The notes below the pieces were generated by a model. That model was not told where the DNA came from, did not search any database, and saw only the letters and a list, made by a program, of their open reading frames with translations. A stretch of 64,000 nucleotides of DNA from Shigella phage A2, in the sequence record OP197928; one strand, 5' to 3'. Numbering within the stretch: position 1 is the first letter of the stretch; each line of letters starts with the position of its first letter. The position numbers were made by a program, and so were the translations under genes. Positions 1 through 64,000 of the stretch are shown piece after piece.

Positions 1-305
1 CAATTTCTGAACATCTCATGCTCTACTGGAATCGTATAATAAAATAACTGTAAGTCTTTATTACTAGAATATTTAAATACACCTAGGTCTTCTAGAAGGT
101 CTGGATTATAATTGCTAAAACCGGTCTCTTCTAAGCATTCTCTTTTTGCAGCTTCCAGTGCATTCAAATCAGAACTTTCTACACGCCCCTTTGGAATATC
201 CCAACGATGTGCCATCATTCCAGACTTACGAGAACCAGTAACTCGTCCCATAAATAAATCTTTATCTTCTGTCATAAAGATAATACCAGCTGATAATGTT
301 TTCAT
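1..305 (-). CDS. nudE: Nudix hydrolase, N-terminal part; gene runs off the window start
   Basis: ATG at 305..303 on minus strand; hand translation MKTLSAGIIFMTEDKDLFMGRVTGSRKSGMMAHRWDIPKGRVESSDLNALEAAKRECLEETGF... contains a Nudix-box-like motif (G..E x7 REC.EE.GF). Absent from ORF track because truncated; overlaps upstream stop as ATGA. Confidence 0.8.
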   Translation of the reverse strand, partial: MKTLSAGIIFMTEDKDLFMGRVTGSRKSGMMAHRWDIPKGRVESSDLNALEAAKRECLEETGFSNYNPDLLEDLGVFKYSSNKDLQLFYYTIPVEHEMFRN

Positions 306-790
306 TTTAATTTCCTGCATTCAGTGATAAAATTATTTAAATTTTGAGTATATTTCTTTTCATCAAAAATCTTTTGCTGTCTACGTAACCGCCATGGCAT
401 TTCAATGAACACGCACCATATTCCTGATAGTACTGCTGCTGTAAAAATATTAACAAGTATAATTAAAAGAATCCAATCTTCCGTTCTGCCTACTGGACTT
501 TCTCCAAAGAAGCAAAATACAAATGATGTCACAGGAAAACTAATAATATACCACAGAATAACCTTCTTATCTGTGAACCAATCAGCGTTCGTTAACTTAG
601 CACGACCATTTTGAATACACACGAATTTATCATCTGTTACAGTAGATGGCTTAACTGCTTGATATCCCATTCTAAACTCCCTAATTAATCGTTTCTTTGT
701 ATCTTCAGAACAGCCGCTCCAGTCAACTCTATCGACTGAAATGCCATCGTCCCCATCATCTAAATCATACCAGCGAGTTTTTAAAATCAT
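302..790 (-). CDS. hypothetical membrane protein (positional equivalent of T4 e.2)
   Basis: 162-aa ORF with hydrophobic segment WILLIILVNIFTAAVLSGIWCVF; ATGA overlap with nudE. Confidence 0.6.
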   Translation of the reverse strand: MILKTRWYDLDDGDDGISVDRVDWSGCSEDTKKRLIREFRMGYQAVKPSTVTDDKFVCIQNGRAKLTNADWFTDKKVILWYIISFPVTSFVFCFFGESPVGRTEDWILLIILVNIFTAAVLSGIWCVFIEMPWRLRRQQKIFDEKKYTQNLNNFITECRKLK

Positions 791-1161
791 TTGATTTTCC
801 TACAATCATTCACGAATTCTTTCATTGATTCATTTTCAATATAAGACATGTAGTTATTATATTCTTTTAATTGTATTTTGTAATCCTTTTTTCTTTGCCA
901 ATTTATTTTAAAATTATCATAATGAAAATATAAAATGATACTAAAGAATGAAAATAATGAAATTGCTATAGTATAATGAAGTTCACTCCAAACTTCTATT
1001 ATATCTACTATACCGCTGACGTTACTGCGGATGTTTAAAATAATACAGTCAATCATTAATCCAATAAGACTACCAGCAAGAGCTGCAGCCAACGCCACAG
1101 CAAAAATTAAAAATGACTCAGAAAAAGAATATTTGACTTTATTTAGTTTTGGCTTTTGCAT
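787..1161 (-). CDS. hypothetical membrane protein (e.3 position)
   Basis: 124-aa ORF, hydrophobic stretch LIFAVALAAALAGSLIGLMIDCIIL; 4-nt overlap with downstream gene. Confidence 0.6.
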   Translation of the reverse strand: MQKPKLNKVKYSFSESFLIFAVALAAALAGSLIGLMIDCIILNIRSNVSGIVDIIEVWSELHYTIAISLFSFFSIILYFHYDNFKINWQRKKDYKIQLKEYNNYMSYIENESMKEFVNDCRKIK

Positions 1162-1886
1162 CGTGATTCCTTAACAAATTTCATAATTTCATTAAATTCA
1201 TACACATTTAGTTTAAGCTGGTGTTCCTTTTTAATCTTTTTACACTGAGCTTTCCATTCACGTACACGTTTACGATAATGCCTTCCTTGATACCAATATC
1301 CTACCCAATTTACAGGTACCAATAAAAATGGAACTACTAATGGAAGAATTAATACTAACAAAAATATTACGCCAGATTCAATATCAGTCATAAAGTCTAT
1401 AACCATTCCAACAATCAATAGAATTACAAATGATATAGCTGTCACAGGACCTATTAATACATCAGTAGGAATTAGCTGACGCTTTAGTTCATACTTCACA
1501 GGTTCACTTGGAAGGTATAGTAAATTTGACTTTTGTAAATTACGTTTAAACCATGCGTCACTTAAACTATAAACGCCAAGATAATCATAATCGTCGTTTA
1601 AATAACAAACCGTCCATTCAGGAGAAATGAAATCAGTAAATTCAACATCAAAATCACATGTCAATGAATGAATTGATTCAATACTTTTAATGAGTATTCC
1701 AGGACGTATTAAAGACTTTTTACCTTTATAAAATCCAGAAAGACTTTCATCAGTTTCATATGAAGACCCCCAATAGTAATTACGTCCTTCTGCCATACGT
1801 TTAAGAGCATTTAGTAATTGATCTGGAACATCAACCTGTCTTTGGAACTCTTCAAACATTGAATTGAAATCACTTTGCATTTTCAT
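1143..1886 (-). CDS. hypothetical membrane protein (e.4 position)
   Basis: 247-aa ORF with long hydrophobic region VTAISFVILLIVGMVIDF...FLLVLILPLVVPFLLVPV. Confidence 0.6.
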   Translation of the reverse strand: MKMQSDFNSMFEEFQRQVDVPDQLLNALKRMAEGRNYYWGSSYETDESLSGFYKGKKSLIRPGILIKSIESIHSLTCDFDVEFTDFISPEWTVCYLNDDYDYLGVYSLSDAWFKRNLQKSNLLYLPSEPVKYELKRQLIPTDVLIGPVTAISFVILLIVGMVIDFMTDIESGVIFLLVLILPLVVPFLLVPVNWVGYWYQGRHYRKRVREWKAQCKKIKKEHQLKLNVYEFNEIMKFVKESRCKSQN

Positions 1887-1906
1887 TCCTATTTACTCCA
1901 AGTAAT

Positions 1907-1922
1907 AGGGGCCGAAGCCCCT
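1907..1922 (-). terminator. UUCG-tetraloop hairpin between e.5-like and e.4-like genes (first identical copy)
   Basis: aggggccgaagcccct; on minus RNA AGGGGC-UUCG-GCCCCU. Confidence 0.5.
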
Positions 1923-1927
1923 TATCA

Positions 1928-2521
1928 TTATTTCAGAGAATTAATGTATTCCTGAACATCGGCAGAGGTAGTTTCAACCCCAGAAATATTGCCATTAAAG
2001 GTTTCAACTCGAGCAAGAGTATCTTCAATATCAACCTTAGTCAGTGCTGCAATTTCAACTACATCATCAGCAGTACTAATTCCGAGGGCATTCGCAGCAC
2101 GAGTTTCACGGATATATTCCAATTTAACTGCAAGTTCTTGGCGAGCATCATCTAACTCAACTACTTTCTTGGCGATTTCAATTCGCATTTCAGCATAACC
2201 ATCAGCTTTAGTAGTCAACTGCTCAGCTGTTCGACGATATAGTAAACCAAGTTTAGCATGCATTGTTACATCTTGACCTTCCGAAAGAAGCTTGCGAATT
2301 TCACGCTCTTTTGATTCGGCCTGCTTATTCTTTTCGACAATAAGTTCACGAATACGCTTTTCTTCATTAATAGATTTAACAGAAGCAGTTTTTAGATCTT
2401 TAATTTTATCAAGCAATTTTGCTGCTGCGGCAGTATACTGCTCTTCAACAGATAGATTTTTAGCCATAGCAGAACCAAGTTTAGTGCGAATAAACTCAAC
2501 AATTTTCTTCAGTGTGTTCAT
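1928..2521 (-). CDS. hypothetical coiled-coil protein (weak PspA/IM30-like character; e.5 position)
   Basis: 197-aa ORF, K/E/A-rich heptad-like sequence throughout; no catalytic motif seen. Confidence 0.6.
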
Positions 2522-2578
2522 AGTATTTCCTTAGGTTGGTATAATTAGATAATATCACGTTTCTAATAGATTGTAAAC

Positions 2579-2914
2579 TTATTCTTCGTCTAGCTCGTCG
2601 ATAAAGGCGTCGATGGCCTCGACAACGGCATCATTGATAGCCAATAAAATAAAATCATCGTCAGTACCTTTAGAAGATTTTAAAGCATTGATATATGCTT
2701 GGTTGGCGAGTTCCCAAGCCTTTTTAAAATAAGGAGCTTCATCATCGGGGCCAACGAAACGTACGCCTTCAAAGATACGGTTAGCATAATCCAATACCCA
2801 CTGTACAGGCATGTTTTGAGAACGTTCGTTAAACTCTTTAAATTCCTTAGATTCAAAAAGCTCTTCAGGATAATCATTTCTATTACAAAAAGCTTTACTA
2901 AAGTTACGTTTCAT
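2579..2914 (-). CDS. hypothetical protein (e.6 position)
   Basis: 111-aa ORF in minus-strand early-gene array. Confidence 0.55.
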   Translation of the reverse strand: MKRNFSKAFCNRNDYPEELFESKEFKEFNERSQNMPVQWVLDYANRIFEGVRFVGPDDEAPYFKKAWELANQAYINALKSSKGTDDDFILLAINDAVVEAIDAFIDELDEE

Positions 2915-2958
2915 AATGTTTTCCTTGTGATGATAAGTCTATAGTAACGCCTTCATAC

Positions 2959-3123
2959 TTAGATGTAAACTATTTCAACATCGCCTTTTGCTGCTTTATA
3001 ACCTTCAGCCCAAGATACAACCGAGTTTTTATCTGAAGATTCAAATTCTGGCATTGGGCTTTCGCCAATGTTCACGCAGTATGTTTCTTCATTTTCGTCG
3101 AACCAAATAATTAAAGTAGTCAT
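2959..3123 (-). CDS. hypothetical small protein (54 aa; e.7 position)
   Basis: Hand-translated: ATG at 3123..3121, MTTLIIWFDENEETYCVNIGESPMPEFESSDKNSVVSWAEGYKAAKGDVEIVYI, stop at 2959; below ORF-track size cutoff. Confidence 0.45.
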   Translation of the reverse strand: MTTLIIWFDENEETYCVNIGESPMPEFESSDKNSVVSWAEGYKAAKGDVEIVYI

Positions 3124-3191
3124 TTATTTCTCCGTTTCTGTATTTGTTTTGATAAGTCTATAATAACACCATCCTTGGTGTTTGTACACAA

Positions 3192-3518
3192 TTATTTCAT
3201 ATTATTGAAATATTCTTCTGCGATTTCATCGTTATCATGGTAAACTTTAGAAGACAGTTTAACATAACCTTCAGCAGTGAACATATTAATCACAACCTTT
3301 ACAGTATACCACTGACCATCTTCATTACCCATTACTGCATAGGTTTCAAACATCGGATGGTCAGGACCGATAACTTTAATATCATTCACTGTACGACCGA
3401 AATCTTCTGAAACACATTTCATAAAGAAGTTGAACAGCTCACCGTAATTATCCATTTCATTCTCCAAGTTGTTTTCTGTATCAGTAGTTGATAGTTGTAT
3501 AGTACCATGGAAGGACAA
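3192..3518 (-). CDS. hypothetical protein (e.8 position)
   Basis: 108-aa ORF. Confidence 0.55.
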   Translation of the reverse strand: MSFHGTIQLSTTDTENNLENEMDNYGELFNFFMKCVSEDFGRTVNDIKVIGPDHPMFETYAVMGNEDGQWYTVKVVINMFTAEGYVKLSSKVYHDNDEIAEEYFNNMK

Positions 3519-3660
3519 GGATGTAAACTGTTTTGTGAAAAAATTTTTAAAAAGTTTTGGGGAATTCTAGGGCAGGGAGGGGAAATCAAAGGATAGGATA
3601 ATATATTATAAAGGGTAGAAACTAAATGATGCCTAGAGAGGCCCGGAAAGGCCTAGATAC

Positions 3661-3686
3661 CAAAAACCCCTATCATTTAGATAGGG
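3661..3686 (-). terminator. hairpin (ccctatc/gataggg stem) followed by U-tract on minus-strand RNA
   Basis: 7-bp perfect inverted repeat 3668-3674/3680-3686, loop attta; minus RNA continues GUUUUUG; lies just downstream of IP-like gene 3695..4258. Confidence 0.5.
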
Positions 3687-3694
3687 ATTTAAAA

Positions 3695-4258
3695 TTATTT
3701 ACCTAGTTTAGTTATTATAGCTTCTGCGGCAGCTTTTAGCTTAGATGCGGTGTTAATACGATTTTTAATTTCAGTATACGCATCGCCAAGAACATCAAGG
3801 CTATCAGAATAAACACTTACACTATTGCGTTCGCTATTTGAAATAGAACCTTTAGTTTTACGTTCAAAATCGGTGTACACGTCTTGAAGATCACGGGCTG
3901 CCTTCTTTGCATCATCCAATGCATCAAGAGCTTTATTCAAAGCATTAACATATTTTTTAGTGTCGAACATATTCTTAGAAATTTTAACAGGTGCACGTTC
4001 AGGAGTAGCTAAGGCAGATTTAGGAACCTGAGCGCCAGATGCCAATTTCTTAGAAATTTTGAAAAATGCTTTATTGAAACTATTTTCTTGACTCATCGTA
4101 AAAGAACTATTATCAATGTTATACATTTCAATAGCTTTAGCTTTCCACTTAAGAAAATCGCCACGGTCTTTTGGGTCCAAGTGGAAGAATACTTTAGTAA
4201 GATCTGCTTCAGATGGTAATTTTGCTGCTTCGGTTAAAAATTCGGCGTAGGTTTTCAT
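3695..4258 (-). CDS. internal-protein-like head protein with capsid targeting sequence (IP family)
   Basis: 187 aa; N-terminus MKTYAEFLTE|A matches the T4 internal-protein capsid targeting sequence (MKTYQEFIAE, gp21 protease site after L/I-x-E). Confidence 0.7.
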   Translation of the reverse strand: MKTYAEFLTEAAKLPSEADLTKVFFHLDPKDRGDFLKWKAKAIEMYNIDNSSFTMSQENSFNKAFFKISKKLASGAQVPKSALATPERAPVKISKNMFDTKKYVNALNKALDALDDAKKAARDLQDVYTDFERKTKGSISNSERNSVSVYSDSLDVLGDAYTEIKNRINTASKLKAAAEAIITKLGK

Positions 4259-4339
4259 TTAAAATCCTTGAAATAATTTATTGGTTATTAATTATTTATC
4301 ACGTTGTTATATGTAACAGCATTCTCCGAGCGATTCAAA

Positions 4340-4369
4340 CTAAAAAGCCCCAACCTTTCTGTCGGGGCT
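4340..4369 (-). terminator. rho-independent terminator downstream of IP-like gene
   Basis: Minus RNA: AGCCCCGACAGAAAGGUUGGGGCU followed by UUUUUAG; the 20-mer ctaaaaagccccaacctttc recurs at 4896-4915. Confidence 0.7.
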
Positions 4370-4376
4370 AAGAATG

Positions 4377-4850
4377 TTATTTAATTTGCTTAGCAGACCA
4401 AATGCGGTCTTTGATAATTTTTTGGATGTCTTCAACATACTCAAGAGAGTGAACATGTGGGTTATCTTTGAAACTATAAGCACGAGCTAGCTTTTGGCCT
4501 TCAGTTTTGATTACTAAAAGCTCTTTAAGGATAGCTTCATATTTGGAGATAATTCCTTTAACAATATTTTTCTCTTGTGCGACTTTAGGATCTGCTTTAG
4601 GAGCAGGTTTACCCGAAGCCTTTGCAAAAGCAGCGCCAGTAGCAACTAAACTTTTCCAGGCCATACTAACTGCATTTCCCGTAAATCCTTCCGCTTTCAT
4701 GTCGCGTGCGAACTGGAATCGCGATTCATCAGAAGCATCTTTGTAAGAATATTTACCCGCTGCAATGGCTGCTTTTGCGACAGCTTGAATTTCGGTGCTA
4801 GATGCTTCATTTAACACCGCTTCATTTAAAAATTGAGTATATGATTTCAT
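4377..4850 (-). CDS. internal-protein-like head protein with capsid targeting sequence (IP family)
   Basis: 157 aa; N-terminus MKSYTQFLNE|A = CTS-like; A/K-rich body. Confidence 0.7.
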   Translation of the reverse strand: MKSYTQFLNEAVLNEASSTEIQAVAKAAIAAGKYSYKDASDESRFQFARDMKAEGFTGNAVSMAWKSLVATGAAFAKASGKPAPKADPKVAQEKNIVKGIISKYEAILKELLVIKTEGQKLARAYSFKDNPHVHSLEYVEDIQKIIKDRIWSAKQIK

Positions 4851-4887
4851 CTTATTTCCTGTTTTAATTTGTAGATTTAATATACTT

Positions 4888-4895
4888 ATTTATAC
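4888..4895 (-). promoter_or_regulatory. T4-type late promoter TATAAATA (minus strand) upstream of IP-like gene 4377..4850
   Basis: plus-strand tatttata = TATAAATA on minus, about 40 nt upstream of ATG at 4850. Confidence 0.5.
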
Positions 4896-4925
4896 TAAAA
4901 AGCCCCAACCTTTCGGCTGGGGCTA
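4896..4925 (-). terminator. rho-independent terminator closing the tRNA/stable-RNA transcription unit
   Basis: Minus RNA: AGCCCCAGCCGAAAGGUUGGGGCU + UUUUUAG; near-duplicate of terminator at 4340-4369. Confidence 0.65.
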
Positions 4926-4976
4926 AGCCTTGCGGCAACCTTGTCGGGGTTCCACCTGCTAAGGCAAGTGTTTGTA

Positions 4977-5068
4977 CGAAACGCCGGGATTCGAACCCGG
5001 TTATCAAGCAGTTGACGCTACTCAATATTTTTAAAAGGCCATATCTCGACCATATCCGAACGTTCCGT
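4977..5068 (-). ncRNA. tRNA-like element / stable small RNA (resembles T4 species-1/2 RNA; not a canonical tRNA)
   Basis: Minus strand has a perfect T-arm CCGGG-UUCGAAU-CCCGG (4987-5003 region) and a 7-bp acceptor-like pairing CGGAACG/CGUUUCG (5062-5068 with 4978-4984), but a 60-nt body with no recognisable anticodon arm and no CCA. Confidence 0.4.
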
Positions 5069-5235
5069 CAAAAACGCTACTCGGCTTACGGCAAAGATAT
5101 TTCCTCGAATCGATAATTCGGTGCGCCGTTTCTGCTGTGATATAAGGGGACATTAACAAATCATAAAGATTTATTAATGCCAGTCCTTAAACAGGGAACA
5201 TCAGTCCGACGACTTACCGGTAGCGACCCGGTTTC

Positions 5236-5586
5236 TTAATATTCTTTTAAAGCATCAATCTGTTCACGGCGTTTACGCCATAAATCAATTGCTTCATACG
5301 CAGATTCAGCATTTCGAATTAGCCGGCATTTATGTAAAGACTTATGATTTTGATATTGTGTAGATAATGGAATTGTATCTAAAAGGTCTTTACGATCAAA
5401 GTATTCGTAACCATCTAAACCAAATGAACGATTTTTGAGAAATTGCCAATGGCCAAATTCATTTTCAACATAAACATAATCTGCATGCTGATAAAGTAAA
5501 TTAATTACACGTTCAGAAATAACAGTATCATTATGATTAAAATAGAATGTTAAATCATGAACTACTAAATAAACATTACCTTTCAT
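5236..5586 (-). CDS. hypothetical protein embedded in the tRNA/stable-RNA operon
   Basis: 116-aa ORF between tRNA-Arg and the tRNA-like RNA; no recognisable motif (no GIY-YIG/HNH signature). Confidence 0.5.
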   Translation of the reverse strand: MKGNVYLVVHDLTFYFNHNDTVISERVINLLYQHADYVYVENEFGHWQFLKNRSFGLDGYEYFDRKDLLDTIPLSTQYQNHKSLHKCRLIRNAESAYEAIDLWRKRREQIDALKEY

Positions 5587-5602
5587 ATTTTCCTCACTTA
5601 AT

Positions 5603-5678
5603 TGGTCGAGGCAGTAGGGATCGAACCTACGACCTAGGACTTAGAAGGTCCTTGCTCTTCCTTCTGAGCTATGCCCCG
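5603..5678 (-). tRNA. tRNA-Arg (anticodon UCU)
   Basis: Hand-folded cloverleaf on minus strand: acceptor CGGGGCA/UGCCUCG, anticodon loop CUUCUAA, T-loop GGUUCGAUCC, encoded CCA. Confidence 0.85.
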
Positions 5679-5682
5679 TAAT

Positions 5683-5758
5683 TGGGGTGACCGATGGGAG
5701 TCGAACCCATGACTACGAGAATCACAATCTCGAGTTCTACCAACTGAACTACGGCCAC
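5683..5758 (-). tRNA. tRNA-His (anticodon GUG)
   Basis: Acceptor GUGGCCG/CGGUCAC, anticodon stem CGAGA/UCUCG, loop UUGUGAU, T-arm AUGGG-UUCGACU-CCCAU, discriminator C + CCA; no encoded G(-1). Confidence 0.75.
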
Positions 5759-5872
5759 ATTAATATCTACTCCAACAATCATGATGTCTTCACACGAAAT
5801 TAAGAGAAGAGTGATCAGTTCAACCCCTATAATCGCGTCAAGTAGATATTAATGTGACAGTTGTCACAAATT

Positions 5873-5947
5873 TGGCGGACGTGATAGGATTCGAACCTAT
5901 AACCAATCGCTTAACAGGCGATCGCTCTGCCATTGAGCTACACATCC
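5873..5947 (-). tRNA. tRNA-Asn (anticodon GUU)
   Basis: Acceptor GGAUGUG/CACGUCC, anticodon stem AUCGC/GCGAU, loop CUGUUAA, T-loop UUCGAAU, CCA encoded. Confidence 0.8.
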
Positions 5948-5951
5948 AAAT

Positions 5952-6038
5952 TGGTGGGGAGTGGTGGAGTCGAACCACCCGAGTCGCAATGACAATGGAT
6001 TTACAGTCCACACCGCTACCTCTACGGGATAACTCCCC
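5952..6038 (-). tRNA. tRNA-Tyr (anticodon GUA), class II with long variable arm
   Basis: 87 nt; acceptor GGGGAGU/ACUCCCC perfect, anticodon loop CUGUAAA, T-arm GGUGG-UUCGACU-CCACC, CCA encoded. Confidence 0.8.
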
Positions 6039-6051
6039 TTAATTCTTAATT

Positions 6052-6126
6052 TGGTGGCCCTGGGTGGAATTGAACCACCATCTGGCGATTATGAGTCGCT
6101 TGCTTGAACCTTCCAGCTACAGGGCC
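6052..6126 (-). tRNA. tRNA with CAU anticodon (Ile2/lysidine type as in T4, or elongator Met)
   Basis: Acceptor GGCCCUG/CAGGGCC, anticodon loop CUCAUAA, T-arm GGUGG-UUCAAUU-CCACC, CCA encoded. Confidence 0.8.
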
Positions 6127-6127
6127 T

Positions 6128-6203
6128 TGGTGCTGATTGACGGAATCGAACCGCCGACCTTCTCATTACAAGTGAGTTGCTCTACCTACTGAGCTAAATC
6201 AGC
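6128..6203 (-). tRNA. tRNA-Thr (anticodon UGU)
   Basis: Acceptor GCUGAUU/AAUCAGC, anticodon loop CUUGUAA, T-loop UUCGAUU, CCA encoded; 1-nt spacer to neighbour. Confidence 0.85.
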
Positions 6204-6208
6204 AAAAC

Positions 6209-6298
6209 TGGCGGAGGCGATAGGATTTGAACCTATGAGTCGCCGGAGCGACTGCCGGTTTTCAAGACCGGTGCATTAAACCACTCTGCCACGCCTCC
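6209..6298 (-). tRNA. tRNA-Ser (anticodon UGA), class II
   Basis: 90 nt; acceptor GGAGGCG/CGCCUCC, anticodon stem CCGGU/ACCGG loop CUUGAAA, long variable arm, T-loop UUCAAAU, CCA encoded. Confidence 0.85.
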
Positions 6299-6300
6299 AG

Positions 6301-6374
6301 TCTCCATACAAGGATTTGAACCTTGGACCTCCTGATCCCAAATCAGGCGCTCTACCAAACTGAGCTACACGGAG
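6301..6374 (-). tRNA. tRNA-Pro (anticodon UGG)
   Basis: Acceptor CUCCGUG/UAUGGAG (two G-U pairs), anticodon loop UUUGGGA, T-loop UUCAAAU; CCA not encoded. Confidence 0.8.
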
Positions 6375-6384
6375 TAAATTAAAT

Positions 6385-6458
<74 letters not shown>

Positions 6459-6463
6459 AAATT

Positions 6464-6550
6464 TGGTGCGAGAAGTGGGACTCGAACCCACAAGGAAATC
6501 ATTCCGCAGCATTTTAAGTGCTGTGCCTTTACCAATTTGACCATTCTCGC
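6464..6550 (-). tRNA. tRNA-Leu (anticodon UAA), class II
   Basis: 87 nt; acceptor GCGAGAA/UUCUCGC, anticodon stem CAGCA/UGCUG loop CUUAAAA, long variable arm, T-loop UUCGAGU, CCA encoded. Confidence 0.85.
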
Positions 6551-6551
6551 G

Positions 6552-6624
6552 CTGGGAATAAAGGACTCGAACCTTTGCATCCTGGAATCAAAATCCAGTG
6601 CCTTACCAACTTGGCTAATTCCCA
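6552..6624 (-). tRNA. tRNA-Gln (anticodon UUG)
   Basis: Acceptor UGGGAAU/AUUCCCA, anticodon stem CUGGA/UCCAG loop UUUUGAU, T-loop UUCGAGU; CCA not encoded; first gene of the array (promoter-proximal). Confidence 0.85.
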
Positions 6625-6721
6625 ATTATTAACAAAGGCTCTTAAGCAAGAACCCTTGATGATAGAGGGTATTAATCAGTGCGATATGAGTTAATAATAA
6701 CAAATAATTCTTAAAGCATAT

Positions 6722-7015
6722 TTACCATTTATGATAATACATATTTACGATGCATTCAAGACCCAAAGGATTCTTGAAAATATCATATTCAAGAGGACCT
6801 TTTTCTGTTTCAATAAAGAAATCAAAATTTACTGTATTAAATTTACGGTCTTCCTTTACTAATTTAACTTGTGAAGATGAACGGTCAATGTAAACCTTTT
6901 CAACTTCAAAATATGTTAAAATGCCATAATCATCAATCAAGGCTTTAGCCGCGTCTTGATCATATTTATATCCATTTTCAATGGACGATACTTTCGCATA
7001 AAGAATCATTATCAA
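6722..7015 (-). CDS. hypothetical protein
   Basis: 97-aa ORF; ATGA overlap with next gene. Confidence 0.5.
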   Translation of the reverse strand: MIMILYAKVSSIENGYKYDQDAAKALIDDYGILTYFEVEKVYIDRSSSQVKLVKEDRKFNTVNFDFFIETEKGPLEYDIFKNPLGLECIVNMYYHKW

Positions 7016-7392
7016 CCTTCATCAACAATAGTATGCGTATTGGCATTTACGATTTGCCACCAGTCGAAACGATTAGAACCATACATCGGTTTATTTTCAT
7101 TTTCTTTGATAATGTCACGGAGTTCATCTTCGGTAGCGGCTTTCGCGATTAAATCAGCATATCCACCGCGAGGATAATAATTATCACCTGCAAAAAGTAA
7201 AAAGTTCGGTTTAATATTATTGAACTCTTCAAGAGTAATAACTTTTCCTGTCGGATGAACAATCTCTACATATTTATATCCTAATTTTTGAGCAGCATCT
7301 ACTGCTTCAAGCAGGGTATCATGAGCCCATCCAATTTGGCAATCTGGCTTTTCAGATGGATTAGCCTGATAATCCGCGTACACTTTATACAT
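7012..7392 (-). CDS. hypothetical protein
   Basis: Track ORF is 139 aa from 7431; preferred start is the internal ATG at 7392 (MYKVYADY..., 126 aa), which has SD AGGTGA 8 nt upstream and overlaps the upstream stop instead of its coding region. Confidence 0.5.
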   Translation of the reverse strand: MYKVYADYQANPSEKPDCQIGWAHDTLLEAVDAAQKLGYKYVEIVHPTGKVITLEEFNNIKPNFLLFAGDNYYPRGGYADLIAKAATEDELRDIIKENENKPMYGSNRFDWWQIVNANTHTIVDEG

Positions 7393-7393
7393 T

Positions 7394-7579
7394 CTATTCA
7401 CCTTTAGAAATTTTATCCATAACGATAGCAATTAAACCAATTAAAAATGCTACTACAAGTGAAAAAACATTTTCTGCTGTAGTCAATAATCCGCATATAA
7501 ATCCAACAAACATTGAAAAACTAAAAGCGGAAGCAGAAATTGCAATAGCAACATTTCGAATTAATTCACAACGTTTCAT
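7394..7579 (-). CDS. hypothetical small membrane protein
   Basis: 61 aa, almost entirely hydrophobic (AIAISASAFSFSMFVGFICGLL...VVAFLIGLIAIV). Confidence 0.45.
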   Translation of the reverse strand: MKRCELIRNVAIAISASAFSFSMFVGFICGLLTTAENVFSLVVAFLIGLIAIVMDKISKGE

Positions 7580-7593
7580 TTTATTCTCCTCGG

Positions 7594-7637
7594 TAGTTGA
7601 TAGGGTAATAGTATCACTACCCTATCTAAAAGTAAAC
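7594..7637 (-). promoter_or_regulatory. early-promoter-like module (GTTTAC -35, TACTAT -10) containing a 21-bp repeat
   Basis: Minus strand: GTTTAC-18 nt-TACTAT; contains ttgatagggtaatagtatcac (7597-7617), repeated exactly at 7897-7917. Confidence 0.4.
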
Positions 7638-7889
7638 TTATTTTTTACGAAAAATTGATTTATATTTATCAGCCCATTTCTCAATGACTTTTGCCGGGCC
7701 ATAGATAACAAAGTAATCGCCAAACTCTTCACCACCGAGTTGACCGAAATCATCTAATGCATCACGAAGAACTCCATGAGGCATTTCACCCATTTTATCT
7801 TTCTTGCCAGTGTAAATAAACTCAACTTTTACATCAGCAGTTTCAGCAATAAATTCTTGATACGTTTTCATTTTGTTCTCCAATTTCAC
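7638..7889 (-). CDS. ipI: internal protein I-like small head protein with capsid targeting sequence
   Basis: 83 aa; N-terminus MKTYQEFIAE|T is the T4 internal-protein CTS; position between tRNA region and 57B as for T4 ipI; body not confirmed as a T4 IPI ortholog. Confidence 0.7.
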   Translation of the reverse strand: MKLENKMKTYQEFIAETADVKVEFIYTGKKDKMGEMPHGVLRDALDDFGQLGGEEFGDYFVIYGPAKVIEKWADKYKSIFRKK

Positions 7890-7893
7890 ATTT

Positions 7894-7937
7894 GTTTTGA
7901 TAGGGTAATAGTATCACAACTAAAACCCTATGTAAAC
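7894..7937 (-). promoter_or_regulatory. early-promoter-like module upstream of ipI-like gene (second copy of repeat)
   Basis: Minus strand: GTTTAC-18 nt-TACTAT, just upstream of ATG at 7889; exact 21-bp repeat 7897-7917. Confidence 0.4.
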
Positions 7938-7949
7938 AACTTTGTGAAA

Positions 7950-8646
<697 letters not shown>

Positions 8647-8647
<1 letters not shown>

Positions 8648-9360
8648 TATAGTACCTTTAGTGTATTTTTAATTTTAGAAAAAAGTTCTTCAAGAGAACC
8701 ATCGTTTGTAATTACTAAATCGCCATCACGAATTGGCAATCCAGCTTCTGTAATATGAGTATCATTGGATTTTTGACCAGGACGAACTACATGAATTACT
8801 GTAGCACCCATCGCCCTAGCCGCATCCATTTCATGATCTTGACGAGTATCAGGAACGATATAATAATCATAACCTGAGTTAAATTTATCAAGATAATCTA
8901 AAGCAAATAATTTTACCCAATACATGCGGTCGAAGTTATTAACAATCAAATCCGTACCTAGGGCTTGCATCAGACGACGGACTGACCATTGATCTTCAAT
9001 ATTATTTATAACGTCAGCAATCTTGTTAAATGCTACGAAATTAACTGCGTCATCAAAAACAAACACACCTTTAATTGGGCTTTTACTATTAAGATAGCAA
9101 AATGCTTGTTCCATAATCGTAATTACTTCTAATTTAGTCAGATTTAAATTAGTTTCACGATCATAGTCAATTCCTTCAAACTCTTTACGAGTTAAACAAG
9201 GATAGTCAGTGTTTGCTGCAAATACACCCCATGCATAAGCCAATGCATCCTTAATAGGACCAGCAAGTTGATATTTAACTGCAGAATAATTATTCATAAT
9301 AAAATCTGCAGTAGTATCTTTTCCACTACGCTTTACACCACTTAAAAAGATTAGTTTCAT
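8647..9360 (-). CDS. 1: deoxynucleoside monophosphate kinase gp1
   Basis: 237 aa; P-loop GVKRSGKDT near N-terminus; T4 gene order 57A-1-3-2-4. Confidence 0.9.
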
Positions 9361-9409
9361 ATGTTTCTCCTCAAATTTAGTTAAGATTATAACACATGAA
9401 ACTGAAGCA

Positions 9410-9940
9410 TTAAACTTCTGCTATAATTTTTCCATCTTTTTCTACTTGAAAATACGTATAAGGAATCGTTGCTGTGCATACTAAGGCTGGGTCTGAATCT
9501 TCTGTGTAGCTAAATTCTACTTCAGACAGGTCAGAAACCCAGGGCTTATAAAAATTTATTGACATCACGATTTCAGTTTTACTATTATCTAAAATGTAAA
9601 GCGTAATGTATTCAGGACCTGTTTTTTGGGCAGTATTTTCGCCTGTAAGATAGTTACTAGTTCCTAGCATCCATTCATACATTCCTATCCATGACTTAAG
9701 CTCTTCATCAACTATAAATCTCACGATGAGTGGGTCGTACTCAAATGTAACACCTGGACGTTGTGCTCGGCCTAGTCCAAACGGCCCAGTCACGGTATCA
9801 GTAACAGGTATCCTAATTCCCGGAATAGGAACTGACTGAGCATTTAAAGTAAAAGCAGATGTAGTATTACTATGCGGTATTGATACTACAAAGTTAGTTG
9901 TATTTGCTTGGTTAAAAATTTGTTGTAGTGCTTGCGACAT
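9410..9940 (-). CDS. 3: tail completion / sheath stabilizer protein gp3
   Basis: Track ORF (203 aa) likely over-extended; start chosen at ATG 9940 (MSQALQQIFNQ..., 176 aa as in T4 gp3) with SD GAGGAA upstream. Confidence 0.8.
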   Translation of the reverse strand: MSQALQQIFNQANTTNFVVSIPHSNTTSAFTLNAQSVPIPGIRIPVTDTVTGPFGLGRAQRPGVTFEYDPLIVRFIVDEELKSWIGMYEWMLGTSNYLTGENTAQKTGPEYITLYILDNSKTEIVMSINFYKPWVSDLSEVEFSYTEDSDPALVCTATIPYTYFQVEKDGKIIAEV

Positions 9941-10046
9941 ATATTCCTCATAATGCTTCATAAATGTTGGTGGTATAATGGGTCTAAGTCCCTTCCATTC
10001 AATTCCAATTAGAACAAACAATAGAAAAGAATGGAAGATAATAGAA

Positions 10047-10871
10047 TTAGATATTTGACCAGACTTTGTTTGCAGAGAAACGTTTTCCTTTTGAAACGAA
10101 CTGCTGAAGTGGCATTAATACAACGTTCGCCCAGTCTTTCGGGGCGATTTCAACAAGGCTACCCATAATATTACCGGGTATATATGCCTTAATCATTTGG
10201 TCTGCACCCCTAAATCCTTTCACTTGACTCCAATCAATTTTTAATTTCGTTTTATTAGTAATAGTAGGTGTATTCGAATATTGCTTTAAAAGCTCTTCTA
10301 GAAATTGCTGACGAGCTTTAGGTGGAATATAGTGCAAGTTCAATCCGTACATTAAATTATGTTTACCTAAACCAAGGTAAATTATCAAAGGAAATTTATC
10401 CCAATAAGGAAGAGTTTCTTTGTGTTTAGCATCGTAAGCAAAAGCATATATTCGTCCCGGCTGCGGGCGAACAACTTTATGTCCTTTTACTTGCTTAATA
10501 GTTTCAGCAAACCACTTTCTGGTTTTATTATTAATTGCTGCACCTTCATTACGAATTTTATCACGCAATGTTTGCCTGAATGAATTTATCATAAGCAGTT
10601 GTCTTTCTTGCTTATTGAGTTTATTCATTGGTTTTGATTCAAGCTTTTGAATCTTTTCAGCCGTTTTAATTCCTGAAGCATATTTTGACATTGCCGAAGT
10701 AAACGTAGAGTATTTGATTCCTCTTTCTTCAGCAAATTGCTTTCCTGTCATTCCTTTTGCTTTGGCCTTTCTGTATTCAAGACCTATCTGAATCCATTTC
10801 TTTTCGTTTAATGATTGCTTAACCTTTGGAACTTGGGGAGTGCTTTCATTAATTATTTGAAAAATAGCCAT
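10047..10871 (-). CDS. 2: DNA end protector protein gp2
   Basis: 274 aa (T4 gp2 length), basic protein, position between genes 3 and 4. Confidence 0.85.
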
Positions 10872-11323
10872 TATGCCCCCTTAAAGCCAAGAGCTCGTAA
10901 TCCATCTTCTGTTAGAATTCTAAATTTTATTCCACGCTTTTCAGCTAAAGATTGTGCTGCTTTCCATTTGTCAGTGTTCACAGACCAGGTATAAATTTCA
11001 TTCATAAATCTTTTCTTCGCTGCGGTTGTTAGATGTGCTGGTTTAACTGGTGGTTGTGTTTCTTTTTTAGGTTTTATTTCAATAAAAAATTCTTGTCCAG
11101 AAGAATCTTTCATCCAAATATCCATGAAGTATCTACGTTTTTTCCCTTCTGCATTACAAAAATAAGGAATTACTGCTGTTTCACTACCCCATGCAATAAT
11201 TTCTGGATTTTTATCTAACCATTCAAAAAAGAATTTTTCCCAATTTGATCTATACGTAATTTTTTTAGGGTCACCTCTATACTTTGATATATTTTTAGGA
11301 ACCCATTTTCCAGAATATGCCAT
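10871..11323 (-). CDS. 4: head completion protein gp4
   Basis: 150 aa; position and size as T4 gp4. Confidence 0.85.
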
Positions 11324-11334
11324 TGGATTCTCCT

Positions 11335-11342
11335 TATAAATA
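11335..11342 (+). promoter_or_regulatory. late promoter TATAAATA for genes 53/5
   Basis: exact TATAAATA 29 nt upstream of gene 53 ATG. Confidence 0.6.
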
Positions 11343-11349
11343 GATAATA

Positions 11350-11357
11350 TATTTATA
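11350..11357 (-). promoter_or_regulatory. late promoter TATAAATA (minus strand) for gene 4
   Basis: plus-strand tatttata; 27 nt upstream of gene 4 ATG (11323); divergent with the gene 53 promoter. Confidence 0.55.
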
Positions 11358-11370
11358 AACAGGAGGGCCC

Positions 11371-11961
11371 ATGCTCTTTACATTTTTTGATCCGATTGAA
11401 TATGCGGCCAAAACGGTGAATAAAAACGCGCCGACTATTCCTATGACAGATATTTTTAGAAACTATAAAGACTATTTTAAACGCGCTCTTGCGGGATACC
11501 GCTTACGTACTTACTATATTAAAGGTTCACCACGCCCGGAAGAATTAGCAAATACTATATATGGAAATCCGCAGTTGTATTGGGTTTTATTGATGTGTAA
11601 TGATAATTATGACCCGTATTATGGATGGATTACTTCGCAAGAAGCTGCTTATCAAGCATCTATACAAAAATACAAAAACGTAGGTGGAGACCAAATAGTA
11701 TATCATGTGAATGAAAACGGTGAAAAATTTTATAATTTAGTATCATACGATGATAATCCATATGTTTGGTATGATAAAGGCGATAAAGCTAAAAAATATC
11801 CTCAATATGAAGGAGCGCTTGCTGCGGTCGATACGTATGAAGCTGCTGTTCTTGAAAATGAAAAACTTCGTCAAATAAAAATAATAGCAAAATCAGACAT
11901 CAATTCATTTATGAACGACCTTATACGTATAATGGAGAAATCTTATGGAAATGATAAGTAA
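11371..11961 (+). CDS. 53: baseplate wedge protein gp53
   Basis: 196 aa; SD AGGAGGG; immediately upstream of gene 5. Confidence 0.9.
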   Translation: MLFTFFDPIEYAAKTVNKNAPTIPMTDIFRNYKDYFKRALAGYRLRTYYIKGSPRPEELANTIYGNPQLYWVLLMCNDNYDPYYGWITSQEAAYQASIQKYKNVGGDQIVYHVNENGEKFYNLVSYDDNPYVWYDKGDKAKKYPQYEGALAAVDTYEAAVLENEKLRQIKIIAKSDINSFMNDLIRIMEKSYGNDK

Positions 11962-13672
11962 TAACCTTAATTGGTTTGTTGGTGTTGTTGAAGATAGAAT
12001 GGACCCATTAAAATTAGGTCGTGTTCGTGTTCGTGTGGTTGGTTTGCATCCACCCCAAAGAGCACAAGGTGATGTAATGGGTATTCCAACTGAAAAATTA
12101 CCATGGATGTCAGTTATTCAACCTATAACTTCTGCAGCAATGTCTGGAATTGGAGGTTCTGTTACTGGACCAGTAGAAGGAACTAGAGTTTATGGTCATT
12201 TTTTGGACAAATGGAAAACTAACGGAATTGTCCTTGGCACGTATGGTGGAATAGTTCGCGAAAAACCGAATAGACTTGAAGGATTTTCTGACCCAACTGG
12301 GCAGTATCCTAGACGTTTAGGAAATGATACTAACGTACTAAACCAAGGCGGAGAAGTAGGATATGATTCGTCTTCTAACGTTATCCAAGATAGTAACTTA
12401 GACACTGCAATAAATCCTGATGATAGACCACTATCAGAGATTCCAACTGATGATAATCCAAATATGTCAATGGCTGAAATGCTTCGCCGTGATGAAGGAT
12501 TAAGACTAAAAGTTTATTGGGATACCGAAGGATATCCGACAATTGGAATTGGTCATCTTATCATGAAGCAGCCAGTTCGTGATATGGCTCAAATTAATAA
12601 AGTTTTATCAAAACAAGTTGGTCGTGAAATTACTGGAAACCCAGGTTCTATTACAATGGAAGAGGCGACGACTTTATTTGAGCGTGATTTGGCTGATATG
12701 CAACGTGACATTAAATCACATTCTAAAGTAGGACCAGTCTGGCAAGCTGTCAATCGTTCTCGTCAAATGGCATTAGAAAATATGGCATTTCAGATGGGTG
12801 TTGGCGGTGTAGCTAAATTTAACACAATGTTAACTGCTATGTTAGCAGGAGATTGGGAAAAAGCATATAAAGCCGGTCGTGATTCATTGTGGTATCAACA
12901 AACAAAAGGCCGTGCATCCCGTGTTACCATGATTATTCTTACGGGGAATTTGGAATCATATGGTGTTGAAGTGAAAACTCCAGCTAGGTCTTTATCGGCA
13001 ATGGCTGCGACTGTAGCTAAATCTTCTGACCCTGCTGACCCTCCTATTCCAAATGACTCGAGAATTTTATTCAAAGAACCAGTTTCTTCATATAAAGGCG
13101 AATATCCTTATGTGCATACAATGGAAACTGAAAGTGGACATATTCAGGAATTTGATGATACCCCTGGGCAAGAACGATATAGATTAGTTCATCCAACTGG
13201 AACTTATGAAGAAGTATCACCGTCAGGGAGAAGAACAAGAAAAACTGTTGATAATTTGTATGATATAACCAACGCTGATGGTAATTTTTTGGTAGCCGGC
13301 GATAAAAAGACTAACGTCGGTGGATCAGAAATTTATTACAACATGGATAATCGTCTTCACCAAATAGATGGAAGCAATACAATATTTGTACGTGGCGATG
13401 AAACTAAGACAGTTGAAGGTAATGGAACTATCCTAGTCAAAGGTAATGTTACTATTGTAGTTGAAGGTAATGCTGACATTACAGTTAAAGGGGATGCTAC
13501 CACTTTAGTTGAAGGAAATCAGACTAATACAGTAAATGGAAATCTTTCTTGGAAAGTTGCTGGGACAGTTGATTGGGACGTTGGTGGTGATTGGACAGAA
13601 AAAATGGCATCTATGAGTTCTATTTCATCTGGTCAATACACAATTGATGGATCGAGGATTGACATTGGCTAA
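11945..13672 (+). CDS. 5: baseplate central spike / tail lysozyme gp5
   Basis: 575 aa; N-terminal OB domain (GRVRVRVVGLHPP), lysozyme domain (EGLRLKVYWDTEGYPTIGIGHL), C-terminal beta-helix with repeated VEGN.T/VKG octapeptides. Confidence 0.97.
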   Translation: MEMISNNLNWFVGVVEDRMDPLKLGRVRVRVVGLHPPQRAQGDVMGIPTEKLPWMSVIQPITSAAMSGIGGSVTGPVEGTRVYGHFLDKWKTNGIVLGTYGGIVREKPNRLEGFSDPTGQYPRRLGNDTNVLNQGGEVGYDSSSNVIQDSNLDTAINPDDRPLSEIPTDDNPNMSMAEMLRRDEGLRLKVYWDTEGYPTIGIGHLIMKQPVRDMAQINKVLSKQVGREITGNPGSITMEEATTLFERDLADMQRDIKSHSKVGPVWQAVNRSRQMALENMAFQMGVGGVAKFNTMLTAMLAGDWEKAYKAGRDSLWYQQTKGRASRVTMIILTGNLESYGVEVKTPARSLSAMAATVAKSSDPADPPIPNDSRILFKEPVSSYKGEYPYVHTMETESGHIQEFDDTPGQERYRLVHPTGTYEEVSPSGRRTRKTVDNLYDITNADGNFLVAGDKKTNVGGSEIYYNMDNRLHQIDGSNTIFVRGDETKTVEGNGTILVKGNVTIVVEGNADITVKGDATTLVEGNQTNTVNGNLSWKVAGTVDWDVGGDWTEKMASMSSISSGQYTIDGSRIDIG

Positions 13673-13706
13673 TATACTTCCAATGAGCGCTGATTTAGGA
13701 GAATCC

Positions 13707-14201
13707 ATGGAAGGTTCTTCTATCGACGTCACCTTTACCGCTCAATTAGAAACAGGTGAAACGTTAGTATCTATAAATATAACTAGTTACGAAGAAACTC
13801 CTGGGGTTTTAGTAGAAGAAAATCGTTTATATGGAACGTATGAATCTGTATTTGGTTTCGGAAATGACGCGTTGAAATATCGTTTAGATAATGAATTTAA
13901 AACTGCTGCTTCATGGGAAGACCTTCCAACTGATTCTAATACTCAGTTATATTTATGGAAAGCTCCTCAAAACCTCCAGAAGACATTCACTTACGAAGTA
14001 ACATTAATATATGACTACCAAGAACAAGGTGAATCTGGAGGTTCTGGCAGTAATTCTAGGTCATCTTCTGATACTACTGAACCAACGAATCCTCCAGCTC
14101 CAATAAGAAAAACTCTTGTTAAAAATTACACAAAAACTATAGTTGGAAATTGGAGTCGTTGGGCTAATAAATTGAGAAGCTATGTGTATGAGAGGCCATA
14201 A
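13707..14201 (+). CDS. hypothetical protein (gene 5.1 position)
   Basis: Track ORF starts at 13644 overlapping gene 5; ATG at 13707 has SD AGGAGA 5 nt upstream (165 aa); ATG 13683 is an alternative. Confidence 0.6.
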
Positions 14202-14495
14202 ATGTCAGGATTAAGTTATGATAAATGTGTTACTGCTGGCCATGAAGCGTGGCCTCCAACAGTTGTGAATGCTACACAAAGTAAAGTATTCACTGGAGGA
14301 ATTGCTGTTCTCGTAGCAGGTGATCCAATTACAGAACATACAGAAATTAAAAAGCCATATGAAACACATGGCGGAGTGACACAACCTAGAACTTCTAAGG
14401 TATATGTCACTGGAAAGAAAGCTGTTCAAATGGCTGATCCAATATCATGCGGTGATACTGTGGCTCAGGCATCATCTAAAGTATTCATTAAATAG
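14202..14495 (+). CDS. 5.4: PAAR-repeat spike tip protein gp5.4
   Basis: 97 aa, small G/V-rich protein between gene 5 region and gene 6. Confidence 0.8.
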
Positions 14496-14503
14496 GATTT
14501 AAA

Positions 14504-16486
14504 ATGGCAAATACCCCTGTAAATTATCAATTAACAAGAACAGCAAATGCTATTCCCGAGATATTCGTCGGGGGTACATTTGCTGAAATAAAACAAAACC
14601 TCATTGAATGGCTTAATGGCCAAAATGAATTTTTGGATTATGATTTTGAAGGCTCAAGATTAAACGTTCTGTGCGACCTTTTGGCTTATAATACATTATA
14701 CATTCAGCAGTTTGGTAATGCTGCCTTGTATGAAAGCTTTATGCGTACTGCTAATTTGCGTAGTTCAGTAGTTCAAGCTGCACAAGATAATGGATATTTA
14801 CCTACTTCAAAATCAGCTGCTCAAACTGAAATTATGCTAACTTGTACAGATGCATTGAATAGAAATTACATTACTATTCCTCGTGGTACTCGCTTTTTAG
14901 CATATGCAAAGGATACTTCCGTTAATCCTTATAACTTTGTATCTACCGAAGATGTTATTGCTATTCGCGATAAAAATAACCAATATTTTCCGCGTTTAAA
15001 ATTAGCCCAGGGGCGTATAGTAAGAACTGAAATCATTTATGATAAATTAACACCTATTATCATTTATGACAAAAATATAGATAGAAACCAAGTTAAACTA
15101 TACGTTGATGGAGCAGAATGGATTAACTGGACAAGAAAGTCAATGGTTCATGCTGGTTCTACATCAACAATTTACTACATGCGTGAAACTATTGATGGAA
15201 ATACTGAGTTTTATTTTGGTGAAGGCGAGATTTCTGTTAATGCGGCAGAAGGAGCTTTGACCGCTAATTATATCGGAGGTCTTAAACCTACCCAGAACTC
15301 TACGATTGTTATTGAGTACATCAGTACTAACGGTGCAGATGCGAATGGCGCAGTCGGATTTTCATATGCAGATACATTAACAAATATAACTGTCATCAAT
15401 ATTAATGAAAATCCAAACGACGACCCAGATTTTGTCGGAGCAGATGGCGGCGGTGATCCAGAAGATATTGAGCGTATTCGCGAATTAGGTACTATTAAAC
15501 GCGAAACCCAGCAACGCTGCGTAACTGCGACTGATTATGATACATTCGTTTCAGAGAGATTTGGTTCTATTATTCAAGCTGTTCAGACTTTCACTGATTC
15601 TACTAAACCTGGGTATGCATTTATTGCTGCTAAACCTAAATCAGGATTGTATTTAACTACTGTGCAACGTGAAGATATTAAAAATTATCTCAAAGATTAT
15701 AATTTAGCGCCTATTACACCGTCAATTATTTCTCCTAATTATCTTTTTATTAAGACTAATTTAAAAGTCACATATGCTTTAAATAAACTACAAGAATCCG
15801 AACAGTGGCTTGAAGGTCAAATAATTGATAAAATTGATCGTTATTATACCGAAGATGTAGAAATTTTTAACTCATCTTTTGCCAAGTCTAAGATGTTAAC
15901 TTACGTAGATGATGCAGATCATTCTATCATTGGTTCATCAGCGACAATTCAAATTGTTCGTGAAGTACAAAACTTCTATAAAACGCCTGAAGCAGGTATT
16001 AAATACAATAATCAAATAAAAGATCGTTCTATGGAATCTAATACGTTTTCATTTAATTCCGGACGAAAGGTTGTAAATCCTGATACTGGTTTAGAAGAAG
16101 ATGTATTATATGACGTTCGCATAGTATCAACAGACCGAGATTCTAAAGGAATTGGTAAAGTTATTATTGGTCCATTTGCTTCTGGCGATGTTACAGAAAA
16201 TGAAAACATTCAGCCGTATACAGGCAACGATTTTAACAAATTAGCAAATTCTGATGGACGCGACAAATACTATGTTATCGGTGAAATAAATTACCCAGCT
16301 GATGTGATTTATTGGAATATCGCTAAAATTAATTTAACATCTGAAAAATTTGAAGTTCAGACTATTGAATTATATTCTGACCCAACCGATGATGTTATCT
16401 TTACTCGCGATGGTTCACTGATTGTATTTGAAAATGACTTACGTCCACAATACTTAACTATCGATTTGGAGCCTATATCACAATGA
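14504..16486 (+). CDS. 6: baseplate wedge protein gp6
   Basis: 660 aa (T4 gp6 length), gene order 5-6-7-8. Confidence 0.95.
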   Translation: MANTPVNYQLTRTANAIPEIFVGGTFAEIKQNLIEWLNGQNEFLDYDFEGSRLNVLCDLLAYNTLYIQQFGNAALYESFMRTANLRSSVVQAAQDNGYLPTSKSAAQTEIMLTCTDALNRNYITIPRGTRFLAYAKDTSVNPYNFVSTEDVIAIRDKNNQYFPRLKLAQGRIVRTEIIYDKLTPIIIYDKNIDRNQVKLYVDGAEWINWTRKSMVHAGSTSTIYYMRETIDGNTEFYFGEGEISVNAAEGALTANYIGGLKPTQNSTIVIEYISTNGADANGAVGFSYADTLTNITVININENPNDDPDFVGADGGGDPEDIERIRELGTIKRETQQRCVTATDYDTFVSERFGSIIQAVQTFTDSTKPGYAFIAAKPKSGLYLTTVQREDIKNYLKDYNLAPITPSIISPNYLFIKTNLKVTYALNKLQESEQWLEGQIIDKIDRYYTEDVEIFNSSFAKSKMLTYVDDADHSIIGSSATIQIVREVQNFYKTPEAGIKYNNQIKDRSMESNTFSFNSGRKVVNPDTGLEEDVLYDVRIVSTDRDSKGIGKVIIGPFASGDVTENENIQPYTGNDFNKLANSDGRDKYYVIGEINYPADVIYWNIAKINLTSEKFEVQTIELYSDPTDDVIFTRDGSLIVFENDLRPQYLTIDLEPISQ

Positions 16487-19400
16487 CAGTAAAAGCACCT
16501 TCAGTCACTAGTCTCAGAATTTCCAAGTTATCCGCAAATCAGGTGCAAGTACGCTGGGATGACGTTGGTGCTAATTTCTACTATTTTGTAGAAATCGCTG
16601 AGACAAAAACAAACTCGGGGGAAAATCTCCCGAGTAATCAATACAGATGGATTAACTTAGGATATACTGCAAATAACAGCTTCTTTTTTGATGATGCTGA
16701 CCCATTGACATCATACGTTATTAGAGTAGCTACAGCTGCGCAAGATTTTGAGCAGTCTGATTGGATTTATACCGAAGAGTTTGAAACTTTTGCTACAAAT
16801 GCTTATACATTTCAAAACATGATTGAAATGCAATTAGCTAATAAATTCATTCAGGAAAAATTTACTCTTAATAATTCTGATTATGTTAATTTTAATAATG
16901 ACACTATAATGGCTGCATTGATGAATGAATCATTTCAGTTCAGCCCATCATATGTTGATGTTTCATCAATAAGTAATTTTATTATTGGTGAAAATGAGTA
17001 TCATGAAATACAGGGTTCTATTCAGCAAGTATGTAAGGATATTAACCGAGTTTATTTGATGGAATCAGAAGGGATTCTATACCTTTTTGAGCGTTATCAA
17101 CCTGTAGTTAAAGTATCCAATGATAAAGGACAAACTTGGAAAGCTGTAAAGCTCTTCAATGACCGCGTAGGATATCCTTTATCTAAGACAGTATATTACC
17201 AATCTGCGAACACAACATACGTTCTAGGATACGACAAGATTTTCTATGGCCGCAAATCGACTGATGTTAGATGGTCAGCTGACGATGTCAGATTTAGTTC
17301 TCAGGATATAACATTCGCTAAACTTGGCGACCAATTACATTTAGGATTTGATGTAGAAATTTTTGCAACTTACGCAACTTTGCCAGCGAATGTATATCGC
17401 ATTGCAGAAGCTATTACTTGCACCGATGATTACATTTACGTTGTCGCCAGAGACAAAGTTAGATACATAAAAACGAGTAATGCACCTATAGATTCTGATC
17501 CATTATCTCCAACATATTCGGAAAGGCTTTTTGAGCCTGATACGATGACTATAACCGGAAATCCTAAAGCAGTATGCTATAAAATGGATTCTATCGGTGA
17601 TAAAGTTTTTGCTCTTATTATTGGTGAAGTTGAAACATTAAATGCTAATCCTAGAACATCAAAAATAATTGATTCTGCTGATAAAGGAATATATGTTTTA
17701 AATCACGACACAAAAACGTGGAAAAGAGTTTTTGGCAACACTGAAGAAGAAAGAAGACGTATTCAACCAGGGTATGCGAATATGTCAACTGATGGTAAAT
17801 TAGTTTCTCTATCATCGAGTAATTTTAAATTTTTAAGTGATAATGTTGTTAATGACCCTGAAACTGCAGCAAAATATCAGTTAATCGGTGCTGTTAAATA
17901 TGAATTTCCTCGTGAATGGTTAGCTGATAAGCATTATCATATGATGGCATTTATAGCAGATGAAAAGTCTGATTGGGAAACTTTTACTCCTCAGCCGATG
18001 AAATACTATGCAGAACCATTCTTTAACTGGTCTAAAAAATCTAACACACGTTGTTGGATAAACAACTCTGATAGGGTTGTAGTAGTTTATGCTGATTTAA
18101 AATACACTAAAGTTATAGAAAATATTCCTGAAACATCACCAGATAGATTAGTTCATGAATACTGGGATGATGGCGATTGCACTATAGTAATGCCAAATGT
18201 TAAATTCACTGGATTTAAAAAATATGCATCTGGGATGCTTTTCTATAAAGCCTCTGGCGAAATAATTTCTTACTATGATTTTAACTATCGTGTTAGAGAC
18301 ACTGTCGAAATTATTTGGAAGCCAACTGAAGTATTTTTAAAAGCATTTTTACAAAACCAAGAGCATGAAACTCCTTGGTCGCCTGAAGAAGAGCGTGGAT
18401 TAGCTGACCCTGATTTAAGACCGTTGATTGGCACAATGATGCCTGATTCTTATTTGTTACAGGATTCGAATTTTGAGGCATTTTGCGAAGCATATATTCA
18501 ATATCTTTCTGATGGATATGGAACTCAGTATAACAATTTACGAAATTTAATTCGTAACAAATATCCACGAGAAGAGCATGCATGGGAATATTTGTGGTCA
18601 GAGATATATAAAAGAAACATTTATTTAAATGCTGACAAACGTGATGCTGTTACAAGATTTTTCGAATCACGTAGCTATGATTTTTATTCTACTAAAGGAA
18701 TTGAAGCATCATACAAATTTCTTTTTAAAGTTCTTTATAATGAAGAGGTTGAAATTGAAATTGAATCTGGAGCTGGTACTGAATATGATATAATCGTTCA
18801 ATCCGATTCTTTGACTGAAGATTTAGTAGGACAAACGATTTATACAGCTACAGGAAGATGTAATGTTACTTATATAGAAAGAAGCTATTCTAACGGTAAA
18901 TTACAATGGACCGTAACTATTCATAATCTTTTGGGAAGATTAATTGCCGGTCAAGAAGTTAAAGCAGAAAGACTTCCTAGTTTTGAAGGCGAAATTATTC
19001 GTGGAGTTAAAGGGAAGGATTTGCTTCAAAATAATATAGACTATATTAATAGAAGTCGGTCATATTATGTAATGAAAATTAAATCCAATTTGCCTTCTTC
19101 CCGCTGGAAATCTGACGTTATTCGTTTTGTTCATCCAGTAGGATTTGGATTTATAGCAATTACCCTTTTAACAATGTTTATTAATGTTGGTTTAACTCTT
19201 AAACATACAGAGACTATAATTAATAAATACAAAAACTACAAATGGGATTCTGGATTGCCTACTGAATATGCTGATAGAGTAGCTAAATTAACTCCAACTG
19301 GTGAAATTGAGCATGATTCTGTAACAGGCGAAGCAATTTATGAGCCTGGCCCAATGGCTGGTGTAGAATATCCTCTTCCTGATGACTATAATGCTGAAAA

Positions 19401-19581
19401 TAATAATTCAATATTTCAAGGTCAATTGCCGTCTGAACGACGTAAATTAATGAGTCCTTTATTTGATGCATCTGGAACAACATTTGCGCAATTTAGAGAT
19501 TTAGTTAATAAACGTCTAAAAGATAATATAGGAAATCCAAGAGACCCTGAAAATCCAACACAGGTTAAAATAGATGAATGA
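16483..19581 (+). CDS. 7: baseplate wedge initiator gp7
   Basis: 1032 aa (T4 gp7 length); ATGA-type overlap with gene 6. Confidence 0.95.
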   Translation: MTVKAPSVTSLRISKLSANQVQVRWDDVGANFYYFVEIAETKTNSGENLPSNQYRWINLGYTANNSFFFDDADPLTSYVIRVATAAQDFEQSDWIYTEEFETFATNAYTFQNMIEMQLANKFIQEKFTLNNSDYVNFNNDTIMAALMNESFQFSPSYVDVSSISNFIIGENEYHEIQGSIQQVCKDINRVYLMESEGILYLFERYQPVVKVSNDKGQTWKAVKLFNDRVGYPLSKTVYYQSANTTYVLGYDKIFYGRKSTDVRWSADDVRFSSQDITFAKLGDQLHLGFDVEIFATYATLPANVYRIAEAITCTDDYIYVVARDKVRYIKTSNAPIDSDPLSPTYSERLFEPDTMTITGNPKAVCYKMDSIGDKVFALIIGEVETLNANPRTSKIIDSADKGIYVLNHDTKTWKRVFGNTEEERRRIQPGYANMSTDGKLVSLSSSNFKFLSDNVVNDPETAAKYQLIGAVKYEFPREWLADKHYHMMAFIADEKSDWETFTPQPMKYYAEPFFNWSKKSNTRCWINNSDRVVVVYADLKYTKVIENIPETSPDRLVHEYWDDGDCTIVMPNVKFTGFKKYASGMLFYKASGEIISYYDFNYRVRDTVEIIWKPTEVFLKAFLQNQEHETPWSPEEERGLADPDLRPLIGTMMPDSYLLQDSNFEAFCEAYIQYLSDGYGTQYNNLRNLIRNKYPREEHAWEYLWSEIYKRNIYLNADKRDAVTRFFESRSYDFYSTKGIEASYKFLFKVLYNEEVEIEIESGAGTEYDIIVQSDSLTEDLVGQTIYTATGRCNVTYIERSYSNGKLQWTVTIHNLLGRLIAGQEVKAERLPSFEGEIIRGVKGKDLLQNNIDYINRSRSYYVMKIKSNLPSSRWKSDVIRFVHPVGFGFIAITLLTMFINVGLTLKHTETIINKYKNYKWDSGLPTEYADRVAKLTPTGEIEHDSVTGEAIYEPGPMAGVEYPLPDDYNAENNNSIFQGQLPSERRKLMSPLFDASGTTFAQFRDLVNKRLKDNIGNPRDPENPTQVKIDE

Positions 19582-20578
19582 TTCAAGTGTTATCTATCGT
19601 GCGATAGTTACTTCAAAATTTAGAACAGAAAAAATGTTGAATTTTTATAATTCAATTGGAAGTGGTCCGGATAAAAACACTATCTTTATCACATTTGGAA
19701 GATCAGAACCGTGGTCATCAAATGAAAATGAGGTGGGCTTTGCTCCACCTTATCCTACCGATTCCGTATTAGGTGTAACTGACATGTGGACTCATATGAT
19801 GGGAACCGTGAAGGTTCTTCCATCTATGCTTGATGCAGTTATTCCTCGTCGAGATTGGGGAGATACTAGATATCCGGATCCATATACATTTAGAATTAAC
19901 GATATTGTAGTGTGTAACTCAGCTCCTTACAATGCTACTGAATCTGGCGCAGGCTGGTTAGTATATCGTTGTTTAGATGTTCCTGATACCGGAATGTGTT
20001 CAATAGCATCTTTAACTGATAAAGATGAATGCCTTAAGTTAGGTGGAAAATGGACTCCTTCTGTTAGGTCAATGACTCCTCCTGAAGGTCGAGGAGACGC
20101 GGAAGGAACAATCGAACCCGGCGACGGATATGTTTGGGAATATCTTTTTGAGATTCCGCCTGATGTATCTATAAATAGATGCACGAATGAATATATCGTG
20201 GTTCCTTGGCCTGAGGAATTAAAAGAAGACCCGGCTAGATGGGGGTATGAAGATAATCTCACTTGGCAACAAGATGATTTTGGATTAATTTACCGTGTTA
20301 AGGCAAATACTATCCGTTTTAAAGCATATTTAGATTCAGTTTATTTTCCTGAAGCTGCATTGCCAGGAAATAAAGGATTTAGACAAATATCAATAATCAC
20401 GAATCCTCTTGAAGCTAAAGCTCATCCAAATGACCCAAATGTTAAAGCTGAAAAGGATTATTATGATCCGGAAGATTTAATGAGGCATTCGGGCGAAATG
20501 ATTTATATGGAAAATAGGCCACCTATTATTATGGCAATGGATCAGACAGAAGAAATCAATATTCTGTTTACATTTTAA
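19574..20578 (+). CDS. 8: baseplate wedge protein gp8
   Basis: 334 aa (T4 gp8 length). Confidence 0.95.
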   Translation: MNDSSVIYRAIVTSKFRTEKMLNFYNSIGSGPDKNTIFITFGRSEPWSSNENEVGFAPPYPTDSVLGVTDMWTHMMGTVKVLPSMLDAVIPRRDWGDTRYPDPYTFRINDIVVCNSAPYNATESGAGWLVYRCLDVPDTGMCSIASLTDKDECLKLGGKWTPSVRSMTPPEGRGDAEGTIEPGDGYVWEYLFEIPPDVSINRCTNEYIVVPWPEELKEDPARWGYEDNLTWQQDDFGLIYRVKANTIRFKAYLDSVYFPEAALPGNKGFRQISIITNPLEAKAHPNDPNVKAEKDYYDPEDLMRHSGEMIYMENRPPIIMAMDQTEEINILFTF

Positions 20579-20583
20579 ATTAA

Positions 20584-20609
20584 GGGAGCCCATGGGCTCC
20601 CTTTTTCTT
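20584..20609 (+). terminator. palindromic hairpin + T-tract after gene 8
   Basis: gggagcccatgggctccc perfect palindrome followed by tttttcttt. Confidence 0.6.
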
Positions 20610-20617
20610 TATAAATA
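20610..20617 (+). promoter_or_regulatory. late promoter TATAAATA for gene 9
   Basis: exact TATAAATA 25 nt upstream of gene 9 ATG. Confidence 0.6.
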
Positions 20618-20641
20618 CTATAAACTCATAAGGAAACCGCT

Positions 20642-21508
20642 ATGTTCATTCAAGAACCAAAGAAATTGATTGATACCGGCGAAATTGGTAACGCTTCTAC
20701 TGGTGATATCTTATTCGACGGTGGTAATAAAATTAATAGTGATTTTAACGCAATTTATAATGCGTTTGGCGATCAACGTAAAATGGCAGTAGCAAATGGC
20801 ACCGGAGCAGATGGTCAAATTATCCATGCTACTGGATATTATCAAAAACACTCTATTGCAGAGTATGCAACTCCAGTAAAAGTTGGCACTAGGCATGATA
20901 TTGATACCTCTACTGTAGGTGTTAAAGTTATCATTGAAAGAGGCGAACTCGGCGATTGTGTTGAATTCATTAACTCTAATGGATCAATATCAGTTACTAA
21001 TCCTTTGACAATTCAAGCTATTGATTCAATTAAAGGTGTTTCAGGTAATTTAGTAGTAACTAGCCCATATAGTAAAGTTACTTTACGCTGCATTTCATCT
21101 GATAATTCTACGTCGGTTTGGAATTATTCTATTGAAAGTATGTTTGGGCAAAAGGAATCACCAGCTGAAGGTACATGGAATATTTCTACATCTGGATCAG
21201 TTGACATTCCATTATTTCATCGCACTGAATACAATATGGCTAAATTACTAGTTACATGCCAATCGGTAGATGGAAGAAAAATTAAAACAGCAGAAATAAA
21301 TATTCTTGTGGATACTGTTAATTCAGAGGTCATTTCTTCTGAATATGCTGTCATGCGAGTTGGGAATGAAACCGAAGAAGACGAAATCGCTAATATTGCA
21401 TTTAGTATTAAAGAAAATTACGTAACGGCGACTATAAGTTCTTCAACTGTCGGTATGAGAGCAGCAGTTAAAGTTATCGCTACGCAGAAAATCGGGGTGG
21501 CTCAATAA
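20642..21508 (+). CDS. 9: baseplate wedge / long tail fiber socket gp9
   Basis: 288 aa (T4 gp9 length). Confidence 0.95.
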   Translation: MFIQEPKKLIDTGEIGNASTGDILFDGGNKINSDFNAIYNAFGDQRKMAVANGTGADGQIIHATGYYQKHSIAEYATPVKVGTRHDIDTSTVGVKVIIERGELGDCVEFINSNGSISVTNPLTIQAIDSIKGVSGNLVVTSPYSKVTLRCISSDNSTSVWNYSIESMFGQKESPAEGTWNISTSGSVDIPLFHRTEYNMAKLLVTCQSVDGRKIKTAEINILVDTVNSEVISSEYAVMRVGNETEEDEIANIAFSIKENYVTATISSSTVGMRAAVKVIATQKIGVAQ

Positions 21509-23316
21509 TGAAACAAAATATTAATATCGGTAATGTTGTAGATGATGGTACCGGTGACTACCTGCGTAAAGGTGGTATAAAAATAAATGAAAACTTTGAT
21601 GAGCTTTATTATGAACTCGGTGATGGTGATGTTCCATATTCAGCCGGTGCCTGGAAAACTTATAATGCTTCATCAGGACAAACATTAAAAGCTGAATGGG
21701 GAAAATCATACGCTATTAATACATCTTCTGGAAGAGTGACTATAAATCTTCCAAAGGGCACAGTTAATGATTACAACAAGGTAATTAGAGCTAGAGACGT
21801 ATTTGCTACATGGAACGTCAACCCAGTTACACTAGTAGCTGCTTCCGGAGATACGATTAAAGGGTCTGCAGTACCAGTTGAAATTAATGTTCAATTCAGC
21901 GATTTAGAATTAGTGTATTGTGCCCCAGGACGTTGGGAATATGTCAAAAATAAACAAATTGACAAAATTACCAGTTCAGACATTAGTAATGTAGCTCGTA
22001 AAGAATTTTTAGTCGAAGTCCAAGGACAAACAGACTTTTTAGATGTTTTCCGTGGAACTAGTTATAATGTAAATAACATCAGAGTAAAACATCGTGGTAA
22101 CGAATTGTATTACGGCGATGTGTTTAGCGAAAACAGCGATTTTGGCTCTCCGGGCGAAAATGAAGGAGAACTAGTTCCTCTTGATGGATTTAATATTCGA
22201 TTAAGACAGCCTTGTAATATTGGTGACACTGTTCAAATTGAAACATTTATGGATGGTGTATCGCAGTGGAGAAGTTCATATACAAGACGTCAAATTAGAT
22301 TGTTAGATTCAAAATTAACGTCAAAAACTTCTTTAGAAGGAAGCATTTACGTTACTGATTTATCAACAATGAAATCAATTCCATTTTCTGCTTTTGGATT
22401 AATTCCAGGAGAACCTATTAATCCTAACTCTCTTGAGGTTCGTTTTAATGGAATTTTACAGGAATTAGCTGGCACAGTTGGAATGCCATTATTTCATTGT
22501 GTTGGTGCCGATTCAGACGATGAAGTAGAATGCTCTGTTTTAGGTGGAACTTGGGAACAATCTCATACCGATTATTCAGTTGAAACTGATGAAAACGGCA
22601 TACCGGAAATTTTACATTTCGATAGAGTATTTGAGCATGGTGACATTATCAATATCACCTGGTTTAATAATGATTTGGGTACATTATTAACAAAAGATGA
22701 GATTATTGATGAAACTGATAATCTCTATGTATCGCAAGGACCAGGGGTAGATATTTCCGGTGATGTAAATTTAACAGACTTTGATAAAATTGGTTGGCCA
22801 AATGTAGAAGCAGTTCAATCTTATCAACGCGAATTTAATGCTGTTTCAAATATCTTTGATACGATTTATCCTATTGGAACTATATATGAAAACGCTGTTA
22901 ATCCAAACAACCCTGTTACATATATGGGATTCGGCTCATGGAAATTATTTGGGCAAGGAAAAGTTTTAGTTGGATGGAATGAAGATATTTCGGATCCGAA
23001 TTTTGCTCTAAATAACAACGATTTAGATTCTGGCGGAAATCCTTCGCATACTGCAGGTGGAACAGGTGGTTCTACTTCTGTTACATTGGAAAATGCTAAT
23101 CTTCCTGCAACTGAAACAGATGAAGAAGTTCTAATAGTTGATGAAAATGGATCAGTCATTGTTGGTGGGTGTCAATACGATCCAGATGAATCCGGTCCAA
23201 TTTACACTAAATACCGTGAAGCTAAAGCATCTACTAACTCTACTCACACTCCGCCAACATCAATAACTAACATTCAACCATATATTACAGTTTATCGTTG
23301 GATAAGGATTGCATAA
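21508..23316 (+). CDS. 10: baseplate wedge / short tail fiber attachment gp10
   Basis: 602 aa (T4 gp10 length). Confidence 0.95.
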
Positions 23317-23975
23317 TGAGTTTACTTAATAATAAAGCGGGAGTTATTTCCCGCTTAGCCGATTTTCTTGGTTTTAGACCTAAAGCTGGTAATATAGATG
23401 TAATGAATCGTCAATCAGTTGGGTCAGTGACAATTTCTCAATTAGCGAAAGGTTTTTATGAACCAAACGTAGAATCAGCTATTAATGATGTTCATAATTT
23501 TTCTATAAAAGACATTGGTACAATTATTACTAATAAAACTGGTGTTTCTCCTGAGGGTGTTTCTCAAACTGATTATTGGGCATTTTCTGGAACTGTAACA
23601 GACGATTCTCTTCCTCCGGGTTCTCCTGTCACAGTATTAGTATTTGGTCTTCCAGTTTCAGCAACAACTGGAATGACGGCAATTGAGTTTGTTGCAAAAG
23701 TTCGTGTTGCCCTTCAAGAAGCTATTGCGTCATTTACTGCTATCAACTCATATAAAGACCATCCGACAGATGGTAGTAAATTAGAAGTTACTTATTTAGA
23801 TAATCAAAAACATGTATTAAGCACATATTCTACATATGGAATAACTATTTCACAGGAAATTATTTCTGAGTCTAAACCTGGCTACGGTACATGGAATTTA
23901 TTAGGCGCACAAACTGTAACTTTAGATAATCAGCAGACTCCTACAGTACTTTATCATTTTGAGAGAACAGCATGA
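23316..23975 (+). CDS. 11: baseplate wedge / short tail fiber connector gp11
   Basis: Start placed at ATG 23316 (MSLLNNKAG..., 219 aa as T4 gp11) overlapping gp10 stop as TAATG; track ORF starts 18 nt earlier. Confidence 0.9.
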
Positions 23976-25555
23976 GTAATAATACATATCAACACGTTTC
24001 TAATGAATCTCGTTATGTAAAATTTGATCCAACTGGTACAAATTTTCCGGAAGAGATTACTGATGTTCAGGCTGCTATAGCAGCCATTTCTCCTGCTGGC
24101 GTAAATGGAGTTCCTGATGCATCGTCAACAACAAAGGGAATTTTATTTCTTGCCACTGAACAGGAAGTTATAGATGGAACTAATAATACCAAAGCAGTTA
24201 CACCGGCAACGTTGGCAACAAGATTATCATATCCAAATGCTACCGAAGAAGTTTATGGACTTACACGCTATTCAACAGACGATGAAGCTGTAGCTGGTGT
24301 TAATAATGAATCATCTATAACTCCGGCTAAATTTACTACAGCAATTAATCACATTTTTGATACACGAATTTCTTCTGAAAGTTCACTTGGCGTTATTAAG
24401 TTATCATCTCTACCGCAAGCATTAGCTGGTGCAGATGATACTACTGCAATGACTCCATTAAAAACGCAGCAGTTAGCTATTAAATTAATTGCGCAAATTG
24501 CTCCTTCTGAAACCACAGCTACCGAATCGGACCAAGGTGTTGTTCAATTAGCAACAGTAGCGCAGGTTCGTCAGGGAACTTTAAGAGAAGGTTATGCGAT
24601 TTCTCCTTATACGTTTATGAATTCATCTGCTACTGAAGAATATAAAGGCGTAATTAAATTAGGAACACAGTCAGAAGTTAACTCGAATAATGCTTCTGTT
24701 GCTGTTACTGGTGCAACTCTTAATGGTCGTGGTTCTACAACGTCAATGAGAGGCGTAGTTAAATTAACTACAACTGCCGGCTCACAGAGTGGAGGTGATG
24801 CTTCGTCAGCACTAGCTTGGAATGCTGACGTTATCCATCAAAGAGGTGGTCAAACTATTAATGGAACACTCCGCATTAATAACACGCTTACAATAGCTTC
24901 AGGTGGAGCAAATATTACCGGAACAGTTAACATGACCGGTGGTTATATTCAAGGTAAGCGTGTCGTAACACAAAATGAAATTGATAGAACTATTCCTGTC
25001 GGAGCTATTATGATGTGGGCCGCTGATAGTCTTCCTAGTGATGCTTGGCGTTTTTGCCACGGTGGAACTGTTTCAGCATCAGATTGTCCATTATATGCTT
25101 CTAGAATTGGAACAAGATACGGCGGAAGTTCATCAAATCCTGGATTACCTGATATGCGTGGTCTTTTTGTTCGCGGCTCTGGTCGTGGCTCTCACTTAAC
25201 AAATCCAAATGTTAATGGTAATGACCAGTTTGGTAAGCCTAGATTAGGTGTAGGTTGTACTGGTGGATATGTTGGTGAAGTACAGAAACAACAGATGTCT
25301 TATCATAAACATGCTGGCGGATTTGGTGAGCATGATGATTCTGGAGCATTCGGTAATACCCGTAGATCAAATTTTGTTGGTACACGTAAAGGACTTGACT
25401 GGGATAACCGTTCATACTTCACCAATGACGGATATGAAATTGACCCAGCATCACAACGAAATTCCAAATATACATTAAATCGTCCTGAATTAATTGGAAA
25501 TGAAACACGTCCATGGAACATTTCTTTAAACTACATAATTAAGGTAAAAGAATGA
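23972..25555 (+). CDS. 12: short tail fiber gp12
   Basis: 527 aa (T4 gp12 length). Confidence 0.95.
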
Positions 25556-27015
25556 CAGATATTGTACTGAATGACTTACCATTCGTTGACGGCCCTCCTG
25601 CGGAGGGCCAGAGCCGCATTTCCTGGATTAAAAACGGCGAAGAAATATTAGGAGCTGACACACAGTATGGAAGCGAAGGTTCAATGAATAGACCTACAGT
25701 TTCTGTACTAAGAAATGTTGAAGTTCTTGATAAAAACATTGGAATACTTAAAACATCTTTAGAAACCGCAAATAGTGATATTAAAACCATCCAGGGCATC
25801 TTAGATGTATCTGGTGATATTGAAGCTTTAGCGCAAATAAGTATCAATAAAAAGGATATTTCTGACCTCAAAACGCTAACCAGTGAACATACAGAAATAT
25901 TAAATGGAACTAATAGTACTGTTGACAGCATTCTTGCTGATATTGGTCCATTTAACTCCGAGGCCAACTCTGTATACAGAACAATCAGAAATGATTTACT
26001 GTGGATAAAGCGTGAACTTGGACAATACACTGGTCAAGATATTAATGGTCTTCCTGTTGTAGGAAATCCTAGTAGTGGAATGAAGCATCGCATTATTAAT
26101 AATACTGATGTCATCACTTCACAGGGAATACGTTTAAGCGAATTAGAAACAAAATTTATTGAATCTGATGTAGGTTCTTTAACTATTGAAGTTGGTAATC
26201 TCCGTGAAGAGCTTGGACCTAAACCACCGTCATTTTCACAAAACGTTTACAGCCGCTTAAATGAAATTGACACTAAACAGACAACAGTTGAGTCTGACAT
26301 TAGCGCTATTAAGACCTCAATAGGATATCCAGGAAATAATTCGATTATTACGAGTGTTAATACAAACACTGATAATATTGCATCTATTAATTTAGAGCTA
26401 AATCAAAGTGGAGGTATTAAACAGCGTTTAACCGTTATTGAAACTTCTATTGGTTCAGATGATATTCCTTCGAGTATTAAAGGCCAAATCAAAGATAATA
26501 CAACTTCAATCGAAGCTCTAAATGGAATCGTCGGTGAAAACACTTCATCCGGTTTAAGAGCGAATGTTTCGTGGTTAAACCAAATTGTTGGAACTGATTC
26601 TAGCGGTGGACAACCTTCTCCTCCTGGGTCTCTTTTAAACCGAGTTTCTACAATTGAAACTTCTGTTTCAAGCTTGAACAACGATGTTCAGAACCTACAA
26701 GTAGAGATTGGTAATAACAGCACAGGAATTAAAGGGCAAGTTGTAGCGTTAAATACTTTAGTAAATGGAACTAACCCAAATGGTTCAACTGTTGAAGAAC
26801 GCGGATTAACCAATTCAATAAAAGCTAACGAAACCAACATTGCATCAGTTACACAAGAAGTGAATACAGCCAAAGGTAGTATATCTTCTCTGCAAGGTGA
26901 TGTTCAAGCTCTACAAGAAGCAGGTTATATTCCTGAAGCTCCAAAAGATGGTCAAGCTTACGTTCGTAAAGACGGCGAATGGGTATTACTTTCTACCTTT
27001 TTATCACCAGCATAA
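25552..27015 (+). CDS. wac: fibritin (whisker antigen control)
   Basis: 487 aa coiled-coil protein ending [30 protein letters not shown] (foldon trimerisation motif). Confidence 0.97.
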
Positions 27016-27018
27016 CAT

Positions 27019-27034
27019 GGGGCCGCAAGGCCCC
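27019..27034 (+). terminator. GC-rich tetraloop hairpin after wac
   Basis: ggggcc-gcaa-ggcccc; weak T-tract, may act mainly as RNA stability element. Confidence 0.45.
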
Positions 27035-27047
27035 AAAGGATTTTTAA

Positions 27048-28749
<1,702 letters not shown>

Positions 28750-28790
28750 TAAATATTATAAACTAATTAAAGCCCAGATTAGGAGAAATC

Positions 28791-31931
<3,141 letters not shown>

Positions 31932-31959
31932 TATTAAAGCATATTAAAGAGGATTAAAA

Positions 31960-33939
31960 ATGACTTTATTATCTCCGGGCATTGAGCTCAAAGAAACTAC
32001 GGTTCAAAGCACCGTGGTTAATAACTCTACTGGTACAGCAGCTTTGGCCGGTAAATTCCAGTGGGGTCCTGCTTTTCAAATTAAACAGGTTACAAATGAA
32101 GTAGATTTAGTTAATACTTTTGGTCAACCTACAGCTGAAACTGCTGACTATTTTATGTCTGCAATGAATTTCTTACAATACGGAAATGATTTGCGAGTTG
32201 TGCGTGCTGTCGATAGAGATACCGCTAAAAACTCATCTCCGATTGCCGGTAATATTGAATACACTATTTCTACCCCAGGTAGTAACTACGCGGTTGGAGA
32301 TAAAATCACGGTTAAGTATGTTTCAGAAGACATTGAAACAGAATGTAAAGTTACCGAAGTAGATGCTGATGGAAAAATTAAGAAAATTAATATTCCTACT
32401 GCAAAAATTATCGCTAAAGCGAAAGAAGTCGGTGAATATCCAACATTAGGTTCTAACTGGACCGCGGAAATTTCTTCGTCTTCCTCTGGTTTAGCTGCAG
32501 TAATAACTCTTGGAAAAATTATTACTGATTCTGGTATTTTATTAGCTGAAATTGAAAATGCCGAAGCTGCTATGACAGCTGTTGACTTTCAAGCAAATCT
32601 CGAAAAATATGGAATTCCAGGAGTAGTAGCTCTTTATCCAGGCGAGTTGGGCGATAAAATCGAAATTGAAATCGTATCTAAAGCTGACTACGCAAAAGGG
32701 GCTTCTGCATTACTTCCAATTTATCCAGGTGGCGGAACACGCGCATCTACTGCCAAAGCAGTGTTTGGATATGGACCACAAACTGATTCACAATACGCTA
32801 TTATAGTTCGTCGCAATGATGCTATTGTTCAAAGCGTTGTTCTTTCAACGAAGCGTGGTGAAAAAGATATTTACGATAGTAACATCTATATTGATGACTT
32901 TTTCGCAAAAGGTGGTTCAGAATATATTTTCGCAACTGCACAAAACTGGCCAGAAGGCTTCTCTGGAATTTTAACTCTGTCTGGTGGATTATCGTCAAAT
33001 GCTGAAGTAACAGCAGGAGATTTGATGGAAGCCTGGGACTTCTTTGCTGACCGTGAATCTGTTGACGTTCAGTTGTTTATTGCGGGTTCTTGCGCCGGCG
33101 AATCTTTAGAAACAGCATCTACTGTCCAAAAACACGTCGTTTCAATTGGTGATGCTCGCCAAGATTGCTTAGTACTGTGCTCACCACCGCGTGAAACTGT
33201 AGTTGGAATTCCTGTAACTCGTGCTGTTGATAACTTAGTCAATTGGAGAACTGCAGCAGGTTCATACACTGATAACAACTTTAATATCAGTTCAACCTAT
33301 GCAGCAATCGATGGTAACTACAAGTATCAGTATGACAAATATAATGATGTGAATCGTTGGGTTCCATTAGCAGCTGATATTGCTGGTTTATGCGCGAGAA
33401 CAGATAACGTTTCTCAGACTTGGATGTCTCCAGCTGGTTATAATCGTGGTCAGATTCTTAACGTTATTAAACTTGCTATTGAAACTCGCCAGGCGCAGCG
33501 CGACCGTTTATACCAAGAAGCTATCAACCCAGTAACTGGTACAGGTGGTGATGGTTACGTATTGTATGGTGATAAAACAGCTACTTCTGTTCCTTCTCCA
33601 TTTGATCGTATTAACGTTCGTCGTCTGTTTAATATGTTAAAAACGAATATCGGACGTAGTTCAAAATATCGTTTGTTCGAATTAAACAACGCGTTTACTC
33701 GTTCATCGTTCCGCACAGAAACTTCCCAGTACTTACAGGGAATTAAAGCTCTCGGTGGAATTTATGAATATCGTGTAGTTTGCGATACAACAAATAACAC
33801 TCCGTCAGTAATTGATAGAAATGAGTTTGTTGCAACATTCTACATTCAACCGGCTAGAAGCATTAACTACATTACCTTAAACTTCGTAGCAACTGCTACT
33901 GGTGCAGATTTCGATGAGTTAACTGGTCTTGCAGGTTAA
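31960..33939 (+). CDS. 18: tail sheath protein gp18
   Basis: 659 aa (T4 gp18 length). Confidence 0.97.
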   Translation: MTLLSPGIELKETTVQSTVVNNSTGTAALAGKFQWGPAFQIKQVTNEVDLVNTFGQPTAETADYFMSAMNFLQYGNDLRVVRAVDRDTAKNSSPIAGNIEYTISTPGSNYAVGDKITVKYVSEDIETECKVTEVDADGKIKKINIPTAKIIAKAKEVGEYPTLGSNWTAEISSSSSGLAAVITLGKIITDSGILLAEIENAEAAMTAVDFQANLEKYGIPGVVALYPGELGDKIEIEIVSKADYAKGASALLPIYPGGGTRASTAKAVFGYGPQTDSQYAIIVRRNDAIVQSVVLSTKRGEKDIYDSNIYIDDFFAKGGSEYIFATAQNWPEGFSGILTLSGGLSSNAEVTAGDLMEAWDFFADRESVDVQLFIAGSCAGESLETASTVQKHVVSIGDARQDCLVLCSPPRETVVGIPVTRAVDNLVNWRTAAGSYTDNNFNISSTYAAIDGNYKYQYDKYNDVNRWVPLAADIAGLCARTDNVSQTWMSPAGYNRGQILNVIKLAIETRQAQRDRLYQEAINPVTGTGGDGYVLYGDKTATSVPSPFDRINVRRLFNMLKTNIGRSSKYRLFELNNAFTRSSFRTETSQYLQGIKALGGIYEYRVVCDTTNNTPSVIDRNEFVATFYIQPARSINYITLNFVATATGADFDELTGLAG

Positions 33940-33955
33940 TACGGTGCATTCTAAA

Positions 33956-33973
33956 GGCCTGTTTCGGCAGGCC
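33956..33973 (+). terminator. hairpin after gene 18
   Basis: ggcctg-tttcgg-caggcc. Confidence 0.5.
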
Positions 33974-33974
33974 A

Positions 33975-33982
33975 TATAAATA
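33975..33982 (+). promoter_or_regulatory. late promoter TATAAATA (distal) for gene 19
   Basis: exact TATAAATA. Confidence 0.55.
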
Positions 33983-34033
33983 CACTATATCCTTAATTCT
34001 TTAATTCTATATGCCCTAGGTTAAACATAGGGA

Positions 34034-34041
34034 TATAAATA
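34034..34041 (+). promoter_or_regulatory. late promoter TATAAATA (proximal) for gene 19
   Basis: exact TATAAATA 15 nt upstream of gene 19 ATG. Confidence 0.55.
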
Positions 34042-34055
34042 CTACAGAGGCTAAT

Positions 34056-34547
34056 ATGTTTGTAGATGATGTAACACGAGCGTTTGAATCTGGTGATTTT
34101 GCTCGACCTAACTTATTCCAAGTAGAAATTTCTTATCTTGGACAAAATTTTACGTTTCAATGTAAAGCCACTGCTTTACCAGCTGGTATTGTAGAAAAAA
34201 TTCCAGTCGGATTTATGAACCGTAAAATTAACGTAGCAGGCGATCGTACATTCGATGACTGGACTGTTACAGTAATGAACGATGAGGCACATGATGCTCG
34301 CCAGAAGTTTGTTGATTGGCAAAGCATTGCTGCTGGGCAAGGGAACGAAATTACTGGTGGAAAACCAGCAGAGTATAAAAAGAGCGCTGTTGTTCGCCAA
34401 TATGCTCGTGACGCTAAAACTGTAACAAAAGAAGTCGAAATTAAAGGCTTGTGGCCTACCAACGTGGGTGAACTTCAATTAGATTGGGATTCAAACAATG
34501 AAATCCAAACCTTTGAAGTAACTCTCGCTCTCGATTATTGGGAATAA
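34056..34547 (+). CDS. 19: tail tube protein gp19
   Basis: 163 aa (T4 gp19 length). Confidence 0.95.
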   Translation: MFVDDVTRAFESGDFARPNLFQVEISYLGQNFTFQCKATALPAGIVEKIPVGFMNRKINVAGDRTFDDWTVTVMNDEAHDARQKFVDWQSIAAGQGNEITGGKPAEYKKSAVVRQYARDAKTVTKEVEIKGLWPTNVGELQLDWDSNNEIQTFEVTLALDYWE

Positions 34548-34552
34548 AATGA

Positions 34553-34570
34553 ATGGGGAGAAATCCCCAT
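34553..34570 (+). terminator. GAAA-tetraloop hairpin after gene 19
   Basis: atgggga-gaaa-tccccat. Confidence 0.5.
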
Positions 34571-34579
34571 CCTGCTTAA

Positions 34580-36204
<1,625 letters not shown>

Positions 36205-36205
<1 letters not shown>

Positions 36206-36453
36206 TGGAAGGTTTAATTGAAGCTATTAAATCAAACGACCTCGTAGCCGCTCGTAAATTCTTTGCTGAAGCCATGGCTGCAAGAACGATTGATTTAATT
36301 AAAGAAGAAAAAATCGCTATCGCTCGTAATTTCTTAATCGAAGGTGAAGAACCTGATGATGAGGATGACGAAGACGAGGATGATGACGAAGATAGCGATG
36401 ATAAAGACGACAAAAAAGACAAAGACTCTGACGAAGACGAGGATGATGAATAA
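36205..36453 (+). CDS. 67: prohead core protein gp67
   Basis: 82 aa with acidic D/E-rich tail. Confidence 0.9.
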
Positions 36454-36878
36454 TGCTTCTGATCCCTGAAACTCATGAATTAGTTCTCGAGAATGTCGAA
36501 GCACTTATTCCTGAAGCACAGGGTCGCTTTGACGAATTGTCTTCTGCTTTAAATAAAGACGATATAAATAAAATTATCGAGAATATGCTTGATGATGAAA
36601 CTGATTTAGCGGTTGCATTAGCTTCTATTAATGAAAATATGCCGTTAAATGAATTTATCGTTAAACATGTTTCTGCCCGTGGTGAAATTACTCGCACTAA
36701 AGATCGCAAAACCCGCGAACGTAATGCATTTCAAACTACCGGGTTGTCTAAAGCAAAACGTAGACAAATTGCTCGTAAAGCTACCAAAACGAAGATTGCC
36801 AATCCAGCAGGTCAATCTCGTGCTCAGCGTAAGCGTAAAAAAGCTCTTAAACGCCGTAAAGCATTAGGATTAAGCTAA
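36453..36878 (+). CDS. 68: prohead core protein gp68
   Basis: 141 aa, basic C-terminus; position between 67 and 21. Confidence 0.9.
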
Positions 36879-37516
36879 TGAATGAACCCCAATTACTAAT
36901 TGAAACTTGGGGTCAACCTGGCGAAATTATTGATGGTGTGCCAATGCTTGAATCCCACGATGGAAAAGACTTAGGTTTAAAACCTGGTTTATACATCGAA
37001 GGAATATTCATGCAAGCGGAAGTCGTCAATAGAAATAAACGTCTTTATCCAAAACGCATATTAGAAAAAGCGGTAAAAGACTATATCAATGAGCAAGTTT
37101 TAACTAAACAAGCTCTCGGAGAATTAAATCATCCTCCACGCGCTAATGTTGACCCGATGCAAGCCGCTATCATTATAGAAGATATGTGGTGGAAAGGAAA
37201 TGACGTATACGGACGAGCTCGTGTTATTGAAGGTGACCATGGTCCTGGAGATAAATTAGCAGCTAATATTCGTGCCGGATGGATTCCAGGAGTTTCTTCT
37301 CGTGGATTAGGTTCATTGACTGACACAAATAAAGGTTATCGTATCGTAAACGAAGGATTCAAATTAACTGTAGGTGTTGATGCAGTATGGGGTCCAAGTG
37401 CTCCAGATGCATGGGTAACTCCTAAGGAAATTACCGAATCACAGACGGCGGAAGCCGATACAAGTGCCGATGACGCCTATATGGCTCTCGCAGAGGCCAT
37501 GAAAAAAGCGTTATAA
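36878..37516 (+). CDS. 21: prohead core protein and maturation protease gp21
   Basis: 212 aa (T4 gp21 length); position upstream of scaffold gene 22. Confidence 0.93.
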   Translation: MNEPQLLIETWGQPGEIIDGVPMLESHDGKDLGLKPGLYIEGIFMQAEVVNRNKRLYPKRILEKAVKDYINEQVLTKQALGELNHPPRANVDPMQAAIIIEDMWWKGNDVYGRARVIEGDHGPGDKLAANIRAGWIPGVSSRGLGSLTDTNKGYRIVNEGFKLTVGVDAVWGPSAPDAWVTPKEITESQTAEADTSADDAYMALAEAMKKAL

Positions 37517-37519
37517 ATA
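37512..37519 (+). promoter_or_regulatory. late promoter TATAAATA for gene 22
   Basis: exact TATAAATA overlapping gene 21 stop. Confidence 0.55.
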
Positions 37520-37546
37520 TTATTATCTAAACAACAGGACTACAAA

Positions 37547-38356
37547 ATGCTTAAAGAACAACTGATTGCTGAAGCGCAAAAAATTGATGCTTCCGTTGCT
37601 CTTGATAGTATTTTCGAATCAGTTAATATTTCTCCGGAAGCAAAAGAAACTTTCGGCACTGTATTCGAAGCTACCGTCAAGCAGCACGCCGTTAAATTAG
37701 CTGAATCTCATATCGCTAAAATTGCTGAAAAAGCAGAAGAAGAAGTAGAAAAAAATAAAGAAGAAGCCGAAGAAAAAGCTGAGAAGAAAATCGCTGAGCA
37801 AGCTTCTAAATTCATCGACCATCTTGCGAAAGAATGGCTCGCTGAAAATAAATTAGCAGTTGATAAAGGCATCAAAGCCGAACTGTTTGAATCCATGCTT
37901 GGTGGATTAAAAGAGCTCTTTGTTGAACACAACGTTGTTGTTCCAGAAGAATCAGTTGATGTTGTAGCTGAAATGGAAGAAGAGCTGCAAGAACATAAAG
38001 AAGAATCAGCTCGTCTGTTCGAAGAACTCAATAAGCGTGACGCATATATCAATTATGTGCAGCGTGAAGTGGCATTGAGCGAAAGTACTAAAGATCTGAC
38101 TGAGTCTCAAAAAGAAAAAGTCTCTGCTCTGGTCGAAGGTATGGATTATTCAGATGAATTCTCAAGTAAATTGAGTGCCATCGTAGAAATGGTGAAGAAG
38201 TCTAATAAAGATGAAAGCACTATTACTGAGGGTATAAATACTCCTGATACTGAAGCAGCCGGACTGAATTTCGTCACTGAAGCTGTAGAAGATAAAGCTG
38301 CACCTGGTGCAGAAGATATTGTAAGTGTATATGCGAAAGTCGCATCTCGTTTCTAA
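37547..38356 (+). CDS. 22: prohead core scaffold protein gp22
   Basis: 269 aa, highly acidic/helical (E/A/K-rich). Confidence 0.93.
   Translation: MLKEQLIAEAQKIDASVALDSIFESVNISPEAKETFGTVFEATVKQHAVKLAESHIAKIAEKAEEEVEKNKEEAEEKAEKKIAEQASKFIDHLAKEWLAENKLAVDKGIKAELFESMLGGLKELFVEHNVVVPEESVDVVAEMEEELQEHKEESARLFEELNKRDAYINYVQREVALSESTKDLTESQKEKVSALVEGMDYSDEFSSKLSAIVEMVKKSNKDESTITEGINTPDTEAAGLNFVTEAVEDKAAPGAEDIVSVYAKVASRF
38233..38240 (+). promoter_or_regulatory. late promoter TATAAATA inside 3' end of gene 22 (candidate gene 23 promoter)
   Basis: exact TATAAATA. Confidence 0.45.
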
Positions 38357-38374
38357 TTTTAAAGGTTAACACAA

Positions 38375-39940
38375 ATGACTATCAAAACTAAAGCTGAACT
38401 TTTGAACAAATGGAAACCATTACTGGAAGGTGAAGGTTTACCGGAAATTGCTAATAGCAAACAAGCGATTATCGCTAAAATCTTTGAAAACCAGGAAAAA
38501 GATTTCCAGACAGCTCCAGAGTACAAAGACGAAAAAATTGCTCAGGCGTTCGGTTCTTTCTTAACAGAAGCTGAAATCGGTGGTGATCACGGTTACAACG
38601 CTACTAACATTGCTGCTGGTCAGACTTCTGGCGCAGTAACTCAGATTGGCCCAGCTGTTATGGGTATGGTACGTCGTGCTATTCCTAACCTGATTGCTTT
38701 CGATATTTGTGGTGTTCAGCCGATGAACAGCCCGACTGGCCAGGTATTCGCACTGCGTGCAGTATATGGTAAAGACCCAATCGCTTCCGGTGCTAAAGAA
38801 GCATTCCACCCAATGTATGGTCCAGATGCAATGTTCTCTGGTCAGGGTGCTGCTAAGAAATTCCCAGCTTTGGCTGCTAGTACACAAACCGTTGTGGGTG
38901 ATATCTATACTCACTTCTTCCAGGAAACTGGTACTGTGTATCTGCAAGCTTCCGCTGTAGTAACAATCGATGCTAGTGCTAACGATGCAACTAAACTGGA
39001 TGCTGAAATTAAGAAACAAATGGAAGCTGGCGTACTGGTAGAAATCGCTGAAGGTATGGCTACTTCTATCGCTGAACTCCAGGAAGGTTTCAACGGTTCT
39101 ACCGATAACCCATGGAATGAAATGGGCTTCCGTATCGATAAACAAGTTATCGAAGCTAAATCTCGTCAGCTGAAAGCTGCTTACTCTATCGAATTAGCAC
39201 AAGACCTCCGCGCTGTTCACGGTATGGATGCTGATGCTGAACTGTCTGGTATTCTGGCTACCGAAATCATGCTGGAAATCAACCGCGAAGTTGTTGATTG
39301 GATTAACTACTCAGCTCAGGTTGGTAAATCTGGTATGACCCTGACTCCGGGTTCTAAAGCTGGCGTATTTGACTTCCAGGATCCGATTGATATTCGTGGT
39401 GCTCGCTGGGCGGGTGAATCCTTTAAAGCTCTGTTGTTCCAGATTGACAAAGAAGCAGTTGAAATTGCTCGTCAGACCGGTCGCGGTGAAGGTAACTTCA
39501 TTATCGCTTCCCGTAACGTAGTTAACGTTCTGGCTTCAGTTGATACTGGCATTTCTTATGCTGCACAGGGTCTGGCTACCGGCTTTAACACTGATACTAC
39601 CAAGTCAGTATTTGCTGGTGTTCTGGGTGGTAAATACCGTGTATATATCGACCAGTATGCTAAACAGGATTATTTCACTGTAGGTTATAAAGGTCCGAAC
39701 GAAATGGATGCTGGTATTTACTACGCTCCATATGTAGCTCTGACTCCGCTGCGTGGTTCCGATCCGAAGAACTTCCAACCAGTAATGGGATTCAAAACTC
39801 GTTACGGTATCGGTATCAACCCATTTGCAGAATCCGCTGCTCAGGCTCCGGCTTCTCGCATCCAGAGCGGTATGCCTTCTATTCTGAACAGCCTTGGTAA
39901 GAACGCTTACTTCCGCCGTGTATATGTTAAAGGTATCTAA
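38375..39940 (+). CDS. 23: major capsid protein gp23
   Basis: 521 aa; N-terminal propeptide ending ...FLTEAE|IGGDHGYNATNIAAGQ (gp21 cleavage site) recognised as T4 gp23. Confidence 0.98.
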   Translation: MTIKTKAELLNKWKPLLEGEGLPEIANSKQAIIAKIFENQEKDFQTAPEYKDEKIAQAFGSFLTEAEIGGDHGYNATNIAAGQTSGAVTQIGPAVMGMVRRAIPNLIAFDICGVQPMNSPTGQVFALRAVYGKDPIASGAKEAFHPMYGPDAMFSGQGAAKKFPALAASTQTVVGDIYTHFFQETGTVYLQASAVVTIDASANDATKLDAEIKKQMEAGVLVEIAEGMATSIAELQEGFNGSTDNPWNEMGFRIDKQVIEAKSRQLKAAYSIELAQDLRAVHGMDADAELSGILATEIMLEINREVVDWINYSAQVGKSGMTLTPGSKAGVFDFQDPIDIRGARWAGESFKALLFQIDKEAVEIARQTGRGEGNFIIASRNVVNVLASVDTGISYAAQGLATGFNTDTTKSVFAGVLGGKYRVYIDQYAKQDYFTVGYKGPNEMDAGIYYAPYVALTPLRGSDPKNFQPVMGFKTRYGIGINPFAESAAQAPASRIQSGMPSILNSLGKNAYFRRVYVKGI

Positions 39941-39953
39941 TCTTTGACGATTT

Positions 39954-39985
39954 AAGGGACCTTCGGGTCCCTTTAGTTGTTTTTA
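39954..39985 (+). terminator. UUCG-tetraloop terminator after gene 23
   Basis: aagggacc-ttcg-ggtccctt followed by tagttgttttt. Confidence 0.7.
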
Positions 39986-39988
39986 TGG

Positions 39989-39996
39989 TATAAATA
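39989..39996 (+). promoter_or_regulatory. late promoter TATAAATA for gene 24
   Basis: exact TATAAATA 28 nt upstream of gene 24 ATG. Confidence 0.6.
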
Positions 39997-40023
39997 AATC
40001 ATATAAACTGAAAGGAAAGCGCA

Positions 40024-41307
40024 ATGGCTAAAATCAACGAACTTCTGCGCGAATCAACCACAACGAATAGCAACTCAATCGGTCGCCCAAATCTCGTTGC
40101 TTTGACTCGCGCTACCACTAAATTAATATATTCTGACATTGTAGCAACGCAAAGAACTAATCAACCTGTTGCTGCTTTTTATGGTATCAAATACCTTAAC
40201 CCAGACAATGAATTTACATTTAAAACTGGTGCTACTTATGCTGGCGAAGCTGGATATGTAGACCGAGAACAAATCACAGAATTAACAGAAGAGTCTAAAT
40301 TAACTCTCAATAAAGGCGATTTATTCAAATATAATAATATCGTTTATAAAGTATTAGAAGATACACCATTTGCTGATATTGAAGAAAGTGATTTAGAATT
40401 AGCTCTTCAGATTGCAATTGTTCTTTTAAAGGTTCGTCTATTTTCTGACGCAGCGTCAACAAGCAAATTTGAAAGCTCTGATAGCGAAATTGCAGATGCT
40501 AGATTCCAGATTAATAAATGGCAAACCGCCGTTAAATCTCGTAAACTTAAAACTGGTATCACAGTTGAATTAGCACAAGATTTAGAAGCAAATGGATTCG
40601 ATGCTCCTAATTTCTTGGAAGATTTGCTTGCAACTGAAATGGCAGATGAAATCAATAAAGATATTCTGCAGTCTTTGATTACAGTATCAAAACGTTATAA
40701 AGTTACAGGAATTACTGATACTGGATTCATTGATTTGAGTTATGCATCTGCACCTGAAGCTGGTCGTTCATTATACCGAATGGTATGTGAAATGGTTTCG
40801 CATATCCAAAAAGAATCAACTTATACAGCAACGTTTTGTGTTGCTTCAGCTCGTGCCGCTGCGATTCTTGCTGCATCAGGTTGGTTAAAACATAAACCAG
40901 AAGATGATAAATATCTTTCACAAAATGCCTATGGGTTTTTAGCTAATGGTTTACCACTTTATTGCGATACTAACAGCCCATTAGATTATGTAATCGTTGG
41001 CGTAGTAGAAAATATCGGTGAAAAAGAAATTGTTGGATCAATTTTCTATGCTCCGTATACAGAAGGTCTCGACTTAGATGACCCTGAACATGTAGGTGCA
41101 TTTAAAGTTGTTGTTGATCCAGAAAGCTTGCAACCGTCTATCGGTTTATTAGTTAGATATGCTTTATCTGCAAATCCTTACACCGTAGCAAAAGATGAAA
41201 AAGAAGCAAGAGTAATTGATGGTGGAGACATGGATAAAATGGCGGGTCGTTCAGATTTGTCTGTTTTATTAGGTGTTAAGCTACCAAAAATTATCATTGA
41301 TGAATAA
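40024..41307 (+). CDS. 24: head vertex protein gp24
   Basis: 427 aa (T4 gp24 length); gp23 paralog. Confidence 0.95.
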   Translation: MAKINELLRESTTTNSNSIGRPNLVALTRATTKLIYSDIVATQRTNQPVAAFYGIKYLNPDNEFTFKTGATYAGEAGYVDREQITELTEESKLTLNKGDLFKYNNIVYKVLEDTPFADIEESDLELALQIAIVLLKVRLFSDAASTSKFESSDSEIADARFQINKWQTAVKSRKLKTGITVELAQDLEANGFDAPNFLEDLLATEMADEINKDILQSLITVSKRYKVTGITDTGFIDLSYASAPEAGRSLYRMVCEMVSHIQKESTYTATFCVASARAAAILAASGWLKHKPEDDKYLSQNAYGFLANGLPLYCDTNSPLDYVIVGVVENIGEKEIVGSIFYAPYTEGLDLDDPEHVGAFKVVVDPESLQPSIGLLVRYALSANPYTVAKDEKEARVIDGGDMDKMAGRSDLSVLLGVKLPKIIIDE

Positions 41308-41310
41308 AAC

Positions 41311-41332
41311 AAAGGGACCTTTCGGTCCCTTT
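41311..41332. terminator. bidirectional hairpin terminator between gene 24 (+) and rnlB (-)
   Basis: aaagggacc-tttc-ggtcccttt with T/A tracts on both sides. Confidence 0.65.
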
Positions 41333-41336
41333 TTAT

Positions 41337-42341
41337 TTAACTTACCAATTCAATCCAAGCCGGACGAAGTACATCTTGTACCATTTTAACTAATTCCTTT
41401 TTAATCAAAGAAGGATTATCCGCTTGAGTTAGAGTAATACCTTCACGAGAAGTTTCTTCCAAAATATCTTGAACAGTTAGTCCCATCACCTTTCCAAAAT
41501 CTTTTGGACCAATTTCGCCAATTTTAGAAATAACGTTATTTACTCGGTTTAGTGTAACGTAACAAGCTAAAATCCCCACCAATTTGTTATCAGCTTCTGA
41601 TAGTTCAACTTTAGCTTTAATAGGCTTATCAGACTTTTTCTTTTCACTAAATTTAGAATTCTTGCATTTGATGGCTACACGATTGCGATTAGGCAGCCAA
41701 GAAGGATAACAAGGTTTCAATACATATCCTTCAGCGGTAAATACTTCGCCTTTGGCTTCAGCTTTCCAAACACATTTATTAGCGTCAATTAAACCTGCAT
41801 TATCTACGGTAAAATTATAAGACGGAACAACAGAATCCAAATCATTTGGAAGTTTAATAAGATCTTCAAATTTACCACGACCCAAAAGTGGAGCGATTTT
41901 AAACCCAAATGAATTACAAAACGATTCCATCATGTAATCATCGACATAAGTCACATCGCCACTTTCTGTAGTGACAATAATGTCAAATACATAAAAATCT
42001 TTATCGCCATAATCAACATTCTTCTGAATGCCAGGTCCAGCGAATTCGCCAAAGACTTGATAAGATACAACCGCTGAAGTTTCCATAATATCTTGGACAG
42101 CTTTAATAGAATCTTCGTAATTCTTTAGAATAATTTCATACCCAAAGAAATCTTCAGCAGGAAGAATCGGTCCAGTACGTTTAGCGCAAGTTACTTTATC
42201 ACGCTCAATAATCAAAGAAAAGTTTGTTCCATGAATTTTTTCACGAGCTACCCATTCGCCGCCAGTCAATCCCAAGCTATAAAGTTTTTCAATAAATTTA
42301 GAGTTGTAATGATTTTCAAGACTGCTATACTTTTTAAACAT
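41337..42341 (-). CDS. rnlB: RNA ligase 2
   Basis: 334 aa; nucleotidyltransferase motif I KIHGTN (lysine adenylylation site). Confidence 0.93.
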
Positions 42342-42350
42342 AATTAATCC

Positions 42351-42629
42351 TCAAAATGTAATTTCTAACCAATCACCATCACGCTGATCACTATTGACTT
42401 TAAAGCTGAATCCTTCTTTTCTCAGCCAATCACCAATTTCTTCAGTAATCAATTTATCGCGAGCAGTACAATAATAACTAAAATATGTTTTACCTTGTTC
42501 AGCTGCTTTATTAGCAAGTTCTGAAAAATCTTTAATAAAACACTCTAGCTTAAACTGTTTACTTTTTAATGCTTTTTCACGTAATTGATTAGCAAAAGAT
42601 TCATTTTCATAAAGATCATACTGTTCCAT
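42351..42629 (-). CDS. hypothetical protein (24.2 position)
   Basis: 92-aa ORF. Confidence 0.55.
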   Translation of the reverse strand: MEQYDLYENESFANQLREKALKSKQFKLECFIKDFSELANKAAEQGKTYFSYYCTARDKLITEEIGDWLRKEGFSFKVNSDQRDGDWLEITF

Positions 42630-42831
42630 TTTTCACCTTTTTATTAATATGTCTTTTTCTATAGACAACTTTTTCTCGAGTTTCAAATTTATTCTTAGCA
42701 GTCATAGCTCGAGCCCATAATACAGCCACTTCTTTCGCCTGTAAGTTTAATTCACGAGCAATTTCAATGAATGACTTTCCAGACTCATGAAGAGTAAACA
42801 CCACAACCTCAGTTCTCATAATCAATCTCAT
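42616..42831 (-). CDS. hypothetical small protein, possible HTH (24.3 position)
   Basis: 71-aa ORF; segment GKSFIEIARELNLQAKEVA resembles a helix-turn-helix. Confidence 0.5.
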   Translation of the reverse strand: MRLIMRTEVVVFTLHESGKSFIEIARELNLQAKEVAVLWARAMTAKNKFETREKVVYRKRHINKKVKNGTV

Positions 42832-42899
42832 GTTATCGAGTTGGTGCCATTATATACATCATTTTCTGATTGTGTTTTGTGTGCTTTCAAAATGAAGAA

Positions 42900-42915
42900 A
42901 GGGGCCGAAGCCCCT
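42900..42915 (-). terminator. UUCG-tetraloop hairpin terminator downstream of hoc
   Basis: aggggccgaagcccct (on minus RNA AGGGGC-UUCG-GCCCCU) followed by U-rich tract; identical 16-mer also at 1907-1922 and 63554-63569. Confidence 0.6.
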
Positions 42916-42920
42916 TATGA

Positions 42921-44342
42921 TTATGGATAGGTATAGATGATACCAGTTTCTAAAGCAGTTTTATGAATGATGTATCCATTACGTGATTCTTGAACATCAA
43001 CTTCTGGATAGTCTTTCATCATCTTCTGAAGCGTATAACGATGCAAGTAGTATTTACTATCTGGATCGTCAGTTTTCCAATCTTTACCTTCTTCGGTCAT
43101 TTTTTGGATTTCATCCATAACCCACCAACCACACCAGATGTAAGCTGAAGTACGATGTGGAAGAGGATGAACATAAGGTAATTCACCTTCTGGCTCTGGA
43201 GCAACTTTATCAGTTACCTGAACTTGACCTTCCGCCGTAATAGTTTTGCTATCATAATCAGCAGCAGCAGTAACAGTTGCAGTAACTTCAATAGTTTGAC
43301 TTCCAATAGATGAGGTATCAACGGTATATACATTAGTTGACCCTTCTACAGGAGAAGAATCTTTCTTCCATGAATACGCAATTTGCGCTTCTTCTGGAGC
43401 ATCAGTGACATTAGCAGTAAATGTAGCCGAAGCATCTTGTTGAACGTTAATAGAAGGAGGAGTCAATGTAACCTGTGGATTCATTGTCTTCTTATTAACT
43501 GTTAATGATACTTCATTCGAAGTAACTTCCTTTTCATTGTAATTTTCAGCAGTTACTTGGGCTACGCATTTAATTCTTTTTACTCCACTTGTAGTTGGAG
43601 TATAGCTAAATGTAGAGTTAGTTTCTCCACCAACTTGTGAATCATCTACATACCACTGATACGTAGCAGATGCTCCATCAGGTTGAGAAGCTAAGGCAGC
43701 AGTAAATTGAACTGGTGTTCCAATTACTCCAGCTGAAGGACTATCGGGAGTTACTGCCAAAGTAGTTGTCTGTGTCTTTTTATTAACAGTCAATGACACT
43801 TCATTAGAAGTAACTTCTTTTGCATCATAATCTGTCGCGGTTACTTGAGCCACACACTTGATTGTTTTAACTCCGCTTGTGTCAGGAGTGTAATTGAATG
43901 TAGCGCTAGTCGCTTCGCTCACAGGAGAACCGTCAACGTACCATTGATACGTAGCAGATGCGCCTGATGGCTGCGAAGCCAAAGCAGCGGTAAATTCAAC
44001 AGCTGTTCCGATTACTCCTTCCGGAGGACTATTAGGAGTTACGGCTAAGGTAGTCGTCTGTGTCTTATTTTGAACTGTGATAGTTGTACTAATTTCAGCT
44101 GTTTCGGGACTACTATCGGCAACTTGATTTGTTGCAACTACTTTAATAGTCTTTTGACCGGCAGGTCCTTTTAATACATAACTAAAAGTTGCTTCAGCTC
44201 CATCTTGTGGAACATCATCAACAGTCCAAGCATATGTAATAGGTCCATCTCCAGTTTGACCACTGGGCGTAGCAGTAAACTGCTGAGTCTGATCTATAAC
44301 TCCAGTAGGTGTTTTAGGAGTTATATCAACTGTAAAAGCCAT
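42921..44342 (-). CDS. hoc: highly immunogenic outer capsid protein Hoc, 4 Ig-like domains
   Basis: 473 aa (T4 Hoc is about 376 aa); four Ig-like repeats of about 96 aa then a capsid-binding C-terminus; repeats 2 and 3 are near-identical. Confidence 0.9.
   Translation of the reverse strand: MAFTVDITPKTPTGVIDQTQQFTATPSGQTGDGPITYAWTVDDVPQDGAEATFSYVLKGPAGQKTIKVVATNQVADSSPETAEISTTITVQNKTQTTTLAVTPNSPPEGVIGTAVEFTAALASQPSGASATYQWYVDGSPVSEATSATFNYTPDTSGVKTIKCVAQVTATDYDAKEVTSNEVSLTVNKKTQTTTLAVTPDSPSAGVIGTPVQFTAALASQPDGASATYQWYVDDSQVGGETNSTFSYTPTTSGVKRIKCVAQVTAENYNEKEVTSNEVSLTVNKKTMNPQVTLTPPSINVQQDASATFTANVTDAPEEAQIAYSWKKDSSPVEGSTNVYTVDTSSIGSQTIEVTATVTAAADYDSKTITAEGQVQVTDKVAPEPEGELPYVHPLPHRTSAYIWCGWWVMDEIQKMTEEGKDWKTDDPDSKYYLHRYTLQKMMKDYPEVDVQESRNGYIIHKTALETGIIYTYP
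43485..44066. repeat. tandem direct repeat, 2 x 291 bp, inside hoc (duplicated Ig-like domain)
   Basis: Units 43485-43775 and 43776-44066 align along their whole length with many substitutions; encode KTQTTTLAVTP[D/N]SP...EVTSNEVSLTVNK twice. Confidence 0.8.
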
Positions 44343-44351
44343 AAGTTATCC

Positions 44352-45032
44352 TTATTTTAATGTTACGAAAGAAGAATTGCGTGTTTCACGAATTAAAACT
44401 GATCCGTCACGGTTAATGTAATAAATTAAGCTAAATAATGTTTGGTGTGCAGAAGCATGCTCAAAACTAGTTGGGTGAGATTTCCAATCCGGAGTTTCAG
44501 CGATCCATTGATAAATCCACCAAGGAACAGTACAGAATCCTGGATTTTTTCCAATCAACTGAAGATTCGGGCTAAAGTTTTCCGGAAGAGTAAATACAGA
44601 CGGCTTTTCAGATTCAATAATCTCAGCTACAGCCTGTTCGAATTTTTCTTCAACAAAAGGAGTATCTTCAATCAAAACATCGGTATTTTCAGGAATTTTA
44701 TCCGTTTCTACTACTTCAATTTTAATGTCAGATTTAACTGGAGAATCAATCAAAAGTGCTGCTTCTGGATTGACTTCTTCATCGTCATATTTTAATCCCT
44801 CTGCAGCATCAGCAGCATCAATTAAGTCTTTAATAGATAACCCATCAGTCTCTGGCATAGGTTCACTAGCGAGCTTCTGGAGGGCTTCTTCAATATCAAC
44901 AACGATATTATCAAAAGATTTATTCTTTTTGACCTTTATACCAAACTGTTCAGCATATTCAGCTAATTTAGCTTTAGCTTCTTTATTATCATCAAGAGCC
45001 TTCAGCTCTGCAATATAATCTTTATCTATCAT
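44352..45032 (-). CDS. inh: inhibitor of prohead protease
   Basis: 226 aa; position between hoc and uvsW. Confidence 0.85.
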   Translation of the reverse strand: MIDKDYIAELKALDDNKEAKAKLAEYAEQFGIKVKKNKSFDNIVVDIEEALQKLASEPMPETDGLSIKDLIDAADAAEGLKYDDEEVNPEAALLIDSPVKSDIKIEVVETDKIPENTDVLIEDTPFVEEKFEQAVAEIIESEKPSVFTLPENFSPNLQLIGKNPGFCTVPWWIYQWIAETPDWKSHPTSFEHASAHQTLFSLIYYINRDGSVLIRETRNSSFVTLK

Positions 45033-45045
45033 AATATTTCCTCAG

Positions 45046-45053
45046 TATAAATA
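45046..45053 (+). promoter_or_regulatory. late promoter TATAAATA upstream of uvsW
   Basis: exact TATAAATA 30 nt upstream of uvsW ATG. Confidence 0.5.
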
Positions 45054-45082
45054 TAGATATATTTATTACATGGTATTTAGAC

Positions 45083-46594
45083 ATGACTGACATTAAAGTA
45101 CATTTTTATGATTTTAGTCACGTGAGAATTGATTGTGAAGAAAGTACATTTCATGAACTCCGTGATTTCTTTAGCTTTGAAGCTGATGGGTATCGTTTTA
45201 ATCCGAAATACAAATATGGCCACTGGGATGGACGAATCCGTCTTTTAGATTATAATCGTCTTCTTCCATTCGGCTTAGTCGGGCAAATTAAAAAGTTCTG
45301 TGATAACTTTGGCTATAAAGCCTGGATTGACCCACAAATTAACGAAAAAGAAGAATTATCAAGAAAAGATTTTGATGAATGGCTTTCTAAATTAGAAATC
45401 TATTCAGGAAATAAAAGAATTGAACCACACTGGTATCAAAAAGATGCAGTGTTCGAAGGATTAGTCAATCGTCGTAGAATTCTTAATCTTCCAACATCCG
45501 CTGGTAAATCGTTAATTCAAGCTTTGCTTGCGCGATATTATTTGGAAAATTATGAAGGTAAAATTCTTATCATTGTTCCAACAACTGCTCTAACAACTCA
45601 GATGGCTGATGACTTCGTTGACTATCGTTTATTCAGTCATGCAATGATAAAGAAAATTGGTGGCGGAGCATCAAAAGATGATAAATATAAAAATGATGCA
45701 CCAGTCGTTGTTGGTACATGGCAAACTGTAGTAAAACAACCGAAAGAATGGTTCTCACAGTTTGGAATGATGATGAATGATGAATGCCATCTTGCTACAG
45801 GAAAAAGTATTTCATCTATCATATCAGGTTTAAATAACTGTATGTTTAAATTTGGTTTGTCTGGTTCATTACGTGATGGCAAAGCTAATATCATGCAGTA
45901 TGTTGGAATGTTTGGTGAAATATTTAAGCCAGTAACGACCTCTAAATTAATGGAAGATGGACAAGTAACTGAGTTAAAAATTAATAGTATTTTTCTTCGC
46001 TATCCCGATGAGTTCACTACTAAATTAAAGGGAAAAACTTACCAAGAAGAAATAAAAATTATTACGGGGCTTAGTAAAAGAAATAAATGGATCGCTAAAT
46101 TAGCTATTAAGCTTGCGCAAAAAGATGAAAACGCTTTTGTCATGTTTAAGCATGTATCACATGGTAAAGCTATTTTCGATTTAATTAAAAATGAATACGA
46201 TAAAGTTTATTACGTATCAGGGGAAGTTGATACCGAAACCCGCAATATAATGAAAACCTTAGCTGAAAACGGTAAAGGAATAATTATAGTAGCTAGTTAT
46301 GGTGTATTTTCTACTGGTATTTCAGTTAAAAATCTGCATCACGTTGTTTTAGCACACGGTGTTAAATCTAAAATTATTGTATTGCAAACAATAGGTCGCG
46401 TATTACGTAAGCATGGTTCTAAAACAATCGCAACAGTCTGGGACCTCATCGATGATTGTGGTGTTAAGCCAAAATCTGCTAATACGAAAAAGAAATATGT
46501 TCATTTGAACTATCTTTTAAAACACGGCATTGATCGTATTCAGCGCTACGCAGATGAAAAATTTAATTACGTAATGAAAACAGTTAATTTATAA
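45083..46594 (+). CDS. uvsW: UvsW DNA/RNA helicase (SF2)
   Basis: 503 aa; Walker A TSAGKS, DEAH-like DECH box, helicase motif VI QTIGRVLR. Confidence 0.95.
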   Translation: MTDIKVHFYDFSHVRIDCEESTFHELRDFFSFEADGYRFNPKYKYGHWDGRIRLLDYNRLLPFGLVGQIKKFCDNFGYKAWIDPQINEKEELSRKDFDEWLSKLEIYSGNKRIEPHWYQKDAVFEGLVNRRRILNLPTSAGKSLIQALLARYYLENYEGKILIIVPTTALTTQMADDFVDYRLFSHAMIKKIGGGASKDDKYKNDAPVVVGTWQTVVKQPKEWFSQFGMMMNDECHLATGKSISSIISGLNNCMFKFGLSGSLRDGKANIMQYVGMFGEIFKPVTTSKLMEDGQVTELKINSIFLRYPDEFTTKLKGKTYQEEIKIITGLSKRNKWIAKLAIKLAQKDENAFVMFKHVSHGKAIFDLIKNEYDKVYYVSGEVDTETRNIMKTLAENGKGIIIVASYGVFSTGISVKNLHHVVLAHGVKSKIIVLQTIGRVLRKHGSKTIATVWDLIDDCGVKPKSANTKKKYVHLNYLLKHGIDRIQRYADEKFNYVMKTVNL

Positions 46595-46608
46595 GGGCTT
46601 CGGCCCTT
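46593..46608 (+). terminator. UUCG-tetraloop hairpin after uvsW
   Basis: aagggc-ttcg-gccctt overlapping the uvsW stop. Confidence 0.5.
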
Positions 46609-46619
46609 TGGAGAAAAAG

Positions 46620-46850
46620 ATGTTACTAGAATTTAAACAATTTCTTTATGAAGCTTCTATTGATGAATTTATGGGTAAAATTGCCTCTTGTCAAACGATA
46701 GAAGGTCTAGAAGAACTTGAAGCTTATTATAAGAAAAGAGTTAAAGAAACTGAATTAAAAGATACTGATGACATCTCAGTCAGAGATGCTTTGGCAGGAA
46801 AAAGAGCTGAATTAGAAGATTCAGACGATGAAGTAGAAGAAAGTTTTTAA
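46620..46850 (+). CDS. uvsW.1: UvsW.1 small acidic protein
   Basis: Start at ATG 46620 (MLLEFKQFLYEA..., 76 aa) with SD GGAG; track ORF begins at a TTG 12 nt upstream. Confidence 0.8.
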   Translation: MLLEFKQFLYEASIDEFMGKIASCQTIEGLEELEAYYKKRVKETELKDTDDISVRDALAGKRAELEDSDDEVEESF

Positions 46851-46905
46851 ATTAAAAAAGGCCCAACCAAAAAGGAAGGGCCAAAACTATAGACTAAAGG
46901 TCACA

Positions 46906-47073
46906 CTATAGCAAAAGTTGTGTTTCATTTAATTGTTCTTCCGAACTTTCTGAAACTGGTAGTTCTTTAATGTAATTATAACAAGGCCCAGGATGTACAG
47001 GACCTTTGTCTGTTTCAACAACCAATGCAGAATCGATTGGAGTTTTACAGACAACGCAAATCTTATCTGACAT
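46906..47073 (-). CDS. hypothetical small Cys-containing protein (uvsY.-2 position)
   Basis: Hand-translated 55 aa: MSDKICVVCKTPIDSALVVETDKGPVHPGPCYNYIKELPVSESSEEQLNETQLLL; CxxC and PCY motifs; late promoter upstream. Confidence 0.5.
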   Translation of the reverse strand: MSDKICVVCKTPIDSALVVETDKGPVHPGPCYNYIKELPVSESSEEQLNETQLLL

Positions 47074-47098
47074 GATTGTCTCCTCTGAATTATATATC

Positions 47099-47106
47099 TA
47101 TTTATA
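47099..47106 (-). promoter_or_regulatory. late promoter TATAAATA (minus strand)
   Basis: plus-strand tatttata 26 nt upstream of small ORF ATG 47073. Confidence 0.5.
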
Positions 47107-47196
47107 ACCCCATCTTAAAGCGCATTTCTTGTACACGCTTTAAACATGCTTCCATTTCTGCTAAAAGTCTAAATACTTCTTTATAATTTGTCATAT

Positions 47197-47424
47197 TTAC
47201 CCCATATCTCTCATATGCATATCAATGCCCATATCTTTAGAATAAAAATATTCATCAAGATATCCGGCAAATTTTCCTTTAATATAAAGGACATCTTCAC
47301 CACACGGGTGGTCGGCCAGAATACGAATATCCTGACGCTTAAGATTATGCTTTTTCATTAAGAATTGAATCTCAGTTTCAAATTCTTCTTCATAATTAAA
47401 AGCATCATCAATGCTATATCTCAT
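47197..47424 (-). CDS. hypothetical protein (uvsY.-1 position)
   Basis: 75-aa ORF directly downstream of uvsY with ATGA overlap. Confidence 0.65.
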   Translation of the reverse strand: MRYSIDDAFNYEEEFETEIQFLMKKHNLKRQDIRILADHPCGEDVLYIKGKFAGYLDEYFYSKDMGIDMHMRDMG

Positions 47425-47837
47425 TATTTTCCAGCCTCAAATGCTCGCATGTCTTGAATATGCTTAATAGCAAATCCGCGTGATTTGATAGCATCAAGAG
47501 CTCCGCTACAGAAATCCAATAAAATTCCCCAATATTGCAATGAAGTATCAACTTTTAAAACATCCTTATCAGCTGATAGAACTGTCTTCATTTCTGATTT
47601 CTCATAACGGTCCATACTAAATTCATCACCATCTCCTCGTCCCGAGTAGTAGTCTAATTTAGCTTTAAGAGCAACTTTTTTCTGTGCATCAATTCTAAGC
47701 ATTTCCTTTTTAATACTTGAATGCTTATTGAGCCATTTACTATATAACATCACATTATTAGCTGCTTCATACTGTAATTTAGTCGAATCTATAAACACAT
47801 CTTTCTTCAATTCTTCTTGAAGATCTTCTAATTTCAT
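47424..47837 (-). CDS. uvsY: UvsY recombination mediator protein
   Basis: 137 aa; N-terminus MKLEDLQEELKKDVFIDSTKLQYEAANNVMLYSKW recognised as T4 UvsY. Confidence 0.95.
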   Translation of the reverse strand: MKLEDLQEELKKDVFIDSTKLQYEAANNVMLYSKWLNKHSSIKKEMLRIDAQKKVALKAKLDYYSGRGDGDEFSMDRYEKSEMKTVLSADKDVLKVDTSLQYWGILLDFCSGALDAIKSRGFAIKHIQDMRAFEAGK

Positions 47838-47877
47838 ATTGTTCTCTATTCAATTGTTATTGGATGGACTTAGATTC

Positions 47878-47903
47878 ATTATACCACGTTTATACGTGAA
47901 GCA
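47878..47903 (-). promoter_or_regulatory. MotA-dependent middle promoter for uvsY (MotA box TGCTTCA + -10 TATAAT)
   Basis: Minus strand: aaTGCTTCAcgtataaacgtggTATAATg; MotA box about 13 nt upstream of the -10; overlaps gene 25 stop. Confidence 0.55.
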
Positions 47904-48302
47904 TTATACTCTGTTACTGGAAGCCAGTTGTAGTTTTATCTGCTCGATATCATCAGGGTTATCGATGACTGAAAAGCGTATTTCTACTATCAGAGTATAA
48001 TCATCATAAACCGGTATTACATTAACTGCTAATTTATCAATACGTGGCTCGTAGTTTCTTACTGCGCTTTCAATGTTACGCTCAACAGTATCAGCAGTAA
48101 GAGGAGTCATATTCTCAAAAAGCTGATCAGATAAATCGCATCCAAATTCTGGGTCAAATGGCCTTGACCCTTTCCTGGTTGTAATAATTCCCAAAAGGCT
48201 ATTTTTAATTGACCTTAATCCAAGAGATCTGGAAACGTCTTTGTCCCAATCCATTTTCATTTCTGGGTCAATGTCAGAATAAAGCTTATTAATATTTGCC
48301 AT
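47904..48302 (-). CDS. 25: baseplate wedge protein gp25
   Basis: 132 aa (T4 gp25 length). Confidence 0.93.
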   Translation of the reverse strand: MANINKLYSDIDPEMKMDWDKDVSRSLGLRSIKNSLLGIITTRKGSRPFDPEFGCDLSDQLFENMTPLTADTVERNIESAVRNYEPRIDKLAVNVIPVYDDYTLIVEIRFSVIDNPDDIEQIKLQLASSNRV

Positions 48303-48928
48303 TACAATAGCTCAAAGAATTCTTTGAGTCCTCTTATTACATGAGCGTGAGTTTTTCCACACTCTGGACACTTAATTGGAACAGCCAAATAAACAGTAGG
48401 CTTTAAAAGCATATCTTTTATAGCTACAATATCTGACTCTGTGATGATAGAATATAAATCTTCCAACTCTTTTTCATTTAAGTCTTCAATTGGAATGCTT
48501 TCACCGTTAGCATGAATCGTTTCTATACATGATACTATCATGTGGGCTATATTTTTATCATCAAAAATTTTAGGGTAATGGAACTTAATTTTAATGTCAC
48601 CCAGTGTATACCAGAGGTCTTCTGGTGCATCTATTTGTGTATGTAATAGATTTATATGGGTTGGTATTTCAGTTCCGCAGGTGCACTTCCAGGAGTTTTC
48701 GTGATTAACTTCTCCAAGAGAATGTGCCCATAAATGAATCAATAGTAGTTCTGATTCTTGGCGGTTTAAATCTTTTGCATTTGTGCATTCTTTAATTAGC
48801 TTTTTAACGATCTCTTCTACTGAACCGTTCTTTTTAGCAGTAATAAGTTCTAGATATTCTTTAAGAGTAAATGCGCGACAGTTGATTATTTTAGAACCAA
48901 CTCTCACATCAAATTTGTATTCATACAT
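48302..48928 (-). CDS. 26: baseplate hub assembly protein gp26
   Basis: 208 aa (T4 gp26 length); divergent from gene 51. Confidence 0.9.
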
Positions 48929-48949
48929 ATTTAGCTCCTTTATTTATCA

Positions 48950-48961
48950 TATTTATAAATA
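48950..48961. promoter_or_regulatory. bidirectional late promoter: 12-bp palindrome tatttataaata = overlapping TATAAATA boxes on both strands
   Basis: TATAAATA at 48954-48961 (+) for gene 51 and at 48950-48957 (-) for genes 26/25; sequence is its own reverse complement. Confidence 0.55.
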
Positions 48962-48978
48962 GAATAAAAGGAGCATCT

Positions 48979-49728
48979 ATGGCAAACATTATTCGTTGTA
49001 AATTACCAGATGGTGTTCATCGTTTTAAACCATTTACGGTAGAAGATTATCGAGATTTTTTGTTAGTTCGAAACGATATAGAACATCGGTCACCACAAGA
49101 ACAAAAAGAAATAATTACTGATTTAATTGATGATTATTTTGGAGACTATCCGAAGACTTGGCAACCATTTATATTTTTGCAGGTATTTGTAGGTTCAATA
49201 GGTAAAACTAAAGTACCGGTCACATTTGTATGTCCAAAATGTAAAAAAGAAAAGACAGTTCCATTTGAAATATATCAAAAAGAATTAAAGGAACCTGTTT
49301 TTGATGTAGCTAATGTTAAAATTAAATTAAAGTTTCCTTCTGAGTTTTATGAAAATAAAGCAAAGATGATTACTGAAAATATTCATTCTGTTCAAGTAGA
49401 TGAAATGTGGTATGATTGGAATGAAATTAGCGAATCAAGTCAAATAGAACTTGTTGATGCCATCGAGATAGAAACATTAGAAAAAATTCTCGATGCAATG
49501 AATCCTATTAATTTAACATTGCATATGTCATGCTGTAATAAGTACATTAAAAAATACACTGATATAGTAGATGTGTTTAAGCTATTAGTTAACCCAGATG
49601 AAATATTTACTTTTTATCAAATTAATCACACACTCGTAAAAAGTAATTATAGCTTAAATTCAATAATGAAAATGATTCCTGCTGAGCGCGGATTCGTATT
49701 AAAACTGATTGAGAAGGATAAACAATAA
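48979..49728 (+). CDS. 51: baseplate hub assembly catalyst gp51
   Basis: 249 aa (T4 gp51 length). Confidence 0.9.
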
Positions 49729-50903
49729 TGAGTATGTTGCAACGCCCCGGATATCCAAATCTCAGCGTTAAATTATTTGATAGCTACGACGCTTGGAGTA
49801 ATAATAGATTTGTTGAATTAGCTGCTACTATTACTACATTAACTATGCGGGATTCTCTTTATGGCCGAAATGAAGGAATGCTGCAGTTTTATGATTCTAA
49901 AAACATCCATACAAAAATGGATGGAAATGAAATAATTCAGATTTCTGTAGCTAATGCAAACGATATTAATAATGTTAAAACACGAATTTATGGATGCAAG
50001 CATTTTTCCGTGTCAGTAGATTCAAAAGGCGATAACATCATTGCTATTGAATTGGGAACTATTCATTCTATAGAAAATCTTAAATTTGGTAGACCATTTT
50101 TCCCTGATGCAGGTGAATCTATAAAAGAAATGCTTGGTGTCATTTATCAAGATCGCACATTATTAACTCCAGCAATAAATGCTATAAATGCTTATGTTCC
50201 TGATATTCCATGGACTAGCACATTTGAAAACTATTTGTCATATGTAAGAGAAGTTGCTCTAGCTGTAGGAAGCGACAAATTTGTATTTGTATGGCAAGAC
50301 ATCATGGGAGTTAACATGATGGACTATGATATGATGATAAATCAAGAACCATATCCAATGATTGTCGGTGAGCCATCTTTAATAGGTCAATTTGTCCAAG
50401 AATTAAAATATCCATTAGCATATGATTTCGTTTGGTTGACTAAATCGAATCCTCACAAACGTGACCCAATGAAAAATGCTACTATCTATGCTCATTCATT
50501 TTTAGATTCTTCATTGCCAATGATTACTACGGGAAAGGGCGAAAACTCTATTGTAGTGTCAAGGTCAGGTGCTTATTCTGAAATGACTTATAGGAATGGA
50601 TATGAAGAAGCTATTCGTCTTCAAACTATGGCACAATATGACGGCTATGCTAAATGTTCTACTGTCGGTAATTTTAACTTGACTCCTGGTGTTAAAATTA
50701 TTTTTAATGATAGTAAAAACCAATTTAAAACAGAATTTTACGTTGATGAAGTTATCCACGAATTATCTAATAATAATTCAGTAACTCATCTATATATGTT
50801 CACTAATGCAACGAAACTGGAAACAATAGACCCAGTTAAGGTTAAAAATGAATTTAAATCTGATACTACCACTGAAGAAAGTAGTTCTTCCAATAAGCAA
50901 TAA
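49728..50903 (+). CDS. 27: baseplate hub protein gp27
   Basis: 391 aa (T4 gp27 length). Confidence 0.95.
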
Positions 50904-51381
50904 AGAAGTTTCTATTCCTAAAATGGGTCTTAAACATTATAACATTTTAAAAGATGTTAAAGGTCCTGACGAAAATTTAAAACTTCTTATTGATTCTATT
51001 TGTCCGAATTTATCACCAGCAGAAGTTGATTTCGTTTCTATTCATTTATTGGAATTTAATGGAAAGATTAAATCTCGTAAAGAAATAGATGGTTATACTT
51101 ATGACATTAATGATGTTTATGTATGCCAAAGATTGGAATTTCAATACCAAGGAAATACATTTTATTTTAGACCTCCTGGAAAATTTGAACAATTTTTAAC
51201 GGTGAGCGATATGTTATCCAAATGCTTGCTTAAGGTCAATGATGAAGTTAAAGAAATTAATTTTCTTGAGATGCCAGCATTCGTTTTAAAATGGGCAAAT
51301 GATATTTTTACAACTTTAGCAATTCCTGGCCCTAATGGTCCAATAACCGGAATTGGCAATATTATTGGATTATTTGAATGA
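50848..51381 (+). CDS. 28: baseplate hub distal subunit gp28
   Basis: 177 aa; 56-nt overlap with gene 27 in a different frame. Confidence 0.9.
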
Positions 51382-53150
51382 AAAAGCCACAAGAAATGCA
51401 AACGATGCGTAGAAAAGTTATTTCAGATAATAAACCAACACAGGAAGCGGCTAAATCCGCTTCTAACACTTTATCTGGACTTAACGATATATCTACGAAA
51501 TTGGATGATGCTCAAGCTGCTTCTGAATTAATTGCTCAAACTGTCGAAGAAAAATCGAATGAAATAATTGGAGCAATTGACAATGTAGAAAGCGCAGTGA
51601 GTGATACTACTGCTGGTTCTGAGTTAATTGCTGAAACTGTCGAAATTGGCAATAATATTAATAAAGAAATCGGTGAATCGCTCGGGAGCAAATTAGATAA
51701 ATTAACAAGTTTACTAGAGCAAAAAATTCAGACAGCTGGAATTCAACAAACAGGAACTAGTTTAGCTACGGTTGAAAGCGCTATTCCTGTTAAAGTTGTT
51801 GAGGACGATACAGCTGAATCTGTGGGTCCTTTATTACCGGCTCCTGAAGCAGTTAATAATGATCCTGATGCTGATTTTTTCCCTACCCCTCAGCCAGTTG
51901 AACCTAAACAAGAATCGCCAGAAGAAAAACAGAAAAAAGACGCATTTAACTTAAAATTATCTCAAGCTTTAGATAAATTAACAAAGACTGTTGATTTCGG
52001 ATTTAAGAAATCTATTTCAATTACTGATAAAATATCAAGCATGCTATTTAAGTATACCGTCAGTGCTGCTATTGAAGCTGCTAAAATGACTGCAATGATA
52101 TTGGCTGTTGTTGTTGGAATAGACCTGTTGATGGTTCATTTCAAATATTGGTCAGATAAATTTTCACAGGCATGGGATTTATTTAGTACAGACTTTACTA
52201 AATTCTCTAGCGAAACCGGAACATGGGGTCCTTTATTACAGAGCATCTTTAGTTCTATTGATGAAATTAAAAAATTCTGGGAAGAGGGAGATTGGGGCGG
52301 TTTGACGGTAGCTATTGTAGAAGGGCTTGGAAAGGTTCTTTATAATTTAGGAGAACTTATTCAGCTTGGAATGGCTAAATTATCTGCTGCAATTCTTCGA
52401 GTCATTCCTGGCATGAAGGATACCGCTGATGAAGTAGAAGGAAGAGCACTAGAAAATTTCCAAAATTCTACTGGAGCATCTCTCAATAAAGAAGACCAGG
52501 AAAAAGTTGCAAATTATCAAGATAAACGAATGAACGGAGACCTTGGTCCGATAGCAAAAGGATTAGATAAAATTGCTAATTGGAAAACTCGTGCATCTAA
52601 CTGGATTCGTGGCGTTGATAATAAAGAAGCACTAACTACCGACGAAGAACGCGCAGCAGAAGAAGAAAAATTAAAGCAACTTTCACCAGAAGAAAGAAAA
52701 AATGCTTTAATGAAGGCTAATGAAGCTCGGGCCGCGATGATTCGTTTTGAAAAATATGCTGATTCAGCTGATATGAGTAAAGACTCAACGGTTAAATCAG
52801 TTGAAGCTGCCTATGAAGACCTTAAAAAACGGATGGATGACCCGGATTTAAATAATTCACCGGCAGTTAAAAAAGAACTTGCTGCTAGATTTTCTAAAAT
52901 TGATGCTACTTATCAAGAGCTCAAGAAAAATCAGCCTAATGCCAAACCTGAAACTTCTGCTAAATCGCCAGAAGCAAAACAAGTCCAGGTAATAGAAAAG
53001 AACAAAGCACAGCAAGCTCCTGTTCAACAAGCATCTCCTTCGATCAATAATACTAATAATGTTGTTAAGAAAAATACTGTCGTTCATAATATGACACCCG
53101 TAACGAGCACGACTGCTCCTGGTGTATTTGACGCGACTGGAGTTAATTAA
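51378..53150 (+). CDS. 29: baseplate hub / tail length tape-measure protein gp29
   Basis: 590 aa, long helical A/E/K-rich protein. Confidence 0.95.
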   Translation: MKKPQEMQTMRRKVISDNKPTQEAAKSASNTLSGLNDISTKLDDAQAASELIAQTVEEKSNEIIGAIDNVESAVSDTTAGSELIAETVEIGNNINKEIGESLGSKLDKLTSLLEQKIQTAGIQQTGTSLATVESAIPVKVVEDDTAESVGPLLPAPEAVNNDPDADFFPTPQPVEPKQESPEEKQKKDAFNLKLSQALDKLTKTVDFGFKKSISITDKISSMLFKYTVSAAIEAAKMTAMILAVVVGIDLLMVHFKYWSDKFSQAWDLFSTDFTKFSSETGTWGPLLQSIFSSIDEIKKFWEEGDWGGLTVAIVEGLGKVLYNLGELIQLGMAKLSAAILRVIPGMKDTADEVEGRALENFQNSTGASLNKEDQEKVANYQDKRMNGDLGPIAKGLDKIANWKTRASNWIRGVDNKEALTTDEERAAEEEKLKQLSPEERKNALMKANEARAAMIRFEKYADSADMSKDSTVKSVEAAYEDLKKRMDDPDLNNSPAVKKELAARFSKIDATYQELKKNQPNAKPETSAKSPEAKQVQVIEKNKAQQAPVQQASPSINNTNNVVKKNTVVHNMTPVTSTTAPGVFDATGVN

Positions 53151-53158
53151 GGAATAAT

Positions 53159-54253
53159 ATGGCAATTGTTAAAGAAATAACTGCTGATTTAATTAAAAAG
53201 TCCGGTGAGAAAATTTCAGCCGGACAGAGTACTAAATCAGAAGTAGCAACTAAAACATACACTGCCCAGTTTCCAACTGGGCGTGCTAGTGGTAATGACA
53301 CTACAGGGGACTTCCAGGTAACAGATCTATATAAGAATGGATTATTATTTACTGCATACAATATGTCATCTAGGGATTCTGGAAGTCTTAGATCGATGAG
53401 ATCTAACTACTCTTCTTCATCTTCGAGTATTTTAAGTACAGCTAGAAACACTATTAGTAGTACAGTATCAAAACTATCAAATGGATTAATATCAAACAAT
53501 AATTCAGGAACAATAAGTAAAGCTCCTGTCGCAAACATTCTTTTACCGAGATCTAAATCTGACGTTGATACATCATCACATAGATTTAACGATGTCCAAG
53601 AAAGCCTTATCAGCAGAGGCGGAGGTACTGCTACTGGTGTGTTAAGTAATATTGCTTCAACTGCAGTATTTGGGGCACTGGAAAGTATAACGCAAGGTAT
53701 AATGGCTGATAATAATGAACAGATTTATACGACAGCCAGAAGTATGTATGGCGGTGCTGAGAATAGAACTAAAGTGTTTACATGGGATTTGACACCACGT
53801 TCAACAGAAGATTTGATGGCTATTATTAATATCTATCAGTATTTTAACTATTTTTCTTATGGTGAAACGGGCAAATCTCAATATGCTGCTGAAATAAAGG
53901 GGTATTTAGATGATTGGTATCGTTCTACATTAATTGAACCTTTATCTCCGGAAGACGCAGCTAAAAATAAAACACTATTTGAGAAAATGACATCGAGTTT
54001 AACTAACGTTCTAGTAGTTTCAAACCCGACAATTTGGATGGTGAAAAACTTTGGTGCAACATCTAAGTTTGATGGAAAAACGGAAATATTTGGCCCATGT
54101 CAAATACAGAGCATCAGATTTGATAAAACACCTAATGGTAACTTTAATGGATTAGCTATTGCTCCAAACCTCCCTAGTACATTTACTCTTGAGATTACTA
54201 TGAGAGAAATTATCACGTTAAACCGTGCTTCTTTATATGCGGGGACTTTTTAA
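53159..54253 (+). CDS. 48: baseplate tail tube cap gp48
   Basis: 364 aa (T4 gp48 length). Confidence 0.93.
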   Translation: MAIVKEITADLIKKSGEKISAGQSTKSEVATKTYTAQFPTGRASGNDTTGDFQVTDLYKNGLLFTAYNMSSRDSGSLRSMRSNYSSSSSSILSTARNTISSTVSKLSNGLISNNNSGTISKAPVANILLPRSKSDVDTSSHRFNDVQESLISRGGGTATGVLSNIASTAVFGALESITQGIMADNNEQIYTTARSMYGGAENRTKVFTWDLTPRSTEDLMAIINIYQYFNYFSYGETGKSQYAAEIKGYLDDWYRSTLIEPLSPEDAAKNKTLFEKMTSSLTNVLVVSNPTIWMVKNFGATSKFDGKTEIFGPCQIQSIRFDKTPNGNFNGLAIAPNLPSTFTLEITMREIITLNRASLYAGTF

Positions 54254-55218
54254 TGTATTCTTTAGAGGAATTTAATAATCAAGCAATAAACGCAGATTTC
54301 CAACGTAATAATATGTTTAGCTGCGTTTTTGCGACAACTCCATCAACTAAAAGCTCTTCGTTGATAAGTTCAATTAGCAACTTTTCTTATAATAACTTGG
54401 GTCTAAATTCAGATTGGTTAGGATTGACTCAAGGCGATATTAATCAGGGAATTACCACGCTAATTACCGCTGGCACACAAAAACTGATAAGAAAATCAGG
54501 GGTTAGTAAATATCTTATTGGTGCCATGAGTCAACGTACAGTTCAAAGTTTATTGGGCTCATTTACAGTTGGTACATATTTAATTGACTTCTTTAACATG
54601 GCATATAACTCATCTGGATTGATGATATATTCTGTAAAAATGCCAGAGAATAGATTATCCTATGAAACTGACTGGAACTATAATTCTCCTAATATTCGTA
54701 TAACTGGGAGAGAATTAGACCCTTTGGTTATTTCATTTAGAATGGATTCAGAAGCATGTAACTATCGTGCAATGCAAGACTGGGTTAACGCTGTTCAAGA
54801 CCCAGTAACTGGATTGCGTGCTTTGCCACAAGATGTCGAGGCAGATATTCAGGTTAATCTTCATGCTCGTAATGGATTACCTCATACTGCGGTGATGTTC
54901 ACTGGATGCATTCCAGTGTCAGTGAGTGCTCCTGAGTTATCATATGATGGAGATAACCAAATAACTACATTTGATGTTACTTTTGCGTATAGAGTCATGC
55001 AGGCTGGGTCGGTTGATAGACAAGCTGCGCTTGAGTGGCTTGAATCTGCTGCTATAAATGGCATTCAAAGCGTTCTCGGAAATAGTGGAGGTGTTACTGG
55101 ATTATCTAATTCGCTTTCACGACTTAGTAGATTAGGAGGAACTGCTGGAAGCATTTCAAACATTAATACTATGACGGGAATTGTCAACTCGCAAAGTAAA
55201 ATATTAGGAGCAATATAA
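54253..55218 (+). CDS. 54: baseplate tail tube initiator gp54
   Basis: 321 aa; ATGT overlap with gene 48. Confidence 0.93.
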   Translation: MYSLEEFNNQAINADFQRNNMFSCVFATTPSTKSSSLISSISNFSYNNLGLNSDWLGLTQGDINQGITTLITAGTQKLIRKSGVSKYLIGAMSQRTVQSLLGSFTVGTYLIDFFNMAYNSSGLMIYSVKMPENRLSYETDWNYNSPNIRITGRELDPLVISFRMDSEACNYRAMQDWVNAVQDPVTGLRALPQDVEADIQVNLHARNGLPHTAVMFTGCIPVSVSAPELSYDGDNQITTFDVTFAYRVMQAGSVDRQAALEWLESAAINGIQSVLGNSGGVTGLSNSLSRLSRLGGTAGSISNINTMTGIVNSQSKILGAI

Positions 55219-55220
55219 CA

Positions 55221-55250
55221 ATGGGGACCGAAAGGTCCCCATATTTTTAT
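55221..55250. terminator. bidirectional GAAA/UUUC tetraloop terminator between gene 54 (+) and the alt region (-)
   Basis: atggggacc-gaaa-ggtccccat followed by atttttattt. Confidence 0.65.
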
Positions 55251-55537
55251 TTACGGAATGAAATAAAAGCAGCAACTGAAGCAACTAAACTGTCTTCAAT
55301 ATAAACTTCAATTTTTACCGGAGCTTCTGACTCAAATTTACCTGTTACTACACCTTGGAAAATGCTTTCAGTCTGCTCTGGCTTTGAAAAATTTTCAGAA
55401 GGAAAAATTCCGAACTTTTTATCTGTTCCAAAAATTTTGATAAATTCATCATAAACTGCTTCATTAAAAGCATTATCAGCAGGAATAACGCCTTCAACTA
55501 CAAGTTCTTGACCTAAAAAGCGCAAAGAAGATTTCAT
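55247..55537 (-). CDS. hypothetical protein (alt.-3 position)
   Basis: 96-aa ORF. Confidence 0.55.
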   Translation of the reverse strand: MKSSLRFLGQELVVEGVIPADNAFNEAVYDEFIKIFGTDKKFGIFPSENFSKPEQTESIFQGVVTGKFESEAPVKIEVYIEDSLVASVAAFISFRK

Positions 55538-55597
55538 TTTGTGTTCCTCATGTTATGTCAGTAAAATTACTATAACACAACACGAGGGACTTGTAAA

Positions 55598-57655
55598 CTA
55601 CATCTTGAACTTTTTAGACATTCCGTTGATGTTAACCAAAGAAGCCAAGATTTGAGAAACTTCGTTTTTCTCTTCTTTTGATTCTTCTACAAGGAATTGA
55701 TTAAACCCAGCCATTGGACGAACTTCACCAGTTTCCATCAGATGATCGCCATCATATACCGATTCTTCTAATTGTTCAGAAGGAGGAACGATTGTGCCTT
55801 CGATTAGATACTTGTTATAAGCAGTTTCTTTCATCATGTACGTGCTTACTTTATTAATCTTCAACAAAATTCCACGCGGTAAAATAACTTCAGCTTCTGA
55901 TGGAAATCCTGATAAATGACCTGGAACGATAACTTTAATTCGCTCAGCTCCTTTTATTACCATACCTACGCTAGTTTCAGCATCTTCATTAGCATATGCA
56001 GAATGACTGCCCATATGCATTAAATCTTCAGCATCAACAGAACCTTCTCCTTCACCAGAAAATACTGCGCCGGAATCATCTAGAGCCATATAGTTTTTAC
56101 CATGCTCACCGAAGATATTTGGTTTAAGCGATGTTGATACGAAGTTCTTGAAATAAAACATTTTATTTTCAATATTATGACGTAAAGTTTTAAAGGTAAC
56201 TTCTTGTCCACGATAAAGCGTAGTTCCTGGAGGAAGAACTGAACCTTTGGCAAAGGCAGAATCCATTGTCTCGATGTGTTTAATAGCTCGTTCCATGTAT
56301 TCTTCACGGGTAGAATCTGGTTTACCCAAGAGGAACGAGTTCATTTCAACATATGAATCTGCACAATAATCTTCAATTACATCAGACTCAGCCTGAGTCA
56401 GTCCTTTTGGAGTTACTTCGGTGCTTGCGTATTCATATGCCTGAGCAGCAGATTCATTAATCAATTTATAAATGCCATTCATGACAAATTGAATAATAGC
56501 TACCTTTTCGTCTGGCGTGGCTTTAGAACCTTTAACTAAATCATTGATAATTTTCTTAATAACATCAAAGCTATTAGAAATATTAATGTCAGCGAGATCG
56601 CTCAAAATTTTATCGGTTTTATAATCAAAGAATTCTTTATTCTTTAAATATTCTTGAGAACCTTGATATGTTATATCGCTCTGCAGCTTGATAGATGGAT
56701 CACGTAAACGTGCATGGGCCAATGCAATATGATTTCGGAAGCTTTCTAGTTCATAATCATTAGATTTAAAACGAGAAGCACTCCTCATACCACCGATAGC
56801 TCCTTTGCCGAAGTTTGAACCAATCTGAATAACGCCAGAGTTCATTGGTCCTTCTGCTTTATATACCGGAACTTTAGATTCAAACTCTTGATATTTCTTA
56901 GCGGCGAAGCTATCACCCTGAAGTGAAGCATCGACAGTAGAATATTGAGCTTGTGCTGCTAATCGACGACTAATTTTAGTTTTCTGAATAACAGCTTGAT
57001 CCGTGCGCTTATCATTTTCTAGAGCAATAGAAGCGGCAACAGCAACAGCTTTAGGAACAGCATTACCTGTTTTAACGTCTACATAAACATCACCAACCTT
57101 TGATTCAACTTTTGTGAATAACTCAGTTGAAATAGGAGGTACACCTGGAATGTCTTCTAAATTAGCAGTTTTACGATAAACCATAATATATGCATACTTT
57201 TTATCATAGTCCCAGATTTCCTTTAAAAGAACATATCGACCTGCTCCTTTAGTACGTACTAAACGGTCAGCAATAACTTGCATTTGACGAGCAGCGCCAT
57301 TTGTTTTACTTTTTAGTACGCGGAATAGGCATGCGTCAATTTTATACTGTTTCATTGTTTGAAGAGCAGTATCAAAAACCGCATTAATGACACCAATTGG
57401 ATTTCCACCCAAGTTTTTAAGTTTAACTAATGATAGTTTCTCATTAACACCTATCATTACGATATGCATCATTTTATCGCCTGGCTTAACGTTTTTATTT
57501 GTATCACCGCCAGAGGTGTATGTACAAAATCTAAATCCAGGAAGCACACTTTCTTCACCGGCTTGAATAGCAAAAATTTGAGGTATTTTATGCTTAGGAT
57601 TTAAGTTAACAACCGGCGCCGAAGCGCCGTCAAATAATTCTGTAATAAGTTCCAT
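55598..57655 (-). CDS. Alt-like ADP-ribosyltransferase (paralog 1)
   Basis: 685 aa; N-terminal about 230 aa co-linear with the adjacent paralog (MELITELFD...KIDAC...YDKKYAYI...); C-terminal R-S-E ART signature: YRGQ, NFVSTSL, EAEVILPRG. Confidence 0.85.
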   Translation of the reverse strand: MELITELFDGASAPVVNLNPKHKIPQIFAIQAGEESVLPGFRFCTYTSGGDTNKNVKPGDKMMHIVMIGVNEKLSLVKLKNLGGNPIGVINAVFDTALQTMKQYKIDACLFRVLKSKTNGAARQMQVIADRLVRTKGAGRYVLLKEIWDYDKKYAYIMVYRKTANLEDIPGVPPISTELFTKVESKVGDVYVDVKTGNAVPKAVAVAASIALENDKRTDQAVIQKTKISRRLAAQAQYSTVDASLQGDSFAAKKYQEFESKVPVYKAEGPMNSGVIQIGSNFGKGAIGGMRSASRFKSNDYELESFRNHIALAHARLRDPSIKLQSDITYQGSQEYLKNKEFFDYKTDKILSDLADINISNSFDVIKKIINDLVKGSKATPDEKVAIIQFVMNGIYKLINESAAQAYEYASTEVTPKGLTQAESDVIEDYCADSYVEMNSFLLGKPDSTREEYMERAIKHIETMDSAFAKGSVLPPGTTLYRGQEVTFKTLRHNIENKMFYFKNFVSTSLKPNIFGEHGKNYMALDDSGAVFSGEGEGSVDAEDLMHMGSHSAYANEDAETSVGMVIKGAERIKVIVPGHLSGFPSEAEVILPRGILLKINKVSTYMMKETAYNKYLIEGTIVPPSEQLEESVYDGDHLMETGEVRPMAGFNQFLVEESKEEKNEVSQILASLVNINGMSKKFKM

Positions 57656-57658
57656 GAT

Positions 57659-59755
57659 TTATCCTTGAACGAACTTGTAAGGCATGTTTGCAATATCTAT
57701 GCAAGACGCAATAATTCCAAGAGATGATTCTACTTTTTGTTTAACATTTGATGAAACAAATGATGCAAAGTCAACTCTGTCTTCTATTTCAATATCACCT
57801 GTCATTGTAACTACTTCACCAGTTTCCATTAGACGGTCACCGTCATAAATTACTGATTCGGTGAGTTCTTCCGTAGTCATAACTTCAGCTTGAATGAGTT
57901 TTGTATTATTAGATGTTGTTCCGTCATTATTAGAAGCATCAGTTATTTTATTAACTTTGACCATCAATCCTCGTGGTAGAATAACTTCAGCTTCTGTTGC
58001 TATTCCGAGACTTCCTGGATATACAACATTAACTTTATGAGCTCCATCAATTGCCCATCCTATTTGAACTTTAACGTATTCTGGATTTTCTTTATACGCT
58101 CTTATTTCGTTTGGATTAATAGTTATTCCTTCTTCATTTTTATCAACTGTTAATTCATTACGAGCTTCTGGTTCTAAAAGACCAATGCCAGCATGTGTAA
58201 TTCCAAAACGTCCAAAAATGATAGGAGTTAAAGAAGTAGATACAAAATTTCTGAAATAGAACACTTTATTTTTAACTAGTGCTTCGTATATAGGAGCAGT
58301 CATACTTTGAGCACGATAAACTGTAATGCCTTCTGGTATACGGTCACCATTTTCAAAAGCTGAATCTAAGTTATTTATAGCAGATTCAATTTCTTTTTCA
58401 CTCATTACATCATATCGTTCTGGATTGTAGCGTCCTAAAAGAAGATTATTGATGTCAGTATATCCTGAACCGCAATACTCTCTAATGCCGCGCTTTTGTG
58501 ATGGAGTATATTTAGAACCATCACGGGCAATAGTAATATCAATCATTGGACCTGCACCAATTCCAGAAAAACTATAAATCATTCGTTTGAGGAATTTAGT
58601 TTTTGCTGCGTTCCAGGAATTTTTAGTTATTTCTTCCCAGACTTCATCTGGCTGCCCTTTACGAGTTTTATTATGTTTATCAAGCCAAGTATCTTTATAT
58701 TCTTCAAAGAATTTATTAATAGCTGCTGCATACTTCTCTAAACATTTTATTGAAGTAGTCGGTTCATTTTTAATCGCATTAAGAATTACATCTTTAATTT
58801 TTTCAGAAACTTCATTAACCTCACTTTTTGAAAAGAATTTATAGTCATAATGAAGTTCATCTGCGGTTCCTTCGGCAATAATTTTTGCTGCCTTAGTTTT
58901 AGAAGCTAATGAATTAATTCCAAGTTTCATTTCTTCTGCTTCGGGAATTAAAGGAGCGGTAGCAGGTTTATTGAAATTAGCTGCGGTAGATTCATATTTC
59001 TGGAATAATTCACTTTCAAATCTAGAAGATTCCAATGACTGACTTTGTGCAATTGCTCTACGGGAAATTTTAACTTTAACGATTACAGCTTGGTCAGAAC
59101 GTTTATCATTTTCTTGTGCAATAGATGCTGCAATTGCCTCATTTTTAGTTACTTGAGCTCCAGTATCTTTATTGATATAAACATCGCCGACTTTCGATTC
59201 AACTTTAGTAAAGAGCTCGGTGCTAATTTCCGGAACTCCTGGAATGTCTTCTAGTGATACATTTTTGCGATGTATAAGAATATATGCATACTTTTTATCA
59301 TAATCCCAGAGTTCCTTAAGAAGGACGTATCTGCCACCTGAACGACTGCGGATAAGTCTATCAGCAATAACTTGAATTTGTCGAGCTTGACCAGCAGTTT
59401 TAGACTTAAGAATACGAAGCATACAGGCATCAATTTTATACTGACGCATCGTCTGCATCGCAACAGTAAAAACTGAATTGATGTAATTAATTGGGCTTGG
59501 ACCGAGACCTTTTAATTTAGCAATTGAACCTTTAGCAGTTAATGTAAAAGGAACAATATGCATCATTTTATCGCCCATCTTTAAATCGCGATTAGTATCA
59601 CCTCCAGATGTATAGGTACATAAACGAAAGCCTGGTTGTTCAATTGCGTCATCAACATGAACTGAAAAAATTTGTGGTATTTTCTTCTTTGGATTTAAGT
59701 TTGTAATCGGAAGAGTAGTATCTTCGTCAAATAATTCTGTAATGAGTTCCATCAT
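57659..59755 (-). CDS. alt: Alt ADP-ribosyltransferase (paralog 2, adjacent to gene 30 side)
   Basis: 698 aa; shared N-terminal module; ART motifs YRAQ, NFVSTSL, EAEVILPRG; late promoter upstream; assignment of alt to this copy rather than paralog 1 is by position only. Confidence 0.8.
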   Translation of the reverse strand: MMELITELFDEDTTLPITNLNPKKKIPQIFSVHVDDAIEQPGFRLCTYTSGGDTNRDLKMGDKMMHIVPFTLTAKGSIAKLKGLGPSPINYINSVFTVAMQTMRQYKIDACMLRILKSKTAGQARQIQVIADRLIRSRSGGRYVLLKELWDYDKKYAYILIHRKNVSLEDIPGVPEISTELFTKVESKVGDVYINKDTGAQVTKNEAIAASIAQENDKRSDQAVIVKVKISRRAIAQSQSLESSRFESELFQKYESTAANFNKPATAPLIPEAEEMKLGINSLASKTKAAKIIAEGTADELHYDYKFFSKSEVNEVSEKIKDVILNAIKNEPTTSIKCLEKYAAAINKFFEEYKDTWLDKHNKTRKGQPDEVWEEITKNSWNAAKTKFLKRMIYSFSGIGAGPMIDITIARDGSKYTPSQKRGIREYCGSGYTDINNLLLGRYNPERYDVMSEKEIESAINNLDSAFENGDRIPEGITVYRAQSMTAPIYEALVKNKVFYFRNFVSTSLTPIIFGRFGITHAGIGLLEPEARNELTVDKNEEGITINPNEIRAYKENPEYVKVQIGWAIDGAHKVNVVYPGSLGIATEAEVILPRGLMVKVNKITDASNNDGTTSNNTKLIQAEVMTTEELTESVIYDGDRLMETGEVVTMTGDIEIEDRVDFASFVSSNVKQKVESSLGIIASCIDIANMPYKFVQG

Positions 59756-59775
59756 ATCCTCTCTAGTGTTTATTC

Positions 59776-59783
59776 TATTTATA
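59776..59783 (-). promoter_or_regulatory. late promoter TATAAATA (minus strand) for alt
   Basis: plus-strand tatttata 21-28 nt upstream of alt ATG (59755). Confidence 0.5.
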
Positions 59784-59788
59784 AAATT

Positions 59789-59806
59789 AAAGGCCCGAAG
59801 GCCTTT
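59789..59806 (-). terminator. UUCG-tetraloop hairpin between gene 30 operon and alt
   Basis: aaaggcc-cgaa-ggccttt (UUCG on minus RNA) with flanking A/T tracts. Confidence 0.55.
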
Positions 59807-59993
59807 AATAATCTATTGGTAAGAGAGTACGATATATTTCAAACTTTGGACCTTTTTCATAGGCATCAAATGTTTCTGTGAATTTATTATAAGCATATGC
59901 ATCTATAAATTCAATCATAATTTGTGATACAGAAGTAGAAACATCTCCACCTTCTTTTTGAGCAACGACAATTGTTTCTAAGTAAGCTTTCAT
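59805..59993 (-). CDS. hypothetical small protein
   Basis: 62-aa ORF overlapping the gene 30 stop by 4 nt. Confidence 0.5.
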   Translation of the reverse strand: MKAYLETIVVAQKEGGDVSTSVSQIMIEFIDAYAYNKFTETFDAYEKGPKFEIYRTLLPIDY

Positions 59994-61453
59994 AGACCAG
60001 TTACCTCATGAAAATCACCAAATACATCCTCGAATGTATTAGCTTTAGTTTTATCTTCACGTAAACGAATCGCAATTGGAAGAAATAATTTTACGTAATC
60101 AGTGCGGCCATCAGATTTTAACCAACCATTGCATTCGCACTCTAGAATTTTTCCAATATAATAATTTTGGTTTTCCATAATGCGAGTACGGTCAAGTTCA
60201 TGTGATTTTACGCCGGCTTTATCTTTTAAGCCTGAACCAGCATTTACTTTAATTTTTCCACACTCTGATTCAAGAATAAATCCACCTGCTTTAGTAGGGT
60301 CTTTACGGTGAGGATAAATTCCTACAATTTTTAAATCAACATCAATTACTTCTTTAAATTTATAGAGATTTTTTGAACGAGCATTTTCCCACAATCCATC
60401 GGTATTTTTGAGAATAATACCTTCAAGACCTTGGTCAATATACTTTTTATAAATTACCTTAGCTTCATCTAGGTTATTTACTACCTGGTTTTCAATTAAA
60501 ATTACTTTATCATATCCTGATGTCATTTGTTCTAGTTTAGAAAAACGTACATCATATTTTAAACGAAACGCCGGAAGACCGTATATTTCTACCAACGGGA
60601 CATAATCCCAGACCTGAAACTTCATGCATTCGGCTTCTTTTTCGGAAATGGTTCCTTTTAAGGATTTATTGGCGATTCCATTAGAAGCAGTACGAGATTC
60701 CGCTACTTCGGCGAATTCTTTAGCTTTACTAATTTCAGGATAAGCATCAAAAAGAAAATCTAGGCCTTCTGGTTCCTTTTTAACTTGCTCATGGTATACC
60801 AATTCGCCATCAATTAACACACCTTCTGGATGAATCTGGCGGGCTTCAGCAGTCATTTTGATTAATTCTTCCTTAAGAAGATCTAATCCTAGATATTCAT
60901 TACCAGCTCGTGATAAAAGACGAACATCATCTAATTCATCGCCTCGGACTTCAGCAAAACACCGAGCTCCATCTGCTTTTAACTGTGCAAAGGCTGGAAA
61001 TTTGATATTCTTATTAATGCCTTTTTCATCATAAGAACTTGCCAGCATTTGAGGTTGTTCAGGAATTAAACCTGGCCAAACTTTGTTTGCAATAGATACT
61101 GAAGCACCGCATTCAAGGTCTCGCATCATCACTCGACGCAAAACTTCAACATCATCCTTTTTACCATCGGTGATATATCCAGTCAATTCCTCAATTGCAG
61201 CATTTCCGGTCAATTTCCGAGTAGCTAACGTGAATTCAATGAAGTCAAGCATATCGGTAATGGTCAGCATTCCAAAACTCTGGGTAGCAATACCAGGTTT
61301 AGGCCATTTCTTGATATAATACTGTAACCCACGAGAATAAGTCAGACGATATACCCGTTTAAGCAATTCATTATCTTTATTCTTTTCAAGAATTGCTTGC
61401 TTCTGCTTAGTTGATCCAATAGATGCTATTTCATTCAGAATTTTAAGAATCAT
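59990..61453 (-). CDS. 30: ATP-dependent DNA ligase gp30
   Basis: 487 aa; adenylation motif KADGAR (motif I) and other nucleotidyltransferase motifs. Confidence 0.95.
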   Translation of the reverse strand: MILKILNEIASIGSTKQKQAILEKNKDNELLKRVYRLTYSRGLQYYIKKWPKPGIATQSFGMLTITDMLDFIEFTLATRKLTGNAAIEELTGYITDGKKDDVEVLRRVMMRDLECGASVSIANKVWPGLIPEQPQMLASSYDEKGINKNIKFPAFAQLKADGARCFAEVRGDELDDVRLLSRAGNEYLGLDLLKEELIKMTAEARQIHPEGVLIDGELVYHEQVKKEPEGLDFLFDAYPEISKAKEFAEVAESRTASNGIANKSLKGTISEKEAECMKFQVWDYVPLVEIYGLPAFRLKYDVRFSKLEQMTSGYDKVILIENQVVNNLDEAKVIYKKYIDQGLEGIILKNTDGLWENARSKNLYKFKEVIDVDLKIVGIYPHRKDPTKAGGFILESECGKIKVNAGSGLKDKAGVKSHELDRTRIMENQNYYIGKILECECNGWLKSDGRTDYVKLFLPIAIRLREDKTKANTFEDVFGDFHEVTGL

Positions 61454-61719
61454 TGCTCATCCTTCAAAGTTTGGTTTACAGCTCTATTATAAATCAATTC
61501 ATCATTAAGCTCAGGCAAAGACTTATGATATGTAGTTCTAACTTTATTTCCTTGCATCCAGTGCTTGATATAAATGAAACCTTGCTCTACACATTTTTTA
61601 AAAATTCGTTCGTCTTTTTGAGCTCGGAATTCTGGATTGCATCTAAAAAATTGATTTACGTGACCGTAATCACGTGTAGTATTACCTTCATTTTCATAAA
61701 TAGTGTGAACGACAAACAT
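61450..61719 (-). CDS. hypothetical protein (30.1 position)
   Basis: 89-aa ORF. Confidence 0.55.
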   Translation of the reverse strand: MFVVHTIYENEGNTTRDYGHVNQFFRCNPEFRAQKDERIFKKCVEQGFIYIKHWMQGNKVRTTYHKSLPELNDELIYNRAVNQTLKDEQ

Positions 61720-62582
61720 TAGAATGCTCCTTGGAAAATATTATCACCACTAGTAAATCTATTAAAATACCCTGCATCACCAGGCTTAGTATAACTCCAC
61801 GTATGGAATGGATTCATATGATACGGGTGTGTATAATATGGATTATATGGATGTGTATAATATGGATTATACGGATTAAATCCAGGAGTTCTCCAGGTAG
61901 TGTTCCAACGAAAAGAATCGTTTTTAACCATCTTCTCAATTACATCTTTTATAGCTTTTTCACTATCAAAACTTTCTTTATTTTCCTTCGGTGAAAAAAG
62001 CTTATTTTCTACATCATTCCATGTATAAACTCGCTGAGCGGTTTTTGGAATATTGTCACGCTCTCCTCGCGCCATCCAATAAACAGGAACATTTAATATT
62101 TCACTCGCATGATCGCAGTGGTGAGCAAGATCGTCAATATAACAAATTACGTTATATTTCTCTTTTGCCTTTTTGAATAACTCTTCTTTTGAAGAATCAT
62201 GACCACACATCATTACTTCTGAGAAGGCACCAGGAAAAAGAGCATTCAAATTAAATTGACGATTCAACAGAGCGTCAATAGAATCACCCAACGCTGTAAC
62301 AGCTACAAAATTATAATCTTCTTTTAATTTGTTAATTACGCACAGGGCGTCTTTATATGGAGACAAATAACGAATAAAATCTGAACGATTGTATTTTTCA
62401 ATTAACTTGACGCCAAGTTCTTCATCACAATTAAAGAGTTTACCCGGAGAAATAAATTTCTCATCTTGGATCATTTTTAAAATATGTTCTAACGGAAGAT
62501 TATATTTCTGAGCAAAATAAGGAAGGCCTGATTGCCAGCTTAAACATACTCCATCAATATCAGTTAAAATAGTAGGCTTCAT
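61719..62582 (-). CDS. HAD-superfamily hydrolase-like protein with C-terminal Tyr/Pro-rich repeat (30.2 position)
   Basis: 287 aa; N-terminal motif ILTDIDGV (HAD motif I DxDG); C-terminus NPYNPYYTHPYNPYYTHPY encoded by a tandem 24-bp DNA repeat. Confidence 0.65.
   Translation of the reverse strand: MKPTILTDIDGVCLSWQSGLPYFAQKYNLPLEHILKMIQDEKFISPGKLFNCDEELGVKLIEKYNRSDFIRYLSPYKDALCVINKLKEDYNFVAVTALGDSIDALLNRQFNLNALFPGAFSEVMMCGHDSSKEELFKKAKEKYNVICYIDDLAHHCDHASEILNVPVYWMARGERDNIPKTAQRVYTWNDVENKLFSPKENKESFDSEKAIKDVIEKMVKNDSFRWNTTWRTPGFNPYNPYYTHPYNPYYTHPYHMNPFHTWSYTKPGDAGYFNRFTSGDNIFQGAF
61827..61874. repeat. tandem 24-bp repeat (2 copies) inside 30.2-like gene
   Basis: gtgtgtataatatggattatatgg / atgtgtataatatggattatacgg. 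Confidence 0.7.
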
Positions 62583-63043
62583 AGAGAGTCTCTTAATAGA
62601 TTTAACACATCAATAAATTCAGCTTCGGTTAGTATTGTATCATCTTTTGTTAGACCACTAGCCATGCTGTGCTTCAAAACTTTTCCTTTCGAGGCTTGTA
62701 ATGCATCGCGAAAGCCCTTGTTTTGGAACGCTGCTTCAAAATATGCATTTGTGTATAATTCTTTCCATGCTTCGGAATATCTTGAAAACGGAGTTCCAAG
62801 CCAGAACAACGTGCCACGGTCCTGAGCTCTAGCATAAGCTCGTCCAGCTTGTTGGGCGGCAAGCCCGGATAACCCAAATATACGACGCTGTTGTTCAACA
62901 TTTTTCACCTTGCATCCTTGGAGGAATCCTTCGAGACCTCCAAATTGGATACCGTCCATAACAAAAGGCCATTGGGCGAAATTACTTAATGCACATGATG
63001 GCCATCTAAAATTGCTTCTAATCTCTAGCTCAGACATTTTCAA
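62579..63043 (-). CDS. NADAR/YbiA-like domain protein (30.3 position)
   Basis: 154 aa; ALSNFAQWPF...DG...LEGFLQGCK resembles the NADAR/YbiA signature (FSNFxxWP ... EHYFQAxK). Confidence 0.6.
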   Translation of the reverse strand: MKMSELEIRSNFRWPSCALSNFAQWPFVMDGIQFGGLEGFLQGCKVKNVEQQRRIFGLSGLAAQQAGRAYARAQDRGTLFWLGTPFSRYSEAWKELYTNAYFEAAFQNKGFRDALQASKGKVLKHSMASGLTKDDTILTEAEFIDVLNLLRDSL

Positions 63044-63245
63044 TACTTATAATTTCAACATCAGCCCAATGACCATAACTTGGTAAACGGTCTTCAATAG
63101 ATAATCCGCCATCATATTTAAGCATTTTAATTGTCATAATATATGGCTCTAAATGGTCTTCAGTGAGCGGAGAGACATCAGTCACACGATAAGTAACTTC
63201 GACCATTTCCGTGCCCAGTAATTTCTGGATTAATTTCTTAAACAT
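63030..63245 (-). CDS. hypothetical protein
   Basis: 71-aa ORF. Confidence 0.5.
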   Translation of the reverse strand: MFKKLIQKLLGTEMVEVTYRVTDVSPLTEDHLEPYIMTIKMLKYDGGLSIEDRLPSYGHWADVEIISIENV

Positions 63246-63249
63246 TTTA

Positions 63250-63537
63250 TTAAAATCTCATCTGAAAACCGTGTGATTTAACATTACCGCCGCCGATATC
63301 AGAAATGTTAATTTCACGCGCAATTGAAGGGTCAATGTCAATTTCACGATTAAGTTTAGTGATAGCTAAAGTATCGCGGCCATTTACAGTACGGAACTCT
63401 AAAGGGCAGACTACATTAACGTAGTTTTTAATTGATTCACTGGTAGGTTGCAAATGAGCAGGAAGGTCTTTAGGTGCCTTAGAGAAAACCACTTCACAGA
63501 AATTTTTGCGGGTATCAAAATAAGTAGTCATAAACAT
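63250..63537 (-). CDS. hypothetical protein
   Basis: 95-aa ORF. Confidence 0.5.
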   Translation of the reverse strand: MFMTTYFDTRKNFCEVVFSKAPKDLPAHLQPTSESIKNYVNVVCPLEFRTVNGRDTLAITKLNREIDIDPSIAREINISDIGGGNVKSHGFQMRF

Positions 63538-63553
63538 AGTATTTTCCTCAGTA

Positions 63554-63569
63554 AGGGGCCGAAGCCCCT
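63554..63569 (-). terminator. UUCG-tetraloop hairpin (third identical copy)
   Basis: aggggccgaagcccct followed by cattttatttt. Confidence 0.5.
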
Positions 63570-63578
63570 CATTTTATT

Positions 63579-63944
63579 TTAAATATCAAATTCGTTAAGA
63601 ACTACATCAAAGATTGCTTCAAGATGCTCAGGTTTAGCTCTGTTACTCAAAATATGACGAATCCAAGTTTTAACCAGAAGCTTGCGATTAACGCCATTCC
63701 AGCAAGGATGAGTCCCTAAATCGCGTTGACGAAAATCATCATCCAAAGCGATTTTAAAAGAAGAACCTTCTTTCGTGATTGAAACCGTGATGCCATTTTC
63801 AAATCGCATATAAACGTAGTTAGGAGTCATATACTGTTCAATTTCGCATACTGATCCATTTTGATGTTTCCAAAGGCAGATAGTATCAATAGAACCTGCA
63901 ATACCGTTAGAAACATATTTACGTTCAAAGTTGATGTAGTTCAT
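63579..63944 (-). CDS. hypothetical protein
   Basis: 121-aa ORF. Confidence 0.5.
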   Translation of the reverse strand: MNYINFERKYVSNGIAGSIDTICLWKHQNGSVCEIEQYMTPNYVYMRFENGITVSITKEGSSFKIALDDDFRQRDLGTHPCWNGVNRKLLVKTWIRHILSNRAKPEHLEAIFDVVLNEFDI

Positions 63945-64000
63945 TTTTATTCTCCGAGATGTTTAATTGCGGTACAGGTATATAATATCATATCCTGTAC

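Follow-up and report, generated by a model that had tools for sequence, protein, structure and literature searches.

Two open reading frames, ORF1 and ORF2, are found on the minus strand of a 64,000-nt stretch of Shigella phage A2 DNA (sequence record OP197928; hereafter the window). Both are unannotated. ORF1 (positions 3695..4258) can encode 187 aa and ORF2 (positions 4377..4850) 157 aa. The reading frames and their N-termini, MKTYAEFLTEA and MKSYTQFLNEA, are as given in the original prediction. The window is from a Tequatrovirus; phage JLBYU22 shows 99.6% identity with it at this locus. The two genes are inserted between e.8 and rnaC. On the left is an e.8 homolog (3192..3455, minus strand, 96.6% identity to T4 e.8) with an early-promoter-like site beside it (3499-3527). 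On the right are the stable RNA genes rnaC (4975-5113) and rnaD (5120-5236), both on the minus strand, with 97.8% and 87.3% identity to T4, respectively.

The first ten residues of each protein resemble a capsid targeting sequence (the tag), encoded at 4229-4258 in ORF1 and 4821-4850 in ORF2. The tags end in L-T-E and L-N-E, each followed by A, and this is a predicted cleavage site of the prohead protease gp21. Mullaney and Black reportedly gave the gp21 consensus in 1996 as (L/I)-x-E before a small residue, and are also reported to have assayed the packaging of GFP fusions in T4 with the IPIII tag. A second putative cut in ORF2 is after VLNE, at residue 15. The pattern MK.[YF]..F..E, counted at the starts of open reading frames of at least 60 aa, occurs in three genes of the window and in none of 200 shuffles. 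The third gene (7638..7871, minus strand, 77 aa, MKTYQEFIAE-T) is at the classical ipI locus and matches phrog_8111, “internal virion protein” (5e-51). The same genome carries the genes of the prohead core: gp21 (36878..37516, plus strand; PF03420, 1.5e-111), the enzyme expected to cut off the tag, and downstream of it the scaffold gp22 (37547..38356; PF25623) and the major capsid protein gp23 (38375..39940; PF07068).

The predicted mature proteins are ~19.6 kDa (ORF1) and ~16 kDa (ORF2), both with a pI of 9.5. They have a Pro/Lys-rich linker and a K+R count of 24–31 and, as in IPII and IPIII, they are basic and cysteines are absent. A 42-nt direct repeat (D2, 71% identity) at the 5′ ends of the two genes encompasses the ribosome-binding site and the tag codons.

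Both genes come with expression signals of their own: a late-promoter-like box, a ribosome-binding site and a terminator. ORF2 is preceded by the ribosome-binding site AGGA (4857-4860) and by an exact match to the T4-type late promoter box, TATAAATA, on the minus strand 44 nt upstream of the ATG and right after a T-run. The box of the minus-strand late promoter that had been predicted is present, at 4887..4894, one base from the 4888-4895 first assigned to it. TATAAATA occurs 23 times in the window (10 expected), and phages fHoEco02, fD1, G50 and KpV477 have the same box at a similar spacing. The ORF1 box, GATAAATA (4293..4300, minus strand, 42 nt upstream of the ATG), has 7/8 matches and deviates from the consensus at position 1; in RB69 it is AATAAATA. 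By consensus match, a late-promoter box is found 34–48 nt upstream of the ATG at every locus examined.

ORF2 is situated between two copies of a 40-nt repeat (4333-4372 and 4888-4927, 88% identity). They share the 20-mer CTAAAAAGCCCCAACCTTTC, which has exactly two copies in the window (0.01 expected), at 4340-4359 and 4895-4914; both of the near-identical terminator modules first described are thus present, with the second 20-mer one base away from the earlier 4896-4915. On the minus strand the left copy forms the ORF2 terminator, a hairpin (4346-4369, −16.3 kcal/mol) with a T-run at which the ORF1 cassette is joined. The right copy (hairpin 4901-4924 with T-run, −20.6 kcal/mol) terminates the tRNA/rnaD/rnaC transcription unit, and is the counterpart of the single terminator of T4 at this site. 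The minus-strand hairpins of both copies have z ~ −3.6. The ORF1 terminator (3659..3690, minus strand) has the sequence AAAUCCCUAUC-UAAAU-GAUAGGGGUUU followed by a T-run (hairpin 3664-3690, −14.6 kcal/mol, z −3.5). It is unrelated to the 40-nt repeat and is an annotated terminator in phage G50. It adjoins GGTATCTAGGCC, which in T4 comes after the single terminator. The description of each gene as a repeat-bounded cassette consequently holds for ORF2; ORF1 has the repeat upstream only and a different terminator downstream.

In T4, T2, T6 and PST the e.8/rnaC site has a single terminator and neither ORF1 nor ORF2; these are therefore dispensable accessory genes. Four states of the site are all found: empty, ORF2 only, ORF1 only, and both. 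Phage fHoEco02 has ORF2 only, and JLBYU22, G50 and Kelasse have the two genes together. The junctions are identical across the four states and every one is at a terminator T-run. The census of states, made with junction queries, is a rough one, since BLAST merges alignments from the two sides of the 555-bp cassette (e.g. in H160). The proposal that cassettes are swapped at the repeats is borne out for ORF2 by this comparison of T-even genomes, with the breakpoints refined to the T-run. A cassette appears to consist of promoter, ribosome-binding site, tagged gene and terminator, and the aligned junctions suggest that recombination at the ~30-nt terminator repeat may add or remove cassettes, so that relatives have none, one or both of the genes. 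A role of ORF1 and ORF2 as replacements of ipII/ipIII was considered and rejected: the nearest relative also has Ip4 and Ip10 at its ipII/ipIII locus.

The ORF2 arrangement is of the PeSL type (Arbiol et al. 2010, PMC2839356; Comeau et al. 2014, PMC4122927). In PeSL cassettes an ORFan lies between two copies of a stem-loop and promoter, a relative has a single copy, and gain or loss is by recombination between the copies, for which mini-circle intermediates were looked for by inverse PCR; for ORF2, which has the 40-nt repeats against one copy in T4, T2, T6 and PST, such events are read from sequence comparison. The PeSL promoter, however, is a sigma-70 early or Mot middle promoter, whereas the ORF2 stem-loop is fused to the late TATAAATA box, and the ORF2 cargo is a virion-targeted protein. 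The ORF2 cassette is therefore a late-promoter analogue and not a strict PeSL.

Both proteins match the profile of phrog_2280 end to end (ORF1 residues 1–181, 1.3e-53; ORF2 residues 1–157, 1.2e-60). This family is found only in T4-like phages and has no function or category assigned; its link to internal proteins is made in the present analysis. With tblastn, ORF2-like sequences are found in 511 phage records and ORF1-like sequences in 164, at one place per genome. All but two of the ORF1-like sequences are 95%–99% identical, and an exhaustive HMMER search with ORF1 gave near-identical copies and a single relative (P0027), 31% identical. The ORF2 reading frame is still open at 75% nucleotide identity between genera. 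A direct BLASTP comparison of ORF1 with ORF2 aligned nothing beyond the tag, and profile–profile alignment of the two sub-families (hhalign) gave a weak match over a C-terminal stretch, of only 85% probability. A common ancestry of ORF1 and ORF2 is made probable by the PHROG match, the predicted architecture that they share, this weak match and sequences that bridge the two (P0037, P0038 and a 189-aa open reading frame of L017).

When 20 diverged phrog_2280 members, with identities as low as 24%, are aligned, just eight columns are conserved at 90% or more: M1, L8 (invariant) and E10 (90% or more) of the tag, plus five further ones. All homolog N-termini retrieved read M-x-x-[FY]-x-[EDQ]-[FILV]-L-x-E-[AGSQV], or depart from it slightly, with additional residues ahead of the cut. 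The retention of the tag columns in a family so diverged argues for selection on the tag. Beyond the tag, the N-terminal domain is kept across genera (AGKYSYKD..ESRFQF.RDMKAEGF), and the C-terminal hairpin is present in several highly diverged versions joined by bridging forms.

Searches of Pfam, NCBIfam and PDB sequences with ORF1 and ORF2 gave nothing above noise. The AlphaFold2 model of ORF2 has a pLDDT of 76.8 and that of ORF1 a pLDDT of 58, which is of low confidence and too low for a fold search. The predicted architecture is all-helical and two-domain, a small helical bundle and a helical hairpin. Fold matches are to generic helical hairpins and point to no target, and no enzyme domain or fold was found for either protein. 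The structure prediction and remote-homology search suggested at the outset thus yielded the phrog_2280 membership and a helical prediction, with no enzyme fold or target; the predicted folds are compatible with a binding inhibitor.

ORF1 and ORF2 share, or are predicted to share, many properties with the T4 internal proteins IPI, IPII and IPIII (Ip1–3) and with Ip4–Ip10 of other T-even phages. These have an N-terminal capsid targeting sequence with an L/I-x-E site, are dependent on gp21, and are small, mostly basic, cysteine-free, dispensable and variable between related phages. The sequences of ORF1 and ORF2 are nevertheless like those of Ip1–3 in the tag only. BLASTP of ORF1 against IPII gave an E-value of 0.001 over 37 residues including the tag, with the alignment confined to the tag and a few residues after it; ORF2 against IPIII gave 2.8, and similarity of the bodies to T4 IPI, IPII or IPIII was not found. 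The possibility that the two are ordinary IPII/IPIII homologs, which would have told against the original prediction, is not borne out. The reported fold of IPI* is a pair of beta-sheets with helices on the N- and C-terminal sides, whereas ORF1 and ORF2 are predicted to be all-helical. Ip1–3 and Ip4–Ip10 are located at the ipI or ipII/ipIII loci and ORF1 and ORF2 at a third site; PMC12373910 names “two Ip loci”.

One ortholog has been examined in virions. Gp140 of phage fD1, with two residue differences from ORF2, passed the strict LC-MS/MS threshold for particle association of that study (PMC8309999, Table S3). The preparation was not clean, however: the particle-associated set comprised 113/277 phage proteins and 672 host proteins, with DenV, lysozyme and NudE among its members. 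The fD1 proteins of the two known Ip loci, g129 and g146, were also particle-associated, and the neighbours e.8 (g139) and g138 were not under the same threshold (PMC8309999). The fPS-2/65/90 paper contains no proteome, and in the UFV13 paper only four gel bands were identified.

The claim that ORF1 and ORF2 are capsid-targeted internal proteins, packaged in addition to the T4 set, is well supported by the tag with its L-x-E site and its family-wide conservation, the late-promoter boxes, the presence of gp21, the absence of the genes from T4, T2 and T6, and the ORF2 ortholog in fD1 virions. ORF1 and ORF2 would each be transcribed late from their own promoter. The N-terminal ~10 residues would carry the protein into the scaffolding core of the prohead, where gp21 presumably cuts off the tag after L-x-E. 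The mature protein, basic, helical and of 16–20 kDa, would remain in the head with the DNA and would probably be ejected into the next host cell. There, by analogy with Ip1, Ip2, Ip3 and Bas37_0260, it would most likely bind and block a defence against incoming modified DNA.

T4 Ip1, Ip2, Ip3 and Bas37_0260 act against GmrSD- and McrBC-type restriction enzymes, and the tag-bearing T-even proteins of known function (4/4) all inhibit type IV restriction (PMC12373910; bioRxiv 10.1101/2025.11.20.689424). Bas37_0260, an McrBC inhibitor of the ipI locus (10.1101/2025.11.20.689424), is a close parallel: a T-even gene without annotation, picked out solely by an N-terminal packaging signal and later shown to be anti-restriction. 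It differs in locus, and the comparison is by description. Seven Ips, ip4–10, gave no inhibition in a GmrSD panel (PMC12373910), and an anti-restriction role is thus known for only some of the Ips. Five active GmrSD clusters have no known inhibitor. Neither of the N-terminal decapeptides of ORF1 and ORF2 is present in the text files of the supplement to PMC12373910. By analogy with Ip1, Ip2, Ip3 and Bas37_0260, ORF1 and ORF2 are candidates for anti-defence activity; the tag, and a location in swappable cassettes where T4, T2 and T6 have an empty site, make them good candidates for new injected proteins of this kind. On balance, both probably belong, as diverged members, to a single uncharacterised family of T-even internal proteins; they are probably injected, most likely to block host defence, and carried on swappable cassettes.

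Other readings place the proteins in the head with a different task. Lysine-rich basic proteins in the condensed DNA could have a physical role and aid charge neutralisation, packaging or ejection. The mature pI of ~9.5 and the lysines and arginines of the linker-containing bodies would suit this, as would the contacts of internal-protein lysines with DNA phosphates (review PMC3012670) and the failure to infer a target or enzyme fold. However, IPII and IPIII are equally basic yet are specific GmrSD inhibitors (PMC12373910), T4, T2, T6 and PST package and eject their DNA without the two genes, and presence/absence polymorphism with lateral spread is typical of host-range or counter-defence genes. 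A physical role is accordingly judged unlikely. It is rather more doubtful that the proteins are injected for another purpose, e.g. to take over a host process or to compete with other phages in the same cell. The conserved N-terminal domain beside a diverged C-terminal hairpin could reflect a conserved host target, unlike the fast-evolving GmrSD family, but all functionally assigned tag-bearing T-even proteins are anti-restriction.

That the proteins stay unpackaged and act in the cytoplasm late in infection, the N-terminus being a relic of recombination between ip genes, is very improbable. The direct repeat at the two 5′ ends indicates that such a segment can be shared between genes, but three of the family's eight best-conserved columns (M1, L8 and E10) belong to the tag, the dedicated late promoters fit the timing of head assembly, and fD1 Gp140 was detected in virions. 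A frameshift in ORF1 in the RB69 record and an in-frame stop in the ORF2 homolog in the KpV477 record might suggest that this is a variable intergenic region whose reading frames are spurious or in decay. This is scarcely credible, as the frames are intact in most of the 164 and 511 matching records, each has its own expression signals, peptides are found in fD1, and ORF2 stays open between genera.

ORF1 and ORF2, as probably injected proteins most likely directed against host defence, bear on the published picture of Ips, which has two Ip loci and is built largely on T2, T4 and T6. They are further internal proteins of a known type, at an Ip locus, e.8/rnaC, for which no description was found in the literature. 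More tentatively, e.8/rnaC could be a third hotspot of injected effectors in the Tevenvirinae, the late-promoter/terminator module acting as a plug-in socket and phrog_2280 supplying inhibitors of defences without a known phage antagonist, e.g. active GmrSD subtypes unaffected by Ip1–10. The family is still annotated as “hypothetical protein” in hundreds of therapeutic and environmental Tequatrovirus and Mosigvirus genomes, probably because the site is empty in T2, T4 and T6.

Recent work has established T-even internal proteins (Ip1, Ip2, Ip3 and Bas37_0260) as a set of inhibitors that are injected along with the DNA and block type IV restriction enzymes with high specificity. The four-state polymorphism of the site illustrates, in nature, how cassettes are exchanged at a terminator repeat, and it offers ready-made isogenic comparisons. 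If ORF1 and ORF2 are true injected anti-defence factors, they would be new host-range determinants, relevant to the choice of therapy phages, and new probes for the defence systems that they target.

ORF1 (3695..4258, minus strand, 187 aa) begins with MKTYAEFLTEA and ORF2 (4377..4850, minus strand, 157 aa) with MKSYTQFLNEA, at the places where the original prediction had put two genes with a capsid targeting sequence (the tag). For comparison, the N-terminus of T4 IPII and IPIII is MKTYQEFIAEA. A six-frame scan of open reading frames of at least 60 aa shows the start MK.[YF]..F..E in three genes in the 64 kb, i.e. ORF1, ORF2 and 7638..7871 (minus strand), and no such open reading frame start was found in 200 shuffles of the window. 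The third gene is at the classical ipI locus and encodes 77 aa (MKTYQEFIAE|T, cleavage site marked; phrog_8111, “internal virion protein”). Its product is unrelated to T4 IPI and has a mature pI of 6.5, near neutral, unlike other internal proteins (Ips). The nearest relative of the window phage has five tag-bearing genes in all, since its ORF1/ORF2 pair is joined by Ip4 and Ip10 at the ipII/ipIII locus and by a single Ip at the ipI locus.

The window phage is a Tequatrovirus. Over bases 3400–5300 it shares 99.6% identity with Escherichia phage JLBYU22 and 95%–99% with 238 other T4-like phage records. The minus-strand order is as in T4: tRNA cluster, rnaD (5120–5236), rnaC (4975–5113), e.8 (3192–3455), e.7 and e.6, with the ORF2/ORF1 pair between rnaC and e.8. 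A 116-aa open reading frame (5236..5586, minus strand; phrog_3355, function unknown) lies between rnaD and tRNA-Arg; in T4 the homing endonuclease segB flanks tRNA-Arg on its opposite side. With 11 genes, His, Asn, Tyr and Met among them, the tRNA cluster (5603..6624, minus strand) is larger than the 8-gene cluster of T4. At the position of e.3, e.4 and e.5 in JLBYU22 and T4, 787..1886 (minus strand) holds a 124-aa open reading frame and a 247-aa open reading frame rich in hydrophobic stretches, the latter with no same-size counterpart in the JLBYU22 or T4 annotations. This region is another variable spot.

The 20-mer noted in the original prediction is present exactly twice, at 4340–4359 and 4895–4914 (0.01 expected), and the late-promoter-like box TATAAATA is on the minus strand at 4887–4894; the second 20-mer copy and the box had each been placed one base off. 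The full repeat is 40 nt (4333–4372 and 4888–4927), its copies are 88% identical, and both form a strong hairpin on the minus strand with a T-run behind it. In transcriptional order, the end of rnaC is followed by the terminator TTAGCCCCAGCCGAAAGGTTGGGGCTTTTT; by AG-TATAAATA, 36 nt with the ribosome-binding site AGGA, and ORF2; by the terminator TTAGCCCCGACAGAAAGGTTGGGGCTTTTT; by AGTTTGAATC..., GATAAATA, 34 nt with AAGGA, and ORF1; by the terminator CCCTATC-TAAAT-GATAGGG-TTTTT at the ORF1 end (hairpin 3664–3690, −14.6 kcal/mol); and by GGTATCTAGGCC with the e.8 early-promoter region. Thus each gene is, as read from this succession of elements, a self-contained unit of putative promoter, ribosome-binding site, tagged gene and terminator. 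The proposal that both cassettes are bounded by repeats holds for ORF2 but not for ORF1, whose downstream end is a different terminator.

The terminator stems (4346–4369, 4901–4924, and homologs in comparison loci L001, L004, L005 and L007) vary near the loop only: the 5′ arm is CCCCAGCC, CCCCGACC or CCCCTTCC and the 3′ arm, GGTTGGGG, is constant. The outer stem and T-run are identical among these terminators and form the stretch common to every recombination junction.

A comparison of the locus across T-even genomes for cassette swapping, as had been proposed, shows all four states. T4, T2, T6 and PST are empty with a single terminator, which in T4 is joined to GGTATCTAAGCC; only for T4 was this taken from the sequence itself, and for the other three it was inferred from the annotation, in which e.8 and the feature after it are ~540 nt apart, the room occupied by rnaC and rnaD. 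The ORF2 cassette is found alone, between two terminator copies, in fHoEco02 and fD1. RB69 has the ORF1 cassette alone, attached after the first terminator at the AGTTTGAATC junction that the window also shows. Both cassettes are present in the window, JLBYU22 and G50. (The states of fD1, JLBYU22 and G50 were assigned from annotation and an ORF scan.) The terminator T-run is the breakpoint in all junctions read (T4, fHoEco02, RB69 and the window). By tblastn, 511 phage records contain ORF2-like genes and 164 contain ORF1; 127 records have the ORF2-to-ORF1 junction and at most ~100 the T4-type empty junction. Among the matches listed, the label given to these genes is “hypothetical protein” or “Phage protein”. 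The distant genus Jiaodavirus (KpV477) matches this cassette layout, with a hairpin, TATAAATA, a gene whose product begins MKFKEFLAE|A, and another hairpin.

It should be noted that in the RB69 reference record (NC_004928; L007 2501..3063) a 1-nt deletion leaves the ORF1 homolog in two pieces, RB69ORF149c and 148c, and that the ORF2 homolog of KpV477 (L006 2495..3028) has an in-frame TAA. Each is either a laboratory-stock pseudogene or a sequencing error.

Searches of Pfam, NCBIfam and PDB sequences with ORF1 and ORF2 gave no matches, but phrog_2280 (function unknown) matches both end to end. Outside the tag there is no likeness to T4 IPI, IPII or IPIII; the genes are not ordinary IPII/IPIII homologs. 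In large databases, relatives are found only on T4-like contigs of ~165–175 kb, from phages of Escherichia, Shigella, Salmonella, Yersinia, Klebsiella and Enterobacter. All retrieved homologs begin M-x-x-[FY]-x-[EDQ]-[FILV]-L-x-E; the next residue is A, G, S, Q or V, and in a few of them additional residues precede the cut. In a 20-sequence alignment reaching down to 24% identity, the only columns invariant or at least 90% conserved are tag positions M1, L8 and E10 and five others; the targeting/cleavage signal therefore ranks with the most conserved stretches of this family. In the AlphaFold2 models (mean pLDDT 76.8 for ORF2, 58.4 for ORF1) the two proteins share one architecture, in which a floppy tag precedes a small domain of three helices, and a Pro/Lys-rich linker then leads to a long hairpin of two helices; fold searches yielded generic helical hairpins only. 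The predicted mature proteins (ORF1 19.6 kDa, ORF2 16.0 kDa) have a pI of ~9.5 and are cysteine-free; IPII and IPIII are likewise basic and cysteine-free.

Compared at the DNA level with the Mosigvirus phages RB69 and phiE142, ORF2 is 75%–80% identical, in the same range as e.6 and orf116, and for this reason appears to be a long-standing occupant of the site that has disappeared from the lineages of T4, T2 and T6. ORF1 (96.5%–96.8%) and e.8 (92%–94%) are far above these flanking genes in identity, and so the ORF1 and e.8 block (3192..4258) looks like a recent lateral exchange between Tequatrovirus and Mosigvirus. A Yersinia phage contig (L017, fHe-Yen9-01-like; 2922..4037, plus strand) has the two genes in tandem with the window order reversed: a 189-aa ORF1-like gene (MLQYNEFLKE|S), 9 nt, and a 178-aa ORF2-like gene. 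This 189-aa sequence and two other bridging homologs (P0037, P0038), together with a weak profile-profile match between the two sub-families (85% probability), suggest that ORF1 and ORF2 are distant paralogs.

The gp21 prohead protease (PF03420, 1.5e-111) is encoded in the window together with the gp22 scaffold and gp23. Gp140 of phage fD1, which differs from ORF2 by two residues, was scored particle-associated by LC-MS/MS of purified virions, as were g129 and g146, the fD1 proteins at the two known Ip loci; the products of the adjacent genes e.8 (g139) and g138 did not receive this score (PMC8309999 Table S3). This result carries limited weight: the particle-associated set comprises 113 of 277 phage proteins and 672 host proteins, and DenV, lysozyme and NudE are in it. 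Support for virion association extends to ORF2 only. The reading of both as packaged internal proteins is well supported. In the likeliest pathway, each cassette would be transcribed late from its own promoter, the tag would target the product to the scaffolding core, gp21 would cleave after L-x-E, and the protein would stay with the packaged DNA until its ejection into a new host cell. The sequence features behind this pathway were observed directly.

An anti-defence role after injection is plausible by analogy: three different GmrSD-type enzymes are blocked, one each, by Ip1, Ip2 and Ip3 (PMC12373910), IPIII is required on strain ECOR17, and McrBC is blocked by Bas37_0260. Seven further Ips (ip4-10) showed no activity against a GmrSD panel (PMC12373910), so anti-restriction activity is not guaranteed. 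A small basic helical protein with no enzyme fold, as modelled, would fit a stoichiometric binder. The ORF2 cassette resembles PeSL cassettes in being an ORFan between two stem-loop/promoter elements where relatives have a single element; however, the PeSL promoter is early and the putative one of ORF2 late (PMC2839356; PMC4122927).

The two tag-bearing genes noted in the original prediction are confirmed. As proteins, ORF1 and ORF2 add new families to the T-even internal proteins, a known class, and lie at a site separate from both of the “two Ip loci” of PMC12373910 and the PST annotation. The finding is of moderate interest, and its chief value is as a concrete, widespread and experimentally tractable lead that is missing from the classical model phages.

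Follow-up and report, generated by a model that had tools for sequence, protein, structure and literature searches.

The window, i.e., the whole stretch of 64,000 nucleotides of Shigella phage A2 that was analysed (sequence record OP197928, numbered from its first letter), is, judged by its sequence, DNA of a T4-like (Tequatrovirus) phage. A BLAST search of the section 4880-5260 against phage genomes yielded 806 matching records, 678 with at least 80% query coverage, and nearly all of the matched records are T4-like phages of Escherichia, Shigella, Yersinia and their relatives. All the features described here are on the minus strand. With ARAGORN, we identified a cluster of 11 tRNAs at 5603..6624 (Gln, Leu, Gly, Pro, Ser, Thr, Met, Tyr, Asn, His and Arg), with which the Rfam tRNA matches agree; the corresponding cluster in T4 counts 8 tRNAs. 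Downstream of tRNA-Arg follow an open reading frame for 116 amino acids (5236..5586 in the ORF list), the gene for rnaD (about 5120..5239, by alignment to the annotated rnaD of T4 and RB27), a 6-nt spacer, GAAUUA (5114..5119, by alignment with T4 and RB27), and the gene for rnaC of 139 nt (4975..5113, by transfer of the T4 annotation). A 3′ trailer conserved with T4 (4925..4972) connects rnaC with the intrinsic terminator of the tRNA operon that was found by a terminator scan (4896..4924): a 10-bp stem with a GAAA loop at 4924-4901, followed by a U tract. rnaD and rnaC are members of the 11-tRNA operon at its distal end, the last genes ahead of the terminator at 4924-4901.

The interval 4926-5235 aligns colinearly, without rearrangement, to the genomes of T4 and RB27. 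The aligned bases of RB27 are annotated as the ncRNAs rnaD (“species II RNA”) and rnaC, and those of T4 (NC_000866) as the misc_RNA rnaD (“small, stable RNA; species 2 RNA”, 119 nt) and as rnaC (“species 1 RNA”, 139 nt). A2 rnaC is identical to T4 rnaC at 136 of the 139 nucleotides, of equal length and likewise located between rnaD and the operon terminator, and A2 rnaD is identical to its T4 counterpart in 104 of the 121 aligned columns. The first bases of rnaC are UCGAUUCGAGG and the last CGUUUCGUA; its exact ends (5′ U1 or C2; 3′ UA or UACA) are adopted from the T4 annotation, and we number it with U1 = 5113. The interval 4926-5235 thus very probably carries the A2 orthologues of T4 rnaD and rnaC, the last genes of the operon. 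A first-pass annotation made from the letters alone had noted a resemblance to the species 1 and 2 RNAs of T4, which the colinear alignment strengthens to orthology; the proposed comparison with T4 rnaC and rnaD returned orthologues and no pseudogenised canonical tRNA. The tRNA-like element described there is the 3′ two-thirds of rnaC.

Both RNAs are of an already known kind, annotated in the T4 reference genome, and the species 1 and 2 RNAs have been known since the 1970s. A transcriptome study from 2022 counted RNAC and RNAD among the late RNAs, “of yet unknown functions”; RNAC was seen by Northern blot in T4 infection as a discrete RNA that is stable and abundant late (PMC9697503). Their functions were also stated to be unknown elsewhere (PMC3014915), and again in an experimental-evolution study from 2025 that reported, for a T4-like phage, a convergent SNP in rnaD (PMC12685909). 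In the literature that was accessible, our search found no described function or tertiary structure.

The gene order tRNA-Arg, rnaD, rnaC is the same in A2, T4 and RB27, but T4 and RB27 are without the 116-aa ORF that A2 carries between tRNA-Arg and rnaD, so that the upstream neighbour of rnaD is an ORF in A2 and tRNA-Arg in T4. The ORF (5586-5236) matches phrog_3355 (E = 1.3e-53), which is annotated as of unknown function; a search for Pfam matches to it found none. Homology to T4 and RB27 begins directly past this ORF, and the TAA with which it stops overlaps the 5′ end of rnaD as transferred from T4; we regard the ORF as context and not as a component of either RNA. Spacers of the AAUUAU type also part the CCA of the upstream tRNA from rnaC in other genera. 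In T4, the primary transcript of the operon traverses the cluster and terminates past the gene for species I RNA (PMC2330249). A scan of the A2 minus strand for the T4 late-promoter motif found none between the tRNAs and rnaD; the only motifs nearby on the same strand are one at 6970-6963, with others further upstream of it, and one past the terminator, at 4894-4887.

The homologues of rnaC were gathered with similarity searches and two pattern scans in which the loop sequences were left unconstrained, resulting in 34 distinct rnaC sequences. A scan that required the loop sequence gave 10 loci; a loop-unconstrained scan gave 109 stretches, mostly chance matches. After filtering, all loci together comprised 26 distinct rnaC sequences. 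rnaC is present in at least seven named phage genera. We found it in Tequatrovirus, Dhakavirus, Mosigvirus (AV113), Karamvirus, Kanagawavirus, Marfavirus, Moonvirus and Gelderlandvirus, further in PEi20-like Edwardsiella and Klebsiella phages, and in the unclassified phages SonariX, Ursula and COW86c. In Karamvirus, Gelderlandvirus, SonariX and COW86c, rnaC is located mid-cluster between tRNA-Trp and tRNA-Gly, and where it sits in this position, rnaD is absent. In Dhakavirus MX01 and in CUA3, rnaC is precisely deleted, the 3′ end of rnaD being joined to the trailer, which is still present in phages with rnaC deleted (MX01); rnaC is dispensable in some settings, given these natural deletions. 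Many GenBank phage records mis-annotate rnaC, as a hypothetical protein or as tRNA-OTHER, tRNA-Lys, tRNA-Met or tRNA-Phe.

The comparative data show a predicted fold of rnaC that is a tRNA-shaped four-way junction, consisting of an acceptor-like helix, a bent hairpin of 71 nt, a 10-bp hairpin and a canonical T arm. In A2, the MFE structure of full-length rnaC is this four-way junction (-49.3 kcal/mol), as is the MFE structure of the whole 139-142-nt RNA in most of the homologues, and RNAalifold found the same junction independently with 30 sequences. When 30 distinct homologues are aligned with MAFFT, pairs form in 89.9% of the cells as compared to 39-46% when the partners are slid by one to three columns, and 30 of the 54 pairs show changes on both sides. 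The corresponding values for a covariance-model alignment of the 34 distinct sequences are 91.0% versus 37-47%, with compensatory changes in 31 of the 54 pairs; this alignment is biased towards the model, and of the two values the one from MAFFT is thus more conservative. Structure prediction and a covariance search had been proposed in the first-pass annotation, and beside the conserved junction they gave a single match: the covariance model built from the homologues (R1) identifies A2 rnaC with 153.6 bits (E about 1e-32), the match spanning 4973-5113 as a single copy in the window. The substitutions among the homologues show strong purifying selection on the shape of rnaC across at least seven named genera.

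The acceptor-like helix pairs the 5′ strand CGAUUCG (rnaC 2-8; 5106..5112) with the 3′ strand CGUUUCG (rnaC 131-137; 4977..4983), as supported by MFE, RNAalifold and pair counts. Four of its Watson–Crick pairs are invariant, one is compensatory (GC:20, AU:14; A-U in T4-type sequences and G-C elsewhere), and the remaining two positions are U.U mismatches, invariant in 34 of 34 sequences. Only one pair of the helix covaries, and the invariant remainder is neutral as regards pairing. Past the helix, the tail in A2 is U-A-C-A (4976-4973); among the distinct homologues, the encoded 3′ tail is U-ACA in 29 out of 34, and U-CCA occurs only in the Marfavirus clade.

Hairpin I (rnaC 9-78; 5036..5105) occupies the place of the D arm. 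It is long and bent and consists of five sub-helices interrupted by small internal loops and, below the top stem, by a bulge of 3 nt. It was delimited by covariation: compensatory changes occur in 14 of the 20 lower pairs and in five of the six top-stem pairs. Its length is 71-73 nt in 35 out of 35 homologues, while about half of its positions differ between clades. An A-rich linker with a near-invariant AAAAU (rnaC 79-86) leads to hairpin II (rnaC 87-112; 5002..5027), likewise delimited by covariation, at the place of the anticodon arm. Hairpin II has a 10-bp stem, with compensatory changes in nine of the ten pairs, and a 6-nt loop, and it is 26 nt long in all 35 homologues. Compensatory change is thus densest in the body that is not tRNA-like (28 of the 36 pairs of hairpins I and II). 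A single A separates hairpin II from the T arm, CCGGG-UUCGAAU-CCCGG (rnaC 114-130; 4984..5000), which can be read directly from the sequence and is perfect, just as the first-pass annotation stated. Its middle pair covaries (GC:16, UA:16, AU:1, UG:1), and T-loop variants amongst the homologues include UUCGAGU, UUCGAGC, UUCAAGU and UUCAAAU. In the Kanagawavirus IME523-like clade, the loop is UGCAUGC, which is non-canonical and without the T-loop motif; this clade implies that the motif is not strictly required.

The apical loops of hairpin I (UUGACG, 5071-5066) and hairpin II (CGUCAA, 5017-5012) are exact reverse complements, and the complementarity ends exactly at the loop boundaries. The two loop sequences are invariant in 29 of the 34 distinct sequences, while the other five, all from the Marfavirus clade, have UUGGCG and CGCCAA, i.e., a joint change of an A-U to a G-C pair (AU:29, GC:5). 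In all, 204 of 204 cells pair between the loops, versus 16-51% in slid controls, and the chance that two random 6-nt loops are Watson–Crick complementary is 4^-6, about 2.4e-4. This pattern, in homologues collected without constraint on the loops, suggests that the apical loops of rnaC form a 6-bp kissing interaction. Since a scan of metagenomes, again with unconstrained loops, added no new loop variants, the interaction rests on one compensatory event. The loop pairing could also be intermolecular (a head-to-tail dimer) rather than intramolecular. Stacked, hairpin II (10 bp), the kiss (6 bp) and the top stem of hairpin I (6 bp) would amount to about 22 bp, roughly as much as the rest of hairpin I below the 3-nt bulge; two such stacks side by side could conceivably close at the junction, which would fit an intramolecular kiss. 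TTGACG...CGTCAA was also considered at the DNA level, as an inverted-repeat protein site or a -35-like hexamer, but there is no -10 at the proper spacing. RNA pairing is the simpler reading, as both hexamers are located exactly in the apical loops of covarying hairpins, though the DNA itself may have a role, too.

The first-pass annotation had drawn another anatomy, in which about 91 nt would form a tRNA-like element on their own, closed by a 7-bp acceptor of CGGAACG (5067-5061) and CGUUUCG (4983-4977), which we consider very unlikely. The seven pairs, including one G.U, can indeed form in A2 and in T4-type sequences; the pairing would yield a G3.U70-like wobble, and the Rfam tRNA-Sec model weakly aligns the element (16.4 bits, E = 1.6). 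However, the pairing is not conserved: among its seven positions, there are three that fail to pair in 17, 11 and 7 of the 30 homologues, and there are no compensatory changes across the seven. CGGAACG (rnaC 47-53) consists of C47 and G48, with which the invariant loop of hairpin I ends, and of the 3′ strand of the top stem, where nucleotides 49-54 covary with 37-42 instead, with double changes in five of the six pairs. That T4-type sequences allow the alternative pairing is due solely to a repeat in rnaC, GCGUUU being present at 37-42 and again at 130-135. Moreover, both MFE and RNAalifold choose the terminal helix, and the annotated mature T4 RNA begins 46 nt further upstream. Other parts of the earlier description hold, namely the body of exactly 60 nt enclosed between CGGAACG and the T arm (5060-5001) and the lack of a CCA after the element. 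The reported 160 or so nucleotides of further non-coding sequence before the terminator do not: only about 50 nt (4976-4925) precede the stem at 4924-4901, and the long non-coding stretch of about 168 nt (5235-5068) is found upstream, where it comprises rnaD, the 6-nt spacer and the first third of rnaC. In its details, i.e., the internal acceptor strand, the 91-nt element and the extra downstream sequence, that anatomy is wrong.

That rnaC is a decayed tRNA pseudogene with degenerate D and anticodon arms, free of selection, was the alternative that the first-pass annotation had offered, in keeping with a perfect T arm beside a remainder that is not tRNA-like, the location inside a tRNA cluster, the silence of tRNA finders and the assignment to tRNA-OTHER, tRNA-Lys, tRNA-Met or tRNA-Phe in some GenBank records. 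A distant origin of rnaC from a tRNA gene is plausible. Yet compensatory changes occur at 31 of the 54 pairs, most of them in the very body that does not resemble a tRNA; hairpin lengths are fixed, the loops are invariant or co-vary, and the RNA is kept in at least seven named genera. Since this pattern of substitution is one of selection on shape, a decaying pseudogene is excluded; T4-infected cells, furthermore, accumulate RNAC as a discrete species (PMC9697503), and we hold the pseudogene to be highly improbable. There is next to no chance that the region consists of small protein-coding genes, even though two ORFs overlap it (5159..5031, 42 aa; 5025..4864, 53 aa) and many GenBank records place “hypothetical protein” features under the match: both ORFs start with TTG, substitutions keep base pairs and not reading frames, homologues differ by indels of 1-3 nt, and the curated records of T4 and RB27 have RNAs at this place. 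A purely cis-acting rnaC, serving as a processing entry site or as a 3′ stabiliser of the tRNA precursor and roleless once released, would agree with its place as the last structured element ahead of the terminator in T4-type phages, with its processing from the same precursor (PMC2330249) and with the tolerance of natural rnaC deletions. We find this improbable, as rnaC is mid-cluster, and not 3′-terminal, in Karamvirus, Gelderlandvirus, SonariX and COW86c, as invariant complementary loops, fixed helix lengths and an invariant U.U exceed what a nuclease entry site needs, and as RNAC, once released, is a stable RNA that is abundant at late times of T4 infection (PMC9697503).

In rnaD, the conserved sequence starts at about 5237 (AAGAAACCGGG), and there is a 5′ hairpin, ACCGG-GUCGCUA-CCGGU (5232-5216), the closing pair of which covaries (AU:9, GC:5, GU:2; RNAalifold, 16 distinct homologues). 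Its closing helix, GUCGUCG/CGGCG(C)AC, is invariant in the 16 distinct homologues, a short helix, UGAUG/yAUCA, shows compensatory change (UA:12, AU:2), and the central hairpin is variable, with at least three unrelated versions. The single-sequence fold has a z of -3.5. T4 and A2 rnaD have the 5′ hairpin, the closing helix and the region of the 3′ end in common, while the central hairpin has diverged. The A2 rnaD ends in ...GGCGCACC-G, without an encoded CCA; the 3′ ends are CACC-A in T4, CACCG in A2, and CACAG and CACCU elsewhere. A tRNA-like reading of rnaD was rejected, since no T arm adjoins the 3′ strand and the CCA of T4 is not conserved: rnaD is a separate structured RNA and no tRNA mimic. 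In two phages of the Vequintavirinae, W70 and A73, a core of rnaD is also recognisable after tRNA-Met. One stretch of W70 that looked like an unusual tRNA proved to be a genuine one (35.8 bits).

ARAGORN makes no canonical tRNA or tmRNA call on rnaC, and at the gathering threshold, Rfam gives no match to tRNA or any other family in 4850-5300, where there are only weak matches at chance level. The best tRNA-type match in a permissive Rfam scan is the non-significant one to tRNA-Sec (16.4 bits and E = 1.6, against a threshold of 47), and rnaC and rnaD both appear to be without an Rfam model. rnaC resembles a canonical tRNA in the acceptor-like helix of seven positions that abuts a 5-bp T arm with the loop UUCGAAU, on which it would stack coaxially, in the topology of a four-way junction, and in its location within a tRNA operon with tRNA-like spacers. 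Unlike a canonical tRNA, it has no D arm, no 7-nt anticodon loop and no encoded CCA, carries two invariant U.U mismatches in the acceptor and is 139 nt long. With the tRNA-like domain of tmRNA (SsrA), it shares an acceptor and a T arm to which both ends of a longer RNA contribute, and, in place of the body, another structure that includes tertiary or pseudoknot-type pairings; however, rnaC is much shorter and has no G3.U70, no CCA and no tag reading frame. Indeed, position 3:70 of its conserved acceptor-like helix is A-U or G-C. The Y-RNA-like YrlA RNAs of bacteria and phages and the tRNA mimics of the mascRNA type are non-coding RNAs that, as rnaC would, borrow the tRNA shape and, for their biogenesis, the tRNA-processing enzymes. 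YrlA carries its tRNA-like module internally and uses its termini for the Ro-binding stem, whereas the termini of rnaC form the acceptor; an Rfam E-value scan gave no sequence or model match between RNAs of the YrlA or mascRNA type and rnaC.

Release of species 1 RNA from the tRNA precursor in T4 is RNase P-dependent (T4 literature of the 1970s). The most likely route to mature rnaC would begin at promoters ahead of the tRNA cluster, with transcription reading through the operon. RNase P would cut on the 5′ side, reading the stack of acceptor and T arm as in a tRNA, and the trailer would be trimmed from the 3′ side; the kissing loops would close the body into a compact shape, and rnaC would accumulate as a compact and stable RNA. 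In the accessible literature, older primary papers aside, we found no description of the kissing-locked architecture, which may already have been drawn in those older primary papers.

As a result of a genome scan, the finding in A2 is ordinary: it re-identifies two RNAs that are annotated in the T4 reference. It illustrates that a reader of the sequence alone can recognise the species 1 and 2 RNAs, although the acceptor helix drawn was the wrong one. What the comparison of homologues adds is a well-supported fold for rnaC and selection on its shape. The strength of this purifying selection, across at least seven named genera, speaks for a real function of rnaC and against a relic. We tentatively propose, as a possibility that we would not call probable, that the kissing-locked body and the invariant tandem U.U are the functional core of an rnaC family in at least seven genera of enterobacterial T4-like phages, e.g., as a decoy or scaffold for a factor of host or phage that reads the acceptor and T-arm end of tRNAs. 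As our best guess at a function, though one that we consider rather unlikely, rnaC may act in trans as a mimic of the “top half” of a tRNA, which would engage or divert a factor that reads the acceptor and T arm, with the kissing-locked body giving specificity. For the role of rnaC, a question of some 50 years' standing, handles are provided by the two loops that complement each other, by the invariant U.U pair and by the strains in which rnaC is naturally deleted.

The family of rnaD, the structured species 2 RNA whose gene adjoins that of rnaC upstream, extends wider than the T4-like phages, as its conserved core (AAGUCGUCGGACUGAUGUUCCCUG ... AUCACAGCAGAAACGGCGCACC) is common to an rnaD-like element of Vequintavirinae (rV5-like) phages and is matched by 810 phage records, Klebsiella and Enterobacter phages among them. 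In Escherichia phage W70 (L147; GenBank OP778610), this element is located after tRNA-Met, at 1012-1118, and phage A73 carries one as well. The covarying 5′ hairpin is present in the Vequintavirinae element, while the central hairpin is shorter.

In the window, tRNA-Arg and rnaD are separated by an inserted ORF of 116 aa with a good ribosome-binding site (5236-5586, minus strand). The ORF was assigned to phrog_3355, found no match in Pfam, and occurs only in a subset of Tequatroviruses, T4 and RB27 being without it. The stop codon of this ORF overlaps the T4-equivalent 5′ end of rnaD; therefore, the rnaD 5′ end must be formed differently here than where rnaD adjoins tRNA-Arg.

Further upstream, the spacer of about 114 nt between tRNA-Asn and tRNA-His (5759-5872, minus strand) may constitute a processed leader that lacks annotation, or else a further small RNA. 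A 24-nt inverted repeat (88%; arms 5748-5771 and 5841-5864) is associated with it, the downstream arm of which overlaps the 5′ strand of the tRNA-His acceptor. In T4-like phages of Klebsiella, roughly 100 nt of the spacer are likewise conserved ahead of tRNA-His (82%). The spacer also has a match of about 86% in phage W70, an unrelated member of the Vequintavirinae, in sequence without annotation that separates tRNA-Gly from tRNA-Gln; ARAGORN found no tRNA-His there.

Four Marfavirus loci from Klebsiella phages (L019, L027, L037 and L039) include a conserved non-coding stretch, GUAAGGGGUGGAAAUAUCUUCAGGA...CCCACUCCAAGG, between tRNA-Met and rnaC, about 85 nt upstream of the latter. Its position is equivalent to that of T4 rnaD but its sequence is unrelated, and it may be a third type of small RNA. 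As for rnaC itself (the tRNA-shaped species 1 RNA), the T loop reads UGCAUGC instead of UUCGAAU in the Kanagawavirus IME523-like homologues (L021, L046 and L113), which are otherwise intact, including both kissing loops (the complementary apical loops of hairpins I and II). The canonical T-loop motif is thus not essential to whatever maintains rnaC.

The database annotation of rnaC homologues is variable: GenBank labels comprise tRNA-OTHER, tRNA-Lys, tRNA-Met (95 nt), tRNA-Phe and “hypothetical protein”, or are left blank (e.g., MK373779, MK327946, PQ898399 and OK210076). Amongst the GenBank matches, the name rnaC is used only in a few curated records (T4, RB27, RB68 and T2L), and Rfam scans of the window revealed no apparent model for either rnaC or rnaD.

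The T4 late-promoter motif, TATAAATA, occurs at 23 sites across the window, against about 10 expected. One copy (4887-4894, minus strand) lies between the terminator of the tRNA operon, which it follows directly, and the gene whose start is at 4850, a placement consistent with a typical T4-type late transcription unit.

Precise natural deletions of rnaC were found in two phages, Dhakavirus MX01 (L143, 401-608) and CUA3 (L006). In both, the trailer (CACUUGCC...) follows immediately on the 3′ end of rnaD (...GGCGCACCGAA). No match to rnaC occurs elsewhere in the MX01 genome, and LHE83, another Dhakavirus, retains rnaC. MX01 and CUA3 are, in effect, rnaC knock-outs provided by nature.

Follow-up and report, generated by a model that had tools for sequence, protein, structure and literature searches.

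In Shigella phage A2, the internal-protein (IP) gene ip6 is bracketed by two promoter/hairpin modules, and we believe that these modules very probably serve both early expression and the exchange of IP cassettes by homologous recombination. Two 21-mers on either side of the gene are the cores of the two copies of this composite module. Exchange of cassettes by recombination between the flanking modules had been proposed in an earlier note on this DNA, and the proposal is supported by the variable content of the slot between the modules, by insertion and deletion borders inside modules, by chimeric modules and by empty sites. The window (the whole stretch that was analysed, 64,000 nt of sequence record OP197928) comes from a Tequatrovirus; over 2 kb, it shares 99.9% identity with Escherichia phage JLBYU22. 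The genes are transcribed in the order gene 1 (dNMP kinase), 57A, 57B, ip6, trna.4, trna.3, trna.2 and tRNA cluster, all from the minus strand, and the 57B-trna.4 slot of the window is the T4 ipI locus. The features of the slot are collected in Table 1.

Table 1. Features of the 57B-trna.4 slot (window positions).
Feature	Position	Strand	Description
57B	7950..8405	(-)	Pfam Acb1 PF23474 (anti-CBASS), E 2.6e-60; conserved upstream border of the slot
Upstream extended imperfect palindrome	7881..7952 (72 nt)	(-)	spans the upstream module
Upstream module	7872..7949	(-)	between the 57B stop codon and the ip6 ATG
Upstream module, parts	ATTTCACAAAGTT 7949-7937; GTTTAC 7937-7932; TG 7916-7915; TACTAT 7913-7908	(-)	
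Upstream inner stem	ATAGGGT 7931-7925 with ACCCTAT 7906-7900	(-)	
Upstream 21-nt repeat copy	7897..7917	(-)	reads GTGATACTATTACCCTATCAA: TG, -10 TACTAT, hairpin 3' arm, start region
Upstream module, 3' part	inferred start ~A7901; GGAG 7881-7878	(-)	5'UTR with GGAG
ip6 internal-protein gene	7638..7871	(-)	77 aa + stop from the most likely start; leader MKTYQEFIAE
Downstream module	7580..7637	(-)	between the ip6 stop codon and the trna.4 ATG
Downstream module, parts	GTTTAC 7637-7632; TG 7616-7615; TACTAT 7613-7608	(-)	GTTTAC abuts the TAA stop
Downstream hairpin	7599..7626	(-)	12-bp stem GAUAGGGUAGUG/UAUUACCCUAUC, loop AUAC, encloses the -10; RNA -16.4 kcal/mol, z -4.3
Downstream 21-nt repeat copy	7597..7617	(-)	reads GTGATACTATTACCCTATCAA; contents as in the upstream copy
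Downstream module, 3' part	inferred start ~A7601	(-)	GAGGAG Shine-Dalgarno sequence
trna.4	7394..7579	(-)	61-aa predicted membrane protein; conserved downstream border of the slot

The 64-kb window contains two exact copies of TTGATAGGGTAATAGTATCAC, with 300 nt from start to start, and the direct repeats reported in the earlier note are therefore real and exact. When up to three mismatches were allowed, no further copy was found in the 64-kb window (chance expectation 0.02), and none of 100 shuffles contained two or more copies. The ungapped likeness of the two copies reaches 41 nt at 78%, and on the minus strand GTTTAC sits 14 nt upstream of each GTGATACTATTACCCTATCAA. A tandem duplication of a 300-nt unit was also considered and rejected, because outside the modules the unit has no similarity to its neighbours.

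In order, a module has ATTTCACAAAGTT in many cases, and then a T4-type early promoter, a stem-loop, and a short 5'UTR with a Shine-Dalgarno sequence ending in AATAAAATGAAA; the -10 lies within the loop and the 3' arm of the stem-loop. Both repeat copies contain TGATACTAT, an extended -10 (TGn) with T-12, A-11 and T-7, in which TG stands one base ahead of the hexamer. The spacer between GTTTAC and TACTAT is 18 nt in both modules. If +1 is 7901 or 7601, that is, 7 nt past the hexamer, GTTTAC occupies -36 to -31, where the T4 early-promoter consensus likewise puts it (Nolan et al. 2006, PMC1524935), and T4 early promoters have been described as being of the UP/-35/TGn/-10 type (Hinton 2010, PMC2988021). 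The resemblance to T4 early promoters that had been noticed for the two minus-strand modules thus holds for spacing as well as for consensus positions. The pattern GTTTAC-N13-17-TGNTANNAT was found four times in the window against 0.13 expected. Upstream of the -35, where an A/T-rich UP-like segment is expected in T4 early promoters, the upstream module has TTAAAATAATTTCACAAAGTT, and in the downstream module the coding end of ip6 (CGTAAAAAATAA) abuts GTTTAC. A generic sigma-70 scan called the upstream module only (TTTACA-17-TACTAT with TG, a 9/12 match to TTGACA/TATAAT); the downstream module is missing from that scan because it matches the plain sigma-70 consensus at 8/12 positions by hand count. 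The late-promoter motif TATAAATA was not found in the slot, although Ip6 must be present for head assembly. As far as can be read from the sequence, the modules have the features of T4 early promoters, and early activity is predicted for them.

Some of the identity between the two copies can be traced to the promoter itself. A hairpin-less early-promoter-like site at 3499-3528 has part of the 21-mer (TGaTACTAT ... TATCAA) and has TTTCACAAA..GTTTAC..TGGTACTAT..CTATCAACTAC in common with the 21-mer module, so some of the identity reflects promoter constraint rather than recent common descent. This fits a reading in which the slot simply holds two independent T4 early promoters that resemble each other through promoter/hairpin constraint and play no role in gene exchange. 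The combination of TG-TACTAT and CTATCAAC, present at 3499-3528, also occurs in many pattern-matched sites of T4-like contigs, and the positions that are invariant across phages are all promoter or start-region positions. We consider constraint without exchange unlikely, in view of the footprints of exchange described below.

Each promoter overlaps a hairpin. For the upstream module, 93 nt of RNA gave a folding energy of -27.8 kcal/mol (z -6.4); the hairpin here shares its 3' arm with the downstream module, and its 5' arm is shifted 6 nt upstream. Module stems are AT-rich, and the z-scores of module hairpins range from -3.4 to -6.4. Among 26 distinct slot modules, 23 (88%) fold at or below -8 kcal/mol, with a median of -13.3, compared with 21% of 113 pattern-matched early-promoter-like 41-mers from IMG/VR, with a median of -3.5 (Mann-Whitney p = 7e-10 for hairpin energy). 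These 113 sequences are among the matches listed of a permissive promoter pattern and serve the comparison of hairpin strength only; since some of them are slot modules, the contrast is a conservative one. In ten modules that have the register of the window's downstream hairpin, 91.7% of the cells are paired and 6 of the 12 pairs differ on both sides, for example in GATAGGGTA/TACCCTATC, GATGAGGTA/TACCTCATC and GATAGAACTA/TAGTTCTATC. The covariation score of the stem was reached by none of 500 shuffles. Since the sample is small (ten modules) and was picked by register, this compensatory variation is supportive, but not conclusive, of a hairpin stem that is under selection.

Stems that are stable and covary could also point to an element that is mainly a terminator or an RNA-processing hairpin copied at gene ends, with incidental promoter-like hexamers; rho-independent terminators had been annotated by one submitter's software at the corresponding sites of phage SA79RD, and the PeSLs (promoter-early stem-loops) of RB49/phi1 have stem-loops with terminator activity (PMC2839356). 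In the window, however, the intervals 7590-7640 and 7880-7950 gave no intrinsic terminator call, and no U-run follows either stem. In the 13 aligned modules, GTTTAC, TG, TA...T (first, second and last base of the -10) and ATCAA are invariant, whereas the stem sequence varies, and the spacing equals the T4 early-promoter coordinates exactly. We therefore regard a hairpin with incidental hexamers as very unlikely, and keep to modules in which promoter and hairpin are combined.

The 57B-trna.4 intervals of T4, T6, GiZh, SholemSchwarzbard, PP01, RB15 (Z35082), slur04, CE1, ESh33, Pu-Krd-SF7, Geo and FT were compared, together with the interval beside trna.4 or its homologue from Mosigvirus, Dhakavirus, Gaprivervirus and Jiaodavirus phages; for RZ, a stretch without a recognised 57B was used. 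In these related T4-like loci the slot between the modules holds zero, one, two or four IP genes, and the repeats therefore enclose a content that varies among relatives. IP genes are absent from the slot in slur04 and vB_EcoM_FT. One is present in the window (ip6), in T4, CE1, Geo and ESh33 (ipI), and in PP01 (ip5). Two are present in T6, GiZh and SholemSchwarzbard (ip5 and ip6), in Pu-Krd-SF7 and MX01 (ip9 and ip7), and in LF82-7 (an ipI-like gene and ip7), and four in RB15 (ip5, ip9, ip7 and ip8) and in RZ. The 621-bp locus was matched by 990 phage records, of which just 229 covered at least 80% of it.

A module was found at each junction in the Tequatrovirus, Mosigvirus, Jiaodavirus and MX01 loci, with a constant length from GTTTAC to ATCAA; one junction of IME08 (next to 57B, poorly annotated) was left out. 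In RZ, three of the five junctions have no module. The other IP locus of this phage lineage (denV-Ip10-Ip4, JLBYU22 59-63.6 kb) has no modules between its genes, and its junctions are 9-16 nt long. Together, the module-free Ip10/Ip4 locus and the RZ junctions indicate that modules are not required for the clustering of IP genes. The modules themselves are mosaics, in which ATTTCACAAAGTT is present or absent and several stem types and four 5'UTR types occur, and the 5'UTR types are re-assorted relative to the downstream gene. For example, the UTR of ip6 in the window stands before ip9 in Pu-Krd-SF7 and before trna.4 in ESh33 and RB15.

The borders of insertions and deletions were mapped by an explicit breakpoint scan, whose outcome can be affected by strain SNPs next to the repeats; MAFFT global pairwise alignment misplaced large gaps. 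The borders map inside modules, and the comparisons do not tell gain from loss. The empty site of slur04 is a single module, the left part of which is that of the window's upstream module and the right part (UTR and trna.4) that of the downstream module; the window has an extra 300 nt relative to slur04, with the best junction at the left edge of the 21-mer. In the empty site of FT, a T4-type upstream module and its UTR are joined straight to trna.4 at AATAAAATGAAA. When T4 was compared with slur04, the ipI cassette (367 nt) was bounded by the 22-nt direct repeat ATTTCACAAAGTTGTTTACATA. When SholemSchwarzbard was compared with the window, the ip5 cassette (330 nt) was bounded by GATTTAAAATAATTTCACAAAGTTGTTTAC, which takes in the final codons of 57B and of ip5; in ip5-bearing phages, the repeated segment includes the last 57B codons (GAT TTA AAA TAA). 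The patches shared between modules are ATTTCACAAAGTTGTTTAC, GTGATACTATTA... and AATAAAATGAAA. Between ip9 and ip7, both RB15 and Pu-Krd-SF7 have a chimeric module, in which a GATAGGGTA-type left arm is joined to a TATCTCATC-type right arm and the hairpin no longer forms (-4.2 and -1.9 kcal/mol). Chimeric arms with loss of the stem are the expected product of a crossover within GTGATACTATTA.

These footprints are what speaks against constraint as the whole explanation. In several independent phage pairs the insertion and deletion borders coincide with module segments, the two empty sites differ from each other and are both exact fusions of modules, the chimeric modules have mismatched hairpin arms, and one and the same UTR variant is found ahead of ip6, ip9 or trna.4.

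A site-specific, integron-like or nuclease-driven cassette system, with the hairpin as the recognition site of a recombinase or endonuclease, would also place a conserved stem-loop with sequence-independent pairing at the cassette borders, and small circles between PeSLs have been detected in RB49/phi1 (Arbiol et al., PMC2839356). We consider such a system extremely improbable. No recombinase gene was found in or beside the slot, and the crossover points differ from event to event (the -35 segment, the -10 segment and the SD/ATG segment), which is typical of homology-driven exchange. Crossovers in at least three different shared patches argue for general homologous rather than site-specific recombination. 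Studies have shown that T4 deletes and amplifies DNA through microhomologies of 6-10 bp within a few passages (PMC9391042); module patches of 12-31 nt are therefore ample for exchange.

The cassette between the repeats had been described as an ipI-like gene with an 83-aa ORF bearing a capsid-targeting sequence. The leader and the bracketing by the repeats were confirmed, but the length was not. The 83-aa ORF from GTG 7889 is the mechanical ORF and the JLBYU22 annotation, whereas ip6 most likely starts at ATG 7871 and encodes 77 aa. We prefer this start because it is preceded by GGAG, because Ip6 of T6, GiZh and SholemSchwarzbard has 77 aa, because the flagged ORF matches phrog_8111 'internal virion protein' (E 3.9e-51) over profile positions 1-77 of 77, and because GTG 7889 lies within the 5'UTR, about 12 nt past the predicted transcript start. 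The description as ipI-like is right for the position and the capsid-targeting leader, but not for the mature protein, which is Ip6 and unrelated to IPI: in BLASTP against T4 IPI, residues 1-16 alone align, and these are the leader. Ip6 is 79% identical to Ip6 of T6 and matches 230 phage records. Cleavage by the prohead protease is predicted after Glu10 (MKTYQEFIAE followed by T), and every IP ORF of the slot has a capsid-targeting leader of the Ip6 type; the protein is presumably targeted to the capsid and injected with the DNA.

No Pfam family and no sequence relative in the PDB were found for Ip6. Its single-sequence AlphaFold model (pLDDT 73.9) has a small beta-alpha-beta-beta-alpha-beta shape; no PDB fold matched it at E <= 0.001, with weak ferredoxin-like or RRM-like matches. 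In BFVD, the strongest match was Ip6 of phage VR7 (E 4.3e-12), followed by an unnamed protein (E 1.8e-4). Because the PDB matches are weak and the sole strong BFVD match is Ip6, the fold gives no functional lead. Ip1, Ip2 and Ip3 each block a different GmrSD enzyme (PMC12373910). By analogy with these proteins, the most likely target of Ip6 is a host type IV (GmrSD-like) restriction enzyme, which it would inhibit.

Judging from the anatomy of the modules and from published T4 work, we propose that each module fires as a sigma-70 immediate-early promoter, by which the cassette downstream of it, as well as the trna.4/tRNA operon behind, would be expressed at once. RNA started at a module would carry just the 3' arm of the hairpin, and both arms would be present in upstream read-through RNA alone; the stem would therefore act on those transcripts, where it may form a 3'-end barrier or attenuator that insulates the cassettes. 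The near-identical patches of 12-31 nt would let the very active homologous recombination of T4 cross over occasionally between modules. Within one genome, such a crossover would delete or duplicate a cassette, and between co-infecting phages it would swap one. Ip6 itself would be packaged by means of its leader, cleaved after Glu10, injected, and would probably block a type IV restriction enzyme.

The stem seems to be preserved in several genera through compensatory changes but does not have the make-up of a canonical terminator, and it may therefore be an active element instead of passive homology, either a focus of recombination or a promoter-silencing switch. We hold this to be a rather unlikely variant. 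The hairpin or cruciform might draw a T4 structure-specific nuclease or stall replication; if so, recombination would be focused on the cassette borders, and the slot would be an integrase-free, integron-like platform. As a switch, it might allow read-through transcription to silence the local promoter.

If exchange between modules is accepted, this lytic phage holds swappable injected anti-restriction proteins next to another anti-defence gene, acb1. Each cassette would bring or meet a strong early promoter, as predicted above, and the repeated modules would double as landing pads for recombination. Given the work on Ip1, Ip2 and Ip3 from 2022 to 2025, the remaining members of the cassette pool are candidates for new anti-restriction specificities.

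Several known systems resemble the slot in part. With T4 early promoters, the modules share GTTTAC at -36 to -31, a GT-rich stretch or TGn before -12, T-12, A-11 and T-7, and possibly an AT-rich upstream segment, but the majority of sequences resembling T4 early promoters have no strong hairpin over the -10 (21% versus 88% at or below -8 kcal/mol). T4 IPI and its mature form IPI*, a GmrSD inhibitor, share with Ip6 the slot, the type of N-terminal capsid-targeting leader and a similar size. Ip6 differs from IPI* in that the likeness is confined to the first 16 residues and that Ip6 has no solved relative; with no homology of its mature chain to IPI* by BLASTP, Ip6 does not belong to the IPI family. 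Its homology to Ip6 of T6 and related phages extends over the full length and places it in the Ip6 family, and like T4 internal proteins it has an N-terminal leader that ends in an (L/I)-x-E protease site. Integron cassettes with their attC hairpins are likewise small, promoter-dependent cassettes with structured repeats on a fixed platform, in variable number and order. In contrast, the slot has no integrase, its crossover positions vary, each cassette brings or meets its own promoter, and the crossover positions suggest that exchange proceeds by general homologous recombination.

The PeSLs of RB49/phi1 are also composites of an early promoter and a stem-loop that flank small non-essential ORFs in hyperplastic regions (PMC2839356), and modular shuffling has been proposed and partly shown for them (Arbiol et al. 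2010, PMC2839356). They have sigma-70 consensus hexamers and GC-rich terminator stems, whereas the promoter of the slot modules is of the T4 type, GTTTAC/TGn/TACTAT, and their stems are weaker, AT-rich and not followed by a U-tract. With neither sigma-70 consensus hexamers nor a GC-rich terminator stem in their sequence, the slot modules would not be classed as PeSLs, and Arbiol et al. term the T-even IP elements analogs, not homologs, of PeSLs (PMC2839356).

The closest system is the set of elements that flank the T-even IP loci, reported by Repoila, Tetart, Bouet and Krisch in 1994 (EMBO J 13:4181) and known here as related in PMC2839356 and PMC12373910. According to PMC2839356, these elements are T4 early promoters with weaker AT-rich stem-loops that may lie behind the plasticity of the loci. 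The RB15 sequence Z35082, deposited with Repoila 1994, contains exactly the modules of this study. As far as these sources relate, the two agree in the 57B-trna.4 locus and the gene family ip5-ip9 including Ip6, in a T4 early promoter with an overlapping inverted repeat that flanks IP ORFs on both sides, and in a proposed part in recombinational shuffling, with IP ORFs that vary in number, order and identity. The architecture is thus already published (Repoila et al. 1994, as restated in PMC2839356). What this study contributes, from modern genomes, are empty sites of two kinds, modules with chimeric arms, and statistics on covariation. Compared with the elements of Repoila et al., as they are described in these sources, the modules of the window show no essential difference, and the window adds one allele state, ip6 alone, to the known architecture.

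Two genes lie between e.8 and rnaC in the window, and their products carry capsid-targeting-type leaders, MKTYAEFLTEA in the 187-aa protein and MKSYTQFLNEA in the 157-aa protein. Gene content at this site varied from none in T4 and ACG-C40 to one in NBG2 and two in the window, and both genes were found together in only 127 of the 762 matching records. The two proteins belong to phrog_2280 ('unknown function') and were annotated as 'hypothetical' in the records examined. The cassettes are bordered by duplicates of the rnaC terminator, CTTAGCCCC..GAAAGGTTGGGGCTTTTT. Because Arbiol 2010 (PMC2839356) describes IP genes as absent outside the two known loci, the e.8-rnaC site may represent a third locus for internal proteins, one that is under-described.

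Features of the e.8-rnaC site, the tRNA cluster and the border of the IP slot
Feature	Window position	Strand	Location or detail
Early-promoter-like site	3499-3528	-	upstream of e.8; TTTCACAAAACAGTTTAC...TGGTACTAT...CTATCAACTACTGA
187-aa gene	3695-4258	-	between e.8 and rnaC
157-aa gene	4377-4850	-	between e.8 and rnaC
Cassette flanks	4339-4371 and 4893-4925
Late-promoter motif	4887-4894		157-aa gene; TATAAATA
116-aa ORF	5236-5586		adjoins tRNA-Arg
tRNA cluster	~5590-6700	-
57B	7950-8405	-	upstream border of the IP slot

The early-promoter-like site near e.8 has the flanking segments in common with the IP-slot modules but lacks their hairpin. The mechanical start of the e.8 ORF, TTG at 3518, overlaps this site and is probably wrong.

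The tRNA cluster of the window is unlike that of T4. In the near-identical JLBYU22 record, 11 tRNAs were annotated, including two tRNA-His, a Tyr and a Met, and no segB was shown. The tRNA cluster of SholemSchwarzbard has a homing endonuclease gene within it.

At the IP slot, the neighbouring 57B matched Pfam Acb1, an anti-CBASS nuclease (E 2.6e-60), and therefore the cassette slot directly adjoins another anti-defence gene. Many records label 57B as 'RNA ligase' or 'phosphodiesterase'. Empty slots were found in two versions, at 500-574 of the vB_EcoM_FT locus and at 1000-1071 of the slur04 locus. Each consists of a single module, but the junctions differ, with the fusion point in the -10/hairpin segment in one version and in the SD/ATGAAA segment in the other. 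The two versions imply either independent loss events or ancestral sites of two kinds.

The second IP locus of this phage lineage consists of denV, Ip10 and Ip4 in that order (2744-3977 within JLBYU22 59000-63600), where the junctions are only 9 and 16 nt and no promoter-hairpin modules were found between the three genes. In this the locus is unlike the ipI slot. The e.8-rnaC cassettes are bracketed by terminator copies instead of promoters.

Follow-up and report, generated by a model that had tools for sequence, protein, structure and literature searches.

A doubled Ig-like domain 2 in the capsid fibre protein Hoc of Shigella phage A2 is one state of a copy-number polymorphism across Tequatrovirus

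The capsid decoration gene hoc of Shigella phage A2, which lies in the 64,000-nucleotide stretch of sequence record OP197928 analysed here (hereafter "the window"), is very probably the common two-copy allele of Tequatrovirus, encoding domain 1, two paralogues of domain 2, domain 3, and a capsid-binding domain, with a domain 2 pair that is old. The pair is one state of a polymorphism across the genus in which one, two, or three copies of domain 2 occur. The 376-aa Hoc of phage T4 serves as a model in studies of mucus adherence by phages and as a scaffold for vaccine display, and against this reference the longer gene had first been read as a notable enlargement in this phage. The core of that original prediction holds, in that the window Hoc carries one more Ig-like domain than T4 by way of a tandem repeat of domain 2, while the doubling itself is ordinary, being old and common to about a third of sequenced relatives.

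The 473-aa open reading frame on the minus strand is Hoc, the head outer capsid decoration protein of T4-type phages, as had been proposed. It matched T4 Hoc in the PDB (5vf3_Z) at E = 9e-219 in a phmmer search, with the best stretch reaching residue 473, and its C-terminal domain and gene order are those of T4. In both the window and T4 (NC_000866), rnlB-24.2-24.3-hoc-inh are all encoded on the minus strand, with hoc lying between inh and 24.3/rnlB in the late head-gene region and homologues of T4 24.3, 24.2, and rnlB following downstream on the same strand. The 20 kb around hoc are 97-98% identical to several Tequatrovirus genomes (e.g., Sf24 and KRT47), which identifies the source as an ordinary T4-like phage of this genus, and the gene shares 98.6% nucleotide identity with hoc of phage AdolfPortmann. 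T4 hoc is 1131 nt long and encodes 376 aa (NC_000866), so the reported length difference (473 versus about 376 aa) was correct, and T4 does not share the longer form. The features at the locus are as follows:

42899..42916, minus strand: terminator-like GC-rich hairpin, AAGGGGCTTCGGCCCCTT then TCTTCATTTT, beginning 5 nt past the hoc stop
42921..44342, minus strand: hoc, capsid decoration fibre; open reading frame of 473 codons plus a TAA stop
44352..45032, minus strand: inh; open reading frame at the T4 inh position, upstream of hoc and ending 9 nt before the hoc start

In a consensus scan, the hairpin 3' of hoc comprised seven pairs, five of them G-C, and a T-rich tract follows it. Pfam Phage_Inh_N/C matched the equivalent inh gene of Escherichia phage UGKSEcP2 (L023), and hoc and inh are probably co-transcribed. 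Upstream of neither hoc nor inh does the minus strand contain the exact T4 late-promoter motif TATAAATA; a candidate there, AATAAATA at 45060-45067 (minus strand), has one mismatch to it and lies 27 nt before the inh start codon. An exact TATAAATA is present on the plus strand at 45046-45053, where it precedes uvsW (45083-46594, plus strand), and the gap between inh and uvsW is only 50 nt (45033-45082). The GIY-YIG homing endonuclease gene segE, located between inh and uvsW in T4 (NC_000866 112057-112674), is absent from the window. No plus-strand open reading frame of at least 60 aa overlaps hoc. At the T4 24.3 position, the open reading frame at 42616-42831 (minus strand) encodes 71 aa from its first ATG, T4 24.3 being 171 nt (56 aa), and its true start may be an internal codon.

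The window Hoc consists of four Ig-like domains and a capsid anchor, five domains in all, compared with three plus one in T4; the four Ig-like domains originally counted hold if the C-terminal domain is left out. From the N terminus, the domains are:

44067..44342, minus strand: domain 1, Ig-like, residues 1-92; 76/92 residues identical to T4 domain 1
43779..44066, minus strand: domain 2 copy 1 (alpha lineage), residues 93-188; the unit missing from T4
43491..43778, minus strand: domain 2 copy 2 (beta lineage), residues 189-284; assigned as the orthologue of T4 domain 2
43206..43490, minus strand: domain 3, Ig-like, residues 285-379; 82/94 residues identical to T4 domain 3
42924..43205, minus strand: C-terminal capsid-binding domain, residues 380-473; 93/94 residues identical to T4 Hoc 283-376

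Several lines of evidence agree on this architecture. A phmmer query with T4 domain 2 recovered two full-length units (1-96) in the window Hoc at 143 and 172 bits, the first of them (residues 93-188) scoring 142.9 bits across all 96 aa, and domains 1 and 3 gave weak matches to the same unit (23-25 bits; 24.7 for domain 1). The C-terminal domain is homologous to the capsid-binding region of T4 Hoc (residues 281-376). Among Pfam families, PKD matched copy 2 (residues 195-267, 3.3e-10) and Ig_3 matched domain 3 (residues 289-353, 7.1e-07), both above the gathering score, and BiPBP_C also matched. AlphaFold, supplied with an alignment of 47 homologues, predicted four beta-sandwich domains (residues 1-91, 93-188, 189-284, and 285-378) with pLDDT of 85-96 overall, 82-93 for domain 1, and 90-96 for domain 2 copy 1; the C-terminal domain was modelled poorly (pLDDT < 50) and the inter-domain geometry is unreliable. 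In the PDB, Foldseek matched best to proteins with four Ig domains in a row, Dscam1 and ICAM-5 among them (E about 1e-13).

The excess of 97 aa over T4 is made up of the 96-aa repeat plus one Ala in domain 3. Domain 3 carries (GCT)3 at 43260-43268 (minus strand; Hoc residues 357-359), amounting to one extra Ala: the sequence reads TAAADYD here versus TAADY or TATDY elsewhere, which leaves a single gap in the alignment to T4 domain 3. All 120 listed homologues lack this codon. It resembles a private slippage of one triplet and is the reason why the window Hoc has 473 rather than 472 aa, all two-copy proteins among these 120 homologues being 472 or 468 aa long.

At the nucleotide level, Tandem Repeats Finder found a single array of 2.0 copies with a period of 288 at 43485-44066 (77% matches, score 689), and a repeat search paired 43485-43772 with 43773-44060 at 76% identity and a spacing of 288. 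In domain register, the copies occupy 43779-44066 and 43491-43778, and the repeat is in frame; similarity between the copies extends 6 nt further because domain 3 also starts with Lys-Thr. The in-frame tandem repeat described earlier at 291 bp thus exists as two in-frame copies, with a period of 288 bp (96 codons), and of the copies then placed at 43485-43775 and 43776-44066 the outer limits are right, the 291 + 291 split being one codon out of register. The units have conserved ends, opening with KTQTTTLAVTP and closing with SNEVSLTVNK. The description of the two domains as "almost identical" has to be abandoned, as copy 1 and copy 2 share 75.7% nucleotide identity and 76 of 96 aa and are clearly diverged.

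Doubled forms are widespread among relatives. Long and short hoc genes were told apart by the length that each match spans in its record, using the 60 top rows of the GenBank matches and 60 rows taken at even intervals, since the similarity summary merges the paired matches of a short gene to give 100% coverage and its counts cannot separate the classes. In each of the best 60 of 684 matching phage records, the match is one unbroken stretch of about 1419 nt; of the roughly 50 full-length rows in the evenly spaced set of 60, 17 are long and the others span 1131 nt. This 60-row sample, which is no census, suggests that about one in three sequenced Tequatrovirus genomes carries two-copy hoc; RB27, AR1, Yersinia phage PST, and the slur phages are among them. 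Protein homologues, taken as the best 120 clusters (90% identity) from a search of 5.8 billion proteins, fall into three length modes: 376 aa (76 clusters plus 5 near-variants), 472 aa (29 clusters plus 1 of 468 aa), and 567-570 aa (9 clusters). Counting the window, T4, and the 120 listed clusters, one, two, and three domain 2 units are present in 82, 31, and 9 sequences, respectively. In the proposed comparison of Hoc length across relatives, this protein is longer than that of T4 and falls next to a common 472-aa class.

Three tandem domain 2 units were observed at L023:571-1452 (Escherichia phage UGKSEcP2, OV876900) and in proteins P0001-P0008; in the DNA of OV876900, Tandem Repeats Finder gave a period of 288 and 3.1 copies. 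The lineage of the third unit also forms the 3' part of some single-copy units. Among the other records, MG010123.1 (32,172 bp), named Staphylococcus phage SAJK-IND, contains a full two-copy Tequatrovirus hoc with 93.5% identity to that of the window and is probably mislabelled or contaminated. Odd hoc spans were seen in OR757454 (BYEP02; 1496 nt in two pieces), OR757453 (BYEP01; 852 nt in three pieces), and KX452698 (KNP5; 2072 nt in two pieces), which suggests further rearranged, truncated, or interrupted hoc alleles.

The two copies have different closest relatives. Copy 2 shares 91% of nucleotides and 88 of 96 aa with T4 domain 2, including a central 160 nt that are 100% identical, and copy 1 shares 78.5% of nucleotides with the same T4 domain. 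Copy 1 lies at pS 0.19-0.32 from the first copies of the relatives L002 and L023 and the single unit of L005, and across the window, L002, and L023 the first copies group together, as do the second copies. On these distances, T4 domain 2 has its orthologue in copy 2, and copy 1 is the orthologue of the first copy of other long Hocs and of the single domain 2 of some short Hocs. The window accordingly has the arrangement that defines the two-copy class, an alpha-type followed by a beta-type 96-aa unit between domains 1 and 3.

The units are also highly mosaic. Variation affects 30 of the 96 positions, which assort in many combinations and lie more often in predicted loops (20/48) than in predicted strands (10/48; Fisher p = 0.047). 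Single-copy units are alpha-type (L005), beta-type (T4 and L003), or patchworks (T4, L004, and L024), in which alpha and beta stretches alternate when read in 36-nt windows. Painting of the lineages by diagnostic residues was dropped, since the mosaic nature of the units left only three positions consistently diagnostic at a 75% threshold, and lineage was assessed instead by segment haplotypes, half-unit nearest neighbours, and DNA windows. That single-copy alleles are patchworks of two lineages fits repeated unequal recombination. Mechanistically, unequal homologous recombination together with gene conversion between units would shift alleles among the copy-number states, with the conserved unit ends supplying the homology.

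How the pair arose can be read in more than one way. To the view that two copies are ancestral for the genus, and that single copies of the T4 type are secondary deletions by unequal crossing-over, we would give a little less than an even chance. Some single-copy phages carry the copy 1 lineage and others, T4 among them, the copy 2 lineage, so the short form of T4 may be derived; such a history would account for single-copy phages with alpha (L005), beta (T4, L003), or patchwork (L004, L024) units. Some single-copy haplotypes, moreover, join an alpha start (GSPDA PIE) to a third-copy-type end (GSLVDGETTT..TV ENYNEKEVT). An N-terminal half like a first copy and a C-terminal half like a last copy were combined in 17 of the 82 single-copy units, and the reverse in 2, a polarity expected from deletion, although this count is no statistical test and is suggestive only, since the 90%-identity clusters are phylogenetically related and thus non-independent. 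In parts of the T4 unit the polarity is reversed, and frequent gene conversion obscures the history. Furthermore, no outgroup polarises the change, sister genera being mostly single-unit, and Klebsiella phage Marfa made a duplication of its own in a different domain.

Alternatively, and with rather lower probability, the pair may have come from unequal recombination between two diverged single-copy alleles, one alpha and one beta, in a mixed infection. Both lineages exist today as single-copy alleles, the conserved unit ends offer homology for the exchange, and T-even phages recombine heavily, as illustrated by the tract of complete identity to T4 inside a 91%-identical unit. However, such a fusion would push the alpha/beta split back in time without explaining it, and with present data it makes the same predictions as an ancestral pair.

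A recent tandem duplication peculiar to this phage lineage, and hence a new enlargement of Hoc, is very improbable. In its favour, the two units lie side by side in one frame with the same length, and the reference phage T4 has only one. Yet nucleotide divergence between the window copies amounts to 24%, and the Nei-Gojobori method gives pS 0.65, dS about 1.5, dN 0.12, and dN/dS 0.08, synonymous sites being near saturation. In two other phages, dS from first to second copy is 0.86 and 1.22, as against 0.16-0.42 for orthologous copies of different phages. Near-saturated synonymous sites and a dN/dS of 0.08 together indicate that the doubling is old and that both copies are under purifying selection; by these estimates, the tandem pair is much older than the divergence of the phages compared. 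The number of GenBank phages with the same ordered pair is well above 100 and is estimated at some 200 (RB27, PST, and AR1 among them), and the distance from copy 1 to first copies elsewhere (pS 0.30-0.32) is smaller than that to the copy beside it. A recent duplication of domain 2 is refuted by dS and positional orthology, and the idea of a notable enlargement in this phage is not supported either, given also that about a third of GenBank Tequatrovirus records have two copies, as do 31 of the 120 best-matching protein clusters, that three-copy forms exist, and that single-copy phages carry either lineage. As for an assembly artefact, ~290-bp tandem repeats can collapse or expand when assembled from short reads, but the chance of this here is negligible and we reject it, because copies diverged by 24% are easily told apart in reads, the reading frame is intact, and the architecture recurs in many independently sequenced genomes.

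With an old pair in a common two-copy allele as the preferred reading, the window Hoc can be set beside known forms. It shares locus and neighbours with T4 Hoc (PDB 5vf3, 8t1x; NP_049793), and both proteins are acidic, with calculated pI of 4.44 and 4.74 for the window and T4, respectively. T4 domain 2 is 92% identical in amino acids to window copy 2 and 81% to copy 1; what T4 lacks is the 96-aa copy 1 between domain 1 and the T4-like domain 2, and the extra Ala. The 472-aa Hocs (AdolfPortmann MZ501046, teqhal, slur02/04, RB27, PST, and AR1) have the same five domains and the same order of paralogues, and their genes are 89-98.6% identical to that of the window, differing in length only by the private GCT and otherwise by allelic substitutions. 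The 568-570-aa Hocs (Escherichia phages UGKSEcP1 and UGKSEcP2, OV876900) use the same unit and register; units 1 and 2 of UGKSEcP1 and UGKSEcP2 are orthologous to the two window copies, and their third unit, which the window lacks, represents another lineage, at pS 0.40-0.49 from the other units.

Hocs that differ in domain number (PNJ-9, Muldoon, and Marfa) share with the window a conserved capsid-binding domain and a variable Ig string, in which other domains have been gained or lost. The Hoc of Klebsiella phage Marfa (MN044033 / NC_048798; L007:1154-1726), from a different genus, contains a two-copy tandem with a 282-bp unit and 76% identity, in which domain 3 (KKTMSGVSV...TITK twice) rather than domain 2 is doubled. 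The closest relatives of Marfa have the single form, a 1134-nt hoc, and its duplication is independent and parallel. Variable Ig-domain number in Hoc is already published, and long alleles annotated as Hoc stand in many public records: Hoc homologues have between one Ig-like domain and the ten of Serratia phage Muldoon, and these domains differ greatly even among close T4 relatives (PMC10385173), and PNJ-9 has a Hoc variant without domain 3 (PMC11853027). Our literature search, whose coverage did not extend to Sathaliyawala 2010 and Fokine 2011, returned no explicit account of the one-, two-, and three-copy forms of domain 2.

In T4, Hoc attaches as a monomer by its C-terminal domain at the centre of every gp23* hexamer, a binding that has been solved structurally, and forms an acidic fibre of about 180 A with four domains in total, for which a role in reversible adhesion and pH-dependent clustering has been proposed (PMC10385173). 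From the near-identical capsid-binding domain, we infer that binding at the gp23* hexamer centre and dispensability for infectivity would extend to the window Hoc. One monomer would sit at the centre of each gp23* hexamer by way of the nearly invariant C-terminal domain, as in T4, and project an acidic string of Ig-like domains from the capsid. With four Ig-like domains rather than three, the fibre would be ~45 A longer than that of T4, a figure that is arithmetic and not measurement, given the poorly modelled C-terminal domain and unreliable inter-domain geometry. Such a fibre, with two domain 2 modules, possibly has greater reach or valency; the change in fibre reach originally proposed is a reasonable expectation. 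In PNJ-9, residues S183/L184/T185 of Hoc domain 2 were reported to bind MUC2 fucose (PMC11853027). The corresponding SLTVNK is kept in both domain 2 copies here (residues 183 and 279); the motif was mapped in a Hoc without domain 3, and this difference in architecture makes its transfer to the window Hoc conjectural.

Taken further, the domain 2 array might act as a recombination-driven adhesin module of variable copy number, with the unit ends as crossover sites, that tunes reach or glycan valency to mucosal or bacterial surfaces and that is contracted in T4; we offer this as a speculative and rather doubtful extension, and the literature search found no paper treating the array as such a recombination-tuned module. 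If it were true, phage populations would repeatedly lengthen, shorten, and reshuffle their capsid fibre. Together, these findings indicate that a large share of natural T4 relatives carry a longer Hoc fibre than T4 itself, with domain 2 doubled or tripled, and that comparisons of adhesion among T4-like therapeutic phages should record the hoc length class.

Follow-up and report, generated by a model that had tools for sequence, protein, structure and literature searches.

The textbook case of a phage enzyme that enters the cell along with the DNA and reprograms the host ahead of any phage gene expression is Alt. To our knowledge, nearly all that has been learned of this enzyme was learned from T4, whose Alt modifies Arg265 of RNA polymerase alpha as well as MazF. 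The gp21 sites of T4 Alt (gpAlt, NP_049811, 682 residues) are known (PMC5694885; PMC9026906), the cuts falling after ITE-6 and after LTE-619 (PMC5694885). ModA and ModB of T4 share with Alt the R-S-E clade of ADP-ribosyltransferases (ARTs) and the phage group; unlike Alt they have about 200 residues (genes of 603 and 624 nt, stop codon included), are expressed early and are not packaged (PMC5512222), and at that length they leave no room for the N-module, the central domain and the propeptides of the proteins described below. ModB is reported to RNAylate proteins as well (bioRxiv 10.1101/2021.06.04.446905, also PMC10468400). Our analysis of the two proteins treated here, Alt and Alt2, gave no sign of RNAylation. 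[quoted passage not shown] Further afield, the clostridial binary-toxin and C3-like ARTs (CDTa, iota Ia, VIP2, C3bot, Vis, Certhrax) have the ART fold and catalytic motifs in common with Alt, although identity is only ~15-20% and their delivery systems are different; relative to these toxins the Alt proteins have an extra insertion between S-T-S and E-x-E, and take 205 or 250 residues to cover ~180-194 positions of the PF03496 profile.

The window, i.e., the whole 64,000-nucleotide stretch of Shigella phage A2 DNA that we analyzed, carries alt and alt2 side by side as intact paralogous Alt-type genes in a T2/T6-like phage. They lie between gene 30 and gene 54, with the gene order found in Shfl2, T4, T6 and T2, which is the slot (gene 30/alt.1 to alt.-3/gene 54) occupied by alt in T4. 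The features of the locus are as follows:

59789..59806, minus strand, GC-rich hairpin AAAGGCC-TTCG-GGCCTTT with AATTTT after it, found by reading the sequence itself
59776..59783, minus strand, T4-type late promoter TATAAATA, lying 21 nt ahead of the first alt ATG
57659..59752, minus strand, alt, T2/T6-type allele, 697 residues (the mechanical reading frame extends to 59755, with one extra methionine, 698 residues)
55598..57655, minus strand, alt2, 685 residues, the gene called alt.-2 in the annotations of RB14, RB32, RB51 and T6
55221..55242, no single strand, bidirectional terminator-like hairpin where genes 54 and alt.-3 converge

A sequence-only reading of this DNA had proposed two tandem Alt-like ART genes, and the two minus-strand frames, at 55598-57655 (685 residues) and 57659-59755 (698 residues), bear this out. 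It also had both products starting with MELITELFD, which needs correction for the upstream frame, as this begins MMELITE; the second ATG (59752) restores MELITE and is the likely start, giving a 697-residue product, since it has the better Shine-Dalgarno spacing and agrees with T4, T2 and T6 Alt.

The promoter sequence TATAAATA has 23 matches in the window against 10.0 +/- 2.9 expected, a count reached in none of 100 shuffles, and T4 Alt has a late promoter like that of the upstream copy. Just 3 nt separate the stop codon of alt from the ATG of alt2, which has AGGA 6 nt before it, and the two genes are closely coupled in translation. A terminator scan gave nothing terminator-like between alt and alt2 on the minus strand, which is the coding one; the first such site downstream of the alt-alt2-alt.-3 block is the hairpin at 55221..55242. 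Taken together, the TATAAATA promoter, the 3-nt gap, the AGGA ribosome-binding site and the terminator-free junction indicate late co-expression of alt and alt2. The hairpin at 59789..59806, which overlaps the stop codon (59805-59807) of the 62-residue alt.1 reading frame and was not listed by a consensus terminator scan, is likely a terminator that shields the alt operon from early transcription upstream.

Both proteins gave full-length matches to PHROG 802 ("Alt-like RNA polymerase ADP-ribosyltransferase") and scored well above the gathering cut-off of 23.4 bits for PF03496 (ADPrib_exo_Tox), with 129.2 bits for the upstream Alt and 72.9 bits for Alt2. The expectation that each retains the R-S-E triad held up: Alt2 has YRGQ at 481, STS at 507 and EAE at 587, and the upstream Alt, in the numbering of the 698-residue frame, has YRAQ at 480, STS at 506 and EAE at 588. 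An alignment of 19 diverse Alt variants showed R482, S507, S509, E587 and E589 (Alt2 numbering) to be invariant, and neither copy has lost its catalytic Arg or Glu, a loss that the same reading had named as counting against it. E-x-E in place of Q-x-E is the arginine-specific signature among R-S-E ARTs. In HMMER alignments the YR and E-x-E of Alt fell on the catalytic Arg and (E/Q)-x-E of CDTa, iota Ia, a C3-like ART and BECa; a PDB sequence search with Alt2 alone as query gave no match, and a family profile was needed. An AlphaFold2 model of Alt2 (pLDDT 76.9, pTM 0.71) found its best PDB matches by Foldseek in Vis toxin, Certhrax, C3, CDTa and VIP2 (E-values 3e-7 to 1e-4), and the target TM-scores of 0.6-0.65 against single-domain toxins place Alt2 in the ART fold. 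It is the ART part of the model that matches Vis, C3, CDTa and VIP2. Most likely, then, both Alt and Alt2 are T4 Alt-type mono-ADP-ribosyltransferases specific for arginine.

By BLASTP Alt and Alt2 are 41% identical (E = 2e-161), and this identity is unevenly spread over the following parts:

alt residues 1-6, propeptide MELITE, cut predicted after E6
alt residues 7-238, 59039-59734, minus strand, N-module
alt residues 239-410, 58523-59038, minus strand, variable helical central domain
alt residues 411-632, 57857-58522, minus strand, ART domain with R480, S505-T-S507 and E587-A-E589
alt residues 633-697, predicted C-terminal propeptide after LTE
alt2 residues 1-6, predicted propeptide
alt2 residues 7-238, 56942-57637, minus strand, N-module
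alt2 residues 239-410, 56426-56941, minus strand, central helical domain
alt2 residues 411-631, 55763-56425, minus strand, ART domain with R482, S507-T-S509 and E587-A-E589
alt2 residues 632-685, predicted C-terminal propeptide after LEE

Over residues 1-238 identity is ~67%, in keeping with the common N-terminal module of about 230 residues that had been noticed earlier, and beyond this point, as had also been noticed, the proteins diverge, to ~20% identity interrupted by islands of identity at the catalytic motifs. With pI values of 9.5-9.7 and ~4.9, respectively, the N-module is basic and the ART domain is acidic. A Pfam search at E-values up to 10 with the N-module and both central domains returned nothing meaningful; precomputed Pfam matches to PF26846 (Tevenvirinae_ADPRT, the N-terminal module) are on record for homologues of Alt2 and of Alt. 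What sets the two proteins apart is their helical central domain and the ART-domain surface, where the main difference is a hypervariable acidic insertion between S-T-S and E-x-E; because of these differences the host proteins they modify are probably overlapping rather than identical. In Alt2 the hypervariable loop (residues 517-554) has pLDDT below 50, so that the model supports no structural argument about substrate binding.

The upstream Alt is 98.7% identical to T6 Alt, 98.1% to T2 Alt and 72% to T4 Alt, the last value being a mosaic. Against T4 Alt, the N-module shows 99.6% amino acid identity (dS 0.15) and the C-terminal propeptide 96.8% (dS 0.19), whereas identity drops to 31% over residues 239-410 and 62% over residues 411-580, with dS above 1.1. 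These values identify the upstream gene as the T2/T6 allele, not that of T4, with a central and catalytic segment of ancient divergence. The overall identity of Alt2 with T4 Alt is only 42%. T4 Alt has the R-S-ExE site, ITE-6 and C-terminal LTE gp21 sites of the upstream copy, but its central and catalytic cassette differs from those of both proteins here, so what is known of its targets is not simply transferable to either.

The gp21-type motifs are present in both proteins, as ITE-6 in each, LTE-632 in Alt and LEE-631 in Alt2, and the C-terminal LxE lies ~55-65 residues from the C-terminus. The P1 glutamates E6 and E631 were invariant across the 19 variants; this conservation is suggestive but not proof of cleavage, since (L/I)xE is a short motif and several others occur within each protein. 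The N-module had been presumed to be the head-packaging and processing domain. ITE-6 does fall there, but the second gp21 motif is near the C-terminus, and with predicted cuts near both ends the ~230-residue N-module would be retained in the mature protein, where a role in packaging or ejection is plausible in view of its basic pI (~9.6) and of the similar fold seen in other phage multidomain proteins.

Our preferred reading, to which we would give a probability of roughly 0.6, is that alt and alt2 form a late two-gene operon for two packaged and injected Alt-type ARTs whose host targets overlap but are not identical; gene structure, paralogy, the intact catalytic and conserved cleavage motifs, the late promoter, purifying selection and the phage distribution are shown by the analysis, while packaging, ejection, enzyme activity and the difference in targets we infer from sequence. 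Each protein would be made late and built into the prohead core, where the gp21 prohead protease would trim both ends, after ITE-6 and after the C-terminal LxE, to leave mature proteins of ~69-70 kDa. These would enter the next host cell together with the ejected DNA and would use NAD+ to ADP-ribosylate host proteins before phage gene expression. The N-module and C-terminal propeptide, common to both, look like the parts for delivery and processing. The tandem arrangement has been annotated before, the paralogy of alt and alt2 is already known (T4 annotation; Nolan 2006; a 2026 paper), and the idea put forward in the sequence-only reading was published for phage 6phi13 in 2026 (PMC13600099). 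The finding is an ordinary one, but it is experimentally tractable. Our literature search found no study of Alt2 function or biochemistry, nor virion proteomics, an enzyme assay or a mutant for Alt2. T4, the source of most Alt knowledge, has deleted alt2 and carries a different central and catalytic alt allele, while T2, T6 and ~400 sequenced relatives probably inject a second Alt-type enzyme of ~69 kDa after processing. Knowing the targets of Alt2 could bring to light a new step in how the host is taken over or its defences are countered, and could also explain differences among T-even phages facing defence systems; such work is easy, since the classical phages T2 and T6 carry the gene.

We found alt2 at ≥95% identity in ~401 phage records, T2 and T6 included, and alt and alt2 together in at least 354. 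In comparisons with orthologues the effector part of Alt2 had a dN/dS of 0.04-0.06 (dS up to 0.22), and with a 74%-identical homologue the value was 0.13; alt2 is maintained by strong purifying selection. Between alt and alt2 the N-module has a dS of ~1.4 and a nucleotide identity of 67%, and the longest exact DNA word in common is 24 nt. These values led us to reject recent gene conversion as the source of the common N-terminus, the similarity instead reflecting purifying selection on an old duplication. Full-length alt2 is present here and in T2 and T6, whereas T4 has only a remnant, alt.-1/alt.-2 (NP_049810, NP_049809), which is ~90% identical over the first ~117 codons. T4 lacks the equivalent of window positions 55618-57307, a 1.69-kb internal deletion accompanied by a frameshift, and is thus without a second Alt-type ART; the same remnant occurs in the viral contigs L012 and L013. 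Conversely, Yersinia phage PST and some metagenomic contigs have an alt::alt2 fusion in which the alt effector is lost. As the PST-type junction was found only in PST among 50,697 phage records, such fusions are rare events. Either gene can be lost in nature (in T4, and in PST and the metagenomic contigs), so each is non-essential. Tandem arrays of one to three diverged alt copies recur across the Tevenvirinae.

These rearrangements bear on a wider reading, which we hold tentatively as a possibility, that the alt locus is a recombination-driven cassette system for injected effectors and Alt2 a distinct warhead for a different host protein. The conserved N-module and C-terminal propeptide would flank a swappable central and ART cassette, and homologous recombination through these flanks would swap, duplicate (to one to three tandem copies), fuse and delete cassettes. 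In place of RNA polymerase, Alt2 might then act on a defence or toxin component.

The same losses could be read as redundancy, with both proteins packaged and sharing their targets (RNA polymerase alpha plus the usual Alt substrates) and the second copy providing dose or back-up. A single effector part suffices in nature, that of alt in T4 and that of alt2 in PST, and T4 Alt is itself non-essential (PMC9026906). We consider this account rather unlikely, as the paralogues are ~20% identical outside the motifs with saturated dS, each is under strong purifying selection, they co-occur as counted above, and simple redundancy seldom preserves two copies this diverged; the recurrent arrays of diverged copies also argue against it. 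Less probable still is that Alt2 is made late but not injected, acting in the producing cell or serving only as a structural component of the head core. We found no direct evidence in the literature for incorporation of Alt2 into virions, and Alt has been described also as a head core protein (PMC11404850), but Alt2 keeps the ITE-6 propeptide, N-module, LxE site and YDGD propeptide of the packaged and ejected Alt, and its strictly conserved catalytic site would be unneeded in a purely structural role. That Alt2 has lost its activity or is decaying, as second copies deleted or frameshifted in T4 (alt.-1/alt.-2), L012, L013 and L016 might suggest, appears close to refuted by the intact reading frame here with all catalytic residues, the low dN/dS and the many records.

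Two injected ARTs with partly different targets remains the reading we prefer, and the putative delivery parts common to both deserve comment. Searching 1.84 billion representative proteins with a profile of the N-module gave just 74 clusters, and a fold similar to this module is present in other phage multidomain proteins. If the N-module fold is indeed joined to other enzyme domains elsewhere, it might be a general adaptor that loads effectors into phage heads. At the other end of the proteins, a C-terminal YDGDxLMETGE motif forms another island of identity between Alt and Alt2, one absent from the sequence-only reading.

The window is a segment of a Tequatrovirus genome, and its 55200-60000 region has 98.6% identity with Shigella phage KRT47 and 98.4% with Shfl2; matches to this region were found in 541 phage records, with at least 80% of the two-gene alt-alt2 stretch covered in 354 of them. 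The sequence-only reading had placed two tandem Alt-like ADP-ribosyltransferase (ART) genes here, and its coordinates and lengths for both ORFs were exact. The features of the region are as follows:

59990-61453, minus strand: gene 30, DNA ligase
59805-59993, minus strand: alt.1, an ORF of 62 aa lying between gene 30 and alt, matching Pfam PF24647 'Phage blade protein' (E = 7.5e-29)
59776-59783: perfect T4 late promoter, TATAAATA, between the alt.1 hairpin and the Shine-Dalgarno of alt
57659-59755, minus strand: alt, a 698-aa ORF
55598-57655, minus strand: alt2, a 685-aa ORF
55247-55537, minus strand: alt.-3, a 96-aa ORF (DUF5498, PHROG 1739)
55221-55242: bidirectional hairpin, the first terminator-like site on the coding strand after alt-alt2
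Beyond alt.-3: gene 54, convergent

Translation of alt probably starts, as it does in T4, T2 and T6, at the second ATG (59752), for a product of 697 aa. A GC-rich hairpin directly follows alt.1, the alt stop is separated from the alt2 ATG by 3 nt, with AGGA preceding that ATG, and the coding strand between the two genes showed nothing resembling a terminator. Given this spacing, the late promoter ahead of alt and the uninterrupted coding strand, alt and alt2 appear to form a single late operon. The alt coding region contains another exact TATAAATA (58372-58379, minus strand), ~720 nt 5' of the alt2 start, which may serve as an internal late promoter for a separate alt2 transcript or may be a chance match in AT-rich DNA. 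Downstream, alt.-3 is preceded by a sigma-70-like promoter of its own (TTTACA-17-TATAGT with TG, at 55597-55569). In T4, mutants with a C-terminal extension of Alt.-3 escape CmdTAC defence by keeping the CmdA antitoxin from being degraded (PMC11618068).

The two proteins are 41% identical to each other (E = 2e-161) and both matched PF03496 well over the cut-off, confirming a tandem pair of Alt-like genes. As had been proposed, they have a common N-terminus and a diverged remainder, with ~67% identity over residues 1-238 but ~20% beyond, where the conserved islands were YR(G/A)Q, NFVSTSL, EAEVILPRG and, towards the C-terminus, E-S-x-x-YDGDxLMETGE. The result named beforehand as counting against two ARTs was a copy lacking its catalytic Arg or Glu; we found no such loss, since the R-S-E triad (Arg, S-T-S and E-x-E) is intact in Alt and in Alt2 and invariant in an alignment of 19 diverse family members, the Arg and E-x-E align on the corresponding catalytic residues, Arg and (E/Q)-x-E, in CDTa, iota toxin Ia, a C3-like ART and BECa, and the ART domain of an AlphaFold2 model of Alt2 (pLDDT 76.9, pTM 0.71) resembles Vis toxin, C3, CDTa, VIP2 and Certhrax by structure match. 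The other three parts of this model are an N-module with an alpha/beta fold (roughly residues 15-200), a central region made up entirely of helices (roughly 200-470) and a poorly ordered C-terminal tail.

In T4 Alt, mass spectrometry has placed two cuts by the prohead protease gp21, one after ITE-6 and the other after LTE-619; the second removes 63 C-terminal residues (PMC5694885, PMC9026906). Both Alt and Alt2 keep ITE-6 and have an LxE at the homologous C-terminal position (LTE-632 and LEE-631, respectively), and neither P1 glutamate varies in the family alignment. The predicted mature products are of 70.1 kDa (Alt) and 69.1 kDa (Alt2), and each protein has a basic N-module (pI 9.5-9.7) and an acidic ART domain (pI ~4.9). 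Taken together, and above all on the conserved motifs, Alt2 is probably packaged and processed as Alt is.

The original observation holds, and its interpretation is supported to the limit of what sequence can tell. We put at roughly 60% the probability that Alt and Alt2 are active, head-packaged arginine ARTs whose substrate ranges would be partly different; the main rival, that the two are simply redundant, we consider unlikely. The pair is real yet had been described before, and is therefore not novel: an alt duplication is already recorded in the T4 GenBank annotation, Nolan et al. 2006 reported that alt.-1 and alt.-2 are paralogous to alt and that phage 44RR has alt duplicated at full length (PMC1524935), and many RefSeq genomes have both genes named 'Alt-like RNA polymerase ADP-ribosyltransferase'. 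Our literature searches turned up no biochemistry, proteomics or genetics on Alt2, a probably injected protein that T4 lacks but T2, T6 and hundreds of relatives carry, and whose modification targets would be easy to test.

The effector part of alt2 (aa 239-685) had dN/dS of 0.04-0.06 against four orthologues (dS 0.05-0.22), and the whole gene gave 0.13 when compared with a homologue of 74% identity, encoded on a metagenomic contig where the genes are likewise a tandem pair. By tblastn, the effector part was found at ≥95% identity in 401 phage records, with almost no matches within 60%-95%. Judged on these values, alt2 is a live gene. Two hits (H90, H119) matched the Alt2 C-terminus at 99% identity in the Staphylococcus phage SAJK-IND record (MG010123.1, 31880-32170); this piece forms the final ~290 nt of a 32-kb record and almost certainly got there through contamination or chimeric assembly.

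In the T4 reference, alt (682 aa) is followed by the short ORFs alt.-1 and alt.-2, which the annotation traces to an old duplication of the 5' end of alt. These are ~90% identical to the first ~117 codons of the window alt2, and DNA comparison showed that window 55618-57307 is missing from T4, a 1.69-kb internal deletion that makes T4 a natural alt2 knock-out. The window alt is not the T4 allele either: the N-module (99.6% identity, dS 0.15) and C-terminal propeptide (96.8%, dS 0.19) are close to T4, but residues 239-410 and 411-580 are 31% and 62% identical, respectively, with dS >1.1. Relative to T4 alt it is, on this pattern, a mosaic, with an ancient central cassette within recently common flanks. 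T2 and T6 have the window's arrangement (697-aa alt, 685-aa alt2) at 98-99% identity to the window copies. Despite its name, 'Escherichia phage T4_ev151' (LR597660, 4004-6091) has a 695-aa T2/T6-type alt with a T4-type alt2 remnant, and is therefore recombinant here relative to the T4 reference.

A profile of the N-module found only 74 clusters in 1.84 billion representative proteins. The full-length Alt family profile was matched through the ART domain by 55 of 72 new representatives, the rest being mostly short fragments. In a few representatives, such as P0183 (541 aa) and P0182 (1142 aa), the Alt-profile match was confined to the N-terminal part and the C-terminal regions matched neither ART nor Alt profiles, although by eye P0182 may keep a degenerate ART. 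Fold matches to the N-module in BFVD included phage proteins annotated with Zeta-toxin, ParB/sulfiredoxin or deaminase domains, and the module may serve generally as an adaptor for effectors that are loaded into the head.

Recent gene conversion was rejected as the cause of the N-module likeness (paralogue dS ~1.4; longest exact shared word 24 nt). The conserved N-modules do recombine, as fused alt/alt2 genes were found: Yersinia phage PST (NC_027404, 2784-4844) has a single gene that is alt-type for its first ~300 nt and alt2-type thereafter, Logan contig SRR24155011_2765 (5001-7055) has a similar fusion with a crossover near nt 540, and two further protein clusters have other crossover points. 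PST's own junction occurred only in PST among 50,697 phage records. For fusions in metagenomic contigs there is a small chance of an assembly artefact; we take those of PST and the Logan contig to be natural products of unequal recombination in which the effector part of the upstream gene was lost. Copy number varies across Tevenvirinae, with one, two or three tandem full-length copies among 24 viral contigs with related loci, and decayed second copies in some. The picture these loci suggest is of conserved ends, a variable middle and variable copy number, resembling the T-even internal-protein loci, whose capsid-targeting sequence is conserved (PMC3012670). One contig (IMGVR_UViG_2974497520_000001, 3674-9934) carries three tandem full-length Alt-like genes, and in another (L016, 9121-11243) a frameshift has broken the second copy into two ORFs of 392 and 315 aa.
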